A program made the translations under genes and the position numbers. The notes beneath the pieces were generated by a model. That model worked only from the letters and a program-made list of their open reading frames with translations. It had not been told where the DNA came from and did no database searches. Positions 1 to 64,000 of a DNA stretch of 64,000 bases are shown here, piece after piece (within the stretch, counting starts at the first letter, position 1; the number at the start of each line of letters is the position of its first letter). Where the stretch lies: IMG/VR virus record IMGVR_UViG_3300032236_000971, positions 43,890 to 107,889 of that record. One strand, 5' to 3'. Origin of the DNA: a virus.

Positions 1-9
1 GGTGGTATT

Positions 10-171
10 ATGGAAATGAAGCAGACTATTGCTAATTTAGAAAAGTACCGTGATCTTGTAGAGTATATCAATAGCGACTATGTCGAGTTAAGTTACGAGA
101 AAGCGCAATGGCAACGTGATGATTGGCGCAAACGTTGTACTAAACTTATTATTGAGGATCATACTAAATGA
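10..171 (+). CDS. Small hypothetical phage protein (may extend past the window start)
   Basis: Read by hand in frame 1 (MEMKQTIANLEKY...EDHTK*); its TGA overlaps the next ATG. Confidence 0.55.
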   Translation: MEMKQTIANLEKYRDLVEYINSDYVELSYEKAQWQRDDWRKRCTKLIIEDHTK

Positions 172-449
172 CTGGGTATCAATCAAAGAAGTTGATGGCT
201 GAAATGCGATTTGAAAACGAAGATCCTAATATGTTCTACAACCTACGTCACCTGAAGCAGTTTCAGGAACGTACCAACTCGGACAAAACAAAATGGTTTT
301 GTTCTTGGGATAAAGAAAATATCATTATCTACGATAACAAAAACAATATCATTTGTAAGCTTGACGATATTGTTTTAGCCGAGTATATTACAAGCCTACA
401 TAATATGTCTATTAGAATGATCAAAGAAGTGGAATCAAAATATGAATAA
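168..449 (+). CDS. Hypothetical protein
   Basis: 93 aa ORF overlapping both neighbours. Confidence 0.65.
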   Translation: MTGYQSKKLMAEMRFENEDPNMFYNLRHLKQFQERTNSDKTKWFCSWDKENIIIYDNKNNIICKLDDIVLAEYITSLHNMSIRMIKEVESKYE

Positions 450-1158
450 TGCTAAAATTATTGCTATCACACAACCATTGTTGCATAAAGGTGGTGATGT
501 TATCTATGACGAATCTGGATTTATTATTGGCGAGGCTGATGGACCAAAACTTACTGTAGATGAGTTTATTGCTTATGTTGCTCGTGTATCTAATCCATCA
601 AACCAAAACAACACATTGACTGCACCAAAGCTGCTTCGTTATCTAGCCAAGCATAAGCACTGGTCGCCATTTGAGATGGTCAATGTGGTTATGGAAATAA
701 ATACTACTAGAGACATTGGTCGTCAGATCCTTCGTCACCGTTCCTTTACCTTTCAGGAGTTTAGTCAGCGCTATGCGGATCCAACCAAAGATATGGGTTT
801 CGTCACTCGTGCCGCCCGTTTGCAAGATACAGCCAATCGCCAGAATTCCATCGAAACTACCGATGAAATACTACAGCAAAAGTGGACTGAGTATCAAGAC
901 TTCTTGTCGCAACACTCACAGCAAGTTTACCAGTGGGCTATCAATAACGGTATAGCAAAGGAGCAAGCACGTGCGGTATTACCTGAAGGACTTATTCTTA
1001 GCCGCATGTATATGGCTGGCAGTCTTCGCTCTTGGATTCATTATTGCCAACTGAGGTCTGGCGTTGAGACTCAGAAAGAGCATCGCGAGATTGCTATTGA
1101 TGCTTGGTATCAGATTATCGAGCATTTCCCATCTCTTAAAGATGCCCTCGATCTATAA
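442..1158 (+). CDS. thyX: FAD-dependent thymidylate synthase
   Basis: HWSPFE and RQILRHRSFTFQEFSQRY (RHRx7S ThyX motif); KEQARAVLP. Confidence 0.97.
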   Translation: MNNAKIIAITQPLLHKGGDVIYDESGFIIGEADGPKLTVDEFIAYVARVSNPSNQNNTLTAPKLLRYLAKHKHWSPFEMVNVVMEINTTRDIGRQILRHRSFTFQEFSQRYADPTKDMGFVTRAARLQDTANRQNSIETTDEILQQKWTEYQDFLSQHSQQVYQWAINNGIAKEQARAVLPEGLILSRMYMAGSLRSWIHYCQLRSGVETQKEHREIAIDAWYQIIEHFPSLKDALDL

Positions 1159-1161
1159 ATA
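1154..1161 (+). promoter_or_regulatory. T4-type late promoter TATAAATA upstream of the csgF operon
   Basis: Exact TATAAATA about 20 nt before the ATG at 1182, with a GGAG RBS in between. Confidence 0.8.
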
Positions 1162-1181
1162 GCGGGTAATGGAGATTAAAG

Positions 1182-1619
1182 ATGAAGAAATTAGCGTTTA
1201 TACTATGCCTAATTTCTTCTGCTTCTTTTGCTACTGAAGTTCAATTTGGGTTTAAGAGTCCGTCGTTTAACGGTAATGGTTACTCTTCTCATGTACTTAC
1301 TATTGAGAATCTCGAAGCAACAAGAAAACAGAAGATATTAGACGACGCAAAGGCAGCGGCTGAGAAGGCAGCTTCCGATGCTAAGAACACGAACCTTGCT
1401 AAGTTTTTAAACAACTTAGAGAGCCGTATTTACGCTACTATTTCTCAGAACATTGCTTCAGAGCTATTTAAGTCTGGTGGAGCTACTACGGGAGCGTTTG
1501 ATATTCAGGGTAATCATTTACAGTGGGTATCAGACGGTTCAACTATAACATTAAACATTACAGATCCGGGTGGAAGTGTGACGCAGGTGGTTGTTCCTTA
1601 TGGGAGTTTAGCATGGTAA
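1182..1619 (+). CDS. csgF: Curli assembly component CsgF-like protein
   Basis: Signal peptide, then TEVQFGFKSPSFNGNG (like the CsgF N-terminal NPxFGG segment); FLNNLESRIYATIS; C-terminal ITDPGGSVTQVVVP; adjacent to csgG. Confidence 0.85.
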   Translation: MKKLAFILCLISSASFATEVQFGFKSPSFNGNGYSSHVLTIENLEATRKQKILDDAKAAAEKAASDAKNTNLAKFLNNLESRIYATISQNIASELFKSGGATTGAFDIQGNHLQWVSDGSTITLNITDPGGSVTQVVVPYGSLAW

Positions 1620-2422
1620 AGTATGCGGCATTAGCATTAGCATTGTTACTTGGTGGGTGCACGGGTAAGCAGGTAACTCAGGCTGAGATTGAAAAGCAGA
1701 TTGACGAGCCAGAGATCATTACGCACAAGCGTTTTAATGAGATAGTAAACATCACCCCTCCAGCCGAAGATCCTATTCCTATTGCTGTTTATCGCTTTCA
1801 GGATCTAACAGGTCAACGTAAGCCTAATAATAATTATGCTTCACTTAGCTCGGCAGTAACACAGGGCGCTGAAGTATTCCTTATTAAGGCATTAAAGGAT
1901 GCAGGTAACGGTAAGTGGTTCCTTCCAGTTGAGCGTGTAGGACTTGAAAACCTAGTAAAGGAACGTCAGCTTATCCGTTCACAAAGAGAAACATATGAAA
2001 AGGATCAGGCAAAGCCTCTAGTTCCTTTAATTGTAGCAGGGAGTATGATTGATGGCGGTATTGTGGGATATGATACTGATATTGGGACTGGTGGTATTGG
2101 CGCTCGTTTTCTTGGTATTGGAGCCGATCAACAGTATAGAAAAGACGAAATCACGGTCATGGTCCGATTGATATCTGTAAATACAGGTGAAATACTACTA
2201 TCTACAGGGGCTACTAAAACAATTTATTCTACTGGTACTAATTTAAATGTATTGAAGTTTGTTGATGCTGGTACTAAGTCAGTAGAGTTTGAAGCTGGTT
2301 CGTCTATTAATGAACCTACTACCTATGCTGTAAGAATTGCTATTGAAGCAGCGATTGTTGATATGATTAAAGAGGGCGCAAAGAAGAAAATATGGTCGTT
2401 TAAAAAGGAAAAAAAGAAATGA
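1613..2422 (+). CDS. csgG: Curli secretion channel lipoprotein CsgG/HfaB family
   Basis: Lipobox LLLGG-C after ATG 1613 (RBS GGAG); IAVYRFQDLTGQRKP, SSAVTQGA, WFLPVERVGLENLVKERQLIR, GGIVGYD motifs. Confidence 0.93.
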   Translation: MVKYAALALALLLGGCTGKQVTQAEIEKQIDEPEIITHKRFNEIVNITPPAEDPIPIAVYRFQDLTGQRKPNNNYASLSSAVTQGAEVFLIKALKDAGNGKWFLPVERVGLENLVKERQLIRSQRETYEKDQAKPLVPLIVAGSMIDGGIVGYDTDIGTGGIGARFLGIGADQQYRKDEITVMVRLISVNTGEILLSTGATKTIYSTGTNLNVLKFVDAGTKSVEFEAGSSINEPTTYAVRIAIEAAIVDMIKEGAKKKIWSFKKEKKK

Positions 2423-3096
2423 AACTAGTAGCAAGGATGATCGCGTTTTTGACATTCTTGGTTATGATTCAGTATGCGCATGCGGGAAGTAATAATAGTA
2501 TCTATATTGATCAAATTGGTGATGGTTCTAATATAACTTTGACGCAAACTGGTAGTGGAAACGGAATCGGTTCATCATCAAATCGATCTTCGTTTAATGG
2601 CAATAACTTAACGGTAACAGTATCTCAAATAGGTAATCAAAATAACCAACTAATCAACGTGGTTGGTGATGGTGTAACATTGAATTCAACTATCACTGGA
2701 AATACGAACCAGGTTGATATTGATTGTACATCTTGTACGGCTTCGTCTATAACTAGTTCGGTAACAGGTAGCAGTAACCTTGTTACTATAACTAATGAGA
2801 ATTTAAACAATACAGCTTTAACAATTGAATCTGATAATAACACTGTAACATTAACTAATAATTCCACAGCGGTTGCTGGCGTGAATAATGTCATCAATAT
2901 CTCTGGGGGTAACGGTAACCAATTGATTTTAAGTCAGACTGGTCCAGCTGGCGCTCTTGGTCACAAAGTTGATTTAGCAGTAACTGGTGCACTTAATAAT
3001 GTTCAAATAGGACAAGGTGGATCAGTTGACTCAGTCGTTAATAGTACGATCACTGGCTCTAGCAACACTCTTATTATTAAGTCTAACCACAACTAA
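2419..3096 (+). CDS. Secreted curlin-like (CsgA/CsgB-type) repeat protein
   Basis: Signal peptide; N/G/S/T-rich repeats such as NSIYIDQIGDGSNITLTQTGSGN and TVSQIGNQN (QxGxxN); one CxxC. Confidence 0.75.
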   Translation: MKLVARMIAFLTFLVMIQYAHAGSNNSIYIDQIGDGSNITLTQTGSGNGIGSSSNRSSFNGNNLTVTVSQIGNQNNQLINVVGDGVTLNSTITGNTNQVDIDCTSCTASSITSSVTGSSNLVTITNENLNNTALTIESDNNTVTLTNNSTAVAGVNNVINISGGNGNQLILSQTGPAGALGHKVDLAVTGALNNVQIGQGGSVDSVVNSTITGSSNTLIIKSNHN

Positions 3097-4132
3097 CGCT
3101 GAGGTTGGCAAGGTCACAGAGCAATCTGGACCTACTGAAATACGCAGAGATAAGAATTCTTTACCTAGCTCTATCTCTTCTGAGGTGGAGATGAACGACG
3201 TTATAACTACAGCTAATGCAAAAGCTGGTATTACGTTTAAAGACGATACAAAGGTACAGATAACCGAGCAGAGTAAACTTGTTATTGATACGTTTGTTTA
3301 TGATGGTGAAAAGAAAACGGGTAAGCTCGGTATAAAAATGGCGCTTGGCACTATTAAGTACGCCAGTGGCCAAATAGCAAAGAATGATCCAACTCAGGTT
3401 ATGGTTGAAACGCCAACAGCAACGATTGGTGTAAGAGGCACAGATTTTTCAGGAACTGTAGATGAAACAGGAAGATCAACTATTATATTGCTACCTTCTT
3501 GCCCAAGCGGCTGGAAGAATATTGATCGCGATTGTGTCACTGGGAATATTAGCGTTACTACTATCATGGGTACTGTCTGGTTAACTAAACCGTTTGAGTC
3601 AGTTACAGTTAATACAACTATCGCTCAACCTAAGTCAGCTATACTAAATCTTAGTTTAGATCAAATCAATAATATGCTGATCGTTACGCCGCCTAAAGAA
3701 GTAAGGGAAGAAAGAACTAGAACACAAACTAAAGCATTTAACTTCCTCGATCAAAACTTTCTTGATAAAGATTTATTAAAATATGATGGCCTTGATAATA
3801 ATGCGTTGGATAAACCGAATGTATTAGATAGAAACGCATTAGATAGTGATTACCTAATGAACGCATTAGACGTTATAGCTAATCAGTTTCTTAGTAACGA
3901 GCTTGATCAATATAACGCACTGCTGCCTAAATACGATAAATCAACTGGTTTGAAATTTACTGTTGATAGTGAAGTTTTAAATTTATATCGTGAAACAGTA
4001 AGTAACTACTATGATATCAATTTAAATATCTATAGAAGTTTAACACTGAATCTTACTCAAGATAATTTGACAATTAAACAATTAGTAAATGGACCTGGTA
4101 CTACTACGATAACAATAAAGCAGGGCAACTGA
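3017..4132 (+). CDS. Exported FecR-domain protein
   Basis: Hydrophobic N-terminus; FKDDTKVQITEQSKLVID and VETPTATIGVRGTDF FecR motifs. Confidence 0.88.
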   Translation: MDQLTQSLIVRSLALATLLLLSLTTTNAEVGKVTEQSGPTEIRRDKNSLPSSISSEVEMNDVITTANAKAGITFKDDTKVQITEQSKLVIDTFVYDGEKKTGKLGIKMALGTIKYASGQIAKNDPTQVMVETPTATIGVRGTDFSGTVDETGRSTIILLPSCPSGWKNIDRDCVTGNISVTTIMGTVWLTKPFESVTVNTTIAQPKSAILNLSLDQINNMLIVTPPKEVREERTRTQTKAFNFLDQNFLDKDLLKYDGLDNNALDKPNVLDRNALDSDYLMNALDVIANQFLSNELDQYNALLPKYDKSTGLKFTVDSEVLNLYRETVSNYYDINLNIYRSLTLNLTQDNLTIKQLVNGPGTTTITIKQGN

Positions 4133-4395
4133 TGAAAACATTACTCGCACTTCTATTAATGACAACACCTGCTTTCTCGCAGACAGTAAATAATGCAACC
4201 GTGAATTTACAAGGAGCTAATCAAAGTGTTAGTATTACTCAGTTTGGCAGTGATAAATCTGCTACCGTTACTTTTAATGGGTATGGGCTTAATGCAATTA
4301 TCAGTCAATCGGGTTCTAATCCTCAGTCTTTTTCTTTATCTGTTACTTGTACTAGCTCTTGTCCTACTTCACCTTACATCATTAACCAATACTGA
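4132..4395 (+). CDS. Small secreted curlin-like protein
   Basis: Signal peptide; NLQGANQSVSITQFGS and IISQSGSN repeats; C-terminal CTSSC. Confidence 0.65.
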   Translation: MKTLLALLLMTTPAFSQTVNNATVNLQGANQSVSITQFGSDKSATVTFNGYGLNAIISQSGSNPQSFSLSVTCTSSCPTSPYIINQY

Positions 4396-6452
4396 TGGAA
4401 ACGCTAGGCAAATATCTTACAAGCACATGGGCAGCTGCTATCAGCGCCTGTCTCCTGTTGATATTGTATGTAATCAATCCAAGCTTCATCCAAACACTAC
4501 AATTGAAGACATTCGATTACCTGATAACTTCGCTTGACAAAAAGCAATCAGAAGAGATTGTAATTGTTAACTTTGGCGAAAAGTCAGTAAAGCAATTTGG
4601 TCAGTGGCCATTTGATCGCCGAGATATTGCTAAGACAATTGAAAAGCTTAAAGAACACGAAGCAGCCGTTATAGTTGCTCCTATATTATTTTCTGAAAAA
4701 GACAGAGCAGGTGGTGATGATGAATTGGCTAATAGTCTCGGAGGTGTTGTTATTGCTCAAACACCTACTACGCAAAATGTTCCACCTGACGCTGTACGTC
4801 GTGGGTTTGCTGCTATTGGTCCTGTTGATCCTATCAGCTATGTCTATCGTTGGAATGGTGGATTACGCCCTATTAATAAGCTGGCAGAATCTGCTGAAGG
4901 AGTCGGCGTTCTCGCCACTATCCCTGAAATCGATGGCGTTGTCCGTCGTGTCCCTCTACTTGTTAATATTGCAGGTAATCTTTATCCATCATTACCTCTT
5001 GAAACCCTTCGTGTCGCTGCTGGTGATCCTTCCTATCAAATTAAAACAGGTGATGCTGGGCTTGAGTTTGTGCGCATACCTGCTTTTCCTGCTGTTCCTG
5101 TCGACGAAAGAGGGCGTGTTTGGGCAACATGGAATACAAAGTTCGAAGAGGTAGAAGCAACGGAAATTGATGACAGAGTCAAAGGTAAGATAGTAGTTCT
5201 TGGCTTGACTATTGAAGGCGTTGGCGGTATAATCAGTACTGCAATGGGTGAAAAATGGGCGCATTCGATACAGGCTAGTACGCTTCAAACACTTATTGAT
5301 GGAACTTCTATTTCTCGCCTATCCGTAGCAAGGCTATTAGAAGGAATACTAATACTAGGAATACTGCTCCTATTTCTGTATAGCGTTCCAAAAGTGTCTG
5401 TAAAGATGACAGTTCCATTTTATGCTCTCTTTATTGCGAGTATATCTTATGGCTCGTATTATTTATTTCAAACCCAGCTTCAGCTGTGGGATCCTAGCTA
5501 TCTAATTCTATCTGGATCAATACTATTTGCTCACCTAATATTCAATAACTTTGCTCGTGAGTTTAGATTAAAGCAACAGATCAAGAAGCAATTTGGTACA
5601 TACTTATCGCCAGCATTAGTTGAAAAACTTCAAAAGAACCCTGAATTACTTAAATTGGGAGGAGAGACCCGTGAGTTATCGATCATGTTCACAGACGTTC
5701 GCGGCTTTACTAATATTAGTGAGCATTATGGAGCTGACGTACAAGGTCTTACTCAAATAATGAATCGCTATATGACAGCGATGACTGCTAAGATTATTCA
5801 GAACGAGGGCACACTAGATAAGTATATCGGTGACGCTCAGATGGCATTTTGGAATGCGCCACTTGATGATAAAGAACACGCTAAACATGCAGTTAAAACA
5901 GCATTGGAGATGTTAGATGACCTCAAAAGATTTAACACCGAGATTTTGGCTGAAGGTATCCCTGCCTTTGGTATGGGTCTTGGCATTAATACAGGTAGTG
6001 TCGTTGTGGGGAACATGGGATCTTCTCAGCGTTTTGATTACACCTGTCTTGGCGATTCTGTTAACCTGGCAAGTCGTTTGGAAGGACAATCAAAACCATA
6101 CCATGTGAAAATGGTTATTGGTCCTGAAACATATGAGTATGTTAAGGATGAATATCTATGCTTAGAGCTTGATTGTCTCGCTGTTAAGGGTAAGGCAATA
6201 GGTGTTAAAATATACACTATTGTTAATAAGAATGGTTTGAATATTGCAGCTTCGCGTTCGCATGCACAGTTTTTAGAATACTATCGTCAGATGGCATGGG
6301 GTAAAGCTCTTGAGTATATTCCTTACATAGAAAGAGCTTTTGAAGGTGAAATGAAAGAATACTATAAGATGATGGCTGAACGTATTGAAGAGTATAAAGT
6401 TAATCCGTTACCAAAAGATTGGGATGGCGTATATAGGACAAACTCAAAATGA
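4395..6452 (+). CDS. CHASE2-domain membrane class III adenylate cyclase
   Basis: N-terminal TM; CHASE2 (GQWPFDR, DGVVRRVPL, YPSLPLE); three TMs; catalytic FTDVRGFT, DKYIGDAQMAFW, FDYTCLGDSVNLASRLEG, VKGK. Confidence 0.95.
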   Translation: METLGKYLTSTWAAAISACLLLILYVINPSFIQTLQLKTFDYLITSLDKKQSEEIVIVNFGEKSVKQFGQWPFDRRDIAKTIEKLKEHEAAVIVAPILFSEKDRAGGDDELANSLGGVVIAQTPTTQNVPPDAVRRGFAAIGPVDPISYVYRWNGGLRPINKLAESAEGVGVLATIPEIDGVVRRVPLLVNIAGNLYPSLPLETLRVAAGDPSYQIKTGDAGLEFVRIPAFPAVPVDERGRVWATWNTKFEEVEATEIDDRVKGKIVVLGLTIEGVGGIISTAMGEKWAHSIQASTLQTLIDGTSISRLSVARLLEGILILGILLLFLYSVPKVSVKMTVPFYALFIASISYGSYYLFQTQLQLWDPSYLILSGSILFAHLIFNNFAREFRLKQQIKKQFGTYLSPALVEKLQKNPELLKLGGETRELSIMFTDVRGFTNISEHYGADVQGLTQIMNRYMTAMTAKIIQNEGTLDKYIGDAQMAFWNAPLDDKEHAKHAVKTALEMLDDLKRFNTEILAEGIPAFGMGLGINTGSVVVGNMGSSQRFDYTCLGDSVNLASRLEGQSKPYHVKMVIGPETYEYVKDEYLCLELDCLAVKGKAIGVKIYTIVNKNGLNIAASRSHAQFLEYYRQMAWGKALEYIPYIERAFEGEMKEYYKMMAERIEEYKVNPLPKDWDGVYRTNSK

Positions 6453-7150
6453 TTTCATTTGTAATACCTTGCTATAACGAAGAAGCACATATTAAAGATT
6501 GTATTCGCTCTATCAGAAAACATATATGGTATATACCTTATGAAATTATTGTAGTTGATAATAACTGTACAGATAGAACTGCTGAAATTGCGGAAGAAGA
6601 GCTTGCGAAAGTTGTTAAAGAAACACGTAAGGGTGTTGTATTTGCAAGACAAGCTGGTTACGAAGCTGCAACTGGTTGGCTGATTGCTAATATCGATGCT
6701 GATTCTAAGATAACCGATGGATGGGTTTGGGAAGCAATGAGTATGTTATCAAACCATGATACTGTCGCAGTAACTGGTCCATTAGAATACGAAGGTGCTG
6801 GTTTAGGTTTACGTATAATGACGAAGCTGTATTACCTGCTTGCTAAGTTTAGTAACGATCATATTGGCGTGTTTCTTCAAGGAGGCAACTGCATGATCAA
6901 GAAGAAAGCTTTAGATGAAGTTGGTGGTTACGATGGTACTATTATTTTCTACGGCGAAGATACGATGACTGCAAAACGCATACAGCACCTCGGTAAAGTT
7001 GTATTCAATATGTATATGGTAACAACAACGTCACCAAGAAGGCTTAAAGAGCAAGGCGTCATAAAAACTACATGGTTATATCTTACTAATTATTTTTCTG
7101 TGACTTTCAAAAATAAATCTACAACTAACGACTATAAGGATTTTAGATGA
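6449..7150 (+). CDS. Glycosyltransferase family 2
   Basis: SFVIPCYNEE, IIVVDNNCTD, NIDAD (DxD), GED, SPRR motifs. Confidence 0.92.
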   Translation: MISFVIPCYNEEAHIKDCIRSIRKHIWYIPYEIIVVDNNCTDRTAEIAEEELAKVVKETRKGVVFARQAGYEAATGWLIANIDADSKITDGWVWEAMSMLSNHDTVAVTGPLEYEGAGLGLRIMTKLYYLLAKFSNDHIGVFLQGGNCMIKKKALDEVGGYDGTIIFYGEDTMTAKRIQHLGKVVFNMYMVTTTSPRRLKEQGVIKTTWLYLTNYFSVTFKNKSTTNDYKDFR

Positions 7151-7875
7151 AGTCATACAAAACAGTATTCATATCAGATTTACATCTGGGTACAAAAATG
7201 AGTCAAGCAAATAAGCTGCTTGATTTTATGAAAACATTCGAATGTGAAAAGATATATCTAGTAGGCGATATTGTTGATTGTTGGGCTATGTCAAGAAAAA
7301 TGATATGGTCTCAATTTCATAATGACGTAATTCAAAAGCTACTCCGTAGAGCTAGAAAAGGTACTGAAATTGTTTATATTCCCGGAAATCACGATGACGT
7401 TATGCGCAACTATTGTGATAACGAATTTGGTCATATTATCATGGTTAGGGAAGCCGTACATGTGGGAGTCGATGGCAGGATATATCTTGTTACTCATGGT
7501 GATCAGTTTGATGTTGTAATTCGTAATGCCGAATGGCTTGCTCACCTTGGCGGCTGGGCATATGACCTTAGTATAAACATGAGTCGTTTCATCAATAAAA
7601 TTAGGACCGTGTTTGGTTTAAAATACTGGTCATTGTCAGCTTATCTAAAGAACACAGTAAAAGAATCTGTAAACTTTATCGGTAATTATGAAGAAACACT
7701 ATCGAAGTATGTGAAAGGTAAGAAGCTAGATGGAATTATATGCGGTCATATTCATCATGCTAACATTCGTGATATTGGCGGTATTAGATATATGAACTGC
7801 GGCGATTGGGTAGAGTCATGTACCGCCTTAGTAGAAAACCATGACGGTACATTTGAAATAGTTAAGTGGGTATAA
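7147..7875 (+). CDS. plcP: PlcP-like phospholipase C / LpxH-family metallophosphoesterase
   Basis: ISDLHLG, LVGDIVD, HNDVIQKLLRRARKG, PGNHD, HGDQFD, YWSLS, CGHIH, NCGDWVESCTA; has GNHD rather than the GNRD of LpxH. Confidence 0.8.
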   Translation: MKSYKTVFISDLHLGTKMSQANKLLDFMKTFECEKIYLVGDIVDCWAMSRKMIWSQFHNDVIQKLLRRARKGTEIVYIPGNHDDVMRNYCDNEFGHIIMVREAVHVGVDGRIYLVTHGDQFDVVIRNAEWLAHLGGWAYDLSINMSRFINKIRTVFGLKYWSLSAYLKNTVKESVNFIGNYEETLSKYVKGKKLDGIICGHIHHANIRDIGGIRYMNCGDWVESCTALVENHDGTFEIVKWV

Positions 7876-8229
7876 TTACTTGTGTTTGCTGGCTAGTTCT
7901 TCAGCAGCCTTAACTTGTTTATCAGCAGCTTCAAGTTCGCGTTGTTGAGCTTTGGCTGCTGTTTCTACGTCATGTAAATGACGCTCTGATTCAATTTCTT
8001 TACCACGTAGCTGTAGTACAATATTAATTTTTTGATTAAGACGGATTAAATCATTGTCAAGCATGCGAATACGATCTATAAGAGCAATAAGTACCGTACT
8101 AGCTTCGCTGGTGACTGGTTTGATTTCTTTGGTTGCCCATGTCCATACATAATAAATCATATACCCCATACCGCCAGCGGCTACAATAGGGAATCCGTAT
8201 TTGTTAATAAGTTCTGCTAACCCACCCAT
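7876..8229 (-). CDS. Small single-TM coiled-coil membrane protein (paralogue of 8229..8510)
   Basis: GFPIVAAGGMGYMIYYVW TM followed by LIDRIRMLDNDLIRL. Confidence 0.75.
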   Translation of the reverse strand: MGGLAELINKYGFPIVAAGGMGYMIYYVWTWATKEIKPVTSEASTVLIALIDRIRMLDNDLIRLNQKINIVLQLRGKEIESERHLHDVETAAKAQQRELEAADKQVKAAEELASKHK

Positions 8230-8510
8230 TAGTCTCTCCTTGCATCATTTTTGCCGTCAGCTCGGGCAATTCTATCAACGTCTGGCTTTACACCAAGCGC
8301 ATTTGAAACTAATGTGTCAATACGAATAACGTCATGATTCATTGTCTTCACACGATTATCAAGAGCAGTAATGATACCAGAAAGACTTTTAACAGAGCTC
8401 ATAACACCAGCAAGGATAAACTTCATTGTAAGAAACACGAAATATCCACCAGCACACGCAGCTGCAATAGGGAAACCTACTTCTGCGACTAATTTAAACC
8501 ATTCATCCAT
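8229..8510 (-). CDS. Small single-TM coiled-coil membrane protein
   Basis: GFPIAAACAGGYFVFL TM followed by LDNRVKTMNHDVIRID. Confidence 0.75.
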   Translation of the reverse strand: MDEWFKLVAEVGFPIAAACAGGYFVFLTMKFILAGVMSSVKSLSGIITALDNRVKTMNHDVIRIDTLVSNALGVKPDVDRIARADGKNDARRD

Positions 8511-8527
8511 AGTAACACCTTTTTAGT

Positions 8528-8560
8528 TTGACTAATTAGTAAAAATATAGTATATTTATA
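8528..8560. promoter_or_regulatory. Overlapping divergent promoters: sigma70-type for nrdA (+) and late TATAAATA for the membrane pair (-)
   Basis: TTGACT 8528-8533, 17 nt spacer, TATATT 8551-8556; TATTTATA 8553-8560 reads TATAAATA on the minus strand. Confidence 0.7.
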
Positions 8561-8579
8561 ATCAAGAGGAGAGATAACA

Positions 8580-10871
8580 ATGATGGCAAGTATTAATGTA
8601 ACAAAGCGTAACGGTAGCAGAGAACCTCTTGATCTGAATAAATTTCATAAAGTTGTAGCTTGGGCTTGTGAAGGGTTGAATTCTGTTTCAGAATCTGAAA
8701 TTGAAATCAAGTCGCATATTCAGTTTTATGACGGTATCAAGACAACCGACATTCAAGAAACCTTGATCAAGGCGGCTGCTGATTTGATTAGCGAAGATTA
8801 CCCTGCGTATCAGTATGTTGCTGGTCGCCTTATCAACTATCATCTAAGAAAGCAAGTTTATGGTGACTATAACATTCCTACTCTCGTTGCTCATATTGAT
8901 CGTGTTATTGATGCAGGATATTACGACAAGGATATTAAAGAATGGTATTCTGTTGACGATATGGTTATTCTTAATTCTTATATTGATCACAAGCGAGACT
9001 TTTCAATCGCTTATGTTGGTATGGAGCAGTTTCGCGGCAAATATCTAATTAAGAACAGAGCTACTGGTAAAATCTACGAAACACCTCAGTTTGCGTACAT
9101 GCTTATAGCGATGGTTCTCTTCCGCAATTATCCAAAAGAAACAAGACTAAAATGGGTAAAGGACTTATATGACGCAACTTCTACTTTTGAAATTTCGCTG
9201 CCGACTCCTATTATGGCAGGTCTCCGCTCGCCTCAGAAGCAATTCTCTTCGTGCGTCCTTATCGAAACAGATGACAGCCTTGATTCAATTAATGCTACAG
9301 CTTCCGCAATCGTTAAGTATGTTTCTCAAAAAGCTGGTATCGGTATTAATGCTGGGCGTATTCGTGCTCTCGGCTCTCCTATTCGCGCTGGCGATACTAC
9401 ACATACTGGTGTTATTCCTTTCTACAAGCACTTTCAGTCTGCGGTTAAATCGTGCTCACAAGGCGGTGTCAGAGGCGGTGCAGCTACTCTTTACTACCCT
9501 ATCTGGCATTTGGAAGTCGAAGATCTACTGGTACTAAAGAATAACAAGGGCACAGAAGATAATCGTATCCGTGGTCTTGACTATGGTGTTCAATTTAATA
9601 AGGTGATGTATGAACGACTACTTTGCGGAGGTAATATCAGCCTCTTTTCGCCAAATGACGTTCCTGCTCTTTATGATGCTTTCTTTGTGGACGTGGATAA
9701 GTTTCGAACTCTTTACTTGGCAGCAGAAGCAGACCCAACAATCAGAAGAAAGTCAATCCCAGCCGTTGACCTCTTTTCAGCTTTTATGCAAGAGAGAAAA
9801 GACACAGGACGAATTTATCTGCAAAATGTAGATCACGCAAACGACCATGGAGCGTTCATCAAAGAACTAGCTCCTATTCATCAGTCTAATCTTTGCTGTG
9901 AGATTGATCTTCCTACAAAGCCACTAAATGATATTAATGATGAGAATGGAGAAATTTCACTATGCACACTAGCTGCCATCAACTGGGGGAAGATTCGTGA
10001 AACTTCTGATTTCGAGCGTCCTTGCACTCTTGCCGTACGTGCTTTGGATGAGTTACTTGACTATCAAGACTACCCAGTCCTCGCCGCAAAAAACTCCACA
10101 ATGGCAAGGCGTCCTCTTGGCGTGGGTATTATTAATTTGGCTTATTGGCTTGCTCGTAATGATCTGAGTTACCAAGATATCGATCACGATGGGTTGAGTA
10201 AGCTTCATTCGTTTGCGGAGGCTTGGTCTTATTATCTTATCAAAGCATCAGTCGATCTAGCGGAGGAAAAAGGTGCGTGCCCGAAAAGTAATGAAACAAA
10301 ATACAGCCAAGGTGCGTTCCCCATACACACCTACAAGAGAGAACTGGACGAAATCGTATCGCCTACGTATCGGATGGACTGGGTTTCGTTGGGCAATAAA
10401 GTTCAGCTTCACGGCATCAGAAACTCAACGCTCATGGCTCTTATGCCATCAGAAACATCAGCACAGATTAGCAACGCAACGAATGGTATTGAACCGCCAA
10501 GATCGCTTGTATCTGTTAAACAGAGTAAGGATGGAGTCCTTAAGCAAGTTGTACCCGAAGTTCGCAAACTTAAGAAAAAGTATGATCTTCTTTGGGATCA
10601 ACAATCGCCAGAAGGATATCTTAAAATATGTGCCGTACTTCAGAAGTTCATCGATCAAGGAATATCCGTTAACACCTCGTACAACCCTAAGTTCTACGAA
10701 GATGAAAAGATACCGATGAGTGATATGATTGGGCATCTGTTGATGTTCTATAAGTATGGTGGAAAGCAGCTATACTACTTCAACACCAATGATGGTGCTG
10801 GAGAATATGAAGAAGCACCTTTGGCTGCTGGTGTTGTTGAAGATGAGGATTGCGAGTCATGCAAAATTTAA
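8580..10871 (+). CDS. nrdA: Ribonucleotide reductase class Ia alpha subunit
   Basis: ATP cone VTKRNG; QFSSCVLI, SCSQGGVRGGA, SNLCCEI, MPSETS, C-terminal CESCKI. Confidence 0.98.
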   Translation: MMASINVTKRNGSREPLDLNKFHKVVAWACEGLNSVSESEIEIKSHIQFYDGIKTTDIQETLIKAAADLISEDYPAYQYVAGRLINYHLRKQVYGDYNIPTLVAHIDRVIDAGYYDKDIKEWYSVDDMVILNSYIDHKRDFSIAYVGMEQFRGKYLIKNRATGKIYETPQFAYMLIAMVLFRNYPKETRLKWVKDLYDATSTFEISLPTPIMAGLRSPQKQFSSCVLIETDDSLDSINATASAIVKYVSQKAGIGINAGRIRALGSPIRAGDTTHTGVIPFYKHFQSAVKSCSQGGVRGGAATLYYPIWHLEVEDLLVLKNNKGTEDNRIRGLDYGVQFNKVMYERLLCGGNISLFSPNDVPALYDAFFVDVDKFRTLYLAAEADPTIRRKSIPAVDLFSAFMQERKDTGRIYLQNVDHANDHGAFIKELAPIHQSNLCCEIDLPTKPLNDINDENGEISLCTLAAINWGKIRETSDFERPCTLAVRALDELLDYQDYPVLAAKNSTMARRPLGVGIINLAYWLARNDLSYQDIDHDGLSKLHSFAEAWSYYLIKASVDLAEEKGACPKSNETKYSQGAFPIHTYKRELDEIVSPTYRMDWVSLGNKVQLHGIRNSTLMALMPSETSAQISNATNGIEPPRSLVSVKQSKDGVLKQVVPEVRKLKKKYDLLWDQQSPEGYLKICAVLQKFIDQGISVNTSYNPKFYEDEKIPMSDMIGHLLMFYKYGGKQLYYFNTNDGAGEYEEAPLAAGVVEDEDCESCKI

Positions 10872-11011
10872 TTGAGAAATATGCAATCATTATGGCTCTT
10901 GGTAATAATGGTGGTGAATGGGCTACTCATTATACTGAGGAACAGAAAAATGTTTGGCGCAAACGTGTTGAACAACTTATTGAAGATATCAAGTTAGAGT
11001 TGGTTAAATGA
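10859..11011 (+). CDS. Small hypothetical protein (50 aa)
   Basis: Read by hand: MQNLIEKYAIIMALGNNGGEWATHYTEEQK...; overlaps both neighbours. Confidence 0.55.
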   Translation: MQNLIEKYAIIMALGNNGGEWATHYTEEQKNVWRKRVEQLIEDIKLELVK

Positions 11012-11196
11012 AAGCTAAGAAAATGAAGTTGACTTTTGAAGAAATTTTCAGTAAGATAGAAAAATGCGAGTTTGTTATTGTGCATACAAAAGAGGAGATG
11101 AAACCTTACCTCCTCAATGCCAACGATAACACAATTTATACGATGCCAGAAGGATACCTTGAATATGACAAAAGGTTTTACTATCGCAAGTATTGA
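11008..11196 (+). CDS. Hypothetical protein
   Basis: ORF track; ATGA overlap. Confidence 0.55.
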   Translation: MKAKKMKLTFEEIFSKIEKCEFVIVHTKEEMKPYLLNANDNTIYTMPEGYLEYDKRFYYRKY

Positions 11197-11380
11197 TGGT
11201 CTAGGAATTGGTAAAAACGATAGAATCTATCACGATATGACAACTATGATAGATTCAAAATACAACGATAAGTATTTTGTTCATAGAGTGATTAGGTTTC
11301 TTCGCGATTATCCTGAAAGAGCGCCAGACTATATAGATTTCGTGCCAGATTGGGAAACAAGGAATATAGATGACGTATAG
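11165..11380 (+). CDS. Hypothetical protein
   Basis: ORF track 11117..11380; internal ATG at 11165 is the more likely start. Confidence 0.5.
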   Translation: MTKGFTIASIDGLGIGKNDRIYHDMTTMIDSKYNDKYFVHRVIRFLRDYPERAPDYIDFVPDWETRNIDDV

Positions 11381-12488
11381 TGTATTCGATTCAAATAACA
11401 AGAAAGATGCAACACAGGTAAGAGCATTCTTCGATGATGCTCCTACAATCGCACGTTATGATAAGCAGAAGTATGCTTGGATTGAAAAGCTTACAGATAA
11501 GCAGCTGGGTTTCTTCTGGCGACCTGAAGAGGTTGATATCTATAAAGATGCTAAAGATTTTAAGGATTTAACAGTTCATGAACAACACATATTCACATCA
11601 AACCTCAAGCGTCAGATACTCCTTGATTCTGTACAAGGAAGAGCACCAACAGCGGCATTTGGACCTATTTGTTCATTACCTGAACTCGAAACCTGGATCA
11701 CAACTTGGGCTTTTTCAGAAACCATACACTCTAGATCATATACACACATCATACGAAACATATATCCCAACCCTTCTAAGATTTTCGACGAAATTACTGA
11801 CATCCCAGAGATCGTAGAATGTGCTGGTGATATCAGTAAGTATTATGATAATCTTATTTGGTGTAATACTAACTACAAGTACTCCGATGAATATGGTACT
11901 GGTCTACAGAATGATTTGACTAGATATAATCATAAGAAAGCTCTCTGGCTCGCCTTAATGTCTGTTAATGTTCTTGAAGGAGTTAGGTTCTATGTATCTT
12001 TTGCATGCTCATGGGCATTTGCGGAGGTCAAGAGGATGGAAGGTAATGCGAAAATCATTAAGTTTATCGCTCGTGACGAAAACTTGCATCTCGCTGGAAC
12101 ACAACAGCTACTCAAGGCGCTACCGAAAGAAGATGCAGACTTCGCTAGAATTGCAGAAGAAACAAAAGATGGATGCATCAGTCTATTTGTGGGCGCTGTT
12201 GAACAAGAAAAGGCATGGGCAAGTTATCTATTCAGGGACGGGTCGATGGTTGGTCTCAACCAAGTCCTACTCTCAGAATACATCGAGTGGATCGCCAATA
12301 AGCGAATGACCGCTGTTGGATTGCCAACTACATATAAGGGTGGATCTAATCCATTGCCTTGGACGCAAAAGTGGATTTCTGGTGCAGAAGTTCAGGTAGC
12401 GCCGCAGGAAACTGAAATTACCAGCTATGTTAATGGTGGTGTTAAGAAGGATGTTAATGGTGATACATTTAAGGGGTTCTCGCTATGA
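11370..12488 (+). CDS. nrdB: Ribonucleotide reductase class Ia beta subunit
   Basis: FFWRPEE, LDSVQGR, ETIHSRSY, EGVRFYVSF, RDENLH, VAPQETEITSY. Confidence 0.98.
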   Translation: MTYSVFDSNNKKDATQVRAFFDDAPTIARYDKQKYAWIEKLTDKQLGFFWRPEEVDIYKDAKDFKDLTVHEQHIFTSNLKRQILLDSVQGRAPTAAFGPICSLPELETWITTWAFSETIHSRSYTHIIRNIYPNPSKIFDEITDIPEIVECAGDISKYYDNLIWCNTNYKYSDEYGTGLQNDLTRYNHKKALWLALMSVNVLEGVRFYVSFACSWAFAEVKRMEGNAKIIKFIARDENLHLAGTQQLLKALPKEDADFARIAEETKDGCISLFVGAVEQEKAWASYLFRDGSMVGLNQVLLSEYIEWIANKRMTAVGLPTTYKGGSNPLPWTQKWISGAEVQVAPQETEITSYVNGGVKKDVNGDTFKGFSL

Positions 12489-12772
12489 GTGATGTAAGAA
12501 ATGATGCAAAAATGGCTCTTGCCAGATATGAGTCATCTTATGCTGCGTTCGGTGCAGAAGCTTGCTTTACACTGAAAGGTTTACGTGATGTGCAAAGATA
12601 CATCGAAAAGCTGGAGGCGGCGCTGCGGGAGATTGAAGGCAAACTAAACGTCCTGCGCGACAACATAATAGATGATTACGAGCCTAAGTATCCGTACACC
12701 ATAAGGTACGCCCAAAACACAGAGAGATGCGCAAAGATCGCCCGCAAAGCACTGGAGGGGAAAGATGACTGA
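12485..12772 (+). CDS. Hypothetical protein
   Basis: ORF coupled to the nrdB stop. Confidence 0.65.
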   Translation: MSDVRNDAKMALARYESSYAAFGAEACFTLKGLRDVQRYIEKLEAALREIEGKLNVLRDNIIDDYEPKYPYTIRYAQNTERCAKIARKALEGKDD

Positions 12773-13130
12773 AGATTACAAACATAAGTATGATGCGCTT
12801 ATGGAGCGTTGTGCTAAATTTATGTCAGAGTTTGCGCCACCATCACCTTATGAACTTGGTTTCAAAGCTGGTTGGGAAGCAGCAAAGCAAGAGTTTCATA
12901 AAGATAACACTTACGTTCCTGACACAACCAAGCCAGCAAAAACAATGGATATTCAATGGCCAAGAGATTACCCAAATACAACTAATCCTTGGCCACCACA
13001 AACCGTAGTTTATCAAGCTTGCGGGGTTTGTGGTATAGGTGGTGATATAAATAAGGCAATGGCGTATGTCTGTAACAACCCACAATGTCCAACAAGAGTG
13101 ACTTGTACAACAACAGGAACAGCAACATGA
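12765..13130 (+). CDS. Hypothetical protein with Cys-rich C-terminus
   Basis: CGVC...CNNPQC. Confidence 0.65.
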   Translation: MTEDYKHKYDALMERCAKFMSEFAPPSPYELGFKAGWEAAKQEFHKDNTYVPDTTKPAKTMDIQWPRDYPNTTNPWPPQTVVYQACGVCGIGGDINKAMAYVCNNPQCPTRVTCTTTGTAT

Positions 13131-13285
13131 GCAAAAAGTACGATATAGTTTGTGAAGAGTGCGATGCAAATTTTGATGTAATGTCTGACCTTATTGAGAG
13201 GGTTGATTATTGCCCGTTCTGTGGTGAGTTTATCCCTCTTGAAGAAGATGGATGGGATGACGAAGAGGCTGGTTTCGACGAGTAA
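13127..13285 (+). CDS. Small zinc-ribbon protein
   Basis: CEEC...CPFCG with acidic tail; ATG 13127 overlaps the upstream stop. Confidence 0.75.
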   Translation: MSKKYDIVCEECDANFDVMSDLIERVDYCPFCGEFIPLEEDGWDDEEAGFDE

Positions 13286-13312
13286 TAAATATGGGGAGGA
13301 GGACTCCCCATG
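13284..13312 (+). promoter_or_regulatory. Late-promoter-like AATAAATA plus hairpin sequestering RBS and ATG
   Basis: AATAAATA 13284-13291; stem ATGGGGAG 13291-13298 / CTCCCCAT 13304-13311, loop GAGGA. Confidence 0.7.
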
Positions 13313-13720
13313 TGGTTTTATAATGGTGAATATATTGACAAACCAGGCGATTACGTTGGGTTTGTATACATAATAACAAATCAGCTTACAAACCGAAAAT
13401 ATATCGGTAAAAAGAACTTTTACTTTTCAAGGTCAAAGCAAGTCAAGGGAAAAAAGAAACGTTTTAAGGTTGAGTCGGATTGGCTTGATTACTACGGTTC
13501 GAACAAAGAGCTACAACAAGACGTAGAAAAACTCGGTAAAGAAAACTTTAAACGGGAAATCGTCAGACTCTGTAAAACAAAAGCTGAGTTCGGCTACTAT
13601 GAAGCCAAGCTACAGTTTGATAATAACGTACTAGAATCAGATGACTGGTACAATACATGGATAATGTGCAGAGTGCATAAAAAACACTTGACTTTCCTCC
13701 GAAATGAGCGTAGTATATAA
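13310..13720 (+). CDS. GIY-YIG endonuclease (EndoII/Seg-like)
   Basis: GFVYIITNQLTNRKYIGKK, YYGS, FKREIV, WYN. Confidence 0.9.
   Translation: MWFYNGEYIDKPGDYVGFVYIITNQLTNRKYIGKKNFYFSRSKQVKGKKKRFKVESDWLDYYGSNKELQQDVEKLGKENFKREIVRLCKTKAEFGYYEAKLQFDNNVLESDDWYNTWIMCRVHKKHLTFLRNERSI
13688..13716 (+). promoter_or_regulatory. sigma70-type promoter for tRNA-Leu
   Basis: TTGACT-N17-TAGTAT ending 10 nt before the tRNA. Confidence 0.7.
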
Positions 13721-13725
13721 CTATT

Positions 13726-13803
13726 GCCCCAGTAGGCCAACAGGTTAGAGTCAACGGACTTAAAATCCGTACAGTGTCGGTTCGAATCCGACTTGGGGCA
13801 CCA
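13726..13803 (+). tRNA. tRNA-Leu(TAA) with short variable loop
   Basis: Acceptor GCCCCAG/TTGGGGC; anticodon arm ACGGA-CTTAAAA-TCCGT; T arm GTCGG-TTCGAAT-CCGAC; encoded CCA. Confidence 0.93.
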
Positions 13804-13822
13804 AACAACAAATAGGTGAAAT

Positions 13823-14296
13823 ATGTCAAGAGAGTTTAATCTCGATGAAGTTAAAGAATTTATCCGTAGCACTTCAGATTCATCCAATATTTACATTGGA
13901 GCCGATTCTGAGCGGTATCGTGGTCGCGATAACCAGTGGTATGCTGACTACACAGTTGCTGTCGTTATTCATATTGATGGCTCACGTGGATGTAAGGTAT
14001 TCGGACAAGTCACTACTGAGCGCGATTATGACAAAAGGCATGACCGCCCAGCGTATCGCCTAATGAATGAAGTCTATAAAGCATCTCAGATGTACATTGA
14101 CTTGTTCGAGGATATCGGTGATCGTCATTGTGAAGTTCATCTTGACATTAACCCTGACGAAATGCACGGATCTTCTTGCGTTATTCAACAGGCAACTGGC
14201 TATATTCGTGGTATGTGTGGGTTTGCTCCCAAAGTGAAGCCAGAAGCTTTTGCAGCATCATACGCTGCTGATAGACTCAAGGAAATCCTTGCTTAA
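13823..14296 (+). CDS. RNase H-like YkuK-family protein
   Basis: IYIGADS, RLMNEVYKA, EVHLDINPD, VKPEAFAASYAAD. Confidence 0.85.
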   Translation: MSREFNLDEVKEFIRSTSDSSNIYIGADSERYRGRDNQWYADYTVAVVIHIDGSRGCKVFGQVTTERDYDKRHDRPAYRLMNEVYKASQMYIDLFEDIGDRHCEVHLDINPDEMHGSSCVIQQATGYIRGMCGFAPKVKPEAFAASYAADRLKEILA

Positions 14297-14298
14297 AG

Positions 14299-14502
14299 AT
14301 GAAAGAAAATACCCTCATCTTAGTTAAAACTATAACGTATAGGGTAACATCTAGCCTAGCAACGTTTATCATTGCTTGGTTAGCTACTGGTTCATATACA
14401 ACTGGTGGTATTGTAGCGATTTCTCGTGGATTGTTTGGTACTGTTTGGTACGCAGTTCACGAGAAAATTTGGTCAGTGATTAAAAAGAATAAGTGCTGGT
14501 AG
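14299..14502 (+). CDS. Small membrane protein (DUF2061-like)
   Basis: VKTITYRV...WYAVHEKIW pattern; last codons overlap the tRNA 5' end. Confidence 0.6.
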   Translation: MKENTLILVKTITYRVTSSLATFIIAWLATGSYTTGGIVAISRGLFGTVWYAVHEKIWSVIKKNKCW

Positions 14503-14568
14503 CTTAGTGGCCAAAGCCGACCGCTCATAACGGTCCTATCGGGGGTTCGAGTCCCTCCCGGCACACCA
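14493..14568 (+). tRNA. tRNA with CAT anticodon, probably tRNA-Ile2 (lysidine-modified, reads ATA)
   Basis: Acceptor GTGCTGG/CCGGCAC with C4-G69; anticodon arm GACCG-CTCATAA-CGGTC resembles alphaproteobacterial Ile2; lacks initiator features; encoded CCA. Confidence 0.85.
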
Positions 14569-14584
14569 CTTTCTGAGGTGTATA

Positions 14585-14791
14585 ATGGAAGATATCGAAA
14601 AACATTTTGATAGAATGGAAGAGTTGTTTCAACCAATTGAACAACAAATATTAATGACTGACGATAAGAATGACCTTTTACTTCTATCAACAATTATGTT
14701 AACGACTGCTAAGAGAATATTTGAAGAACAATATGGTGAACAAGTTGGTCATATATTGATTGACAGAATCCTAAACACAAGGAGTACATAA
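14585..14791 (+). CDS. Hypothetical protein
   Basis: ORF with GAGGTG RBS. Confidence 0.65.
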   Translation: MEDIEKHFDRMEELFQPIEQQILMTDDKNDLLLLSTIMLTTAKRIFEEQYGEQVGHILIDRILNTRST

Positions 14792-14880
14792 TGGCACATC
14801 CGCATAAGAATCGCCCTCGTAAGGGTCGTCGTAAGCTTGGTTCTAAGAAGCGTAAGCAGAGAAATAAGCGTAAGAAGTGA
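14791..14880 (+). CDS. 29 aa very basic peptide
   Basis: MAHPHKNRPRKGRRKLGSKKRKQRNKRKK*; AAGGAG RBS; overlaps both neighbours; too short for the ORF track. Confidence 0.75.
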   Translation: MAHPHKNRPRKGRRKLGSKKRKQRNKRKK

Positions 14881-15224
14881 GACTACTAGTAACCTTGTTT
14901 GCCCTGATACTTTCCACCAGTGCTATTGCTGATGATAAGTATCAGGGCAAAGCGTCTTGGTACAAAGGCGGAAAGAAAACAGCTCAGGGTAAAAAATTCG
15001 ATCCAACTAAATATTCAGTAGCACATCGTACTCTTCCTTTCGGTACGATGTTAAGATTAACGAATGTAAAAAACGGTAACACAATCGAAGCCGTTGTAAA
15101 CGATAGAGGACCATTCGTTAGAACAAGAGAACTCGATGTTTCGAGTAGTGCAGCGCAAGCATTAGGTTTTTTTCATAGCGGCACAGCGAAACTAGTAATC
15201 GAAGTTCTTGACGGGAGAAAATAA
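14877..15224 (+). CDS. rlpA: RlpA-like lytic transglycosylase (DPBB fold)
   Basis: Signal peptide; GKASWY, AHRTLPFGT, VNDRGPF, LDVS. Confidence 0.92.
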   Translation: MRLLVTLFALILSTSAIADDKYQGKASWYKGGKKTAQGKKFDPTKYSVAHRTLPFGTMLRLTNVKNGNTIEAVVNDRGPFVRTRELDVSSSAAQALGFFHSGTAKLVIEVLDGRK

Positions 15225-15225
15225 A

Positions 15226-16023
15226 ATGTATAGATTTATTCTAGCTTTTATAGTTGCGTTAGGCATTATGGTTCCAGCTGCTTCTATAGCAGCACCAACT
15301 ACCGAACAAACTGTTCAGGTTAAGAAACAAACAGTCAAGAAGCATAAACGAAAGAGAACAAAGAAAAAACCTGTTAAGGTTGAAGAAGCTCGTAATCCTT
15401 TTGTTCGTTGTGAAAATGCTGACTGTAGCCCAAAGCCTGTTGTTACAGCTACGAATAATACTCAAGAGCAATCAGCTGCTGAGTTTTTTAGAGAAGATCA
15501 AGCTCGTACGCTTCAGCAGAAACTTATTCATAGCCCACTTCAATTAACACGTGATGAAAAGCGTCAACAGGTAGCCAGAGGATGCTCATGGTTTTCTTGT
15601 GATAATAAAGTTGTAATGGAAGCAAAACAATGGGAAGGTAAAACAGCAAAGAACGACCGTAAAGAGCTACGGAACTTATTCGCTAACGGTAATATGCCTC
15701 CTATTGATCCAGTAAGAACACCTTGGTGCGCTGCGTTTGCTAATGCTATTCTTTCGCGTAGTGGATACGAAACAACCAATAGCTTAATGGCTCGTTCATT
15801 TCTTTCTTGGGGCGTGAAGACAAAAGATCCTAAAGAAGGTGATATTGTTGTTCTAAAGCGTGGACGTGGTGGTACATTCGGTCATGTTGGTTTCTTTCAA
15901 GGATATGAAGTTATCGATGGCATAACGTATGTAAAGGTTCTTGGCGGTAATACAGATCATGCTGTCCAAGTAGGTTACTATCCAATTCAGAAAGTATTAG
16001 GTTTTAGAACAGCGGTAGTATAA
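15226..16023 (+). CDS. Exported TIGR02594-family NlpC/P60-like peptidoglycan hydrolase
   Basis: Signal peptide; TPWCAAFAN, ARSFLSWG, GDIVV, GHVGFF, LGGN. Confidence 0.85.
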   Translation: MYRFILAFIVALGIMVPAASIAAPTTEQTVQVKKQTVKKHKRKRTKKKPVKVEEARNPFVRCENADCSPKPVVTATNNTQEQSAAEFFREDQARTLQQKLIHSPLQLTRDEKRQQVARGCSWFSCDNKVVMEAKQWEGKTAKNDRKELRNLFANGNMPPIDPVRTPWCAAFANAILSRSGYETTNSLMARSFLSWGVKTKDPKEGDIVVLKRGRGGTFGHVGFFQGYEVIDGITYVKVLGGNTDHAVQVGYYPIQKVLGFRTAVV

Positions 16024-16178
16024 TGTGGAGATTATGGGCTAAGGCGCTTGGTGAAAAATTTGGTAATACGAATGAAGAAGCTGATAAAATTGCTTGTATT
16101 CGCACCATTATTGTAGTATCATATATAATAACAAATTTGTTCATAGTTGCAGGTGTAATACGTCATTGGAACAGCTAA
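16023..16178 (+). CDS. Small membrane protein of a type seen in T4-like phages
   Basis: Read by hand: MWRLWAKALGEKFGNTNEEADKIACIRTIIVVSYIITNLFIVAGVIRHWNS*. Confidence 0.7.
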   Translation: MWRLWAKALGEKFGNTNEEADKIACIRTIIVVSYIITNLFIVAGVIRHWNS

Positions 16179-16189
16179 AGGAGAAAAGT

Positions 16190-16300
16190 ATGAGTGATAT
16201 ATACTTAGAAGATATGATTATGGCTGATATGATTATCAACGGCTATGATCCAACAGACCCACTAGATATTGAAACTTACTGGGATATGAGGTTGTCATGA
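16190..16300 (+). CDS. Small acidic hypothetical protein
   Basis: AGGAG RBS before ATG 16190. Confidence 0.55.
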   Translation: MSDIYLEDMIMADMIINGYDPTDPLDIETYWDMRLS

Positions 16301-16569
16301 TTGGTCACGTAGAAATCTGGTCTAAGCCAGACTGTCCTTATTGCTCTAGAGCAAAGAACGTATTGCGTTCGAATAATATCAATTTCACGGAAAAGATGTT
16401 GAACCGTGACTTTACGAGAGAAATTCTTCAGGAAACATACCCATCCGCCAAAACGTTTCCTGTTGTAGTAGTTGATGGTTTTTATATTGGCGGATACACA
16501 CAACTAGCTGAAAAGCTAAACCAGCAAAACAACTCAACTCAACAACTTCTAAATGAACAGGTGATGTAA
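16297..16569 (+). CDS. nrdC: Glutaredoxin
   Basis: CPYC active site, TFPVV, IGGY. Confidence 0.93.
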   Translation: MIGHVEIWSKPDCPYCSRAKNVLRSNNINFTEKMLNRDFTREILQETYPSAKTFPVVVVDGFYIGGYTQLAEKLNQQNNSTQQLLNEQVM

Positions 16570-16844
16570 TGTTATATGATCGCGCAACACTAATGGAAGA
16601 CCTTCGGCATTCGGTCGCTGAAGTAACATTCACTAAGGTAAATGGCGAACGCCGTATTATGCGTTGTACTCTTGACCCTCGTTATCTTCCTAAGATGACA
16701 ACTGAACAAACGGATCATTTGGAAGAACAACACAAGCGTGTAGAAAATCAGGAAGTTATCGCTTGTTGGGATCTTCAGGCTAATGGTTGGCGTTCTTTCA
16801 GAGTTGATTCGGTTCAATACGTTCAGCAAATCGACGGATACTAA
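16569..16844 (+). CDS. WYL/SH3-like beta-barrel protein conserved in T4-like phages
   Basis: VTFTKVNGERRIMRCTL...WDLQANGWRSFRVDSV. Confidence 0.8.
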   Translation: MLYDRATLMEDLRHSVAEVTFTKVNGERRIMRCTLDPRYLPKMTTEQTDHLEEQHKRVENQEVIACWDLQANGWRSFRVDSVQYVQQIDGY

Positions 16845-16845
16845 A

Positions 16846-17154
16846 ATGAAAAAGCTTGTTATGGTTGACTGTCTCTCGCAGTTTCGTATTCGTTACTGTG
16901 TTGAGGTAGAAGATGATATTGATCATGCTCTTGATGAGATCGTTTGTAACTATGGTGAAATGGAGTTTCATGAGTTTTCACAAGAACATTTACTTCCTAG
17001 TCCTATCTTTATCTCGCATAGAGAGATAACCAAGGAAGAGTATCTTCGTATGTTTGATGAAGATAACAACTACCTAAAGGATTGGACTGAAGAACAAAAG
17101 TTGAAGTTCATCAATAAAGTAAACTATGAAAAGCCAGAACTCGCTGGCGGTTGA
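16846..17154 (+). CDS. Hypothetical protein
   Basis: ATG 16846 directly after the upstream stop. Confidence 0.7.
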   Translation: MKKLVMVDCLSQFRIRYCVEVEDDIDHALDEIVCNYGEMEFHEFSQEHLLPSPIFISHREITKEEYLRMFDEDNNYLKDWTEEQKLKFINKVNYEKPELAGG

Positions 17155-17981
17155 AGGGATATACAATGGGTGTGACATACACTATTATCGAACATGAAGA
17201 AAATAACGAAAATGCTTTTTGGACAGAAACCAAAAAGAAGTTGATGGCTGAAACTGATTTGTCAGTTTTTAAAACTTGGGCTACTGTTCGTAGTATTCCT
17301 ATCTATAATCCAAATGAGTTTTTTGAAAATTATTGCCCTGAAGTCGAAGCTTTGATTGATGGGCGTACTGATGTTGACCTTTGGAAATCTATTCTCAAGG
17401 AACCTTTCTATGGTCATACTGAAGAAAGTTATGAGGAAGCTAAACAGTTCTCGTTTGAGGGAACGGTTGAATGCACCCCTTGGACCCTTAAGTCGGCTCA
17501 TCATATACTTACATTTGAGAAGATTATGGGTAAAAGCATTCTTGATTACGATCAGATTGTAGACTTTGGTTCAGGTATCGGCGAAACAGCAAGAATGATC
17601 CTTGACTTAGGCTTCAAAGGGGAGTATTATTTGTATGACCTTCCCGAGACAGTTCGTATTCCGTTAGCATATTTGAAGAACTATTCAAATGTTAAAGCTG
17701 TAGAAAATTATGATGATATTCCTTGGGGTAAAAAGACTCTGTTCATCGGTACTTGGAGTCTATCAGAAGTTCCTTACAAGTATCGCGCAGAGATTGCTAA
17801 ATATTTTGCTGGTCAAGATTTTCTAATTATCTTTCAGAACCAGGTATTCAAGTACAACAACCTAAACTACTTCCTGTTCGATTTTCCAATCGAGTCAGAA
17901 ACGTTCATTCGCCTTGAGCAGATTAAGTGGCATGGCGGCGGTAACGGAAACTTCTATCTAATCGGCACTAAGCCATACTGA
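17151..17981 (+). CDS. Putative SAM-dependent (sugar O-)methyltransferase
   Basis: IVDFGSGIGETAR SAM-binding motif; YDLPE; TWSLSE. Confidence 0.65.
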   Translation: MKGYTMGVTYTIIEHEENNENAFWTETKKKLMAETDLSVFKTWATVRSIPIYNPNEFFENYCPEVEALIDGRTDVDLWKSILKEPFYGHTEESYEEAKQFSFEGTVECTPWTLKSAHHILTFEKIMGKSILDYDQIVDFGSGIGETARMILDLGFKGEYYLYDLPETVRIPLAYLKNYSNVKAVENYDDIPWGKKTLFIGTWSLSEVPYKYRAEIAKYFAGQDFLIIFQNQVFKYNNLNYFLFDFPIESETFIRLEQIKWHGGGNGNFYLIGTKPY

Positions 17982-17993
17982 GGAGAATATAGA

Positions 17994-18359
17994 ATGGCAT
18001 ACTGGGGTTTTCATCTAATGCTTGATTGCGCTGAACTTGATCATGCGTGTATCACTAGCGAAAATACTATCTACAACTTCGTGAAGCGTCTTGTTGCTGA
18101 TATCGACATGGTCGCTTATGGAGAACCGCAGATTGTAAACTTTGGGTCTGGCAATAAGGCTGGCTACACTCTTGTCCAGCTCATTGAAACATCTAACATC
18201 TGCGCTCACTTTGTGCCTGATGATGGAATGGGCGGCAACGCTATGTATCTCGATGTGTTTTCTTGTAAGGAATATGATGATCAAGTAGTCATCAAGCTTG
18301 TCAAGGAATTCTTTGGTGCTAAGTACATTCGTCCTAACTATCTAACTCGACAGGCTTAA
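17994..18359 (+). CDS. speD: S-adenosylmethionine decarboxylase proenzyme
   Basis: GFHLMLDC; GYTLVQLIETSNICAH (self-cleavage serine); YLDVFSCK. Confidence 0.88.
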   Translation: MAYWGFHLMLDCAELDHACITSENTIYNFVKRLVADIDMVAYGEPQIVNFGSGNKAGYTLVQLIETSNICAHFVPDDGMGGNAMYLDVFSCKEYDDQVVIKLVKEFFGAKYIRPNYLTRQA

Positions 18360-18363
18360 TACA

Positions 18364-18945
18364 ATGATTAATTATGTAAGTTCAGCAACGTTCGTTGGAG
18401 CTGCGGTTCCTTTCGTGACGTTTAAGACTCGTGTTCGTGATGACTCTATTGGTGGTCCTAATCCCTATCGCTGGCAGGATGTAACCACTGACGATTACTT
18501 TCATGGCAAGCGAGTAATTCTTTTCTCGCTTCCTGGCGCTTTCACTCCTACTTGTTCAACGTTTCAGCTTCCTGGCTTTGAAGAAATGTTTAATGAGTTT
18601 CAAGAAATTCATGGGATCGACGAAATTTACTGTATGTCAGTAAATGATGCGTTTGTTATGAATGCCTGGGCAAAGCAGCAGGAAATCAAGAACATCAAGG
18701 TTATTCCTGACGGTAACGGTCAGTTCACCATGGCGATGGGTATGCTTGTGAACAAGTACAACCTTGGTTTCGGTCGTCGTTCTTGGCGTTATGCTGCGGT
18801 TGTTAATGATGGATTGATTGAAGCTTGGTTTGAAGAGCCAGGTTATGTTGATAACGCAGAAGATGATCCATATGGTGTTTCTTCTCCAGAAAATATTATG
18901 GCGTACCTTAACGCAAAGGCGACTGAACAGGAGCGTGGTCAGTGA
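18364..18945 (+). CDS. Peroxiredoxin (Prx5 type)
   Basis: FSLPGAFTPTCS, SVNDAFVMNAW, PDGNG, RSWRYA. Confidence 0.95.
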   Translation: MINYVSSATFVGAAVPFVTFKTRVRDDSIGGPNPYRWQDVTTDDYFHGKRVILFSLPGAFTPTCSTFQLPGFEEMFNEFQEIHGIDEIYCMSVNDAFVMNAWAKQQEIKNIKVIPDGNGQFTMAMGMLVNKYNLGFGRRSWRYAAVVNDGLIEAWFEEPGYVDNAEDDPYGVSSPENIMAYLNAKATEQERGQ

Positions 18946-19937
18946 GTGGTTTTGAAGAGAACGAAATCTCTATTAACTCTAATGGCGGTACTGAGCTATC
19001 AAAGCGCAGTATCGCCGCTAATATTCCTGAAGAGCTTTCTAATGAGTTTCAGGTTGTTGCTTCTAGAATGCGTGACCTTCAAGAAGATAAGATTCGTGTC
19101 TATTGGATTCATGATCTTGCTGAAGACCCAGAGCTTTCTCACCTCAAGGATGAAAACAGCCGTAACAGATTTCATAAGATTGTTTTCGTTTCTCACTGGC
19201 AGATGAATGAGTTCATCACGAAGCTTGGTATTCCTTGGTCTGATCAGCTCTGTGTAATCGAAAATCCAATCGATCCTTTTCCAACACATGAAAAGCCAAC
19301 GGATAAGATCAACCTCATCTATTTTTCAACTCCTCAGCGTGGGTTGGAATTGCTTGTTCCTACTTTCGAAGCTCTTGCTAATAAGTACGATAACATTCAC
19401 TTGAATGTATACTCAAGCTTTAAAATTTATGGCTGGGCGGAAGCTGATCAGCATTTTGAACCTCTTTATGAAAAGATTCGTAATCACCCTCAGATGACGT
19501 ATCATGGATTTGCTGCTCAGAAAGAACTACGTCAAGCTGTTATTGATTCTCATATCCTAGCGTACCCATCAATGTGGGCTGAAACTTCCTGTAGAGTTTT
19601 GATGGAATCTATGTCGGGCGGTCTTATGTGTGTTCATTCGAACCTTGCTGCTCTTCCAGAAACATCTGGTGGCTTGACTACAATGTATCAATTTAACAAG
19701 GATCCGCAGATTCATGTTAATACATTCTATCAGTATTTGGAACATGCTATTAAAACTGTAGGAAATCCTGAGTCAAAGAACTACTTTAATTTTGTAAAAT
19801 CCTACGCAGATACTAGATACAATACAACCAAGATCAGCAACCATTGGGAGATCCTTATGAAAGAGCTCCTACAGAAATATCCAACAGCTGAGTCACGTAA
19901 AATTCCAGCGAAACAATTCATTTACAGAACGTCATAA
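18942..19937 (+). CDS. Glycosyltransferase family 4 (GT-B)
   Basis: GGTE, STPQRGL, YPSMWAETSCRVLMES, AALPET. Confidence 0.88.
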   Translation: MSGFEENEISINSNGGTELSKRSIAANIPEELSNEFQVVASRMRDLQEDKIRVYWIHDLAEDPELSHLKDENSRNRFHKIVFVSHWQMNEFITKLGIPWSDQLCVIENPIDPFPTHEKPTDKINLIYFSTPQRGLELLVPTFEALANKYDNIHLNVYSSFKIYGWAEADQHFEPLYEKIRNHPQMTYHGFAAQKELRQAVIDSHILAYPSMWAETSCRVLMESMSGGLMCVHSNLAALPETSGGLTTMYQFNKDPQIHVNTFYQYLEHAIKTVGNPESKNYFNFVKSYADTRYNTTKISNHWEILMKELLQKYPTAESRKIPAKQFIYRTS

Positions 19938-19942
19938 ATAGT

Positions 19943-19971
19943 TTGACTAATTTGTAATTTTAAGGTATAGT
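19943..19971 (+). promoter_or_regulatory. sigma70-type promoter, preceded by late-like CATAAATA (19933-19940)
   Basis: TTGACT-N17-TATAGT. Confidence 0.6.
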
Positions 19972-19978
19972 TATCTTT

Positions 19979-20362
19979 ATGAAAAAACAGTCTGATAACG
20001 TCATTATGTTCCCGTCAAGAGGTAATCCGCCTCAACAAGTTTCCAATGAAAAAATCAAAGTTGATATGAAAATGGTTAAGTTCAACCATATCAACGAAGC
20101 GTTGGAAACAATCATCCCTATGCTGTTCAACAATATCACGATAGCTGGGTTTGATATCCTTCCTGAAGACGAGGAAGAAGACGAGAACATCAAGGACAAT
20201 GCTTTGATTGTTGAATCGATTCGCTCTATCCTCTGTAAGTATTATGGGCTGAATCACCCTCTGCAGGAAGTCGCAGAGGATTTTTTCGTTCGTAAAGAGG
20301 AAGGCGTGTTATCTGTAACTAGGCACCTAGAACTAGACCTGAGCCACTACGACAAAGAGTGA
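19979..20362 (+). CDS. Hypothetical protein upstream of rnh
   Basis: NVIMFP N-terminus; 127 aa ORF. Confidence 0.7.
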   Translation: MKKQSDNVIMFPSRGNPPQQVSNEKIKVDMKMVKFNHINEALETIIPMLFNNITIAGFDILPEDEEEDENIKDNALIVESIRSILCKYYGLNHPLQEVAEDFFVRKEEGVLSVTRHLELDLSHYDKE

Positions 20363-20368
20363 AACATT

Positions 20369-21241
20369 ATGATTATCGTTGACTTGTCACAAGTTATGCT
20401 TTCCAACCTCATGATGCAGATTGGAAATCATACGAATGCTAAGATCGAAGAGAATATGGTTCGTCATATGGTATTGAACTCTCTTCGCTCGTACAACTCA
20501 AAATTCTCCGAAGAGTTCGGTGAAATGGTTATTGCCTGCGACAATACTAATTACTGGCGTAAGCAACTGTTTCCTTACTACAAGGCAAACCGCAAAAAAA
20601 ACCAAGAAAAGTCGGAAATGGATTGGAAGGCGGTGTTTGAATGCCTTAACAAGATCCGTGCCGAGCTTAAAGAGTTCTTTCCTTATCGTGTAATTGATAT
20701 TGAAACTGCCGAGGCAGATGATATCATTGCTACATTGGTTGTTAATCACCCTGCTTCTATTGAAAGTTTTATCGATGCGTCCGACGACGTATTGATTCTT
20801 TCTGGTGATAAGGACTTCATTCAGCTCCACAAGCATTCATATGTAAAGCAGTATGATCCTGTACACAAGAAGTGGATCACTCACGAAGATCCAAAGCGTT
20901 ACCTAGCAGAACATATTCTTAAAGGGGATAGCGGTGATGGCGTTCCTAACATACTTTCTCCTGACAATTGTTTTGTTATTGGCGAACGTCAGAAGCCGAT
21001 GACACAAAAGAAAATCGATGCGTTGATTGAACTTGGTTTGGAAGGTAAGTTTGATCACCCTATGGCTCGTAACTACTACCGCAATAAACAATTGATTGAC
21101 CTAAGTATGATACCTAACGAAGTGAAAGAAAAGATATTAGAGTCATATGAGGCTCAGGCAAACAAGGGTCGGGATAAGATGTTCAACTATTTTATCTCAA
21201 ACAAACTTAAAAATTTGATGGAACATTTAGGAGATTTTTAA
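20369..21241 (+). CDS. rnh: T4-type RNase H (5'-3' exonuclease)
   Basis: YWRK..FPYYKANRK, EADDII, SGDKDFIQL, KGDSGDGVPNILS. Confidence 0.95.
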   Translation: MIIVDLSQVMLSNLMMQIGNHTNAKIEENMVRHMVLNSLRSYNSKFSEEFGEMVIACDNTNYWRKQLFPYYKANRKKNQEKSEMDWKAVFECLNKIRAELKEFFPYRVIDIETAEADDIIATLVVNHPASIESFIDASDDVLILSGDKDFIQLHKHSYVKQYDPVHKKWITHEDPKRYLAEHILKGDSGDGVPNILSPDNCFVIGERQKPMTQKKIDALIELGLEGKFDHPMARNYYRNKQLIDLSMIPNEVKEKILESYEAQANKGRDKMFNYFISNKLKNLMEHLGDF

Positions 21242-21678
21242 TGGGTATGCGAATCGGTATTGCTGAGTTCCTTGAAAAGGTCAGCAAGCTAAAGAAGAAA
21301 GAAGATAAGGTTGAAGCATTGAAAATGAATGATAGCTACGTATTGCGTACTATCCTTCAGGGAGCTTTTGATCCCCGTATTGTATGGGCTATCCCGCCAG
21401 GCGTTCCCCCATATAAGGTCAACCAGCTTGTTGATCAAGAAAACGTTTTGATCAAGGACGCACGTAAGCTAGTTTATTTTGTTGAGGGCGCAGGATATGA
21501 TTTGAAGCCACTCAAGCGTGAAACGATGTTTATCGAGTTTCTTGAATCGCTCGCTCCAGCAGACGCTGAGATGATTTGTACTATTAAAGAAAAGAAATTA
21601 CCTTGGAAGGGCATCACCATTGACATTATCAACGAAGCTTTTCCTAACTTTATTCCAGTAGAGGAGAAGACGGAATAA
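21241..21678 (+). CDS. Hypothetical protein conserved in T4-like phages (DUF6433-like)
   Basis: KRETMFIEFLESL..DAE; follows rnh. Confidence 0.7.
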   Translation: MGMRIGIAEFLEKVSKLKKKEDKVEALKMNDSYVLRTILQGAFDPRIVWAIPPGVPPYKVNQLVDQENVLIKDARKLVYFVEGAGYDLKPLKRETMFIEFLESLAPADAEMICTIKEKKLPWKGITIDIINEAFPNFIPVEEKTE

Positions 21679-21679
21679 C

Positions 21680-21910
21680 ATGAATAAAAATAGATATTAT
21701 CTCGAGGATAGAGATTATATTGACGGTGCTGAAGTTGATGCTCGAAAGCAGAAGAACAAGCATAAGGAAAAGCGTTTTGAACGTGCGCTGAAAACAAAAG
21801 ATATATCAGCTTTGCTTGAAGACGAGGAAAGCGATTACGCCTATGATAGTATCTATGATGAAATGGCTGACGAGGACAGTTGGCCAGATGAACGTGAGGA
21901 ATACCGATAA
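21680..21910 (+). CDS. Hypothetical protein
   Basis: ORF track; coupled to the next gene. Confidence 0.65.
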   Translation: MNKNRYYLEDRDYIDGAEVDARKQKNKHKEKRFERALKTKDISALLEDEESDYAYDSIYDEMADEDSWPDEREEYR

Positions 21911-22152
21911 TGCCAACGTATAATTTCATAAATAATGATACTGGTGAAGAGTTCACTGAGTTCATGAGCATCTCAGCTCTTGATCAGTACCTAAAAGATA
22001 ACCCTAACGTAACTCAACTCGTTAGCGGTGCTCCGCTTATTCATTCTGGTAGGGGTCTGGGCAAGCCAGATCAAGGTTTCCGCGATCTACTAAAAGATAT
22101 GAAGAAAAAGCATTCACAGGGGTTTACTAGGAGTACCATTAACACACATTAG
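21910..22152 (+). CDS. FmdB-like small protein
   Basis: MPTYNF..NDTGEEF...YLKDNP; usual position upstream of phoH. Confidence 0.75.
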   Translation: MPTYNFINNDTGEEFTEFMSISALDQYLKDNPNVTQLVSGAPLIHSGRGLGKPDQGFRDLLKDMKKKHSQGFTRSTINTH

Positions 22153-22166
22153 TAAGAAAGTATTAA

Positions 22167-22904
22167 ATGAGCGAACAGAGACTGACTAGAAAACAAAGAA
22201 GACAAAGACAGAATCTCAAGCCAGAGGAAACAAATTTAAGATTAAATTTCAAACTAAAAAACGTTGAACCTTTAACTGAAAATCAAAAGTTAACATTTGA
22301 GCAATATGACCAAGGAAAAAACCTCCTACTACACGGTATTGCAGGAACTGGCAAATCTTTTTTGTCCATCTATCTTTCCCTCAAAACCATCCTCCAAGAC
22401 AATTGTAGATATAAGAAGCTGGTCATCGTACGCTCCGTCGTCCCTACCAGAGATATGGGATTCCTCCCTGGAAACAACAAAGAAAAAGCCAAGGTCTACG
22501 AAGCCCCATACCTAGCTATCTTTTCTGAGTTGTTCGAACGTGGTGATGCTTATGACTACCTCAAAAATAAAAATATTGTTGAATTCATCAGTACTAGTTT
22601 CATACGTGGCATTACTATTAACGATTCTATTATCGTTGTAGATGAAATAGCCAATATGACCCTACACGAACTTGATTCAGTTATCACTCGTGTTGGTAAA
22701 AATTGTAAGATCATTTTTTGCGGTGATTTCCGCCAGTCTGATTTTACAAAAGAACACGAGAAAAACGGTTTGACAGATTTCATGCGAATTATCGAACGTA
22801 TGAAATCATTTTCCTTTGTGGACTTTACCGAACAGGATATCGTTCGCTCATCAATGGTGAAAGAGTATATTATCATGAAAGATAGGTTGAAAATTGTCGC
22901 GTAA
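22167..22904 (+). CDS. phoH: PhoH-family ATPase
   Basis: GIAGTGKS, GFLPG, FIRGIT, DEIAN, GDFRQSD, DIVRS. Confidence 0.95.
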   Translation: MSEQRLTRKQRRQRQNLKPEETNLRLNFKLKNVEPLTENQKLTFEQYDQGKNLLLHGIAGTGKSFLSIYLSLKTILQDNCRYKKLVIVRSVVPTRDMGFLPGNNKEKAKVYEAPYLAIFSELFERGDAYDYLKNKNIVEFISTSFIRGITINDSIIVVDEIANMTLHELDSVITRVGKNCKIIFCGDFRQSDFTKEHEKNGLTDFMRIIERMKSFSFVDFTEQDIVRSSMVKEYIIMKDRLKIVA

Positions 22905-23547
22905 AATATTCGAACATTCTTTCTTTCCAAAAATTCAATTGGAGAGGGTGAACATTAACGGTGCCCGACATTATGCTACACCCGAAGGGAAAAAGTATAA
23001 GTCGGTCACCACTATCATAAGCGAACGTACTGATAAGACGCATTTGCTTGAATGGCGCAAACGAGTTGGCGAGGCTGAGGCTACAAAGATATCGGTTCAA
23101 GCAGCCAACCGTGGTACAGCCATTCATAATATCGCCGAGCATTACCTTCTAAACGAACCAAACTACCCAAAGGGTGTGATGCCAGCGAACGTTGATACGT
23201 TCAAAAAGCTGAGACCAATCATCGACGACAACATTGGCACGATATATGGGTTGGAGCATTTTATGTACTCTGACTTGTTACAGACCGCTGGTGCTACTGA
23301 CTGTATCGCTGAGTTCAACGGCGTGATGTCGGTTGTTGACTTCAAAACGTCAACAAAGCTCAAAAAGGAAGAGTGGATTCAAAACTATTTCCTACAGGCT
23401 ACAGCCTATGCGCTTATGGCGGAAGAGCGTCATGGCGTTGAAGTTCCTCAAATTGCTATTTTGATCGCCGTTGATCACGAAGAGCCTCAAGTGTTTGTCA
23501 AGCCCAAGTACCTTTATGTTGATGAAGTTCGTGAACTTTTTGCTTGA
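22894..23547 (+). CDS. PD-(D/E)XK exonuclease (Cas4/Mgme1-like)
   Basis: RHYATPEG, SVTT, RGTAIH, AGATDC, DFKTS, QATAYA. Confidence 0.88.
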   Translation: MSRKIFEHSFFPKIQLERVNINGARHYATPEGKKYKSVTTIISERTDKTHLLEWRKRVGEAEATKISVQAANRGTAIHNIAEHYLLNEPNYPKGVMPANVDTFKKLRPIIDDNIGTIYGLEHFMYSDLLQTAGATDCIAEFNGVMSVVDFKTSTKLKKEEWIQNYFLQATAYALMAEERHGVEVPQIAILIAVDHEEPQVFVKPKYLYVDEVRELFA

Positions 23548-23572
23548 CTTTTTTTAAAAACTAGGGTAGAAT
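23544..23572 (+). promoter_or_regulatory. Early sigma70-type promoter
   Basis: TTGACT-N17-TAGAAT followed by leader GGTTGAACAGGAG. Confidence 0.8.
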
Positions 23573-23601
23573 ATAGGTCTTGGTTGAACAGGAGCTATGA
23601 A

Positions 23602-23886
23602 ATGTCTAAGCTTTCTATACTCGTGAAACGCTACACTTCTACTTCTAAAACTAAAGGTTTCTCGGCTTATGATGAAATAGACGCTTCTAAAAAGTGGGCT
23701 GAATATAGTGTAGATGAATATAAAATTCGCCAGCTTATGCAAGGTGTTGATTTTACTGAGAAATTCGACGCTGAGAAAGCTTTAACTATAGTTCGTCGAA
23801 AAATAGAGTGGATGTATAAGCACCGGAACTTCGACGTCTCTGAAGCGACTCTCTACTATAAAAAACTGAAACGTCTAGTCGGTTGA
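23602..23886 (+). CDS. Early hypothetical protein
   Basis: AGGAG RBS, ATG 23602. Confidence 0.75.
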   Translation: MSKLSILVKRYTSTSKTKGFSAYDEIDASKKWAEYSVDEYKIRQLMQGVDFTEKFDAEKALTIVRRKIEWMYKHRNFDVSEATLYYKKLKRLVG

Positions 23887-23892
23887 AATTTA

Positions 23893-23920
23893 AGGGGAAC
23901 TTCGGTTCCTCTTTTTTTTT
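23893..23920 (+). terminator. Rho-independent terminator
   Basis: AGGGGAAC-TTCG-GTTCCTCT followed by a T run. Confidence 0.9.
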
Positions 23921-23925
23921 GAAAA

Positions 23926-23981
23926 AATTTGTTGTCTAGCTACGAAAGCTGGTTGACTTATTTTAAAAGCAAGCGTATACT
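23926..23981 (+). promoter_or_regulatory. Early promoter, copy 1 of a 34 bp direct repeat
   Basis: AATTTGTTGTCTAGCTACGAAAGCTGGTTGACTT; TTGACT 23953-N17-TATACT 23976. Confidence 0.85.
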
Positions 23982-24013
23982 ATATGTATGGTTGGTTGAA
24001 CAGGAGAACTAGA

Positions 24014-24187
24014 ATGGACTACACGAACTTAACAATAGGCGTCCAGTTAGCTATTGCTAACCTTAAGGACCAGGCGATCGCGCTTGGGTTTGATTTTCCG
24101 AATCAGGATATTGCTAAGGTTGAGCCGAAGGTACTTTATGACTTTTACCTTGAGCTAGAGAATTACGTTGAAAATAATTCAAAATAA
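24014..24187 (+). CDS. Early hypothetical protein (57 aa)
   Basis: AGGAG RBS, ATG 24014. Confidence 0.7.
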   Translation: MDYTNLTIGVQLAIANLKDQAIALGFDFPNQDIAKVEPKVLYDFYLELENYVENNSK

Positions 24188-24241
24188 TTTGTTGTCTAGC
24201 TACGAAAGCTGGTTGACTTGTTTCTGAATCGGGCGTATACT
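24186..24241 (+). promoter_or_regulatory. Early promoter, copy 2 of the 34 bp direct repeat
   Basis: Identical 34-mer at 24186-24219; TTGACT 24213-N17-TATACT 24236. Confidence 0.85.
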
Positions 24242-24298
24242 AATAGCATGGTTGAGAAGGGGAATGGTCCCCGAAGTGAAAAAGGAAGAGGTTATAAA

Positions 24299-24856
24299 AT
24301 GGCTACTCAGGTTGCTCTCGCTCTCGAAATCTACACCGCTAACCCCTCTATCGGTCACGAGGACTTCGTGGCTTCGTTCTTGAAGGTTTTCCCCGCGCAG
24401 TCGCCTAAGATTGCTGCGCTCTACTGGCAGAATAAAGCTCGTCGGGCTTCTTTCGGTCTCGCCCCGGTCGCTCTCCCGGCGATCTATAAGGACTCTACCT
24501 CGGCTAAGGAGCCGAAGGCAGTAAAGGCAACGGTCAAGCGTATGGCTAAGGAAGTCGTTTCTAAGGTCAAGCTTGAAAAGTCGGTTCGTTCGATTAATGC
24601 AGCCCACAAAGCTAAGGTTGAGTTGAACGTCGACGAGATTGCTAAGATCAAGGAAGCGAACCTGGCTCGCATGAAGGAAGTTTCTTCTAAGCTTAAGCCT
24701 AAGAATGTTCGTGACTTCGGCGGTCGCGTCGCTAACCCTGAAGGCGAGGGTGTGACTGACTTTGATCCTACCTTGGCTCGCGAGGAAGTCCAGGCTATCC
24801 TCCGTGACGAGCGTCTGATCGACGTTTGCCCCAAGTTCGTCCGTGAGGATATTTGA
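24299..24856 (+). CDS. Early basic Ala/Lys-rich hypothetical protein
   Basis: ATG 24299 after GAGG; strongly biased codon usage. Confidence 0.75.
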   Translation: MATQVALALEIYTANPSIGHEDFVASFLKVFPAQSPKIAALYWQNKARRASFGLAPVALPAIYKDSTSAKEPKAVKATVKRMAKEVVSKVKLEKSVRSINAAHKAKVELNVDEIAKIKEANLARMKEVSSKLKPKNVRDFGGRVANPEGEGVTDFDPTLAREEVQAILRDERLIDVCPKFVREDI

Positions 24857-24936
24857 TAAGTTTGGGTTCGGACCTACGGGTCCGTTCCTTTCAAGCTGAT
24901 TACGGTCGGCTTCAACGGAACGGTTTCTAGGAGATT

Positions 24937-25122
24937 ATGATGACTTCACTTGATGAACGTATGAACGAGGGTATTGATAGGCTGATTGCTCAGCTTGAAG
25001 CTATCAAAGCACAAGAAGGTGGCTATAGCAAGAAAGTTATAGCTGTCGATAAAGTGGCTGAGGAAGCCAAGAACTACGCTGATTTTTGGGACTACAAGCT
25101 TACCGATTGGGCTAACGACTGA
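24937..25122 (+). CDS. Hypothetical protein
   Basis: AGGAG RBS. Confidence 0.7.
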   Translation: MMTSLDERMNEGIDRLIAQLEAIKAQEGGYSKKVIAVDKVAEEAKNYADFWDYKLTDWAND

Positions 25123-25127
25123 GGAGA

Positions 25128-25298
25128 ATGTTGATGAATCCGGAAAAAGAAGCTTTGAAAGCGGTAGTGGAAATCTTGATTGGGCTTGGTAGCTTGATCG
25201 CTGGTATCACGTTGATCAGCTTAGGTACCAATCTGTATATCGGGTTGGGCGTGTTCTTCCTGATCATGTACTACAACTCAACTCGTGGAGAAAAATGA
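25128..25298 (+). CDS. Small two-TM membrane protein
   Basis: Read by hand: MLMNPEKEALKAVVEILIGLGSLIAGITLISLGTNLYIGLGVFFLIMYYNSTRGEK*; GAGGAG RBS. Confidence 0.65.
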   Translation: MLMNPEKEALKAVVEILIGLGSLIAGITLISLGTNLYIGLGVFFLIMYYNSTRGEK

Positions 25299-25561
25299 TG
25301 GTTATCAACCCTATCGATATCGCTGGCGCAAGCCAAACTGGTCGCCTCTATGATATTAACGTTGATACGATCAATGAGGTGCTCGGCTTCGGACCTAACA
25401 TTGATGATGATCCAGCCAAGGTAGTCAACTCTTGGGGCTTTGAAATCGACGGCAAACGGTTCGGTATCTGGGACTATAAGGGTTCTCACCATCTCGGACA
25501 GTTTTCAACCTACGGTGACAGTGATGTGTTGTCAAAACTTTTCCCCGCACACTATGTGTGA
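25295..25561 (+). CDS. Hypothetical protein
   Basis: GGAG RBS; IWDYK motif. Confidence 0.7.
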   Translation: MMVINPIDIAGASQTGRLYDINVDTINEVLGFGPNIDDDPAKVVNSWGFEIDGKRFGIWDYKGSHHLGQFSTYGDSDVLSKLFPAHYV

Positions 25562-25595
25562 GCTGGTTGACTTTGTGACAACTCTGCGCTATAAT
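25561..25595 (+). promoter_or_regulatory. Early promoter
   Basis: AGCTGG-TTGACT-N17-TATAAT; shares the AGCTGGTTGACTT core with the 34 bp repeat. Confidence 0.85.
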
Positions 25596-25625
25596 TAACT
25601 ATAGATTGAAAGAAGGAAGCAAACA

Positions 25626-26585
25626 ATGGCACACAATATCGAGTTCGTTAACGGTAAAGCTCAAATGGCTTATGCAGGCGATACGCCTTGGCATGGGCTT
25701 GGTGTAAAGGTTCCCGCTGATTTGACCCCTACTCAAATGCTTGAGGCTGCTGGGCTTGATTGGACGGTTTCGAAGGCTCCTGCCTTTGCTATGGTTGCCG
25801 ACGAGCCTGTAGCTATCGGTCAGTCGGCTCTTGTTCGCTCTATGGATAATGCTATCCTAGACGTTGTTTCTGATGACTGGAATCCTGTCCAAAACGAAGA
25901 GGCTTTTGACTTCTTCAACGAGTTTGTAGCGGCTGGTGATATGGAAATGCATACCGCTGGTTCACTTCAAGACGGTAAGATCGTCTGGGGCTTGGCGAAG
26001 ATCAAGGAAAGCTTTGAGCTCTTTAAGGGTGATAAGATTGATTCCTACCTGCTGTTCTCCAACTTTCACAAGTACGGTCACTCAACTGATGTGCGCTTCA
26101 CGCCCATCCGCGTAGTGTGTAACAATACGCTTACGCTCTCACTCAACTCTAAGGTTGAGCGTATGGCGAAGATCAGCCATCGTAAGGTGTTTGAGCCGAC
26201 CGCTGTGAAGGAAATGCTCGGTATTGCTACCGACAAACTTGCTAAGTACAAGGATATGGCTTCGTTCCTTGGCTCTAAGAAGGCTAAGGAAGAGAACATC
26301 GTCGAGTACTTTACTCGCGTCTTCCCTGTTTCTGGTTCTAATGAAACCAAGAAGAAGGAAGTGTCGAAGAGCGCACAGCTCGCTATGGATATTCTTCACA
26401 CTCAGCCTGGTGCTGAATTCGCTGAGGGTACTTGGTGGCAGCCATTCAACGCTGTTACCTTCTTGACCGATCACCTTGCTGGTCGTTCAGCTGACTCTCG
26501 CCTTACCTCTGCTTGGTACGGTTCTAACAAGGGTGTAAAGACCCGTGCGCTTGAACTCGCAATCGAAATGGCGGAGGCTGCGTGA
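25626..26585 (+). CDS. DUF932/DUF945-family protein
   Basis: PWHGLG, AGLDWTV, VQNEEAF, TAGSL, TPIRVVCNNTL, GTWW..FNAVT...DH. Confidence 0.92.
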   Translation: MAHNIEFVNGKAQMAYAGDTPWHGLGVKVPADLTPTQMLEAAGLDWTVSKAPAFAMVADEPVAIGQSALVRSMDNAILDVVSDDWNPVQNEEAFDFFNEFVAAGDMEMHTAGSLQDGKIVWGLAKIKESFELFKGDKIDSYLLFSNFHKYGHSTDVRFTPIRVVCNNTLTLSLNSKVERMAKISHRKVFEPTAVKEMLGIATDKLAKYKDMASFLGSKKAKEENIVEYFTRVFPVSGSNETKKKEVSKSAQLAMDILHTQPGAEFAEGTWWQPFNAVTFLTDHLAGRSADSRLTSAWYGSNKGVKTRALELAIEMAEAA

Positions 26586-27127
26586 TGTCGAAGAACGAAG
26601 TTGAATCGTTGATCAAGTCCCGGATTGATTGGATGCGTTTAGATACGATCTTTCCGGGGCGTATGGATGACATTATCGAAGAACACGGAACGATTGGCGT
26701 ATATCAAGTCGTCAAAACAGAAAACAAAACTGACGACTTGATATCAAAAGATATCGGTTATATCGGTAAAAGTCGTTCTATCTTCGGTCGTGTTTGGTGT
26801 TTGAGAGCTAACAAGCACAATGCTTGTAATTATATCAAGCACAACAATATTGCTTACTCTGATATTTGGGTTCGGTTTCTATTTACCGATCTCGAAAATC
26901 GAAGCAAGCTTGAAAGAATCCTTCATAGCCAAATGAAGGAAAAGTATGGTTACACATTTCAATGGCGCGAAGCTTCGGCTGGCACTGATGGCTCTATGTT
27001 ACGCCTCTACGAAATGATAGATAAGCTATCAACAAGAGAAGACGCCGAGAACATTTACATCTATGCGAGAGAGCGTTGTGTTCAGCTCTATCTAGAGACT
27101 CTTGGTAACGAAACAGAAAAGGACTAA
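26582..27127 (+). CDS. GIY-YIG-like protein
   Basis: IGVYQV...IGYIGKSRSIFGR. Confidence 0.55.
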   Translation: MMSKNEVESLIKSRIDWMRLDTIFPGRMDDIIEEHGTIGVYQVVKTENKTDDLISKDIGYIGKSRSIFGRVWCLRANKHNACNYIKHNNIAYSDIWVRFLFTDLENRSKLERILHSQMKEKYGYTFQWREASAGTDGSMLRLYEMIDKLSTREDAENIYIYARERCVQLYLETLGNETEKD

Positions 27128-27130
27128 TGT

Positions 27131-28261
27131 ATGGCTCGTCGTGCAGCACTTATAGCTAAGAAGCAGAAGACGGTTCGCATCTCACGTAGCGAATCCTATC
27201 TGGTCAACCGTAAGTATATGGGCGACGAGCCAGAGTTCCTTGGAGCAATGACTGACGGCGAATATGGGGTGGCGCTCAACTGGTACAACACAATGTGTGA
27301 TACAACGGATGCCCGTCAGTACATCACTGATTACCTAGTCAAACGCAACCGTAAAGCAGAGGCCAAGCTGTTAGCGAAGCTAGACAATTGCTGGGTTCCA
27401 ACAACTGTAGCTTGGCGTTGTCGTATGCTAGACCGTGGCTATGAAGTACCGCCAGAGGGAGGCTTTCTAGAGGCTAAACTTGCCGAGGCGCTAGGGCGAG
27501 TCACCCGAGCCGACGAGCAGCCGTTAGAGGGAGCCCTCTCGCCCTCTAAACGGTCAATCCAAGACCGTATGAGGGAGCGCCAGAGCGATATCATCGGCGA
27601 CATCGAAGAGCTACTAGACCAAAACAATAACGAGCTAGAGCTTTACGATTGGTTGAAGGCGAACGCTATACCCGCTACCTACTGTCAAGCTATAGTTGAT
27701 TATTACGCTCCTTGCCTAGACGAGCTGATTCAGGCGTACGAAGGGTCAGACCCGCAACTCAAGGAAGCCTATAAGCATATGAGCCGTAAAGAGCTCAAAG
27801 AGCGAGTTGTATTCTTTAACAAGCTGATTGATGACGTACAACGTTACGGCAACGTCACGAAGAAGGTTCGTAAACCGAGCAAGCCACGAACAGTCTCAGT
27901 TGAGAAGAAGCTTAAGAATTTTAAGTACCAGAAAGAGAACAACGAGTTCAAGATCGCCTCTATCAATCCTGAAAAGATTATCGGGGCACAAGAGCTTTGG
28001 ACGTTCAATACAAAGTACAAGATCCTAACGGTGTTTCGTGCTATTGATCGTGGTGGGCTTCAAGTTAAGGGTACGAGTATCATAGGTTATGATGAGGCTA
28101 GTAGCTTGAGTAAGGGAGTTGGACGTAAGCCAGAGTTAGTGCTTGACAAATTACAGAAATCAGGTAAAATAATATTAAAGAAGTTGATGGATGAATTGAA
28201 GACGGATAAGCCTCTTCAAGTTCGTATAAACGAGAACACCGTACTGATGAAGGTGACATGA
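27131..28261 (+). CDS. Hypothetical protein conserved in T4-like phages
   Basis: ALNWYN; SINPEKIIGAQELWTFNTKYK; RINENTVL. Confidence 0.75.
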   Translation: MARRAALIAKKQKTVRISRSESYLVNRKYMGDEPEFLGAMTDGEYGVALNWYNTMCDTTDARQYITDYLVKRNRKAEAKLLAKLDNCWVPTTVAWRCRMLDRGYEVPPEGGFLEAKLAEALGRVTRADEQPLEGALSPSKRSIQDRMRERQSDIIGDIEELLDQNNNELELYDWLKANAIPATYCQAIVDYYAPCLDELIQAYEGSDPQLKEAYKHMSRKELKERVVFFNKLIDDVQRYGNVTKKVRKPSKPRTVSVEKKLKNFKYQKENNEFKIASINPEKIIGAQELWTFNTKYKILTVFRAIDRGGLQVKGTSIIGYDEASSLSKGVGRKPELVLDKLQKSGKIILKKLMDELKTDKPLQVRINENTVLMKVT

Positions 28262-28410
28262 TGGAAATGGATGATAAAGATCAGCTGATCGAGTTTCTTG
28301 AAGACAAGATCGAGGATATGGCAATCACGATCTTTGATCTTAGGTTAGAGGTCAAGATCCTTACAGACGTTGTTCGTGATTTGGAAAATGAACTGAGGGC
28401 TAAAGAATGA
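28258..28410 (+). CDS. Small coiled-coil hypothetical protein
   Basis: Read by hand (MMEMDDKDQLIEFLEDK...); ATGA overlaps at both ends. Confidence 0.55.
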   Translation: MMEMDDKDQLIEFLEDKIEDMAITIFDLRLEVKILTDVVRDLENELRAKE

Positions 28411-28850
28411 TTGATTGTTGGATCTTTGATATGGATGGCACGCTATGTAATAGCGATCACAGGATGCATTACCTCGCCAACGGTAAACGAGACTGGGCTG
28501 GATGGTTCAAAGATATTCATCTTGATCCACCTCATCTAGATGTAGTGCAGTTTTATCATTATGCTGTAGAGAAAAACATTCCTGTGTTTATTTGTACTGG
28601 GCGTGATGATAGTTCTAGACCAGCTTCTCAAAAGTGGCTTGATGATCACGGGGTCACTGAAATCGAAGCATTGTATATGCGTCACACAGGTGATACACGT
28701 GATGATTCTATTGCGAAGAAAGAAATGCTTGAACAAATCCGTGCACTAGGGTATAATCCAGTGTTGGCTTTTGATGATCGTGATCGAGTAGTAAAAATGT
28801 GGCGTGAGAATGGTGTGCGTTGCTTTCAGGTAGCTCCAGGAGATTTCTGA
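28407..28850 (+). CDS. HAD-family phosphatase (stand-alone PseT/PNK 3'-phosphatase domain)
   Basis: FDMDGTL, TGR, LYMR..GDTRDD..AKKE, FDDRDRVVKMWR..G..CFQVA.GDF. Confidence 0.9.
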   Translation: MIDCWIFDMDGTLCNSDHRMHYLANGKRDWAGWFKDIHLDPPHLDVVQFYHYAVEKNIPVFICTGRDDSSRPASQKWLDDHGVTEIEALYMRHTGDTRDDSIAKKEMLEQIRALGYNPVLAFDDRDRVVKMWRENGVRCFQVAPGDF

Positions 28851-29080
28851 TGACACCAAGTATAGAAGAACGTCAAGCCTATGTAGAAGGCTATTCGGCT
28901 GTTAATCATTACAACCTTAAATCTAATAAGTTCCTTCCTAATCCATATGCTATGTTCACTGAGCCATTACTTTGGGAAGCTTGGGAAGTTGGTTTTAATG
29001 ATGCTTTCGACGACGAAATACAGGTACTCTCTATCATAGAGGAATTGACTAATGGCCAAGAAAACAGTAATGATGATTGA
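28850..29080 (+). CDS. Hypothetical protein
   Basis: ATG coupled to the upstream TGA. Confidence 0.6.
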   Translation: MTPSIEERQAYVEGYSAVNHYNLKSNKFLPNPYAMFTEPLLWEAWEVGFNDAFDDEIQVLSIIEELTNGQENSNDD

Positions 29081-29252
29081 TCCACCTTCGGGTTGGAAGT
29101 ATGGATTCCCTATGCCGATTGACCTCAAAGAGTCACAGGGTCGTGTACTTGAGTGGTTGGTTGAACATGGGTATCCTCAAAAAGAAATTGATGCTTGCGG
29201 CGGGTATTTCTATTGCCGCTACTATGAACAGGAGATTGAAGATGCAGATTGA
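29052..29252 (+). CDS. Hypothetical phage protein
   Basis: IDPPSGWKYGFP...WLVEHGYPQ. Confidence 0.7.
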   Translation: MAKKTVMMIDPPSGWKYGFPMPIDLKESQGRVLEWLVEHGYPQKEIDACGGYFYCRYYEQEIEDAD

Positions 29253-29478
29253 AATTGATGACACACTTCTTGATAAGCTTATTGTTGATACGCTGAAGCG
29301 AGATTATATCTCACAACAGAACGATATCAATCGTTTATTAAGTAAAGGCGAACTCCGCGATTTTGAACGTGAAGATCTTTGGATGCATAAGGAAACTGCT
29401 GAAGGTCTTGCGACCGTTCTTAGGTACTACATGTATCGTCCTGATGCTGATGCTTTCATTGCGGAGCATACTGTATGA
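29242..29478 (+). CDS. Hypothetical protein
   Basis: AGGAG RBS, ATG 29242. Confidence 0.65.
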   Translation: MQIEIDDTLLDKLIVDTLKRDYISQQNDINRLLSKGELRDFEREDLWMHKETAEGLATVLRYYMYRPDADAFIAEHTV

Positions 29479-29894
29479 ACCGTAGAGCATTCTTTGGTTT
29501 GCTACCTGCAGCTCCTATCGGTATGGTGATGGCTGCTGAGGCTATGGCAAAAGCACCGCCAGCGTCAATGGCTCCTGATAAGGCGTTGATGACTATGGCT
29601 GCTCATAAGCCTCCGCCACCTCCTCCCCCACCACCGAAGTATCCGCAGTGGGGATCATTTACTGTATATGATAAGGGTGATCAAGAGTGGTATAAAGATA
29701 TTGTATCAAAGCATCGATCAACCAACTTTGTTACGACTACTCAACCATCTAATATCATCCTTGGTGAGGGATTCAAGGTTGAATCAGCGCCCGGCCAATT
29801 TGATAGTGAAATAAAAGTTGATATGTCTGTCGGTAAAGACGGTCATCTTTGGCTGAAGATTAATGATGAGTGGAAGCGGATTGTCACCGAATAA
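29475..29894 (+). CDS. Protein with twin-arginine-like signal and polyproline linker
   Basis: MNRRAFFGLL...AMA; run of nine prolines. Confidence 0.65.
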   Translation: MNRRAFFGLLPAAPIGMVMAAEAMAKAPPASMAPDKALMTMAAHKPPPPPPPPPKYPQWGSFTVYDKGDQEWYKDIVSKHRSTNFVTTTQPSNIILGEGFKVESAPGQFDSEIKVDMSVGKDGHLWLKINDEWKRIVTE

Positions 29895-29896
29895 AC

Positions 29897-29930
29897 TTGA
29901 CTTTCAGTAGATGTTCCGCTATACTAAATA
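29897..29930 (+). promoter_or_regulatory. Composite sigma70 / late-like promoter for tmRNA
   Basis: TTGACT-N17-TATACT running into ACTAAATA. Confidence 0.75.
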
Positions 29931-29931
29931 T

Positions 29932-30200
29932 ATTGCTTGGTTGTTGAGGCGTTAGGAATAAACGATCCAGACTGGGGGGCAGTACCCCACGCCTCCACCA
30001 TAAGCAGATTGTGTCACACTTTATTGAGGTTGACGACCTCAAGTCTGCTTTTGATGGGGGCGAAATAGGCTCGATGGGTTGTAGTAAAGTTACGATTAGA
30101 CTAAGTAAACTCGTAAATGCAAACGATAACAATGCATCTCGTTTGGCTCTAGCAGCCTAACATGAGTCCGGTGGGAACTTGGAAACAGAATCCCACCACC
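29932..30200 (+). ncRNA. ssrA: Circularly permuted two-piece tmRNA (alphaproteobacterial type); ends approximate
   Basis: Acceptor piece ends GGGGGGCAGTACCCCACGCCTCCACCA at 30000; 55 nt intervening segment; coding piece starts GGGGGCGAAATAGG at 30056; G3-U70 pair; tag ANDNNASRLALAA* at 30119-30160; terminal GGTGGGA/TCCCACC hairpin. Confidence 0.93.
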
Positions 30201-30207
30201 TTTCCAT

Positions 30208-30284
30208 GGTTCCTTAGCTCAGCTGGATAGAGCATCAGACTTCTAATCTGAGGGTCGTTGGTTCGAGTCCAACAGGAATCGCCA
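30208..30284 (+). tRNA. tRNA-Arg(TCT)
   Basis: GGTTCCT/AGGAATC acceptor; TCAGA-CTTCTAA-TCTGA; GTTGG-TTCGAGT-CCAAC; CCA. Confidence 0.96.
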
Positions 30285-30299
30285 TTCTCTGGAGACAAT

Positions 30300-30500
30300 A
30301 TGAAGAAGATTAAAGATGTTCCTGTGGGCGTTTTAATACTTGTCCTTTCCCAATTTGTCTTCTATGGTGTAATATATCTGACCAAGTTTCCTCCTTTCTG
30401 GGAACTAGCTGGTATTGTATTTTGTACGCTTATAGCAAGCGATATGGTTCATTTTGGTATTAGATTAATCAAAGGTTATGAATATGATCCCGACGAATAA
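30300..30500 (+). CDS. Small membrane protein
   Basis: GGAG RBS, two hydrophobic segments. Confidence 0.65.
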   Translation: MKKIKDVPVGVLILVLSQFVFYGVIYLTKFPPFWELAGIVFCTLIASDMVHFGIRLIKGYEYDPDE

Positions 30501-30702
30501 TGCGATTGAAGCCATTGAGAACCTTCGTTTCACAAAGAACATTGACTACATTGATGCAGTTGTTTTATGGTGCGAGACAAATAAAATTGAAATTGAATTT
30601 ATTGCTGCTCTAATTAAAAAAGATCCAGTAATGAAGTCAAAGCTTCAGGTTGAGGCTGAGAATTTAAATATCCTCAAGAGAGGAGCTCGGCTTCCCATAT
30701 AA
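30478..30702 (+). CDS. gp33: Late promoter transcription coactivator gp33
   Basis: YIDAVVLWCE.NKIEIE...KSKLQVEAENLN; upstream of gp59/gp32. Confidence 0.88.
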   Translation: MNMIPTNNAIEAIENLRFTKNIDYIDAVVLWCETNKIEIEFIAALIKKDPVMKSKLQVEAENLNILKRGARLPI

Positions 30703-30724
30703 ATATTATTGGACAAGATGGGAG
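30692..30724 (+). promoter_or_regulatory. Late promoter TATAAATA inside an RBS-sequestering hairpin
   Basis: TATAAATA 30698-30705; TTCCCAT 30692-30698 pairs with ATGGGAG 30718-30724. Confidence 0.65.
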
Positions 30725-30730
30725 AACTGT

Positions 30731-31183
30731 ATGCTATTAAAGACAGCAGGTAAACCCAAGAAGGTACCAATAAAATTATGTAAAGAAGCTGTTAAGTGGT
30801 ACGGTAGATACCTTCTCGGAGACAGGCTTTATCACAAAGTCGAAGTATTAATTGAGTTCGACGACTCAGATTTAAACACAAACGTATATGGCTTTTGCGA
30901 TTGGAATGATACCAATGATCGCGCCAGAGATTTCACCATAACAGTTGATCCTAACTTAGGCAAGCGTAACATGTTACTTGTGCTTGCTCATGAAATGGTT
31001 CACATCAAACAGTACGCAAAAGGTGAACTAAAAGATTATGTGCGTGTAAACAAAGTCAAATGGAAAGGCAAAGTTTACAATGATAGCAAAATTGATTACT
31101 GGGAACAGCCATGGGAAATTGAAGCGCATGGTCGAGAAAAAGGTTTGTACTACAAGTTCACTGATTATATGAGGAGGTTGTGA
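30731..31183 (+). CDS. Zinc metallopeptidase-like protein (HExxH)
   Basis: LAHEMVHIKQY...YWEQPWEIEA. Confidence 0.85.
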   Translation: MLLKTAGKPKKVPIKLCKEAVKWYGRYLLGDRLYHKVEVLIEFDDSDLNTNVYGFCDWNDTNDRARDFTITVDPNLGKRNMLLVLAHEMVHIKQYAKGELKDYVRVNKVKWKGKVYNDSKIDYWEQPWEIEAHGREKGLYYKFTDYMRRL

Positions 31184-31449
31184 TGGGTTATAGTACAAGA
31201 AGAACTGCTTGCGTTGAGGTTGATGTTGATTTTGACCTCGATGATTTCGCCGAAGATGATTTGATTGACTATCTCGAAGATAAAGGCTATACCGTCGTCG
31301 AAGGTAAAGTCGATAACAAAGATATGAAAGAAGTTGACGCTATGATTTGGGAGCTTTACCAAACATGGAAACTTCCTTGCAATGAAATGGATTTTTGGAG
31401 AGCAATGCATAAATTTTTCTCCGATTACTACAACAAAGTTAGTGCATGA
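31180..31449 (+). CDS. Hypothetical protein
   Basis: ORF with overlaps on both sides. Confidence 0.65.
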   Translation: MMGYSTRRTACVEVDVDFDLDDFAEDDLIDYLEDKGYTVVEGKVDNKDMKEVDAMIWELYQTWKLPCNEMDFWRAMHKFFSDYYNKVSA

Positions 31450-32027
31450 TGTCTGCTTTTGAATGCTACAAAGAGTATATTGCTCTTAAGAATCATTTCA
31501 CCAAACCTTCATATAATTATTTCAAATACAATGGCAAGAGCAAGCTGAACATCAGTTCGTTTGATGCTAGAAAAGATAAGCTATACTTTATGAAGGTGGC
31601 CAAACACCCCGATCCACGAAACTATATTTTATCAAATTTGGTTAAAAACCCCAAAATTTGGATAAAGGAAATTGCATATTCCCAGAGCTCTGAAGGGGTT
31701 TATAGGGATTGGGCTAAACGTCAGCAGTCGTTGATGTACCTGTTTAAAGAAGAATTGTCCAAGTTGAATGCGGATTTTGATTCCAATTTCAAAGTGCTGG
31801 ACCAAACGCATCCATACGTTATAAAGCTTTTCATCCGCGAGGAGATTAGTCTTGAAACGTTGGTACTCCTCGTTGACCTTGTTAAATGTTCTGCTTACTG
31901 GGCAAAGAGGTTTGAATATGATCCTACAGTCGAAGATGTCTTGAACAAGATTATGAAGTACCGACCATTTATACAATATGACCGTGAGAAGGTAAAAAAT
32001 ATTGTACTTGACAAATTCGGCTCGTAG
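31446..32027 (+). CDS. gp59: Helicase loader gp59
   Basis: Y..YIALKNHF...YNYFKYNGK...RKDK; ISLETL; KYRPF; directly before gp32. Confidence 0.92.
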   Translation: MMSAFECYKEYIALKNHFTKPSYNYFKYNGKSKLNISSFDARKDKLYFMKVAKHPDPRNYILSNLVKNPKIWIKEIAYSQSSEGVYRDWAKRQQSLMYLFKEELSKLNADFDSNFKVLDQTHPYVIKLFIREEISLETLVLLVDLVKCSAYWAKRFEYDPTVEDVLNKIMKYRPFIQYDREKVKNIVLDKFGS

Positions 32028-32041
32028 GGTTATACTAAATA
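32008..32041 (+). promoter_or_regulatory. Composite sigma70 / late-like promoter for gene 32
   Basis: TTGACA-N17-TATACT running into ACTAAATA. Confidence 0.75.
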
Positions 32042-32113
32042 ATGTTGGAGCGTTTCTTTGATTCGCTCTTCATACAAACAATACTATTAATACTAACAAT
32101 ACGGAGAATACAT

Positions 32114-33016
32114 ATGGTAGATTTTGCTAAACTTAAGGCTAATTCAGGTAAGAAGTCACTTGAAGCCCTCACCGCTGAACTCACAAAGATCTCAGGCGGA
32201 CAATTCGATAACTCCAAAGATGACAGGCAGTGGTATCCAAACGTCGACAAGGCGGGTAATGGTTACGCTGTTATTCGTTTTCTCCCTGCTCCTGGTGATG
32301 AAGACATGCCGTTCATTCGCATGTTCAATCATGGGTTCAAAGGTCCGACTGGTTCTTGGTTGATTGAGAATTGCCCTACTTCAAAGGGTCAGTCGCATAA
32401 GTGCCCTGTCTGTGAAGCTAACTCTGAACTTTGGAACAGTGGTCTTGAATCAGATAAGACAATCGCACGTGAACGTAAGCGCAAGCTAACTTTCATTTCA
32501 AACGTGTATGTGATTACTGATCAGCAGAATCCAGAAAACGAAGGTAAGGTGTTCTTGTTCAAGTATGGCAAGAAGATCTTTGATAAGCTTAACGAGGCTA
32601 TGAATCCTCAGTTTGCTGATGAAGACGCTATGAACCCATTTGATCTTTGGGCTGGTGCTAACTTCAAGCTTAAGATTCGTAATGTCGAAGGCTATCGCAA
32701 CTATGATAAGTCAGAGTTTGCTAAGTCTGGTCCTATGCTTGATGATGATTCTGAAATGGAATCAATCTGGAAGCAGGCTCATTCTCTTCAGGAGTTCCTT
32801 GCTCCTTCTAACTTCAAGTCATATGATGAACTGAAGGGTAAGATGGTTAAGGTTCTTGCTTCTGGTTCGGCTGCAGCTGCTCGTGCTACAGCAGCTGTTG
32901 AGGAAGATGAAGCCCCATGGGAAGCTCCTGCGCCAAAACTTAAGGCAGCAGCTGCTCCTAAGTTTGATGAAGACGATGACGATATGGACAGCTTCTTCGA
33001 TAAGCTTAAGGCATAA
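32114..33016 (+). CDS. gp32: Single-stranded DNA-binding protein gp32
   Basis: DKAGNGYAVIRFLPAP, ENCP...CPVC, GKKIFDK, YRNYDKSEF, acidic tail. Confidence 0.97.
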   Translation: MVDFAKLKANSGKKSLEALTAELTKISGGQFDNSKDDRQWYPNVDKAGNGYAVIRFLPAPGDEDMPFIRMFNHGFKGPTGSWLIENCPTSKGQSHKCPVCEANSELWNSGLESDKTIARERKRKLTFISNVYVITDQQNPENEGKVFLFKYGKKIFDKLNEAMNPQFADEDAMNPFDLWAGANFKLKIRNVEGYRNYDKSEFAKSGPMLDDDSEMESIWKQAHSLQEFLAPSNFKSYDELKGKMVKVLASGSAAAARATAAVEEDEAPWEAPAPKLKAAAAPKFDEDDDDMDSFFDKLKA

Positions 33017-33018
33017 GA

Positions 33019-33046
33019 TTAAGGGGGCGAAAGCCCCCTTTTTTAT
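33019..33046. terminator. Terminator between convergent genes, possibly bidirectional
   Basis: AAGGGGGC-GAAA-GCCCCCTT followed by a T run. Confidence 0.9.
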
Positions 33047-33528
33047 TGCTTGCTCTGTACTTTTTCTTGCGTACGACCATAAGCAGTAACGCCGAGAATA
33101 GCACCAAATGATAGGTGAATCAATCCACCATTTGATAACGTTAGTGATTGCCAAGCGACATATGGCATCTTAGTTATAATTGGTATAAAGATTGATATGA
33201 TTGGGAACGCGACAAAGTCGCAAAAACACATAATCATATATAACCAACCCATTGCTGGACGCCAGTATGCTTTCATCCAGTGTTCTTCTTCTTTTTTCTC
33301 AGCTGGCTCTTGAACAGTGAACGTAACTTCTGGTTGCGGTGCAGGAGTAGGAGTTACTGGAGCTGGTGGCGGAGGAGGCGGAGGTTGAACTGTCTGTGCT
33401 ACAGGTGCTGGTTGAGGGGTAGGTGGCGGAGCAATTTTAGAAAGCTCTGCCATCATTGCTTTTGGAGCTACTCTTTCTACAGGAGGAGCAATATCGTCAT
33501 CATCAGTTGGTTTTGCAAATTTAGCCAT
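33043..33528 (-). CDS. Holin-like membrane protein (3TM holin family) with Pro-rich N-terminus
   Basis: WRPAMGWLY...GAILGVTAYGRTQEK. Confidence 0.7.
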   Translation of the reverse strand: MAKFAKPTDDDDIAPPVERVAPKAMMAELSKIAPPPTPQPAPVAQTVQPPPPPPPAPVTPTPAPQPEVTFTVQEPAEKKEEEHWMKAYWRPAMGWLYMIMCFCDFVAFPIISIFIPIITKMPYVAWQSLTLSNGGLIHLSFGAILGVTAYGRTQEKVQSKQ

Positions 33529-33542
33529 TGTTATTCCTTTTC

Positions 33543-36395
33543 TTATGCAGCTACTGTTAAATATGCTTTTAACAATTCATTTGATGGAGCGCCAAGCGAC
33601 CCAGGGTTACTTAGTCCTGGATTGTTTACACCTTTTGGTCTTGGGCTAGGATTAGGACTTTGAGTTGGAGTACTTGTCTGTTTAGGAGCAGACGGTGTAT
33701 CGGTAGCTGGTGTTAAGTTTTCAGCAACTTGTTTGGGGGCTGTATTTTCTTGTTCAGCCGTTTGATTTGATGGCGCTGATGGCGTTTCACCAGCTGGTTT
33801 ATTTTCAGCTACAGCTTCTCTTTGTTTTTCAAGATACTGTTGATATGGGTTATTTGTGCCTAATGCAACTCTTTGACCATCTTTACCTTCTTGTTCAATA
33901 GCATGATAGTTTGATGCATTCTTTTCACCAAAACCTTGACCAGCTGGATATGTTTTTAATCTTGGTCCGCCAGAGCCAGTATATTGTTCCCAAACTTGCA
34001 TTCCAGTAATTTTACCATCTTTATCTTTTACATAACCAGCAACGGTAGCGGCATGAGTTGTCATAGTCCCTGGTGAACCAGTACCACCAGCATCATATCT
34101 TTCAGAAGCTCCGCCTTGTCTATTCATAAATGTAGCAACTGGGGTGCCAACAGGTAATTCATTCTCAGTTGCATTAGCTCCTTTACGCCAAGTTGTAACA
34201 CTATCAGTGCTACCTACTGCGGCTTTTGCTAATGTAACACACTGCTGGTTTTTAAGATGCGGTGCTACTGATTTAATACGGTTAGCAAGCTCTTGTTGAG
34301 TTTCACCTTGTATCGGCGGAACAGAAGGTAAAGCTGAACCAGAAGCTCCAGCAGGGGTTGCTTGAGGCGTAGTACCTGGGCTTGTTATAGCCCCATTACT
34401 TTGTTGTTCGGCAGCAGGTGTTGGTGCGTTTTGTCTACCGTTTGATGGAGTATACGTTGGCGCTACAGTTGGCGTATTAGAAGTAACTCCTGCGCTGCTT
34501 TGATAATTAGCTAATCCAGCACCAGTAGTTGACGGCGCTTGACTCATATCTGTTTTTGTAGCGTCAGCTTTCGCTGGTTGAGCTCCGCCAGCTGGAGCAG
34601 CGCCGCCTTGTACCTCACCTGCTGCTATACTACCTCTTTTAATATCAAAGCTACCTTGTTCAGCTTTTGCGGCTGAGAAGTGCATTGGATCTTTTACAGA
34701 TTTCCAATTCATACCCCACCCAAGACCGTGAGCAGCTGCTATAGTGCCTGTTTGTGGAGGTAAATCTGTCTTAGTTGACTTATTAGGATTGCTTCCTGGG
34801 TTGATATCAATAGCAGCACCCATAGCATGGAAGCTCTTTACGCTTGGATTATTGACATTAGCACGATCAGCATATCCACCGATGCTGTTAATTTTATATC
34901 CAGTTGCTTCAAGGTCATTAATGAAGCCTTGGAAATTAGAAGCGTAAGCAGCACCGACTTTAGTTGACTTACCGCTTTTAGTTTTAACTTCAGTTAATCC
35001 ACCTGCTGCTGCTTTATCCCCGCCCGCCTCTGCCGCTGTCGCGCCTGCTGGCGGCGCTCCCGCTGGTGCTGATGGAGTTGGTGTTGCTTGAGGAGTCGCT
35101 CCTGCTGCTGAAGGGGTAACACCAAGAACCTGCGCACCATTTGATGTAGGAACTCCATTAACTTTAAGCTCTTCTGTTTTAATAGTCATTTCTTTAGCAG
35201 AGAATAAAATTTCTCTTGCTTTAAATTCTATTATTTGAGCAGTTGTTTCTTTCTGACCTGTTTGTATTTTTTCTTTAACAGGATTACCATTCCCCCCATC
35301 GGCACTATCAACTCCTGTGGGTGAAGGTGTATCTGATTTTTTATCTTCTTTCTCAGCGTCTTTATTGAGACCAGGCACATTACTGTAAACATAATCTTTT
35401 ACTGCTTCTGCGACCTTTTTTAAATTTTCAACAGATTCAGGATCATCATCAGGAAGCTTGCCGTAAACTGCCTGATAAACATCTCTTGCTAACAATCCAG
35501 CTTGAATTGCTACAGAACCAGCTGATGCTGCTACAGCTGCTGGCGTTCCAATACCTAATGTACCTGCTGCAGCTGCGCCACCAGCCGCACTTAATGCGCC
35601 GCTGGTTACTTCTGCGGCTGCGCCTTTAAAGTCTCCCTCCATTGCTCTCCAAATACCGAAACCAATACCTGTAACCAATCCAACACCAGGTACTGCGGCT
35701 GCTGCTATTTTAGGTAGCTTTGGACCAACAATTTTTACTATAGCTTCTTTAATTGCTTTCTCACCGACAGCAACGCCAGCACCAACTACTGCGCCTTCGG
35801 CTGCTCCTGCTGCTATTTGTCCAGCATTACCGCCACCAGCAGCCGCTAATCCTCCTCCAACAAGAGCGCCAACTTTACCAGCACCTTTTGCCTCACTATG
35901 AGGTGTTTCAACAATAGGAGCTTTTTTCTCAGCAACTGCGTCAATTTTAGCTTTTGCTTCCTTTGATGTCATCTCAGGATTTTTAGCTTTTTCTTCAGCA
36001 ATCTTTTTAGCTTTTTCTTTTAAAGCTGCTTTACGTTCTTCTTCTGTTTGTGCTTTCTTAGGCTCTTCTTTAGATTTGTTTTTGTTTTCGGTATTTAAAT
36101 TTCTATCTAATATATCATTTGATGAAGATTTGTTCTTATCAGTAAGTAATTTTAATATCTTATCAAGAATAATATTCTGTTCTTTTTGAATATCAATTGA
36201 CTGAGATAGAAGTTCGTTGTTTTGAATTATACCTGCGCCAAATGTACCGAACTCACCACTTTCAGGTTTTACATTAGATAATGGTTTGTTCGCGGTTCTT
36301 TTTTTATCACCGCTGAACATTCCTGAAAATACACTTTTGATTGCTTCTTTGCCGAGCTTTCCTGCACCAGAAGCTATTGTTCCTGCTATACCCAT
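33543..36395 (-). CDS. Tail hub/tape-measure-like protein with M15 peptidase and BPSL0067-like amidase domains
   Basis: GGYADR...SFHAMGAAIDIN...WG..W...DPMHF (M15); QCVTL..WRKG..GTPVATF..HAA; Gly/Ala-rich hydrophobic segment. Confidence 0.75.
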   Translation of the reverse strand: MGIAGTIASGAGKLGKEAIKSVFSGMFSGDKKRTANKPLSNVKPESGEFGTFGAGIIQNNELLSQSIDIQKEQNIILDKILKLLTDKNKSSSNDILDRNLNTENKNKSKEEPKKAQTEEERKAALKEKAKKIAEEKAKNPEMTSKEAKAKIDAVAEKKAPIVETPHSEAKGAGKVGALVGGGLAAAGGGNAGQIAAGAAEGAVVGAGVAVGEKAIKEAIVKIVGPKLPKIAAAAVPGVGLVTGIGFGIWRAMEGDFKGAAAEVTSGALSAAGGAAAAGTLGIGTPAAVAASAGSVAIQAGLLARDVYQAVYGKLPDDDPESVENLKKVAEAVKDYVYSNVPGLNKDAEKEDKKSDTPSPTGVDSADGGNGNPVKEKIQTGQKETTAQIIEFKAREILFSAKEMTIKTEELKVNGVPTSNGAQVLGVTPSAAGATPQATPTPSAPAGAPPAGATAAEAGGDKAAAGGLTEVKTKSGKSTKVGAAYASNFQGFINDLEATGYKINSIGGYADRANVNNPSVKSFHAMGAAIDINPGSNPNKSTKTDLPPQTGTIAAAHGLGWGMNWKSVKDPMHFSAAKAEQGSFDIKRGSIAAGEVQGGAAPAGGAQPAKADATKTDMSQAPSTTGAGLANYQSSAGVTSNTPTVAPTYTPSNGRQNAPTPAAEQQSNGAITSPGTTPQATPAGASGSALPSVPPIQGETQQELANRIKSVAPHLKNQQCVTLAKAAVGSTDSVTTWRKGANATENELPVGTPVATFMNRQGGASERYDAGGTGSPGTMTTHAATVAGYVKDKDGKITGMQVWEQYTGSGGPRLKTYPAGQGFGEKNASNYHAIEQEGKDGQRVALGTNNPYQQYLEKQREAVAENKPAGETPSAPSNQTAEQENTAPKQVAENLTPATDTPSAPKQTSTPTQSPNPSPRPKGVNNPGLSNPGSLGAPSNELLKAYLTVAA

Positions 36396-39300
36396 TAGCG
36401 TCTAGCCTTCAAATGTTGATTTTGAGAGTGTAGTGCTTGTTGCTGTCCTGTAATAACAGCCATAGCAAGATACGGTAATGTTTTAGCAAGCTTGCCAATA
36501 AATTCTTCACCAGCAGTATTTGGTTTATGCGCAGGTCTATCTTGTGATACTTTAGATGTATCTGAACCACTAGTTTTAGCTGCTGGCGCTGGCGCTGCTG
36601 CTTGCGTTGATTCTGCTGTTGGTGAAGTAAGTTCAGCTGGCTTTGTTGGAGGCATAGGTATTGACTCAGCGACAGGTTGTAAATCCTGAGACCCTGTTCC
36701 TACATCAAACGACGTTTCATACCCAGCTATTTCACTTGATGCTAAAGCAGCTGCTGACTCTTCTTTTTCTACAGTGTTAGAAACATTCATCATATTAGCA
36801 GAACGAATATCTCTATCTTTTAATCCTTCGTCCCCGCCAGGAAGTTTAGTTGCATCTGGTTCTGGTTTAGTTAAATCTTCACCAGCAAGAGCTTTTTTAT
36901 CTTCTTCAGTCATTGCTGGTCTAGCATTTCCACCAGCAGCTATAATAATAGGAGGAGTGGATAGTTGTTTTGCTGCTCTTGTTTGTTCAGTTCCTGATGT
37001 AGCAGCTACAGCAACTTTCGCTTTAGCTGCTGGAGTTTCCGTTTGAGCATCTAATTTTTTAGCAACCTCTGGCGGTGGCGCTGGTGGCGTTTGATTAGGT
37101 GTAGTTTTAGAAGCTTTGGTTGCCTCAGCTTGTTGTTGCTGAACAACTGCGGGAGCAGAAGTGGTTCCTGCAGGTTCAACAGATTCTTTTTTCTCTGCGT
37201 CTTTTTGAGCAACCTGAGCCTTTGCTTCTTCAGTTGTTTTTTTCTTTTCAGCTTCATCCGTTGCTTTTACAGCCTGGTTAGCATATTTAATTCTGCTATC
37301 CATATGCTTAATTCCAGCAGCTTCATAATGCTTTTCAACAGCTACAGTAGCATCAGTAACATTATTTGTTTTCTTTACAGCAGCAATCGTACTCTTATGA
37401 GTTGTTTCTAACTCTTTCTTTAAGAAGCCATAGTTAGCATTTGGATCAGTTGCTTCTTGTCCTGTTTCTTTTAAATACTTTTCAAACTCTTTTCTACGAG
37501 GGCCAGTCCACTGCGCCCATCCAAGCCCACCACGACCTTGTTTTACACCTTTTTCCTGAATACCTGCTTGTAACCCTGCTGACTCGTGACCTAAGTTACC
37601 AACAACACCAGCTGCTTGTTCTTTTGATAAGCCAAAGTCTTTCTGAAGTTTCGCCATAACATCTGGCGCTTGTTCAGTAAATGATTTACCGCCAGCTAAT
37701 GGTTTATTGCTACCTGATGATGGCGCTGCCTCTGGTGATGCTTCTGGTGCTGCGCTAGGAGCATTTTGTCTACCATTTGATGGCGCATATGTTGGGGCTT
37801 GTTGTTGTGTAGACGAAGTAACACCAGGACCGCCAGTATAATTTGGCATTCCAGCGCCAGCACTAGGAGCAGCTTGTTGACCAGCTGGACCAGCTACACT
37901 TGGTGCGCCAGTTTGTGCTGCTTGAGGTACTCCAGGAGCTCCACCAGGACTTTCACCAGTTCCTCCGGAACCTCCAGTACCAGTCCCGCCAGTAGATGGC
38001 GCTGCTGCGGAGGGTCCGCCTTCATTACCCCCAGTAGCACCAACTTGCTGACCAGTGGTTGGTTTCATTTCTACATTTAATGACTGAACTTCAAATGTTA
38101 GTTTATCAGCATTAAATTTAATCTGATCAGCTTTATAAGAAATAAGTTCTGGCGTTACTGTTGCTTCCGGACCTCTATTTCTAGCCTCTTCAATATTAGA
38201 AGTTTCAGCTTTCTGTGCTAAACTTTCACCAGTTGTTGCTGGCGGCGGAGCAGATGGAGTTGCTTGTGGTGTAGTTGGAGCTGGAGTTGCGATTGCTTGA
38301 ACTGGAGCCGTAGGAATAGGAGGACGATTTTGTTCCTCTTTAGTTTCTTTCTTTTTTTCAACAACAGGAACAGTAGCTTCTTGTGGAGTTGTATACTTTG
38401 ACAATGGATCGGGATTACCCATATCCATAGCCATTTTTCTAGCTGCTTGAACTTTAGGATCTTTCAACGCTTCAGGTATAACTTGCCCATTGCGTTCAAC
38501 TACTACGCCACCAACTTTAACTTCTTCATTTTCATCTTCAAGTTTTTTCTTTTCGGGCTTATCTGGATTAAGGAATGTATCAACATTATCTTTATCAATA
38601 GTTGGGAGAGCCATCAAAGCAGATGCTGTACCTAATACACCTCTACCTTTACCTAATAGTTTCTTCCAGTCATAACCTTTATTACCACCAGTATCATTAC
38701 CTGTTGTAGTATCACCCTTACCTATCTTAGCAGCGATCTGAGATAATAATTCAGATGAACGTTCTTGAATAGAGATAACATCACGTAATAGATCAGCGTT
38801 ATCTTTTAAGCTATCTTCTACTCTTGTATATTGGAAACGCTTTTCAGTAGCTTGGCGCTTTTGTTCTGACTTTTCGTTTTGTTCTTTATCATCACCCTTC
38901 CAAAGCTTTTTGACTGCTTCTGTTTTATCATAAATGCCAGGAAGAGTGCTTTTAAGCGCAGCTTTGCCGAACCTAGCAAGTCTACCAGGCTCTTTGTTTT
39001 TACCTTCTACAGGTTCTTTAGTATTGTCTTCTGTTTTTAATGGCTTGTAGTTAAATGGATTGACGCTAAGATCTTTTCTATCTTTACCAGTCCATAACTC
39101 ACGAAAGCTTTCTGCCTTCTCATAAAGACCAGGAAATGAATCTTTAAGAATAGCTCTACTGAATCTACCTAATCTAGTAGTTTTTTCTTTTGGCTCTTCT
39201 TCTTTTTTCTTTCTGCCTCTTTTCTTTGGCTTCTTTTCAGCTTCAGCTTGCTCAGGCGTAGGTTTAGCATCGTCAGTTGATACTTTAGCTTTCTTTTTTG

Positions 39301-39487
39301 GCTTCTTTTCAAGCTCTACAGGCGCAACAATAGGATACTGCTCGTTGATAATTTGATTAAACTTATCACCGGCATAATTACCTTCTTCGTTCGTGATCTT
39401 TCCTTGATCATCACGAAACCACTCTGTACCGAGCCATTCACAGACAAAAGCATGACCAAACTTATTTTGTTTTCTTTTCTTAGCCAT
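36395..39487 (-). CDS. Tail hub/tape-measure-like protein with phage tail lysozyme domain
   Basis: QAAGVVGNLGHES...GLGWAQWTGPRR...YEAAG...RIKYA (Phage_lysozyme2-like); long low-complexity linkers. Confidence 0.78.
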   Translation of the reverse strand: MAKKRKQNKFGHAFVCEWLGTEWFRDDQGKITNEEGNYAGDKFNQIINEQYPIVAPVELEKKPKKKAKVSTDDAKPTPEQAEAEKKPKKRGRKKKEEEPKEKTTRLGRFSRAILKDSFPGLYEKAESFRELWTGKDRKDLSVNPFNYKPLKTEDNTKEPVEGKNKEPGRLARFGKAALKSTLPGIYDKTEAVKKLWKGDDKEQNEKSEQKRQATEKRFQYTRVEDSLKDNADLLRDVISIQERSSELLSQIAAKIGKGDTTTGNDTGGNKGYDWKKLLGKGRGVLGTASALMALPTIDKDNVDTFLNPDKPEKKKLEDENEEVKVGGVVVERNGQVIPEALKDPKVQAARKMAMDMGNPDPLSKYTTPQEATVPVVEKKKETKEEQNRPPIPTAPVQAIATPAPTTPQATPSAPPPATTGESLAQKAETSNIEEARNRGPEATVTPELISYKADQIKFNADKLTFEVQSLNVEMKPTTGQQVGATGGNEGGPSAAAPSTGGTGTGGSGGTGESPGGAPGVPQAAQTGAPSVAGPAGQQAAPSAGAGMPNYTGGPGVTSSTQQQAPTYAPSNGRQNAPSAAPEASPEAAPSSGSNKPLAGGKSFTEQAPDVMAKLQKDFGLSKEQAAGVVGNLGHESAGLQAGIQEKGVKQGRGGLGWAQWTGPRRKEFEKYLKETGQEATDPNANYGFLKKELETTHKSTIAAVKKTNNVTDATVAVEKHYEAAGIKHMDSRIKYANQAVKATDEAEKKKTTEEAKAQVAQKDAEKKESVEPAGTTSAPAVVQQQQAEATKASKTTPNQTPPAPPPEVAKKLDAQTETPAAKAKVAVAATSGTEQTRAAKQLSTPPIIIAAGGNARPAMTEEDKKALAGEDLTKPEPDATKLPGGDEGLKDRDIRSANMMNVSNTVEKEESAAALASSEIAGYETSFDVGTGSQDLQPVAESIPMPPTKPAELTSPTAESTQAAAPAPAAKTSGSDTSKVSQDRPAHKPNTAGEEFIGKLAKTLPYLAMAVITGQQQALHSQNQHLKARR

Positions 39488-39675
39488 TACCCAGCCTGTT
39501 GTTGACGCCTCTTTTCTTCTAACTCTTTCAAATATGCTATAAGCATTTCTACATAGATATCACGCTCGAAGATTATCCAGTTTTCTATCTCGGATATTGA
39601 ATATTTATGATGCTGAGCCAGAGAAAAATTAGTTTGATAATAATTCTCTAGATTATTGTGACTCAGCGCAAGGTA
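39487..39675 (-). CDS. gp51: gp51-like baseplate hub assembly frame with no N-terminal start codon; probable -1 frameshift extension of gp26
   Basis: YLALSHNNLENYYQTNFSLAQHHKYSISEIENWIIFERDIYVEMLIAYLKE...; TAA overlaps the next ATG; the only ATG is near the C-terminus. Confidence 0.8.
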   Translation of the reverse strand, partial: YLALSHNNLENYYQTNFSLAQHHKYSISEIENWIIFERDIYVEMLIAYLKELEEKRRQQQAG

Positions 39676-40376
39676 AAAAAATCAGAGAGTGATTTCAACT
39701 CAATGGTTCTTTTATTCTTCATAGCATTAGTATATTCAATTTTATAATATAGAGTTGGCATATTGCTCATGAAGTTTCTAACCTTATCGAAGCTAGGAAT
39801 ATCTAGAAATTCTAGGAACTCAAGAATAGCTTCCTCTTCGAAATCTTTACCTTCATATACCGCATCAGCATCATAGATCTGATCAATACAACGCACAACC
39901 AACTTATAAAATGTTTCTTCGCCCTCTGCTTTGAGAAATGACTTATCATCATAGATAGATGCAGGTGGATACTTCATTACAATTCCAGACTTATCTGTTA
40001 CCTTGATAAGCTTTTCAACATTCTCAGGATATTTAATCTCGATCTTAGGTAGCTCGATAGTAAAAGTGTAGCTCTTATTGTCTTCTAGATCGCGATATGA
40101 AACTTCAATCTCGTTACCGATAGAGTTACCACGCAACTGAACAAACAAATACTCAAGAGCATAGATAGGCAACTTATCAATATCAAGTGTTTGATCCAAA
40201 CAGCAGTTGTTTACAACTTGTTTGATAGCCTGTAGGATATCTGTTTCTTCTTCGCTCTGCTTTGCCATAAGAAGAAGCTTTTCCTCTTTAACAAGCATTG
40301 GGCGAAACATATATTGCTTCTTGTCTGGGGGGATAGAAAGATTCAAAATAGGGTAATCAATTTTAGGTAGTGCCAT
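39663..40376 (-). CDS. gp26: Baseplate hub assembly chaperone gp26
   Basis: MALPKI...FRPMLVKEEKLLLMA...EYLFVQLRGNSIG...MKYP...LSDFF. Confidence 0.9.
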   Translation of the reverse strand: MALPKIDYPILNLSIPPDKKQYMFRPMLVKEEKLLLMAKQSEEETDILQAIKQVVNNCCLDQTLDIDKLPIYALEYLFVQLRGNSIGNEIEVSYRDLEDNKSYTFTIELPKIEIKYPENVEKLIKVTDKSGIVMKYPPASIYDDKSFLKAEGEETFYKLVVRCIDQIYDADAVYEGKDFEEEAILEFLEFLDIPSFDKVRNFMSNMPTLYYKIEYTNAMKNKRTIELKSLSDFFTLR

Positions 40377-40399
40377 GTTATACTCCAATGGTTATCATA

Positions 40400-41086
40400 T
40401 TATTTAAGTGTGAGTGGTGTTTCCGGTGTTCCGTAGACCCATTCTCTAAACGTAACGGTAGTTGTCAACTTAATCAAACTATTATTATCTGTCCAGTTCA
40501 AAGCAATATCGTTTATAGATATAGGATATGCCTTAACTAATGTTGCAACGATTTGTGGTTTGCCTGTTGTATCATATACAGTTATAGTGATATCAGCAGC
40601 GTAATTATCTTTATACTCTGCAGTATAGAACGAACGGTATTGATCGCCTCTATTTAATACGTAATTGTTATCTGCTACGTTATAATTTCCATAGATATTA
40701 TTTACGTTCTCTTCGCCATTCGTACCAAATACGAAATTAATCCATGAATACCAGAACTTATAAACGTCGCCAGTGCGATCCATTAAAAAGGTTAATGTAA
40801 CGTCTGTATAGTTTCCGGTGAATGGCATCTTTTCAGATATACCGATGCCGTAACGATTGATATCAGCTGTTCTTAAAGCAATACCAGGTAATGAAGCACT
40901 AATACAACGGTATTGTAGGTCTCTTGTATTGCTTATAGCATTACCGATATTACTATCATTTGTTGTTATAGTTTTTGTAGCAAATGGAGAATTTGTCGGA
41001 AACGAAATCAATACGTCGTACTTGTTTGACTGAAGTACGCCTTTTTTACTGATATTAGTTCTAAATTCTTCTATATTTAATGCCAT
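40400..41086 (-). CDS. gp54: Tail tube initiator gp54-like (tail tube fold)
   Basis: CISASLPG, YKDNYAADI, KAYPISI..I.LNW; synteny with gp26 and gp2. Confidence 0.75.
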   Translation of the reverse strand: MALNIEEFRTNISKKGVLQSNKYDVLISFPTNSPFATKTITTNDSNIGNAISNTRDLQYRCISASLPGIALRTADINRYGIGISEKMPFTGNYTDVTLTFLMDRTGDVYKFWYSWINFVFGTNGEENVNNIYGNYNVADNNYVLNRGDQYRSFYTAEYKDNYAADITITVYDTTGKPQIVATLVKAYPISINDIALNWTDNNSLIKLTTTVTFREWVYGTPETPLTLK

Positions 41087-41088
41087 TT

Positions 41089-41685
41089 TTATATCTTTGT
41101 TAAAGAGTCTTTGAACACTTGTTGCTTTGTTGCGCCTTGGAATCGTTCAGTTGGTAACATCAAAGCAAAGTCCCACTCGTCTGGCGCTATATAAATGAAC
41201 TGCGAACCTACATGAGTAAACAGATACTTGTGAATGCATGGTTTGAAATACTTAAATCTAGATGCGCTCGCTAGTATATTATATGCTATTCTTAACTTTG
41301 TTGTCTTATCATACTTCTTGTTATTTATTGTCCCATACAGAGCGTCCATAAGCTTTGCTCTAAGTACAGGAGATAGATAGTGAAGGTTGATACCCAAGAA
41401 TGAATCGCCATAGAACTCAATAGGGAATATCAATGGAAACGTATCATAGAATGGAAGAGTGTCTTTATGCTTAGGATCATAGACAAACATATACATCTTG
41501 CCGATAGAGTTAGGTGAAAGCATCTGTAAACGTCTAAATGGTTCTGATGTCTGAGTTATCTTATTATCTTGAACACGTCTAACGGATAGAGCTTTTGTAC
41601 GAAACCAATCGCGTGCTTCCCTTGAACCTGGTTTAAGTTTATCAGGCGGTGATTTCTTTAGATAATCTGAAAATATTGTTGCCAT
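41089..41685 (-). CDS. gp2: DNA end protector protein gp2
   Basis: GKMYMFVYDPKHKDTLPFYDTFPL, GINLHYL, LPTERF. Confidence 0.95.
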   Translation of the reverse strand: MATIFSDYLKKSPPDKLKPGSREARDWFRTKALSVRRVQDNKITQTSEPFRRLQMLSPNSIGKMYMFVYDPKHKDTLPFYDTFPLIFPIEFYGDSFLGINLHYLSPVLRAKLMDALYGTINNKKYDKTTKLRIAYNILASASRFKYFKPCIHKYLFTHVGSQFIYIAPDEWDFALMLPTERFQGATKQQVFKDSLTKI

Positions 41686-42131
41686 TAAAACTTAATATCC
41701 AGTTCTTTCTCAGTAAATATTAGAAACTTCCATTTACGATCATTACAATATTCTGTTGCTGCTTTCCACTTTGCTTCATTCACACCCCAAGTCATAACCT
41801 CTTGGATATATCTATTTTTCTTTTTGTTTTCAGTAAGCACTGGCGGTCTAGTTTGAGCAGCTGGTTTCACTTCAATCAACGAAGTTTCTCTGATACCATC
41901 TTTATTTATAGTTGTAACAATAAAGTCAACAAAGTATCTATGCATTCTATTGTCGATTGGAGAGCGATAAGGTATTACAACTTCTTCTGATCCCCAACTA
42001 ATAACATCAGAGCGATTATCTAAATAGTTCATTAGCTTGAGTTCCCAACGAGACCGATAAATAATATTCGTTGGGTCTCCTCTATATTTTTTTGGGTTTC
42101 TTGGTTTGAAATAACCTTTGTATGTTTTCAT
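41685..42131 (-). CDS. gp4: Head completion nuclease gp4
   Basis: YKGYFKPRNPKKYRGDPTNIIYRSRWE, HRYFVDF, IEVKP, NEAKWKAA. Confidence 0.95.
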   Translation of the reverse strand: MKTYKGYFKPRNPKKYRGDPTNIIYRSRWELKLMNYLDNRSDVISWGSEEVVIPYRSPIDNRMHRYFVDFIVTTINKDGIRETSLIEVKPAAQTRPPVLTENKKKNRYIQEVMTWGVNEAKWKAATEYCNDRKWKFLIFTEKELDIKF

Positions 42132-42139
42132 AGAGCACT

Positions 42140-42164
42140 CATAAATAATAAAAAGATATTTATA
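42140..42164. promoter_or_regulatory. Face-to-face late promoters serving divergent gp4 and gp48
   Basis: CATAAATA 42140-42147 (+); TATTTATA 42157-42164 reads TATAAATA on the minus strand. Confidence 0.75.
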
Positions 42165-42177
42165 AAAGGCATAATAG

Positions 42178-42981
42178 ATGGCACTTACTAGTTCGGCTGG
42201 CCAATATACAATAGGTTCTGTAGCAGGAGCTGCGTTTAATAACAAAAACGGTAGTTTGATATTTCCGCTCGACTTAGTAAAGCAGCCATTTTGGATGTCG
42301 TTTTCGTTTTACGAATACAAAATGCCTTCGCCTTTAATGAATCAGCAAAACGAATATTATATAGACAAAGGAACGATTAGATTACCTTTGCCGAATTCTA
42401 TGGTTGATGATCAGCATGTTCAGTTTAGTCCTGATTCAGTAGTTCCTAGTGTTGCGTTAGGTGGAATGGCAACAGCTGCTGGTAAAGCTGTAGGAGCATT
42501 GACCGGAACAGCAATGAACCCTATGTTGACGGTAATGTTTAAACAACCAACGTTCAAGCAACATTCATTAGAATGGAAGTTAACGCCATCAAATCAAAAT
42601 GAATCACAGACGCTTAATTCTATAGTAAACAGCTTTAAGTATAATATGTTACCTGACAGCGCTGGTGCGGGAGTATTATTATCTTATCCAAACATTGTAC
42701 AGATTAGAGTTAGCGCAGCTGATCCTGATTTTTTCACTTATGTATTTAAGCCAGCAGTGATTGAATCGTTTAGCGTTAACTATACACCATCAGGAACACC
42801 TTCATTCTTTGGCACTACAAAAGCGCCAACGGAAGTTCAGATTCGTTTAGGGCTTATGGAAATTGAATACTGGCTTGCAAGTCATTATGGTTCGCCAAGA
42901 GATAGTGTTTTAGATAGCACCAAGAACGCTGCTACAGCTATTTTAAATGGAGTCAAAGGTTATTTCGGGTTAGGCGGTTAA
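42178..42981 (+). CDS. gp48: Baseplate tail tube cap gp48
   Basis: IRLPLPNS, NPMLTVMFKQP, LTPSNQNES, YPNIV, VNYTP. Confidence 0.85.
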   Translation: MALTSSAGQYTIGSVAGAAFNNKNGSLIFPLDLVKQPFWMSFSFYEYKMPSPLMNQQNEYYIDKGTIRLPLPNSMVDDQHVQFSPDSVVPSVALGGMATAAGKAVGALTGTAMNPMLTVMFKQPTFKQHSLEWKLTPSNQNESQTLNSIVNSFKYNMLPDSAGAGVLLSYPNIVQIRVSAADPDFFTYVFKPAVIESFSVNYTPSGTPSFFGTTKAPTEVQIRLGLMEIEYWLASHYGSPRDSVLDSTKNAATAILNGVKGYFGLGG

Positions 42982-42982
42982 A

Positions 42983-43897
42983 ATGGCAATGGAAACGTAT
43001 TTTAAAAACTTTAACAAGATACAATATGGTGGCGACACGGTAATTGATATTACAGAGCGTGTTGTTACGTTGAGCAACGTTCAGAAGAACCCTATTGCGT
43101 ATTATCCTTATGATATATCAATGGGCGACCGTCCAGATCAAATTGCATATGATTTATACAAAGACCCATACACAAGCTGGATTCTTTATCTATCCAACGA
43201 CATATTAGACCCGTATTATGATTGGTATTTGAGTCAGGAGCAGTTTAATCAGTTTATTGTTTTCAAATATGGATCATTATCAAACGCAACTCAAAAGATA
43301 GCATATTGGAGAAACGATTGGGTAGACAAGCCTAATATTTCTACATTAGAATATGATTCAGAGATAGTAAACAATCCAGCAAGATTAAAGTATTGGACAC
43401 CAAACTATAACGCATACAACGGTATTATAGATTACTCTAGAGTAAAAGAGGATTGGGTATCTAATACAAACAGAACGGTTGAGTATAATATAGTTTCAGC
43501 AAACCCTAATTTTATACTTGGCGAGTTTGTTGATATTGCGTTCAATGATGAGGATCAAAATACAGGCAGAGGCCAGATTGTTGCGTTTAGCGATTCTGTA
43601 GTTACTATAAATCAAACTATTGGTCATGTTGTTCCAGGAATGGAAGGCACATTACAGTTTTATGAAGGTATTCCATTTTCTACTCTAATAGGCAGGGAAA
43701 GCGGAGCCTTCTCTAGAATTATGTCTGGTCAAGTAACAATGACTAATATATCAAATGATGAAATAGCTTATTGGAAGCCAGTGTCTTATTATGATATGGA
43801 GAATGAAAAGAATGAAGGTAATAAGTTTATTCAGACTCTACAACCTCAGTTTGCACCAAAGTATGTTAAGAATGTTAAAGATCTGTTGAGATTATAA
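42983..43897 (+). CDS. gp53: Baseplate wedge protein gp53
   Basis: YFKNF, GDRPDQIAYDLYKDP..SWI...NDILDPYYDW, YYDMENEKNE. Confidence 0.9.
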   Translation: MAMETYFKNFNKIQYGGDTVIDITERVVTLSNVQKNPIAYYPYDISMGDRPDQIAYDLYKDPYTSWILYLSNDILDPYYDWYLSQEQFNQFIVFKYGSLSNATQKIAYWRNDWVDKPNISTLEYDSEIVNNPARLKYWTPNYNAYNGIIDYSRVKEDWVSNTNRTVEYNIVSANPNFILGEFVDIAFNDEDQNTGRGQIVAFSDSVVTINQTIGHVVPGMEGTLQFYEGIPFSTLIGRESGAFSRIMSGQVTMTNISNDEIAYWKPVSYYDMENEKNEGNKFIQTLQPQFAPKYVKNVKDLLRL

Positions 43898-43898
43898 A

Positions 43899-45125
43899 AT
43901 GACTTCGTTTAATCCGGGTGATGTTGAAATACAAGACTTAACTATCAGCTCTCCAAGAAATGGATCTTGGCAGGCAGCATTTAATTGTCTAACAGTAGAT
44001 ATCTTTGAGTCTATTTTTGCTCCTACTGTTATGGCTACTATAGTTATCTTTGATGATCTAGATAATATAGGACGAATGCAAATAGCAGGTGATGAAACGG
44101 TTAGCCTATACATATACAATCCTAATGGAGAATCGTTCGGATATGAATTCCATTTAAATAGCGTAAAAAATATTGAATCCAAAGGAGCATTGAAGTCAAA
44201 ACAATACTCTATCGAATGTGTTTCTCGTGAAGCATTGACTGGACAGAGCAATCAAGTTCAAAAAGCATATAATGATACTGTTGATGGAATTGTTGCTGAT
44301 CTTCATTATAGTTATAGTAACAGCAATCTACCTATATTCACTGAGACAACAAAGGGTGTTCGTAACTATGTTGTAACCAGTCAGCCATCATTTCATGCTA
44401 TTGAAACGCTAAGACAAGAAGCTGTATCTGAACAAAACAAAGGTTCTAACTATATGTTTTGGCAGACTTGGAGAGGCTTTTATTTCCAATCGTTAGAATA
44501 TATGATTACTCAGGGTGACGTTAGAGAATTTACACAAGACAACACAGTTGGAAGTTCGTTATCTAAATCTCCTTACAATAATATAATTAACTGGGACGTA
44601 AAACAAAGCATGGACGCCACTAATCGAATTCATGCTGGTGTTCTTAATCAGCGTGTAACGTCATATGATCCTCATACACATAAGTATGTCTCTCAAGATT
44701 TTAAACTAGGCGATAGTGATACTTCTTCGCTTGGTGCTAGTGTTACAGCTTCATCAACGTTTGCTGCTTTATTTCCTGATGCTGTACGTACAATACATAG
44801 AGTAAACAATCCAAGTGCTACAATTAATGTTGGAAAGGCGTATGTAGCAGCTGCTATTCCTTACAAGCAACTCAATCTAGCTCAGATGCAAGAACAGTTA
44901 ATGAATATGACTGTTATTGGAGACCCTAATTTAGAGCCAGGTAAGACTGTTAATAATGTTGTATATAAGATTACTGCTGAAACAGACTCTATGGAATTAG
45001 ATTCTAGAATAAGTGGACGTTGGTTAATTGCTAAAACGCATCATCAAATACAAATGATGGATGTTAAGCCAAGATATATTTGTCAATTGGAATGTTTAAA
45101 GGGTGGATATGAGGAATCAGTATAA
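43899..45125 (+). CDS. Baseplate hub protein (gp27-like)
   Basis: DIFESIF, YMFWQT..GFYFQSLE, GDPNLEPG, SGRWLI...HH; lies between gp53 and gp5. Confidence 0.7.
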   Translation: MTSFNPGDVEIQDLTISSPRNGSWQAAFNCLTVDIFESIFAPTVMATIVIFDDLDNIGRMQIAGDETVSLYIYNPNGESFGYEFHLNSVKNIESKGALKSKQYSIECVSREALTGQSNQVQKAYNDTVDGIVADLHYSYSNSNLPIFTETTKGVRNYVVTSQPSFHAIETLRQEAVSEQNKGSNYMFWQTWRGFYFQSLEYMITQGDVREFTQDNTVGSSLSKSPYNNIINWDVKQSMDATNRIHAGVLNQRVTSYDPHTHKYVSQDFKLGDSDTSSLGASVTASSTFAALFPDAVRTIHRVNNPSATINVGKAYVAAAIPYKQLNLAQMQEQLMNMTVIGDPNLEPGKTVNNVVYKITAETDSMELDSRISGRWLIAKTHHQIQMMDVKPRYICQLECLKGGYEESV

Positions 45126-45439
45126 TGACTAATAGTTCGCTTGGTTCAAATATGGAATACTTTGTTGCTGAGGTTAGGGACATTCGTGACCCTGACGAGG
45201 GCGGCGGTAAAATAAAGATTATTGTTCACGGTCAACACAATGCTGGTGAAGAACGTATTGAAGACGATAAACTTCCATGGGCGCATTGCTTAATGAATAA
45301 TACGCCATCATTAAACGGCGTTGGTGATTCAGTTAATTATCTAGCAGGTAGCACTGTTATTGGGTTCTGGTTAGATCCAAAAACAAAACAAATACCAATT
45401 ATTATTGGTTCACTTCATCGTTCAGCACTTCCAAAATAG
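45125..45439 (+). CDS. gp5 N-terminal OB-fold as a stand-alone protein
   Basis: FVAEVRDIRDPD..G.IKI..HG.H...DKLPWA...GSTVIGFWLD...QIPIIIGS. Confidence 0.85.
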   Translation: MTNSSLGSNMEYFVAEVRDIRDPDEGGGKIKIIVHGQHNAGEERIEDDKLPWAHCLMNNTPSLNGVGDSVNYLAGSTVIGFWLDPKTKQIPIIIGSLHRSALPK

Positions 45440-45448
45440 AGATAAAAT

Positions 45449-46993
45449 ATGGCAGGTCAACCAGATAACGTAGAAGGCGAAGGCGATTGGACAGCAAACC
45501 CATCTAGATTTGGGTTTATGGGTTCTGCTAAAAGCGCATCTGTAATGAACGATGACGGTAGTCCGGTAAAGCCTCCTGCTGTTAGCGGCGCATTAACTTT
45601 TAAAACAGATACAAACTGGGGAACCAACCCAGAAATAGCTCGTGAGAAAACATCTGAAGTAAGTAAAGAAGCTAGTGCTGTTGATCATTCTAGAAAAGTA
45701 AAGAAAGAACAGTCTAACGGTAAGTTAGATCCGGATCATCCGTCAGCTGTATCTCAAGATCAATCTATGAGCATTCTTGACGCAGGTATGGCAGCTAACC
45801 CAGCAGCATTAGGTAACGTGCTTCAAAAAGCAATGCAATCTATGGTTATGCTAAAGATGATGGACAAGCTTACAAGTCCAGCTGGTATTTTATCTATGGC
45901 TTCTGGTGGTATGGGAGGCGCATTACAGGGATTAGCTGGTTCCGTTGGTCTTGGCTCTATGCTTGGCGCTTTAAATCAAGTTATGCCAAAGCTATCTACA
46001 TCTGGATTATTAAATGGTTCAGCAACAGATATGCTTCATACTGGAATGATGGGTATGATGAACAACGTTGCTGTTGGTGCATTGGCTGCTCATGAAGTTG
46101 CGGCTGCTCATTCAAGAGCTTCAACTATTAAAGGAGCAATGACTGCTATTCATTCGGCTAACGGTATTGACGCAATTGATGCGGTATTAGATTTTGGTGG
46201 TCCGGCATTCGGTTTAACACCAGGATCATTAGCATCTAAAATAGCAGTTACATTACCTAATAATACTCTTAGAACAAGTGGTGTTTATAAAGGCGTTAGA
46301 GTTGATACTACTATAGTAGCTTCACCTAATCCTCATTCAACTGCTAGAATTCCTAAGCTTACAGGATTAGAGCACGTAGAGATAGCAACAACTGCGGTAA
46401 GTAATATAACGGGCGACCTTAGTCATACATTAGGCGTTAATACAACTATTGGTGGAGCATTAGGTTCAATCAGTGATATTACTTCTGGCGTTTCGTCAGG
46501 TATTGGCGGCGCATTAACAAAGCTATCTGCGTTTAGTCATACAGACCTTGGTGGTATTGTTAATGGGGGTATGGCGGGAGTTGCTAGTGGCGGTATACAG
46601 AAAATCCTTGGCTTTTCGATGGACAGTTTATTAAGTAACGCAACTTCTTTATTACCTGGTATTGGTGGAAGCATTACAAGCACACTAGCGGCATTACCTG
46701 CGGCGGGAGCTAATGCTGGCAATCTAACTAAAGGATTAACAAACGCGACTAAGGCGTTAGGATTATCAAAGGCAGCTCATAACGTAGCGTCAAATATATT
46801 TGGTCAGGCAAGATCAGAAGCTGTTGCGAGCGCAGTTGATTCTACAGCCAATTTAGCAGCGGCTGTTAATGGACCAATCACTATGGTTACGGCGTTTGGG
46901 GATAGAATAACATCAGCACCAGTAACCAATAAGCTTAAATCAGCGATTCAGGTTGGCGCTCAACATATTATTGGTAGTGGACAGAGGATATAA
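45449..46993 (+). CDS. Gly/Ala/Ser-rich virion protein in the position of the gp5 middle domain
   Basis: 514 aa between the gp5 OB-fold and beta-helix genes; no lysozyme motif seen. Confidence 0.6.
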   Translation: MAGQPDNVEGEGDWTANPSRFGFMGSAKSASVMNDDGSPVKPPAVSGALTFKTDTNWGTNPEIAREKTSEVSKEASAVDHSRKVKKEQSNGKLDPDHPSAVSQDQSMSILDAGMAANPAALGNVLQKAMQSMVMLKMMDKLTSPAGILSMASGGMGGALQGLAGSVGLGSMLGALNQVMPKLSTSGLLNGSATDMLHTGMMGMMNNVAVGALAAHEVAAAHSRASTIKGAMTAIHSANGIDAIDAVLDFGGPAFGLTPGSLASKIAVTLPNNTLRTSGVYKGVRVDTTIVASPNPHSTARIPKLTGLEHVEIATTAVSNITGDLSHTLGVNTTIGGALGSISDITSGVSSGIGGALTKLSAFSHTDLGGIVNGGMAGVASGGIQKILGFSMDSLLSNATSLLPGIGGSITSTLAALPAAGANAGNLTKGLTNATKALGLSKAAHNVASNIFGQARSEAVASAVDSTANLAAAVNGPITMVTAFGDRITSAPVTNKLKSAIQVGAQHIIGSGQRI

Positions 46994-47718
46994 TGGCAGC
47001 TCCTAAGACAGAAAACAAAGCGATAGATAAACAGCCTAATTCGGGTAGCAATCATGCGGTACAGACAAAGGTAACGCTTTCTACATTTGAGGCTTTATCT
47101 CATGATCCAGATAATTTAGGTATACTTCGTGGTACTATGAATGGCGATGGGTCTTGGTCAACGGTACATATAGATCATAACGGTAATCAGACGGCGATTA
47201 CTCATGGAGCTAATAAGGCAGCAGCACAAGCTTCTCATAGAGATGTTTCTGGTGGGCATGACGTTGAGCGTGTAGCTGGTGGGTCTCATAGTCAAAAAGC
47301 TAACGGAAGCAACGAGGAGAATGGCGAAGCAGACACTAAGAGTGTTGATGGACCGAATATAAAGGGAGCATCAGCTTCCGATAAGATATATTCTAAGGGT
47401 GGCGACGGAAACTTTCATCATAAGGGCGATATGACTATGATGGTCGAGGAGGGCGGATTACATTACAGTTGCGCTCAGGATTTCACTGTTGCTGCATTAG
47501 GCAGTTTAATTAAGCTTACTGCGCAGGGCGACGTAGCGGTAGAGTCAAAAGGTTCTAACATCACAGCAACATCACCGACTCAGATTAAGATGACGTGTGG
47601 CGCTGCTATTATTCAAATGACGCCAACTATGATTAAAGCATCGGTTGGCGGATCTTATATATTGATTGAGGGCGGTAAGATAACTATTCAGGCAGGAAGA
47701 GTGGACATCAATCCATGA
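46993..47718 (+). CDS. gp5 C-terminal beta-helix spike-like protein
   Basis: Beta-strand repeats ending ITIQAGRVDINP, typical of a gp5/VgrG tip. Confidence 0.7.
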   Translation: MAAPKTENKAIDKQPNSGSNHAVQTKVTLSTFEALSHDPDNLGILRGTMNGDGSWSTVHIDHNGNQTAITHGANKAAAQASHRDVSGGHDVERVAGGSHSQKANGSNEENGEADTKSVDGPNIKGASASDKIYSKGGDGNFHHKGDMTMMVEEGGLHYSCAQDFTVAALGSLIKLTAQGDVAVESKGSNITATSPTQIKMTCGAAIIQMTPTMIKASVGGSYILIEGGKITIQAGRVDINP

Positions 47719-47912
47719 GTCATAAGTTTGTTATATTAAATAAAGGTATTTTAGAAACTTACACTAAATATGAAGATATACCTGAATCTTTTGACAATGT
47801 AATAGAGTTTTTACCTGAGATTCCTGATGGTCCACACGCTGATGATGAGCATGATATAATTGATCAGTGGAACGATAAGTTAAGGGAGCTTATGAAGAGG
47901 GAAACGAATTGA
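47715..47912 (+). CDS. Small protein near gp5/PAAR
   Basis: YEDIPESFDNVIEFLPEIPDGPH...H. Confidence 0.7.
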   Translation: MSHKFVILNKGILETYTKYEDIPESFDNVIEFLPEIPDGPHADDEHDIIDQWNDKLRELMKRETN

Positions 47913-48367
47913 TTACATTATCTCCTACGACATTATCTGCTATTAGAAGAAACACTTCTTTCAGCACTGTTATAACGATAACACCAGAAGAAGGCGAGAC
48001 GATAAACACTATATCAGTAACACCTTCAGTTGTTGACAATCATATAACAATAACGACATCAGCCGAAGATTCTACAGTAACTTTAAGTGGCATGTATGTT
48101 AGTGGGTTTCATGATACAGCAAAGTATGTAAGCAAGGGCAGTAGCAACAGATTAGAAGTACCAACAGTTGTTACTAGTTTAGATTTATTACCGCCGCATA
48201 AGGATTTATTTGAGTTTAATCAGGATGGAGCGTCAAGTATAACGATAGATTATGTTATTAGTGTAAAGTATGATTCTGAGGTGATTGATACAGAGACTAT
48301 ATCACAGACAGTTCAAAACAGCCCAACATTAGGGTATAACATATTAAATAGTTATTTCGGGAGTTAG
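47909..48367 (+). CDS. Hypothetical virion protein
   Basis: Thr/Ser-rich beta-type ORF within the baseplate operon. Confidence 0.6.
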   Translation: MITLSPTTLSAIRRNTSFSTVITITPEEGETINTISVTPSVVDNHITITTSAEDSTVTLSGMYVSGFHDTAKYVSKGSSNRLEVPTVVTSLDLLPPHKDLFEFNQDGASSITIDYVISVKYDSEVIDTETISQTVQNSPTLGYNILNSYFGS

Positions 48368-48368
48368 A

Positions 48369-48662
48369 ATGCCAGCAGCAACAAGAATAGGCGACGCAGA
48401 TATACCGCATTGTTCCGGAATGTGTAGAGCACAGGGCTCTGGTAACGTATTTGTAAACGGTCGTCCGTGGAGTTTACAGGGACACAACAACACAGTTCAT
48501 TTGAAGCCAGGCGGCAGATTTTGTATTGCTCATTCGGCAGCTATAACAACAGGATCAACATCAGTGTTTGTTAATGGCGTAGGGGCAGGAAGAGTTGGAG
48601 ACGCTATTTCTGGTTGCACTTCAGTAGCAGCTGGTTCTCCAAACGTATTTGCAGGCGGATAA
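48369..48662 (+). CDS. PAAR-domain spike tip protein (gp5.4-like)
   Basis: MPAATRIGD..HC, GSGNVFVNG, GRVGD, GSPNVFAG. Confidence 0.93.
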   Translation: MPAATRIGDADIPHCSGMCRAQGSGNVFVNGRPWSLQGHNNTVHLKPGGRFCIAHSAAITTGSTSVFVNGVGAGRVGDAISGCTSVAAGSPNVFAGG

Positions 48663-48667
48663 AGTAA

Positions 48668-49090
48668 ATGGTAACAAGAGCAGACACAATAACAGAACTA
48701 GCAACTAAGGTAGAGACATATTCTGATTTCTCCAACAGTTTCGCCAAGCATCCAATAACTTATGAGTTAGTAACATTAAAGAACGAAGACAGCGTCAAAC
48801 AGGCATTAAAGAACCTTATACTAACAAACATAGGCGAAAGACCATTCAATCCATTCTTTGGTTCTAATGTAAGAAGAACTCTATTCGAAAACTTCTCTGT
48901 ATTTACAAGAGAAGATATCGTTCGTTATGTTCAAATGGCTGCTCGTCAGTTCGAACGTAGAATTAATCTAAAAGATATTACTGTTATTGATGATGTTGAT
49001 AAACAGGGTGTAAAAGTAAACGTCACTTTCTCCCTAATAAATAGACCAGAGCCTATTAATTTAAATATATTCCTTAAGAGAGTCAGATAA
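48668..49090 (+). CDS. gp25: Baseplate wedge subunit gp25
   Basis: VKQALKNLILTNIGERPFNPFFGS...LFE. Confidence 0.95.
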   Translation: MVTRADTITELATKVETYSDFSNSFAKHPITYELVTLKNEDSVKQALKNLILTNIGERPFNPFFGSNVRRTLFENFSVFTREDIVRYVQMAARQFERRINLKDITVIDDVDKQGVKVNVTFSLINRPEPINLNIFLKRVR

Positions 49091-51084
49091 TGGCAAATAC
49101 TTCACTATCATTAACAGCACTAGATTTTGATAGTTTAAAAGCAAATTTTAAAAACTATTTGACGTCTCAATCGATCTTTAAAGATTATAACTTTGAAGGT
49201 TCGAATATGAATGTGCTGCTTGATGTGATGTCATATAATACCCATTTAAATGCCTTTTATTTAAATATGCTCGCATCGGAAATGTTTCTAGATTCTGCGC
49301 AGAAATATGATTCTGTCGTATCGCATGCTAAAGAATTGAATTATGTTCCTAAATCAGCAAAGTCATCGTCTGCAACTGTGAGTATTAATGTAGAATATGA
49401 TGGTGGTTCACCGTTATCTATTCTAAAAGGAACAAGATTCACTGGTCAAAATTCAAATGGTTCATTCACATTCACCACTGATACTAATCAAAACTTCGTT
49501 TCCGCAAACAACACTTATTCAAATTGCGTATTAAAGATATACGAAGGCGATTATTTCAACGATACATTCGTTATGGACTATACTCAAACCAGTCAGAAAT
49601 TTATTCTATCCAATCCCAATATCGATACAGATAGTTTATCAATAACCGTTATTGAAAACGGTGTTAATACTCATTTTACCCCTACAGTATCTCTATTTGA
49701 AACCACAAGTTCATCGAATGTATATTTTCTACAGGCAGCGCAAAAGGGTCAATATGAAATAGTATTTGGTGATGGATTGCTAGGTAGAATTCCAAATAAC
49801 CTTGCTACTATTGTTGCTAACTATAGAATAACTAATGGCGATAGATCTCTAGGTATTTCAAAGTTTGTTTTATCTTCCGCTATAGGTAATCCAAGAACAG
49901 TCGTTGGGCCAACAACAACAATAACATCAGCTATTGGTGGTTTGCCTGTCGAAGGTATTGAATCTATACGCAAGCTAGCTCCTAAGTCATTTTCGACTCA
50001 GCAAAGAGCTGTAGCATCTGACGATTATTCTTCGCTTATACTTGATCAGTTTAGAGGTCAGGTTGAGGCTGTTAACGTATATGGCGGCGAACTATTAAAT
50101 CCAAAGCAGTATGGTAGAGTTGCGGTATGTATTAAGCCTTCTGGTGGTACTATTGCTCCTAACTATATTAAGAATCAAGTATCTCTTTATCTTCAAAAGT
50201 ATATTGCGTTACCTACAAGAGTTATCATTACTGATCCTGATTATTTGTACATCGGTATTAACTCAGAGGTTCAGTATAACGTAACTGGAACTACAAAGTA
50301 TGCCTATCAGATCGAAGGTTTAATTAACGATACAATTAAACAGTATAGCAAGGCGCATCTAGAAACATTCCAAGGTGATTTCCGTTATAGTCAGTTTGTA
50401 GCACACATCGACGAAACAGATACTAGTATAACAAGTAATAACACTAAAATCGTGATGATCAAAAGAATCACGCCTCTATTGAATTACGCTTCATCATTCG
50501 TCCTTGACTATAATAACCCTACGGAAGCGGAAGGTTCAGCTAGCGATAACAATATATCTGCTGGATCATTCATTACTGGCGTTACTTACATAATTGTTAC
50601 TGTAGGTACAACTAACTATAGATTGATCGGCGCTGATTCAAATACAGTAGGTACAATATTCACTGCTACAGGACCAGGCGCAGGTACAGGAACTGCTAGC
50701 GTATATAATAGCGGTATTTCTAAATCCGGCTATACTAAGGGTGTAAGATTCTATGACGAGCCAATGGTTACTTCGTCAGCATTTACTTACGTTGACTCGA
50801 AAGGTGCAAAGTACGAAAACTGCTACATGCGCGACGATAACTACGGTATTATTGTAGTCTATCAAATTATCGACAGTAAATTTATTATTATTCAAGATGC
50901 TATAGGTAGCATAGACTACAACTTAGGTATAGTTACATTAACTAACTTTGTAACATCATATTATGGAAATTATATTGCTATTCAGGTTGAGCCTAAGAAT
51001 AAAGATATCATCGTAAGTAGAGATAAAATATTGTTGATTGACCTAGCCGACGTCAACATTAATATGATACCAACTCAGAAGTAG
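49090..51084 (+). CDS. gp6: Baseplate wedge subunit gp6
   Basis: LDFDSLK, DYNFEGS, EMFLDSA, FGDGLLG, QQRAVASDDY, IDYNLG. Confidence 0.95.
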   Translation: MANTSLSLTALDFDSLKANFKNYLTSQSIFKDYNFEGSNMNVLLDVMSYNTHLNAFYLNMLASEMFLDSAQKYDSVVSHAKELNYVPKSAKSSSATVSINVEYDGGSPLSILKGTRFTGQNSNGSFTFTTDTNQNFVSANNTYSNCVLKIYEGDYFNDTFVMDYTQTSQKFILSNPNIDTDSLSITVIENGVNTHFTPTVSLFETTSSSNVYFLQAAQKGQYEIVFGDGLLGRIPNNLATIVANYRITNGDRSLGISKFVLSSAIGNPRTVVGPTTTITSAIGGLPVEGIESIRKLAPKSFSTQQRAVASDDYSSLILDQFRGQVEAVNVYGGELLNPKQYGRVAVCIKPSGGTIAPNYIKNQVSLYLQKYIALPTRVIITDPDYLYIGINSEVQYNVTGTTKYAYQIEGLINDTIKQYSKAHLETFQGDFRYSQFVAHIDETDTSITSNNTKIVMIKRITPLLNYASSFVLDYNNPTEAEGSASDNNISAGSFITGVTYIIVTVGTTNYRLIGADSNTVGTIFTATGPGAGTGTASVYNSGISKSGYTKGVRFYDEPMVTSSAFTYVDSKGAKYENCYMRDDNYGIIVVYQIIDSKFIIIQDAIGSIDYNLGIVTLTNFVTSYYGNYIAIQVEPKNKDIIVSRDKILLIDLADVNINMIPTQK

Positions 51085-51088
51085 TAAT

Positions 51089-53413
51089 ATGGAATTTTCA
51101 GTAGAAAAGAAAATATCTAATTTCATCTCGGATCAATTTCCACAGTTCTACTTGGAAGAAGGTGAAAACTTCGTTCTATTCGTCAAGGCGTATTACGAAT
51201 GGATGGAAAGTGGTTATGCTGTTAGTAAAGCAAATAATTCAGTTATTTCCACTAATGATTATACTGCATTATCAGCCGATGATCAAGCAAAATATGACCT
51301 TCAGCTGAATCCAATATATCAGGCTCGTAGAATTTTCGATTTACGTGATCTAGATAATACACTGGAAAGCTTTCTTGAGCATTTCCAGCAGAAGTATTTG
51401 TACGGTATTCCATTCAACGTTATTATCAATAAACGTTTCTTGCTTAAGCATATTCTTGACGTATATCGCTCTAAGGGGAATATACAGTGTTTTAAACTAC
51501 TCTTCAAGTTAATCTATAATCAAAACGTAGAAGTATACTTACCAGGCATCGATATACTAAAACCATCCGACGGCTCATGGGTAGAAAACCGTTATATCGA
51601 AGTAACCGGAAATACAACACTTCAAAGTATAGTAGGTAAAAGTATTGTTGGCGTTTCATCTAATACACACGCTATTGTTGAAAGCTATATTACCGAAGCG
51701 ATCAATCAAAATATTATTTCTTCATTGTTCATCAGTCATATCAATCCAAGAGGCGGTGAGTTTTTAACTGGTGAAAAAATAGTTACACTTAGCGATCAGG
51801 CTAACTCTCAGGCTATATTGAATGCTCCGACAGTATATGGCTCCGTAGATAAACTTCATATTCTAAACGGCGGTCAAGACTTTAAAGTCGGCGATATTAT
51901 TAAGCTTACTCATAGAGATATTATAACGAACGAGCTCGTTTCTAAGGGTGTGAATTCAAAGCTTAAAGTAACAGGAACTACATCAGTTACTGGTACAATT
52001 GATTTTAATATTGAAAGAGGTGGCTTTGGTTACTTGGCTAATGCTCAAGTATACATGTATAGAGGCGAAGGTGATACAACTGGTCAAGATGCGTTTTTTC
52101 AAGTAGATCAGCTATCATACAATAAAGTAATATCATATAATACTGATATCATTATTGACTTTAGAGATATAACGTTAGATGCAACAGCGTTTGGCTTCCC
52201 TGCGAACCCATCAGGTAATGTTACTAGTACAATGCGAAGTGTAGAAACGCACTTATCAAATACATTCGGTACAATAGCGACGCTAACTAATATATTCACT
52301 GGTTCTGACTATACTCAAAATATGAATATATTTGTACGATCAAATCAGTTGACTCGATTTACACTACCTGGAACACCAAGCTATAATACAGGATCAAATA
52401 CTGTTACAGGCGTAAGTACTGTATATCAAGGTAATACAGGAACAGTATTTTTTGCTAACGGTGATATCATTTTCCTACAGGCAAATACTACTGATCCGAA
52501 TACTGGTGAATATCAGATCATCAAAGAAGTCGTAAGTAATACAGAAATTACATTATACGGTCCACCAAAGCATAATTCAACTGACTCCGCCAAGTATAAA
52601 GCAATGCCTGTTACGTTGCCTTCTAACTACGCCGTCAACGAACCACTTATGCTTAGAAGCGACGGAACAGTTAACGGTAAAAACGAATATATTTCCGCTA
52701 TACCTATTGTTGCTAATAACGCTATTTCTTCCGCTGTTGCTATTGACTCCGGTAAAGGTTATGACGAGGGCGAAAAGGTTTATGCCTATCTATATAACGG
52801 ACTAGCTCCAATAACTATCATTAACGGTGGTAGTGGATATGCCAATGGTGAGCAACTTATCTTCCAAGGCGGTAATACATCAACTCCTGCAAAAGGTTAT
52901 ATAACGACCGATGAAGATGGTGTTATTGTTTCCGCAGTATTGAGTTATAAAGGGTCTAACTATGTTGATTTACCAGTAATCAAAGTTAGAACTATAGCGG
53001 GTTCAGGCGCTGTATTGATTTCCGAAGTCTTAGAATTTAATACTTACTGTAAAATTTCCGGTAATATTATGAAGACTGGTGTAGGTAGAAAAGAAGGTTA
53101 TTGGCCAACCACTAAAGGTTTCTTGAATTCAAATAAATACATTCAGGACAGTCATTTTTATCAGGATTATTCATATCAGATAAAAGCTGGTTTGACTCTA
53201 GATAAGTATAAAGATATTCTTTATAATACGTTTCATATCGCTGGCGCTGAGATGTTTGGTGAATTTTATTTACCCGTTGAAGAACAATCGAATAAGCAAA
53301 TACTACATAATTCCACACAGGCGCTTTACATAAGTGATGATTTATTACCTACATTCGATTCTACATTAATTAAGTCTGATAATAGAAGAATAAGAATGGA
53401 TAGAGCACCATAA
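51089..53413 (+). CDS. gp7: Baseplate wedge subunit gp7-like
   Basis: QFPQF, FVKAYYEWME, YRSKG..FKLLFK, IQDSHFYQDYSY, HIAG. Confidence 0.8.
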   Translation: MEFSVEKKISNFISDQFPQFYLEEGENFVLFVKAYYEWMESGYAVSKANNSVISTNDYTALSADDQAKYDLQLNPIYQARRIFDLRDLDNTLESFLEHFQQKYLYGIPFNVIINKRFLLKHILDVYRSKGNIQCFKLLFKLIYNQNVEVYLPGIDILKPSDGSWVENRYIEVTGNTTLQSIVGKSIVGVSSNTHAIVESYITEAINQNIISSLFISHINPRGGEFLTGEKIVTLSDQANSQAILNAPTVYGSVDKLHILNGGQDFKVGDIIKLTHRDIITNELVSKGVNSKLKVTGTTSVTGTIDFNIERGGFGYLANAQVYMYRGEGDTTGQDAFFQVDQLSYNKVISYNTDIIIDFRDITLDATAFGFPANPSGNVTSTMRSVETHLSNTFGTIATLTNIFTGSDYTQNMNIFVRSNQLTRFTLPGTPSYNTGSNTVTGVSTVYQGNTGTVFFANGDIIFLQANTTDPNTGEYQIIKEVVSNTEITLYGPPKHNSTDSAKYKAMPVTLPSNYAVNEPLMLRSDGTVNGKNEYISAIPIVANNAISSAVAIDSGKGYDEGEKVYAYLYNGLAPITIINGGSGYANGEQLIFQGGNTSTPAKGYITTDEDGVIVSAVLSYKGSNYVDLPVIKVRTIAGSGAVLISEVLEFNTYCKISGNIMKTGVGRKEGYWPTTKGFLNSNKYIQDSHFYQDYSYQIKAGLTLDKYKDILYNTFHIAGAEMFGEFYLPVEEQSNKQILHNSTQALYISDDLLPTFDSTLIKSDNRRIRMDRAP

Positions 53414-53427
53414 ATTGGAGAATTTAA

Positions 53428-54390
53428 TTGGTTAAACAAGTTATAAATGTTGGTGATACACCGAACGATGGAACAGGCGATTCGATCCGCGAAGGTATGA
53501 TCAAAGTAAATGAAAACTTTACTGATCTTTATGATAATTATCAAACCGAAGCTGGATTATCAGCTAACGTAGCAAAGCTTACTTCAAATAGTACTTCATA
53601 CGTTGGTTCTGTATCGGCGGCAAACGTTGTATCTAATGCGCAGCTTATTGCTAACCTAGCTAACTATACAACCACTACTGGCTTAGGGTCATATCAGCTT
53701 AGAGGCGATTTAAACGCAAATCTTATTACGCTTGGTGTTCAGTTTAATGCTACATTATCAGCTAACGTTGTTAAACTTACTGCTAACCTAGCTAATTATA
53801 TTGTTGCTAATACTGGCTTGATTTCAAACTCAAGCGGCGTGTTTGTTGATCCTACATATATTTCTAGCATAGCACCTACTGTAGACTTATCTGGTTATCA
53901 GGCAACTTCTACACTATCCGCTAACGTAGCAAAGCTTACTGCTAATGCTGCTGGTTATTTGAATAGTAAAACCGAAGGTAATCTAAACGTTAATAGCGCA
54001 TGTACTGCTGTTTATGCGAATGGTTCTTCTACTAATGCGTTTTCTATAGGTACAGCATTAAACTCATATACAAACGGTAATATCGGTATTGCTAATACAA
54101 CGCCAGCTAATCCGCTTGTTGTTAAAGGTATTATTCAAACCACTTATACTTCTGGTTCTACTGGAGGCGGTATTAAGTTTCCTGACGGTACAACACAAAC
54201 AACTGCTGCTTGTACTAGCGTTGGTGCTGTTGGTGGCGGTACTGATAGAATCTTTTGGCAGAATGATCAGACCGTAACTAGCAACTTTACAGTTACAACA
54301 GGTCAAAATGCCGGTACATTCGGTCCAGTTACAATAAATAGTGGTGTAACTGTAACTGTCCCATCTGGAAGTGTCTGGAGTATTATCTAA
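53428..54390 (+). CDS. Tail fibre/baseplate connector with gp9/gp10-like N-terminus
   Basis: INVGDTPNDGTGDSIREG..KVNENF; three LSANV(A/V)KLT repeats; C-terminal GPVTINSGVTVTVPSGSVWSII. Confidence 0.75.
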   Translation: MVKQVINVGDTPNDGTGDSIREGMIKVNENFTDLYDNYQTEAGLSANVAKLTSNSTSYVGSVSAANVVSNAQLIANLANYTTTTGLGSYQLRGDLNANLITLGVQFNATLSANVVKLTANLANYIVANTGLISNSSGVFVDPTYISSIAPTVDLSGYQATSTLSANVAKLTANAAGYLNSKTEGNLNVNSACTAVYANGSSTNAFSIGTALNSYTNGNIGIANTTPANPLVVKGIIQTTYTSGSTGGGIKFPDGTTQTTAACTSVGAVGGGTDRIFWQNDQTVTSNFTVTTGQNAGTFGPVTINSGVTVTVPSGSVWSII

Positions 54391-54932
54391 TGCCTATCAA
54401 ATTAAATTCCTCTGGTGGTGGATCTGTAACACTTGACCTTGGTTCAACTGCTTCTATATACACCCAAACCCTACCTTTGTTTAATGGTTCGTTGGTTGGT
54501 GCGGATTCTGTAGGTAGAGTTTCGTTTTCTAATACAGTTACTGTTTCTTCTTACGGTATTAAGTTTTCTGATAACTCAATTCAAACGACTGCTGCGGCGG
54601 CAACTCCTAATTCACTTTCAACTGCTTCTGGTTCAGCTCCATCATACTCAGCACGTGCATGGGCAAACTATAATGGTCAAACAGATACACTCAATGGCGC
54701 TGGAAATTTAACAGTGTCAAGAACAGGTGCAGGTCAATATAGTTTTAGTTTTATAACTGCAATGCCTGACGCAAATTATGCTGTAACTGTTGGTTTAGGT
54801 GACGTTAGTGGTGTTGGCAACGAACACCATATTGTTTCATCTTTAACGACATCAGGATTTCTTGTAAAAACATCTCTTTCGGGTGATTCGTGGGGAGACG
54901 TTGCTTTCCTTGGCGTGGCTGTTTTTAGGTAA
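54390..54932 (+). CDS. Tail fibre module protein
   Basis: ARAWANYNG...GAGQYSFSF.TAMPDANYAV. Confidence 0.7.
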   Translation: MPIKLNSSGGGSVTLDLGSTASIYTQTLPLFNGSLVGADSVGRVSFSNTVTVSSYGIKFSDNSIQTTAAAATPNSLSTASGSAPSYSARAWANYNGQTDTLNGAGNLTVSRTGAGQYSFSFITAMPDANYAVTVGLGDVSGVGNEHHIVSSLTTSGFLVKTSLSGDSWGDVAFLGVAVFR

Positions 54933-54946
54933 TAGGAAATATTTAA

Positions 54947-55972
54947 ATGTCAACGATTAAAGTTATAAACGCTATTCATCCCTCTGGTTCGACAACTAAC
55001 ATTGTTAATGATAACGCTGGTAATGTCACCGTTGGAAATAATTTGACTGTTACTGGTGGTATTATTCCTTCGTCATCATTTAAACGTAACCATTTGATTA
55101 ACGGTAATATGGTTATTTGGCAACGTGGTACTACAGGATTTATAAGCGGATATTCTGCGGATAGATGGTTAATAAATTGTAACGGAACTGGTTCATACGC
55201 TTTATCAACAGATGTTCCTGATGGATTTAAAAGTTCAATGAGTATGTCAGCCACATCAAGTACAGTTTGTGGTATTACTCAAAGAATCGAAAGTTTTAAC
55301 GTATTCGATTTAATGTCTAAAAATGTTACTGTAAGTTTTTGGTTTAAGAAAACCAGTGGTGCTGGCGATCTTCGAGTAAATCTAGATTATCCAACTTCAA
55401 CGAATAATTATGACGCTACAGCAGGTATAGCGCAGGTTATAGTTGCTGCTTCGCCTTCTAGTTCTTGGGCTTACTATACGTATACATTTAATGCTATGCC
55501 AGCAAATGTTGTTAAAGGTTTAAGCGTTTCTATTTTTCTAACTAATAGTTCAAGCACAACTCTTAATGGTTTATTGACAGGTGTTCAGTTAGAAACTGGT
55601 TCAGTCGCTACGCCATATGAATACCAAACATTTAGTGAACAATTAGCACAGTGTCAGAGGTATTATTATAATTCAGCCTCATCAAGAGGTAATGGAAATG
55701 GTCCCGCTTATTGGTATGGGACTGTAGACGGATTGTCCATTGCGGGAAGAACAACATATCCAGTTCAAATGCGTGTTGCACCTGGTGGTGCTAATGTAGT
55801 ATTAACATCAACAAGTGGCGCCACAGGATGTGTTAGACAATGGGATTCAGCTGACATTCCAGCAGCACCATTCATATACGATGCTTTAGGAAATCAAGTA
55901 CAATTTGCAACAGGTGGTAGATCAACAACTTCATTTTACGTTTACGATTGTGCAGCATCGGCAGAACTATAA
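54947..55972 (+). CDS. Tail fibre module with carbohydrate-binding-like domain
   Basis: RNHLINGNM.IWQRGT, ADRW, GVQLETGSVATPYE, LAQCQRYY. Confidence 0.78.
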   Translation: MSTIKVINAIHPSGSTTNIVNDNAGNVTVGNNLTVTGGIIPSSSFKRNHLINGNMVIWQRGTTGFISGYSADRWLINCNGTGSYALSTDVPDGFKSSMSMSATSSTVCGITQRIESFNVFDLMSKNVTVSFWFKKTSGAGDLRVNLDYPTSTNNYDATAGIAQVIVAASPSSSWAYYTYTFNAMPANVVKGLSVSIFLTNSSSTTLNGLLTGVQLETGSVATPYEYQTFSEQLAQCQRYYYNSASSRGNGNGPAYWYGTVDGLSIAGRTTYPVQMRVAPGGANVVLTSTSGATGCVRQWDSADIPAAPFIYDALGNQVQFATGGRSTTSFYVYDCAASAEL

Positions 55973-56006
55973 TGAACAATAAAATAATAGCTGAGGAACA
56001 GCAGTA

Positions 56007-56555
56007 ATGGCAATAACACTTAACGGCACAACAGGTATAACAACTCCAGGCGATACAGTATCAGGTAATTTGTCAGTTACCGGTAATATAACATCAAAAA
56101 CTACAACGACTGATAATAGTACGTATCCTATTTACATGAAAAATTCTACTGACTCTACTGTAGGATTTTTTAGATCTGATGGAAATTTAAATACCGGAAC
56201 ATTATCTAACTCACCGTATAATAATACGACCACTGCCCCGCCTAATATGTATGTTTCTTCAAGTGGTGATATTCTTCGTTCAACGTCAACTGCAGGGCAA
56301 ATATATACAGGTTCTGATGCAAATTTAACTGATTATCCAATTGGAACTGTAATTTCTGTTAACTATGGATATTCAACAGGTCGACAAAGTAATAGAAATC
56401 AAACACAAACAATATATTTGGCATCAGCTGATGCATCATATTTTACAGTTTCTGGTACTATGACAGCAGGAGCTGCACTAAGTGGAACTTGGAGAGCAAG
56501 AGGACAATGTTCTGACTTTGATAATGGATTTCAACTTTTTCAAAGAACGGCGTAA
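56007..56555 (+). CDS. Tail fibre module protein
   Basis: MAITLNGTTGITTP; ALSGTWRARG...LFQRTA fibre-tip-like end. Confidence 0.68.
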   Translation: MAITLNGTTGITTPGDTVSGNLSVTGNITSKTTTTDNSTYPIYMKNSTDSTVGFFRSDGNLNTGTLSNSPYNNTTTAPPNMYVSSSGDILRSTSTAGQIYTGSDANLTDYPIGTVISVNYGYSTGRQSNRNQTQTIYLASADASYFTVSGTMTAGAALSGTWRARGQCSDFDNGFQLFQRTA

Positions 56556-56564
56556 GGAATTATT

Positions 56565-56879
56565 ATGACAGAAATTGCAAAAAATCTCGTTGTTGAATAT
56601 CAGTGGAATGACGGTGCTTATAAGTGCATTGTTGATATATGGAATGATTTTTCCAACGTATATGACGAACAGTGTCATTATACAGCACGTGAAGGTGATC
56701 CAGCTCCTATTAACTTATGGATACTGGGACAAATTGCAACTGGTATTTTTAATCCAATAGCAGCTGAACCTGAACCAGTTGCGCCAGTTCAATCTCCAGC
56801 ACCAACATTAGAACAACTTCAAGCGCAACTTGCTGCTCTAACAGCTAAGATAAATGCGTTAGCAAACACAGGGCAATAA
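56565..56879 (+). CDS. Putative tail fibre assembly chaperone
   Basis: Small acidic protein after the fibre genes; C-terminal PTLEQLQAQLAAL coil. Confidence 0.55.
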   Translation: MTEIAKNLVVEYQWNDGAYKCIVDIWNDFSNVYDEQCHYTAREGDPAPINLWILGQIATGIFNPIAAEPEPVAPVQSPAPTLEQLQAQLAALTAKINALANTGQ

Positions 56880-58408
56880 TGGGAAAGCTACTACCGCAGT
56901 TTCAAAAGTCAATTATTGAAGACGTTGTTTATTCAATAACAAGTAACGTTGCGAATTATTATGCATTCGCTGCTAACCCTATTGCGTATTCTGGGGCTAC
57001 ACCAGATATTGCGAATAATGATTATACAACAACGTTTGTTAATGATTGGCAGATGTTATTCGGTAAGCAATTAGCTAATTCAGATGTATTACCTGTAATT
57101 ACAAATATACCTTGGACATATAATACGTTTTATAATCGTTACGATAATCTAAGTACGTATTTGACTAATTACTATGTTGTTACACCCCCAGCAGAAACAG
57201 GTGGTGATTACAACATCTATAAGTGTTTAGATAATGCTGGTGGGGTTAATTCAACTGCTATGCCAGACCAAAAGCAGCCAAATTCGTTTTATACAACTGA
57301 TGGTTATCTTTGGAGATATATTGCGACTATAACTGATTCACGTTATACTAAATTCGCAACTGATAATTATGTACCGATAGTTGCTAACGGTATTATTGTA
57401 GCTGGCGCTTATACATACAGCGGTATAGAAACAGTTGTTATTACAAATTCAGGTACGAACTATCAGTGTTACGCAAACGGTATTATTCAACAGAATCCAA
57501 ATACTACAGTAGTTCAAATCGAAAATAATAGAGCTGTTTCAGCTGATTTTTATACTGGCTGCGCTATGTATATCTATAATACTGATCAACAAAACGCTCA
57601 GTTAAAATTAATTTCAAGGTACGTTGTTAATACTTCAGGTAAATACGTTTACTTTAGTAGTCCAGCTAATACTCAAAGTATTATGGCTGGTGTAACTCAG
57701 TATGATATTGCCCCTGCTGTTATATTTGATACCGATGCCGACGTTAAACCGATAGCTCGTTGTTTTGTAAATCCATCGACAAACACTATAGCAAACGTTC
57801 AAATAATTGAGCCAGGTTATGGCGTTTCTTGGTGTAACGTATCTATTCAAAGTAATACGACTTTTGGTAGTGGTGCAAATGTTTATGCTATTATACCTCC
57901 TTCTGGCGGTCATGGTTCTAATCCAATAAATGAACTACAGGCTCAGGGTATGGCGATATCATTTACTTTCTCTAATACTGAGTATGGAACAATTTTAGGT
58001 AATACAATATACAATAAAATTGGTCTAATCAAAAACCCATATACAGCAACTGAATACGGAACTAAGAGTAATTACCTTTATTCCGCTAATGCTTTTAGTT
58101 CCGTGCTTACAGGCAACGTCACGATGCAGTTTACTGTTGGAGATACTGTAATTGGTCAAACGTCTAAAGCCCGAGGAACAGTTGCGTTCTGTAACTCAAC
58201 CATATTGTCCTTAACAGGTGATAAATACTTTGCGAATGGCGAAACTGTTATATCTGCTACAAGTATTTCAACAAATTCTCAATTGATAATAAATACACGT
58301 GGGGATGTTTATACAAAAGGTCTTCAACCTCTTTACGTCCAAAACATATCTAATGTACAACGCGACCCAAATGCGGCTGAATCGTTTAAATTGATTATTA
58401 AAATTTAA
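56879..58408 (+). CDS. gp8: Baseplate wedge subunit gp8-like
   Basis: YNIYKCLDNAGG, DGYLWRYI, PPSGGHGSNP..EL, IGLIKNP, ESFKLII. Confidence 0.88.
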   Translation: MGKLLPQFQKSIIEDVVYSITSNVANYYAFAANPIAYSGATPDIANNDYTTTFVNDWQMLFGKQLANSDVLPVITNIPWTYNTFYNRYDNLSTYLTNYYVVTPPAETGGDYNIYKCLDNAGGVNSTAMPDQKQPNSFYTTDGYLWRYIATITDSRYTKFATDNYVPIVANGIIVAGAYTYSGIETVVITNSGTNYQCYANGIIQQNPNTTVVQIENNRAVSADFYTGCAMYIYNTDQQNAQLKLISRYVVNTSGKYVYFSSPANTQSIMAGVTQYDIAPAVIFDTDADVKPIARCFVNPSTNTIANVQIIEPGYGVSWCNVSIQSNTTFGSGANVYAIIPPSGGHGSNPINELQAQGMAISFTFSNTEYGTILGNTIYNKIGLIKNPYTATEYGTKSNYLYSANAFSSVLTGNVTMQFTVGDTVIGQTSKARGTVAFCNSTILSLTGDKYFANGETVISATSISTNSQLIINTRGDVYTKGLQPLYVQNISNVQRDPNAAESFKLIIKI

Positions 58409-58421
58409 TTAGGAAATAAAA

Positions 58422-61400
58422 ATGCCAATCAACACTGATCTAAACGTATCTCCTTACTATGATGACTTTGATGCCAATAATCAATACTATAGAATTCTGT
58501 TTAGACCTTCAGTCCCCGTACAAGCACGCGAACTAAGTCAAGTTCAGTCTATCCTTCAGCATCAAATTGAATCATTCGCTAACTGGGCGTTTAAAAACGG
58601 TGATATTGTTCCTAATTCTGGTTGTGCTATTACAGATCAGCCAAAGGTTGATTTTGTTCGTCTTTCTGATTATCAGGCAAATGGTTTTGGGTATAATGCG
58701 CTTACACTAGCAAATCTTATGGTGTACAGTACAACGTCAAACCTTCATGCTTCTGTTCTTTATAGTTCTTTTGGTCTAGAAAAAAATTATCCCAATACAA
58801 AAGTCGTATATGTAAATTACGAAAATACAGGTGACAATGGCGAAAAGCTTTTCTCTAGTGGAGAAACTTTAACTTTCTATTATAGAAACGATCAGGCTAA
58901 CGTTGCTGCGGTTGTTAACGCATTTTCAAATTCTACAGGTCAAAACACAACTGGGTTTGGTCACGGTATCACTGTAAGTGATGGTGTTGTTTATTTAAAC
59001 GGTACATTTGTACAAGTATTAAATCGTACTTGGGGTCTTGTAAAGCCTTTTGATACTTACGCAGGTAACAATATCGTTGGCTTCCAAGCAGTTGAATCTA
59101 TTATTGACGATACTCAAGATAGTGCTCTACTTGATAACGCTCTTGGATATTCAAACGAAAATGCACCAGGCGCTCACCGTTTAAAAATTCAGCCCATTCT
59201 TACTTCTTTAGATCCAACTACTGCTGCAGGTACAAAAGATTTTGTTCCTATTGCGGTTTATCAGTATGGTAAGTTATTAACAACACAAAAATCAACAGAT
59301 CCATTTTTAGCTATTAAAGATATACTAGCTAAAAGAACATATGAAGAAGCTGGTAATTTCGTTGTAAAACCTTTCACTATGGAGAGCGTTACCGTTACTG
59401 GTTCTCCGGAAATTGACGCTGCGTTAACAGGAAATGCATTTAACGTAAGAATAAGTTCTGGTTCTGGTTATGCTCAGGGGTATGAAGTAAGTAGAGATAA
59501 TACTTCATACGTTCAAATGCGTAGAGGTACTGATACAAAAACTGTTTTAAATCAGTCAATCTCATTTAATTACGGTAACTATTACGTTGTAAATGAATTA
59601 GCAGGTAGTTTTGATTTTGATAAAGCACAATCCGTTGATCTTTATGATACTCCAATAAAGGCAGTAACAACTCGTGCTTTTAATAATTTGACTGCTTCTG
59701 GTTCTGGGTCAAATACTATTACGAACGGTTCTATTAGTTCTAATAAAATTGGAACTGCATTAGTTAAATGTTTCTCTTATGATAGCGGTATGTTGGGCGC
59801 AAATACAACCCAATATATTTTACACGTGTTTAATGTTCAGATGAAATCTGGGTATAATACTAATCAGGTCGCAGCTATTTTTAATAATAGCGGTAGCGTA
59901 AAGGGTGTAGCTGACGTAGCTGTACCTGGTATTCAGAAATCTTCTATGAGAGATCAACTATATTCATTCGGCGTGAATGGAGTAAAAAATTTAAGAGATG
60001 ATGCAAATAATATAAACACCGAATATACTTACCGTAAAAAATCTTCAACAACTATTGATAGTTATGGTCAGGCAACAGTAACTCTCACAACTTCTTCAGC
60101 TGGTGGAACAGATATTTTACCTTATCCTGTAAGTGTTCTTACGGATACAGCGGCTGCTTCTTTTATTATGGTTGTTAAACAAACAACTAATTCAACTTCA
60201 CTTGGTACTTGTCAGGTATCAAGTACAAATACAGATGTAACAGTTACAGATAGTTCAAAGTTTAAAGATAATTTTAGAGTTGGTGATTTGATTAAAGTTG
60301 GTTCTAATTTTAGAACTATTACTGCTATCGCAAACAATAGATTTTTATCTGTTGACGCAGTTTGGCCATCAACAACGTCTGGTTCATATTATAAAATGTT
60401 CCAGGCTGGTAAAGTTCTACCTATAACGCAAACATTCGGCGGACCTATTTCTTATGTTGATGTTTCAAATACAACTTCTTTCACTGTTTACACTACAGAA
60501 CAGCCAGGAGCTGCAGGTATCAACGTTGAAATCGTATACGATGTTCTTAGAAAACATACAAGCCCAGCTTCGAAAGTAATTAAAAAAGACCGTTTCGTAA
60601 AAATTAATATCACTGCTGATAATAGAAAAGGACCGTGGTGTCTTGGTGTGTCTGATATCCATAGAGTAAAAGGTATCTATGGTAATTTAAACGGCACCTA
60701 TACTATGGATAACGATATCACTAATTACTTTACATATGACACAGGTCAGAAAGACACTCATTACGATCTAGGTTATCTATATCCAAAAGCAGGGTTTAGC
60801 GATTCTATTGCTAATAATATCTTAGTTCATCTTGATTATTTTACAACGAATGTTACTGGTGGAGTTGGTTTTTATACTATTGAATCTTATCCGATAAATG
60901 ATGGTGAACCAGGTTCTGTAAACGCCGTTTCAACGGGCATTACAGGTAACGGTACTTCATTTAATACCTCATTTATTGTTGGTGATATTGTACAGATCGG
61001 TAATGAATTAAGAACAATTTCGAATATAGCCAATTCAACATATATGACTGTAAATTCAGATTTTATTAATTCATATGTTAATGCTTCTTATTTTAAATAT
61101 GATACAATACAAACAAAAGATGTTCCTCTTTATGTTGATGAATCCGGTAAAAAAATACCGTTGAGAGATTATGTAGATTTTAGACCAGTAGCGACACAGA
61201 CAGCTATTGATACTGGTTTCTGTGATATGACTAATGGTTCTCAAATAACTACAGCTATAGCATCTGCGTCTGTTAACCCTTCAAGCACTTTATCTATAAG
61301 TGCTCCAGGAACAGGTTTGAATATACCTTCTTACGGAAAAACATTAAATTCTGATTACATATATTATCTACCAAGAAAAGATTTGGTTATGATCGCGGCT

Positions 61401-62633
61401 GATCCTAATGGTCTTTCTGATGGTGTAATTAAGATAAAAGAGGGTCTTCCTGCAATTAATCCACAAACTCCATTGTATCCAGATAACGCAATGGTTATGT
61501 CAGTTGTAAATATACCCCCATATCCTTCTCTTACATCTGATCAGTTGGACGATTTCTTAGCAATTAATAAATTATCTAAAAGTCTTATACGTGATACTTC
61601 TCCTTCGATTTCTTCACAAATTGTATCAAACCGTCGTTATACAATGAAAGACGTCGGCGTTCTTGATAATAGAATTACAAACTTAGAATATTATCAGGCG
61701 CTTTCTCTTCTTGAGAAAAAAGCAGCCGATATGACGGTTACTGATTCTAATGGATTGAATAGATATAAGAACGGTATTTTCGTTGAAAACTTTAACGATT
61801 TTACGAAATCAGATGTTTCGAATCATGAATTTAGTTTAGCTATTGACGCAACTAAAGCACGTGCACGACCAAGAATTACACGTGAAATAATTGATATTGA
61901 ATTTACTTCAACACTTTCAACTAATACAGTTAAAACAGGTCGTTTGGTTACACTACCTTATACCGAAACTGTATTTTTATCTCAGCCTTATGCAACTAAA
62001 TATAGAAGTTCCGCCCACGTTTCTCTTGCATGGAACGGCACTTGCGTTCTTATTCCAAGTTATGATAATCATAACGATTACAATAATACGGGTTCTATTA
62101 GCCTTAATATCGATAATGCTACTCCTTGGAATCAGTTTGCAAAGAGTCCATTCGGTTCTGTTTGGGGCGATTGGAAAACAACGTCATCTATTACAACTTC
62201 AACAACTAATGTTGGCGGTGTTCACGGAGATGGTAAACAAGTTAATGTTGACCTTGGATTTATTGGTGGATATATTGGTGCTTCTCAACAATGGGCGGAT
62301 CAGGCTGCTGTATCAAAAATTCAAGCTATGTACGGTGATCAAGTTCAAATTGCAGGTCTTAGTGTAATACATACTGGAACATATTCAGACATTCGTCTTA
62401 AGAAAAATATTTCTCGTATTGGTAAACTACTTAATGGTCTTAATTTGTATCGTTATCGTTACCTATGGAGCGAAACTTTCTATGTTGGCGTTATGGCTCA
62501 AGAAGTTGAAAAAATTATTCCTGATGCGGTTGTTTATGATGGAAACGGTTATATGAAAGTAAATTATGCTAAAGTTGGTATTCCATTCCTTACATGGGGT
62601 CAATGGTTAACTACAAATAATTCTGCGGTTTAG
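58422..62633 (+). CDS. VrlC/DUF4815-like virion protein, N-terminal part, ending in a peptidase S74 chaperone domain
   Basis: NVSPYYDDFD, QARELSQVQS, APGAHRLKI, RRYTMKD..LDNRI.NLEYY, SDIRLKKNI...GVMAQEV. Confidence 0.88.
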   Translation: MPINTDLNVSPYYDDFDANNQYYRILFRPSVPVQARELSQVQSILQHQIESFANWAFKNGDIVPNSGCAITDQPKVDFVRLSDYQANGFGYNALTLANLMVYSTTSNLHASVLYSSFGLEKNYPNTKVVYVNYENTGDNGEKLFSSGETLTFYYRNDQANVAAVVNAFSNSTGQNTTGFGHGITVSDGVVYLNGTFVQVLNRTWGLVKPFDTYAGNNIVGFQAVESIIDDTQDSALLDNALGYSNENAPGAHRLKIQPILTSLDPTTAAGTKDFVPIAVYQYGKLLTTQKSTDPFLAIKDILAKRTYEEAGNFVVKPFTMESVTVTGSPEIDAALTGNAFNVRISSGSGYAQGYEVSRDNTSYVQMRRGTDTKTVLNQSISFNYGNYYVVNELAGSFDFDKAQSVDLYDTPIKAVTTRAFNNLTASGSGSNTITNGSISSNKIGTALVKCFSYDSGMLGANTTQYILHVFNVQMKSGYNTNQVAAIFNNSGSVKGVADVAVPGIQKSSMRDQLYSFGVNGVKNLRDDANNINTEYTYRKKSSTTIDSYGQATVTLTTSSAGGTDILPYPVSVLTDTAAASFIMVVKQTTNSTSLGTCQVSSTNTDVTVTDSSKFKDNFRVGDLIKVGSNFRTITAIANNRFLSVDAVWPSTTSGSYYKMFQAGKVLPITQTFGGPISYVDVSNTTSFTVYTTEQPGAAGINVEIVYDVLRKHTSPASKVIKKDRFVKINITADNRKGPWCLGVSDIHRVKGIYGNLNGTYTMDNDITNYFTYDTGQKDTHYDLGYLYPKAGFSDSIANNILVHLDYFTTNVTGGVGFYTIESYPINDGEPGSVNAVSTGITGNGTSFNTSFIVGDIVQIGNELRTISNIANSTYMTVNSDFINSYVNASYFKYDTIQTKDVPLYVDESGKKIPLRDYVDFRPVATQTAIDTGFCDMTNGSQITTAIASASVNPSSTLSISAPGTGLNIPSYGKTLNSDYIYYLPRKDLVMIAADPNGLSDGVIKIKEGLPAINPQTPLYPDNAMVMSVVNIPPYPSLTSDQLDDFLAINKLSKSLIRDTSPSISSQIVSNRRYTMKDVGVLDNRITNLEYYQALSLLEKKAADMTVTDSNGLNRYKNGIFVENFNDFTKSDVSNHEFSLAIDATKARARPRITREIIDIEFTSTLSTNTVKTGRLVTLPYTETVFLSQPYATKYRSSAHVSLAWNGTCVLIPSYDNHNDYNNTGSISLNIDNATPWNQFAKSPFGSVWGDWKTTSSITTSTTNVGGVHGDGKQVNVDLGFIGGYIGASQQWADQAAVSKIQAMYGDQVQIAGLSVIHTGTYSDIRLKKNISRIGKLLNGLNLYRYRYLWSETFYVGVMAQEVEKIIPDAVVYDGNGYMKVNYAKVGIPFLTWGQWLTTNNSAV

Positions 62634-62643
62634 GAGATAAAAA

Positions 62644-64000
62644 TTGCCAATTCAGAATATTACAACAACGACACAAACTGATTCTACATCTGCCACTCAA
62701 TATGGCATGACCGTAACTAATTCTACGACAACTCAAACAGTTGGTAGTACAGTCACTGACGTTACCGTTTCTCCTTATATCGCACCAGTAATTATTGCGT
62801 TTATAGCATATAATATGCGTCCTTTACAGAGAATGCATATTTTCTTTGACAGTGTTATAGTTGACCAATATTGCGCACCAGGAACTGTTCCTTTTGATTC
62901 AAATGGTAAACCTATAATTGCAGACCCAGGAAATTTTTGGTCAGTTACTCCAACTAATGGTTGGGGAACCCCAATTTATTCTGATGCTAATGGGTTTGTA
63001 GCAGGTTGGTTTAATATTCCAGCTGCGAAATTTAAAACAGGTGATAGACTATTAGTTATCACCGACGTTGATAGTATTACTAAAGGTACTGATGCTGCTA
63101 CAACAACATCTTCTGCTACTTTTACTGCATCGAATTTAAACGTAACAAAAGCAGCTATAACATTAACAACTGTTAATCCTCAATTATCTTTCAGCCCAAT
63201 AAGTTCAAAAACTTTTGTTACAAATGAACACGTTATTGGCACAAATGTAAACTATACATTACCAGATATCGGCGTTGTAAGTGGTTCTTGGTATGAGCCT
63301 ATTGCACAAGGTTTGACTATCAATACGCCAAACCAAGAAGCAGGAGTGTTTGTTACAGGAATCAGACTTTATTTTAAACAGAAATCTCAATTTGCTGCGA
63401 GAGGCGTTTCTGTATATATTTGCGAAACAAATAATGGTTATCCAAACGGAAGTAAAGTAATACCATTTTCACAAACATATTTACCTTATAATGCGATTAA
63501 TATAAGTCAGGATGCTTCTGTAGGATCTCTTTTCCGTTTTGATTCTCCTGTATTTTTAAATAACGGCGTTGAATATGCTTTTGTTGTTAAACCAGATGCT
63601 GGCGACCCAGATTATTTTGTTTACAGCGCAGTTCTTGGAGACCTTGATATTTTAACTGGTAAACAGATGTTCGGTCAACCAGTTCTAGGAACAGCTTTTT
63701 ACGGAGCAACAGAAGGCGAATGGACAGCATTACAAACAGAATATATTAAGTTTGATTTATTAAGAGCTGTTTTTGAAGGCGCAAATGGTGAAGCGTATTT
63801 TGTAAACTCAAATACAGATTATTTGAGTGTGTATAATGTAAATTATAGTTCAGCAAGCGCAGGTATTCAACCAGGCGATTATGCGTTCCAATCAACTAAT
63901 TCAACAGTAAATACGAATTCTTACGCTACAGGCGGTACTGTAAATACAAATGTTTATGGTCTTGTTTCTAGTTATGATGACGTTAAAGGTATACTTTATA
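62644..64000 (+). CDS. VrlC/DUF4815-like virion protein, C-terminal part (truncated by window end)
   Basis: GGAG RBS then TTG at 62644; read by hand: SPYIAPVIIAFIAYNMRPLQRMHIFFD, FKTGDR, EPIAQG, YFKQK, NGYP, SPVFL..G.EYAFVV. Confidence 0.8.
   Translation, partial: MPIQNITTTTQTDSTSATQYGMTVTNSTTTQTVGSTVTDVTVSPYIAPVIIAFIAYNMRPLQRMHIFFDSVIVDQYCAPGTVPFDSNGKPIIADPGNFWSVTPTNGWGTPIYSDANGFVAGWFNIPAAKFKTGDRLLVITDVDSITKGTDAATTTSSATFTASNLNVTKAAITLTTVNPQLSFSPISSKTFVTNEHVIGTNVNYTLPDIGVVSGSWYEPIAQGLTINTPNQEAGVFVTGIRLYFKQKSQFAARGVSVYICETNNGYPNGSKVIPFSQTYLPYNAINISQDASVGSLFRFDSPVFLNNGVEYAFVVKPDAGDPDYFVYSAVLGDLDILTGKQMFGQPVLGTAFYGATEGEWTALQTEYIKFDLLRAVFEGANGEAYFVNSNTDYLSVYNVNYSSASAGIQPGDYAFQSTNSTVNTNSYATGGTVNTNVYGLVSSYDDVKGILY

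Follow-up and report, generated by a model that had tools for sequence, protein, structure and literature searches.

The six genes at positions 1182 to 6452 of the window (the whole 64,000 nucleotide stretch of DNA that was analysed) are near certain to be a member of the published viral module that combines a type VIII secretion system (T8SS) with a FecR-domain protein and an adenylate cyclase. They encode CsgF, CsgG, a curlin-repeat protein, FecR, the optional second curlin and the cyclase, co-linear in a phage genome, and are best explained as a new, divergent copy of the pelagiphage-type module. The 108-kb virus record (IMG/VR) is that of an uncultivated T4-like marine phage, about 65% complete. 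We propose, with a probability of about one half, that the module couples curli-type export to a sensing pathway that runs from FecR through CHASE2 to cAMP.

The cluster itself is known from earlier descriptions in SAR11 and OM43 phages. The annotations of Pelagibacter phage HTVC008M and Methylophilales phage Melnitz contain the six genes in this order. Wittmers et al. 2022 (PMC9599517) described the combination of a viral T8SS, FecR and adenylate cyclase; they give its distribution, expression and functional hypotheses and report it as widespread, transcribed in the ocean and present at all 65 GOV2 stations. The original prediction knew of no functional description of such a complete module in a phage, and its novelty is thereby lost. 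The reading of the module as a trans-envelope signalling system was not made in the literature searched, and we consider it plausible.

Few auxiliary gene clusters of marine phages are as widespread as this module. It supplies hosts that lack curli with a complete secretion system and a second-messenger enzyme.

Organisation of the locus

The features of the locus are as follows.

1154..1161, + strand: TATAAATA, T4-type late-promoter-like motif, 21 nt upstream of the csgF ATG
1182..1619, + strand: csgF, 145 aa (PF10614, E = 6e-15, 56 bits, over the cut-off)
1613..2422, + strand: csgG, outer-membrane lipoprotein pore subunit, 269 aa from ATG 1613 (PF03783, E = 1.5e-50, 171.9 bits; NCBIfam CsgG, E = 3.4e-49)
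2419..3096, + strand: curA, exported curlin-like beta-solenoid subunit, 225 aa (Curlin_rpt, E = 2e-4, 21.7 bits against a cut-off of 20.7)
3017/3026..4132, + strand: fecR, exported FecR-domain protein, 371 aa from GTG 3017 (PF04773, E = 1.5e-11, 45 bits)
4132..4395, + strand: curB, exported curlin-like protein, 87 aa (NCBIfam CsgB, E = 2.9e-5; Curlin_rpt, E = 0.0019, below the cut-off)
4395..6452, + strand: inner-membrane CHASE2/class III adenylate cyclase, 685 aa (PF05226, E = 1.2e-38; PF00211, Guanylate_cyc, E = 5.9e-21)

The order of the operon (csgF, csgG, curA, fecR, curB, cyclase) follows from the ORF calls and Pfam matches. Each gene overlaps the next, the junctions measuring 7, 4, about 70-80, 1 and 1 nt in that order. 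The identity, order and intactness of the six genes are as first described, including the catalytic residues of the cyclase.

The TATAAATA motif overlaps the stop codon of thyX. Its count across the window is at chance level, with 6 found and 6.8 expected. Of 58 related loci, 25, HTVC008M among them, have NATAAATA at a distance of 14-47 nt ahead of csgF, and 4 more have it inside the first 31 nt of the called csgF ORF. From these sequence comparisons TATAAATA may act as a promoter.

The secretion pore and the curlin-like proteins

CsgF begins with a signal peptide, which is followed by VQFGFKSPSFNGNG, judged by eye to be similar to the CsgG-binding N-terminus of CsgF. The csgG gene likely starts at ATG 1613, which yields MVKYAALALALLLGGC with a lipobox read from the sequence as LLGGC. 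Type VIII secretion is assigned on CsgF and CsgG, both of which score over their Pfam cut-offs. No CsgE was visible in the first reading of the DNA, and a PF10627 search extends this to the 108-kb virus record, in which there was no match. Alphaproteobacterial curli systems in the literature likewise lack CsgE.

CurA has the characters of a curlin-repeat subunit. Besides the Curlin_rpt match, its Q/G/N positions are invariant with a period of about 22-23 aa across 35 homologues. Its AF2 model consists of strand pairs (pLDDT 87.9), and the VIA matches of this model include CsgA (8c50, Z 15.0; 8enq, Z 12.7) amid generic beta-helices. In the alignment CurB has two repeats and a C-x3-C end. The two proteins are one family, jackhmmer merges both, and their phage profiles match curlins beside csgF-csgG in alphaproteobacterial genomes with E-values down to 6e-36. 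The curB gene is optional in relatives, where the length of the protein varies from 87 to about 640 aa.

Earlier proposals make the CsgG/CsgF pore the purpose of the module, with the other genes as regulators. The pore would be either an outer-membrane channel that times lysis in a pinholin- or secretin-like manner, as proposed by Buchholz et al., or an entry route for nutrients or cofactors, as proposed by Zaragoza-Solas and Wittmers (PMC9599517). The missing CsgE gate is in keeping with this, as is the late-promoter-like motif kept in about half of the relatives. However, a bare pore leaves unexplained the two exported curlin-family proteins, which are conserved with it and have a confident beta-solenoid model, and Pfam finds no holin or endolysin in the operon. 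To our knowledge an outer-membrane pore alone cannot depolarise the inner membrane. A module built for the pore alone therefore seems to us improbable.

The FecR-domain protein

The start of fecR is likelier to be TTG 3026, which is preceded by GGTGGA, than GTG 3017. The protein has a signal peptide at its N-terminus and the Pfam FecR domain from residue 61. Its N domain, a FecR/anti-sigma-like beta domain at about residues 30-215, contains an invariant VRGT at 139-142. In the AF2 model this leads into a low-confidence linker rich in Leu and Asp (about 230-300), after which comes a small beta domain of about 55 aa at the C-terminus (313-368). This linker and small domain are all that the model holds beyond the N domain, and an outer-membrane beta-barrel fused to the phage FecR domain is absent.

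With Foldseek the N domain matches the anti-sigma periplasmic domains 4m0h (E = 5e-5) and PupR 6ovk (E = 1.5e-4), a periplasmic fold common to the FecIRA, Fox and Pup anti-sigma factors. FoxR self-cleaves at a GT site (PMC11637429), and the phage VRGT also includes an invariant Gly-Thr. Wittmers et al. (PMC9599517) suggested a role in iron limitation, in which the protein would be a ferric citrate regulator as in FecIRA. The Pfam domain and the fold agree with this suggestion, but the rest of the protein and its setting do not. The phage protein opens with a signal peptide and lacks a cytoplasmic anti-sigma domain, the operon contains neither an ECF sigma factor nor a TonB-dependent transducer, and the output gene is a cyclase. 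The cellular counterparts found beside CHASE2 cyclases are adhesin-like proteins and not iron regulators. We regard an iron-regulatory function as very improbable.

The CHASE2/class III adenylate cyclase

The cyclase has a first transmembrane segment at about residues 11-27, a periplasmic CHASE2 domain at about 28-312, three transmembrane segments at about 312-390 and a catalytic domain at about 426-609. The CHASE2 match (PF05226, 133.6 bits) covers residues 20-327, its position between transmembrane segments resting on hydrophobic segments judged by eye. In the alignment with Pseudomonas aeruginosa CyaB (3r5g, E = 1.3e-33) the motifs FTDVRGFT, DKYIGD, DYT, NLASR and VKGK align residue for residue. 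All the residues expected of a class III (IIIb-like) enzyme are in place: both metal-binding Asp, the Lys and Thr for the substrate, and the Asn and Arg for the transition state. Across 32 phage homologues these residues are invariant and the catalytic domain as a whole hardly varies; mean pairwise identity is 81% for this domain and 51% for CHASE2. The conserved domain and the motif alignment with CyaB argue for a functional enzyme. A search of the 108-kb record for cNMP-binding proteins gave no match.

A complex of CHASE2 (28-312) with FecR (29-235) was predicted with a score of 0.36 (runs 0.42, 0.00 and 0.36), the best control scoring 0.00. The same mark is attained for 58 of the 80 solved complexes and 2 of the 110 mismatches. 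Contact agreement between the runs was at least 0% and partner pLDDT at least 68, and no interface was returned. The one run at zero and the missing interface count against the pairing. The prediction lends weak support to a contact between the two domains.

Conservation across viruses

Relatives of the cyclase are encoded on at least 590 viral contigs in IMG/VR. Where at least 7 kb of upstream sequence is available (46 viral loci), csgG, curlin and fecR precede the cyclase in that order in every case. Furthermore csgF is present in 42 of these, the other four being cut off. The co-occurrence of fecR and cyclase with csgFG on which the original prediction depended is therefore borne out in all 46 judgeable loci. 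In 22 loci the fecR stop overlaps or abuts the cyclase start.

The genes of the module do not share one history. FecR tracks CsgG and CsgF in evolution, with distance matrices that correlate at rho 0.73-0.81. The correlation of FecR with CHASE2 is 0.49-0.58, lower than that with CsgG (0.58 versus 0.78). In four related loci (L011, L007, L017 and L006) CHASE2 is 72-83% identical to that of the window, but the FecR N domain is 45-47% and CsgF 32-35% identical. The cyclase, including its CHASE2 domain, is swapped between lineages independently of FecR, which argues against a tightly co-evolved FecR-cyclase pair. According to Wittmers et al. 2022 (PMC9599517), FecR is always present in podophage modules and the cyclase is often missing, which leaves room for a cyclase-independent role of FecR.

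These observations suit an arrangement in which FecR is an accessory of secretion, either a gate or adaptor in place of CsgE or an anchor or nucleator of the curlin fibre, and the cyclase is a separate, exchangeable gene that alters host physiology via cAMP with no input from FecR. CsgE is missing, and the C domain of FecR resembles RIN (5ix9), a periplasmic plug that holds a type I adhesin in its pore, although this Foldseek match is weak (E = 0.02, TM 0.74, 62 columns). Against this arrangement are the junctions of fecR and cyclase in the 22 loci, the recurrence of the FecR-CHASE2 neighbourhood in unrelated bacteria lacking curli genes (PMC9239204, PMC5192318), and seven alphaproteobacterial curli operons that work with no FecR gene nearby. 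We judge it unlikely, while giving it more credit than the pore-only and iron-regulator explanations.

Proposed function of the module

The reading that we prefer, in which FecR joins export to the cyclase, treats the module as two coupled sub-modules that are probably expressed late in infection. In the first, the CsgG lipoprotein would form an outer-membrane channel with CsgF as its cap, through which the beta-solenoid proteins CurA and CurB would leave the cell and assemble on the surface of the infected cell, possibly as fibres. In the second, the periplasmic FecR-domain protein would modulate the periplasmic CHASE2 domain of the inner-membrane class III cyclase, which would then make cAMP in the cytoplasm. 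Since FecR is tied to the pore and fibre block, the cyclase would signal the condition of this surface structure. In the original prediction the CsgG pore would stand in for the beta-barrel receptor, with a signal passing from the fibre through the pore and FecR to CHASE2, a chain that is hypothetical. Points against our reading include the exchange of the cyclase between lineages, the lack of a cNMP-binding protein in the 108-kb record, the chance-level count of TATAAATA across the window, and the observation of Buchholz et al. that cells infected with Melnitz did not clump.

A broader and more speculative idea is that FecR and CHASE2 form a general adaptor that translates the condition of a surface fibre or adhesin threaded through a pore into a cyclic-nucleotide output. 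In bacteria this adaptor would serve giant type I adhesins or outer-membrane barrels, and phages would have re-wired it to the curli pore, so that the infected cell senses fibre assembly, cell contact or phage attack and answers with late cAMP. We hold this generalisation to be unlikely.

Placing FecR as the partner of CHASE2, and not as an iron regulator, leads to a definite, testable wiring diagram, and the joining of a curli operon with an adhesin-linked cyclase pair in one module also feeds into it. If the wiring is true, the virus gives its host a new signalling path from envelope to cytoplasm, and the module sheds light on CHASE2 as well.

Comparison with known systems

The closest systems are the modules of HTVC008M and Melnitz, which share with the window the six genes and their order in a T4-like marine phage, the position between replication and structural genes, and the lack of CsgE, CsgC and CsgD. 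Melnitz also has thyX upstream of the module, as in the window. The copies differ in sequence, the window cyclase being 41-44% and CsgG 46-53% identical to those of the isolates, and in the second curlin, which has 87 aa in the window, 341 aa in Melnitz and 441 aa in HTVC008M.

Alphaproteobacterial curli operons have the same csgF-csgG-curlin order, and the phage profiles match CsgF, CsgG and curlins in seven genomes. In the trees of Wittmers et al. (PMC9599517) the viral proteins are nearest to Alphaproteobacteria. The seven cellular loci differ from the phage module in that neither FecR nor a CHASE2 cyclase is encoded within 7 kb of any of them.

Pairs of FecR and CHASE2 cyclase are known from Sinorhizobium meliloti, as NsrA with CyaD1, CyaD2 and CyaK (PMC13001267), from cAMP clusters of Campylobacterota (PMC9239204) and from Burkholderia (PMC5192318). 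A FecR neighbour is found in 8 of 20 alphaproteobacterial CHASE2-cyclase loci and in further cellular cyclase loci, Micavibrio included, and the analogy to such pairs that was first drawn with S. meliloti is strengthened. As in the phage, the genes for an exported FecR-domain protein and a CHASE2 class III cyclase are neighbours, and the cellular cyclases are 32-33% identical to that of the phage over their full length. The FecR neighbours of the cellular cyclases are giant proteins, exported and adhesin-like, and type I secretion genes adjoin them. Their FecR domain lies close to the N-terminus and cadherin/Big_9/RTX or FG-GAP repeats come after it; one has a BapA_N prefix. The FecR domain of the cellular pairs lies within such type I adhesins or within an outer-membrane beta-barrel protein, whereas the phage FecR is a stand-alone protein of 371 aa that adjoins a type VIII system, with no phosphodiesterase or TPR partner identified. 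Because the curli operons come without FecR and CHASE2, and the relatives of the cyclase sit beside FecR adhesins and type I genes, the phage module has the appearance of a chimera built from two cellular modules, a curli operon and an adhesin-linked FecR-cyclase pair.

Gene content of the locus

The window covers the 3'-terminal 64 kb of an IMG/VR virus record 107,889 bp long, the completeness of which is estimated at about 65% (CheckV). ORF calls and Pfam searches confirm the content and order of the six genes that had been read from the sequence alone.

442-1158, + strand: thyX, upstream of the six genes
1182-1619, + strand: csgF (Pfam CsgF, 6e-15)
1613-2422, + strand: csgG (Pfam CsgG, 1.5e-50)
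2419-3096, + strand: curA, curlin-like, 225 aa (Curlin_rpt, a marginal 21.7 bits against a cut-off of 20.7)
3017/3026-4132, + strand: fecR, exported FecR-domain protein (Pfam FecR, 1.5e-11)
4132-4395, + strand: curB, curlin-like, 87 aa (Curlin_rpt, below cut-off)
4395-6452, + strand: CHASE2/class III cyclase, 685 aa (CHASE2, 1.2e-38; Guanylate_cyc, 5.9e-21)

The likely start of csgG is an ATG giving MVKYAALALALLLGGC, which includes the lipobox. Successive genes overlap by 7, 4, about 70-80, 1 and 1 nt. The start of fecR lies about 70-80 nt within the 3' end of curA (3017-3096). A comparable overlap is common to many of the related loci that were fetched (for example L004, L014 and L010), which suggests a conserved layout for coupled translation. 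CsgE has no match anywhere in the 108-kb record, so its reported absence holds for the whole of that sequence. The catalytic domain of the cyclase aligns with P. aeruginosa CyaB (3r5g, E 1.3e-33). In this alignment the two metal-binding Asp, the ATP-specifying Lys and Thr, the Asn and the Arg are all retained, bearing out the view that the catalytic residues are intact.

A published module and its distribution

The original prediction took the complete module to be new. This is wrong because the module is published, and the genomes of two cultured phages already carry its annotation. A blastn search led to both of these, Pelagibacter phage HTVC008M and Methylophilales phage Melnitz. Their GenBank records contain the identical six-gene set in identical order, and they are the only cultured phages with the cyclase (41-44% identity). 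The window locus is a new, divergent member of this module. The earlier interpretation holds in part: the gene content and order, the co-occurrence of fecR and the cyclase with csgFG, and the FecR/CHASE2 precedents stand.

Zaragoza-Solas et al. 2020 described a curli cluster in pelagimyophages and proposed 'sibling capture'. Wittmers et al. 2022 (PMC9599517) report the full set of CsgF, CsgG, CsgA/B, FecR, a second CsgA/B and an adenylate cyclase in pelagiphages of both the myo- and the podo- type; they detected it at every one of the 65 GOV2 stations, and also in metatranscriptomes. A 'histidine kinase' gene precedes the set in podophages, and their trees point to Alphaproteobacteria. CHASE2 is absent from their main text, and the supplement has 'CHASE2' and 'Guanylate_cyc' as separate categories. 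No link of CHASE2 or NsrA to the phage module was found in the literature searched.

Cyclase relatives are encoded on at least 590 IMG/VR contigs. We fetched 80 of these, 46 of which have at least 7 kb upstream of the cyclase. In all 46, csgG-curA-fecR is found 5' of the cyclase in the same order, and csgF is visible in 42, being cut off by the locus edge in the other four. The expected co-occurrence of fecR and the cyclase with csgFG is thus seen in every locus judged. Buchholz et al. 2022 put forward a pore that times lysis and left FecR and the cyclase undiscussed; a bare CsgG/CsgF pore serving lysis timing or uptake is a rival explanation of the module.

The module is also carried by contigs of 183-285 kb and by 56-79-kb contigs rated 19-34% complete (CheckV); together these comprise L054, L078, L017, L050, L038 and the further contigs G402-G406. 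The module is therefore not limited to pelagimyophages of about 140-170 kb and extends to jumbo-sized phages. The second curlin gene, where present, encodes 87 to about 640 aa, and in 22 loci that lack it the end of fecR overlaps or directly adjoins the beginning of the cyclase gene. One lineage (L053, L055, L058, L061 and L062) has an insertion of about 5 kb separating fecR from the cyclase, comprising a curlin gene of 306-637 aa and an ORF of 659-819 aa. The latter is an Amidoligase_2 protein in three of four cases (L055, L058, L061), L062 lying outside the scan.

Mean pairwise identity is highest in the catalytic domain, at 81%, against 51% in CHASE2. The N domain of FecR averages 55% and its C part 32%, and CsgG, CsgF and curA average 56%, 47% and 39%, respectively. 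These values indicate that the cyclase enzyme is under strong constraint and that the exported parts are variable.

Promoter and flanking genes

The putative late promoter TATAAATA is found at 1154-1161. It occurs six times in the window against 6.8 expected by chance, so the window-wide count is uninformative; its position does carry weight. In 25 of 58 related loci the motif NATAAATA lies 14-47 nt 5' of the csgF start; in four more it falls inside the first 31 nt of the longest csgF ORF call. The loci that bear it include HTVC008M and others in which CsgF is just 34% identical. From this placement it is reasonable to infer that the module would be expressed late. Scans for sigma-70 promoters and terminators gave matches at chance level only.

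Next after the cyclase (6449-7875) are the genes for a GT2 glycosyltransferase and an LpxH-like metallophosphoesterase, joined to it via ATGA overlaps. The metallophosphoesterase (7147-7875) was considered as a cAMP phosphodiesterase of the pathway and rejected, its best NCBIfam and PDB matches being to LpxH only (7e-16, and 5b49 at 2.7e-7). It was also rejected as a member of the module, since only 7 of 78 related loci have it close to the cyclase. In one of these, L045, it is placed between fecR and the second curlin gene. Elsewhere in the window, a permuted two-piece tmRNA gene with the tag ANDNNASRLALAA is present at 29908-30284, overlapping a tRNA-Arg(tct), with tRNA-Leu(taa) and tRNA-Met genes further upstream (13726-13803 and 14493-14568). 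Melnitz likewise has a two-piece tmRNA.

The curlin-like proteins

The products of curA, curB and the variable middle genes form one family in jackhmmer searches. The curA alignment contains invariant Q, G and N positions every 22-23 residues or so, and its AlphaFold model is confident and all-beta, with strand pairs (pLDDT 87.9, pTM 0.78). Foldseek found no PDB match to this model at E <= 0.001. VIA-align returned many generic beta-solenoids and beta-helices (for example a SufD-like protein, Z 16.1), together with Pontibacter CsgA (8c50, Z 15.0, rmsd 8.9) and the E. coli CsgA fibril (8enq, Z 12.7, rmsd 8.5). The strongest evidence for the putative curlin identity is that profiles built from the phage proteins match curlin genes beside csgF-csgG in seven alphaproteobacterial genomes, with E down to 6e-36. 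These matches and the Q/G/N periodicity support the curlin-like assignment made at the outset.

The FecR protein

Each of the 34 aligned FecR homologues has a signal peptide and an N domain of high conservation, which contains TPTATIGVRGTDF and the invariant V139-R140-G141-T142. A variable linker then leads to a small beta domain at the C-terminal end. The linker is Leu/Asp-rich in the window protein and charged in other lineages; this enrichment is real, but it differs among relatives and falls in a region of low model confidence. The AF2 model has an overall pLDDT of 73.6; the value exceeds 80 in residues 30-210, drops below 55 across 230-300 and returns to about 80 in 313-368.

The fold of the N domain matches the periplasmic domains of anti-sigma factors (4m0h, 5e-5; PupR 6ovk, 1.5e-4). 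Wittmers et al. interpreted FecR as an iron-related regulator. Against iron regulation through a FecIRA-type system, the phage protein lacks an anti-sigma domain as well as any sigma or transducer partner, and we rejected this assignment. FoxR-type anti-sigma factors cleave themselves at a Gly-Thr site (PMC11637429). The FecR sequence profile found nothing meaningful in the PDB, so the phage GT motif is not alignable to FoxR.

The C domain gives a weak match to 5ix9 (E 0.02, TM 0.74, rmsd 1.0 over 62 columns), a periplasmic plug that holds a type I adhesin in its TolC pore. The modelled resemblance to this plug may be taken as a lead, not a finding. The FecR C-terminus was also considered as a curlin repeat, and this was rejected as homology: aligning its profile to that of the curB family gave a probability of 13% across 7 columns, and curlin profiles match no FecR ORF.

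Proposed function and mosaic evolution

We propose that late in infection the phage would build a CsgG/CsgF channel through which the curlin-like subunits are exported to the cell surface. The periplasmic FecR protein would be tied to this pore/curlin apparatus and would modulate the CHASE2 sensor of the inner-membrane cyclase, which would make cAMP. We give this two-part reading, export together with a FecR-modulated cyclase, a probability of about 0.5. The full sensing chain from surface fibre to cAMP, as originally put forward, seems unlikely. The analysis establishes the gene content, the motifs, the gene order and the cellular precedents; the protein contacts, the signal and the target of cAMP are inferred. 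No cNMP_binding domain or cAMP receptor was matched in the 108-kb record (about 65% complete), so the target of cAMP is assumed to be a host effector.

Gene adjacency, translational coupling and cellular precedents argue for a contact between FecR and CHASE2. Complex prediction with CHASE2 (28-312) and FecR (29-235) gave a median of 0.36 (runs 0.42, 0.00 and 0.36; best control 0.00). The suggested modelling of this pair thus reached the calibrated mark weakly, with one run at 0.00, agreement between runs in at least 0% of contacts, partner pLDDT of at least 68 and no interface reported. In the calibration, 58 of 80 solved complexes attain this mark, as do 2 of 110 mismatches, and a pass this low is wrong oftener than right unless the guess was likely beforehand.

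The cyclase has a history different from that of the upstream block, which counts against the pairing. L011, L007, L017 and L006 are 72-83% identical to the window in CHASE2 and 91% in the catalytic domain, and only 32-50% identical across the csgF-fecR block (FecR N domain 45-47%, CsgF 32-35%, curA 33-34%). L041 and L044-L046 have the reverse pattern. The distance matrices of both FecR parts correlate with those of CsgF and CsgG at 0.73-0.81, and with that of CHASE2 at only 0.49-0.58. The FecR-CHASE2 mirror-tree partial correlation is small (0.22) and carries no weight as support. From the identities and correlations, FecR shares its evolutionary history with the pore block, and recombination takes place at the fecR-cyclase boundary. 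It is also at this break that gain or loss of the variable second curlin gene occurs. A rival explanation is that FecR is a secretion accessory and the cyclase acts independently. The mosaic pattern fits a FecR with its first job in secretion as well as it fits a conserved, portable interface.

Origin and comparison with cellular systems

Seven alphaproteobacterial curli loci have the csgF-csgG-curlin order of the phages, with neither FecR nor a CHASE2 cyclase encoded within 7 kb. Among cellular sequences, the nearest relatives of the cyclase, 32-33% identical over the full length, come from Micavibrio, Micropepsaceae and other alphaproteobacterial MAGs (L100, 5354-14750; L095, 3443-9206; L097, 5326-11145; L099), and no csg genes are near them. 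Directly 5' of several of these cellular genes is a type I secretion pair consisting of a C39-ABC transporter and an HlyD-family protein. In Micavibrio the cyclase adjoins a 1052-aa protein that combines a BapA_N prefix with a FecR domain and FG-GAP repeats. Loci of this type, of which we found no description in the literature, suggest an adhesin-linked cAMP system.

CHASE2 is present in 64 of 151 sampled alphaproteobacterial genomes. Twenty CHASE2-cyclase loci were fetched with 6 kb on each side; none contains csg genes and eight contain a FecR-domain ORF. Three of these FecR proteins are giants of 968-1725 aa (L169, L172, L173), in which Pfam FecR lies close to the N-terminus, ahead of cadherin-like and Ig-like domains; two of the three also have RTX repeats. 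For a fourth giant (L183, 1926 aa), the phage-derived FecR profile alone gave a match. The four giants adjoin the cyclases, and cadherin-like, Big_9, He_PIG and RTX repeats occur among them. The remaining FecR neighbours are FecR-only proteins of 470-545 aa.

Since the curli loci are without FecR and CHASE2, and the cyclases are without csg genes, the phage module appears chimeric, joining an alphaproteobacterial curli operon to a FecR/CHASE2-cyclase pair, which accompanies other surface proteins in cells. Three contigs filed under Chitinophagales or Bacteroidetes MAGs have cyclases 49-55% identical to that of the window; two (L091, L092) carry the rest of the phage-type module and the short L090 has the cyclase alone. 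These are probably phage DNA binned into MAGs.

At the computational level, the CHASE2/FecR reading sharpens the account of the module in the searchable literature, as do the chimeric origin, the parallel with adhesins and type I secretion, and the mosaic exchange of cyclases. The literature agrees that FecR and CHASE2 go together: in S. meliloti NsrA is found with CyaD1/D2/K (PMC13001267), and in Burkholderia a LysM-FecR protein is found with a CHASE2 kinase (PMC5192318).
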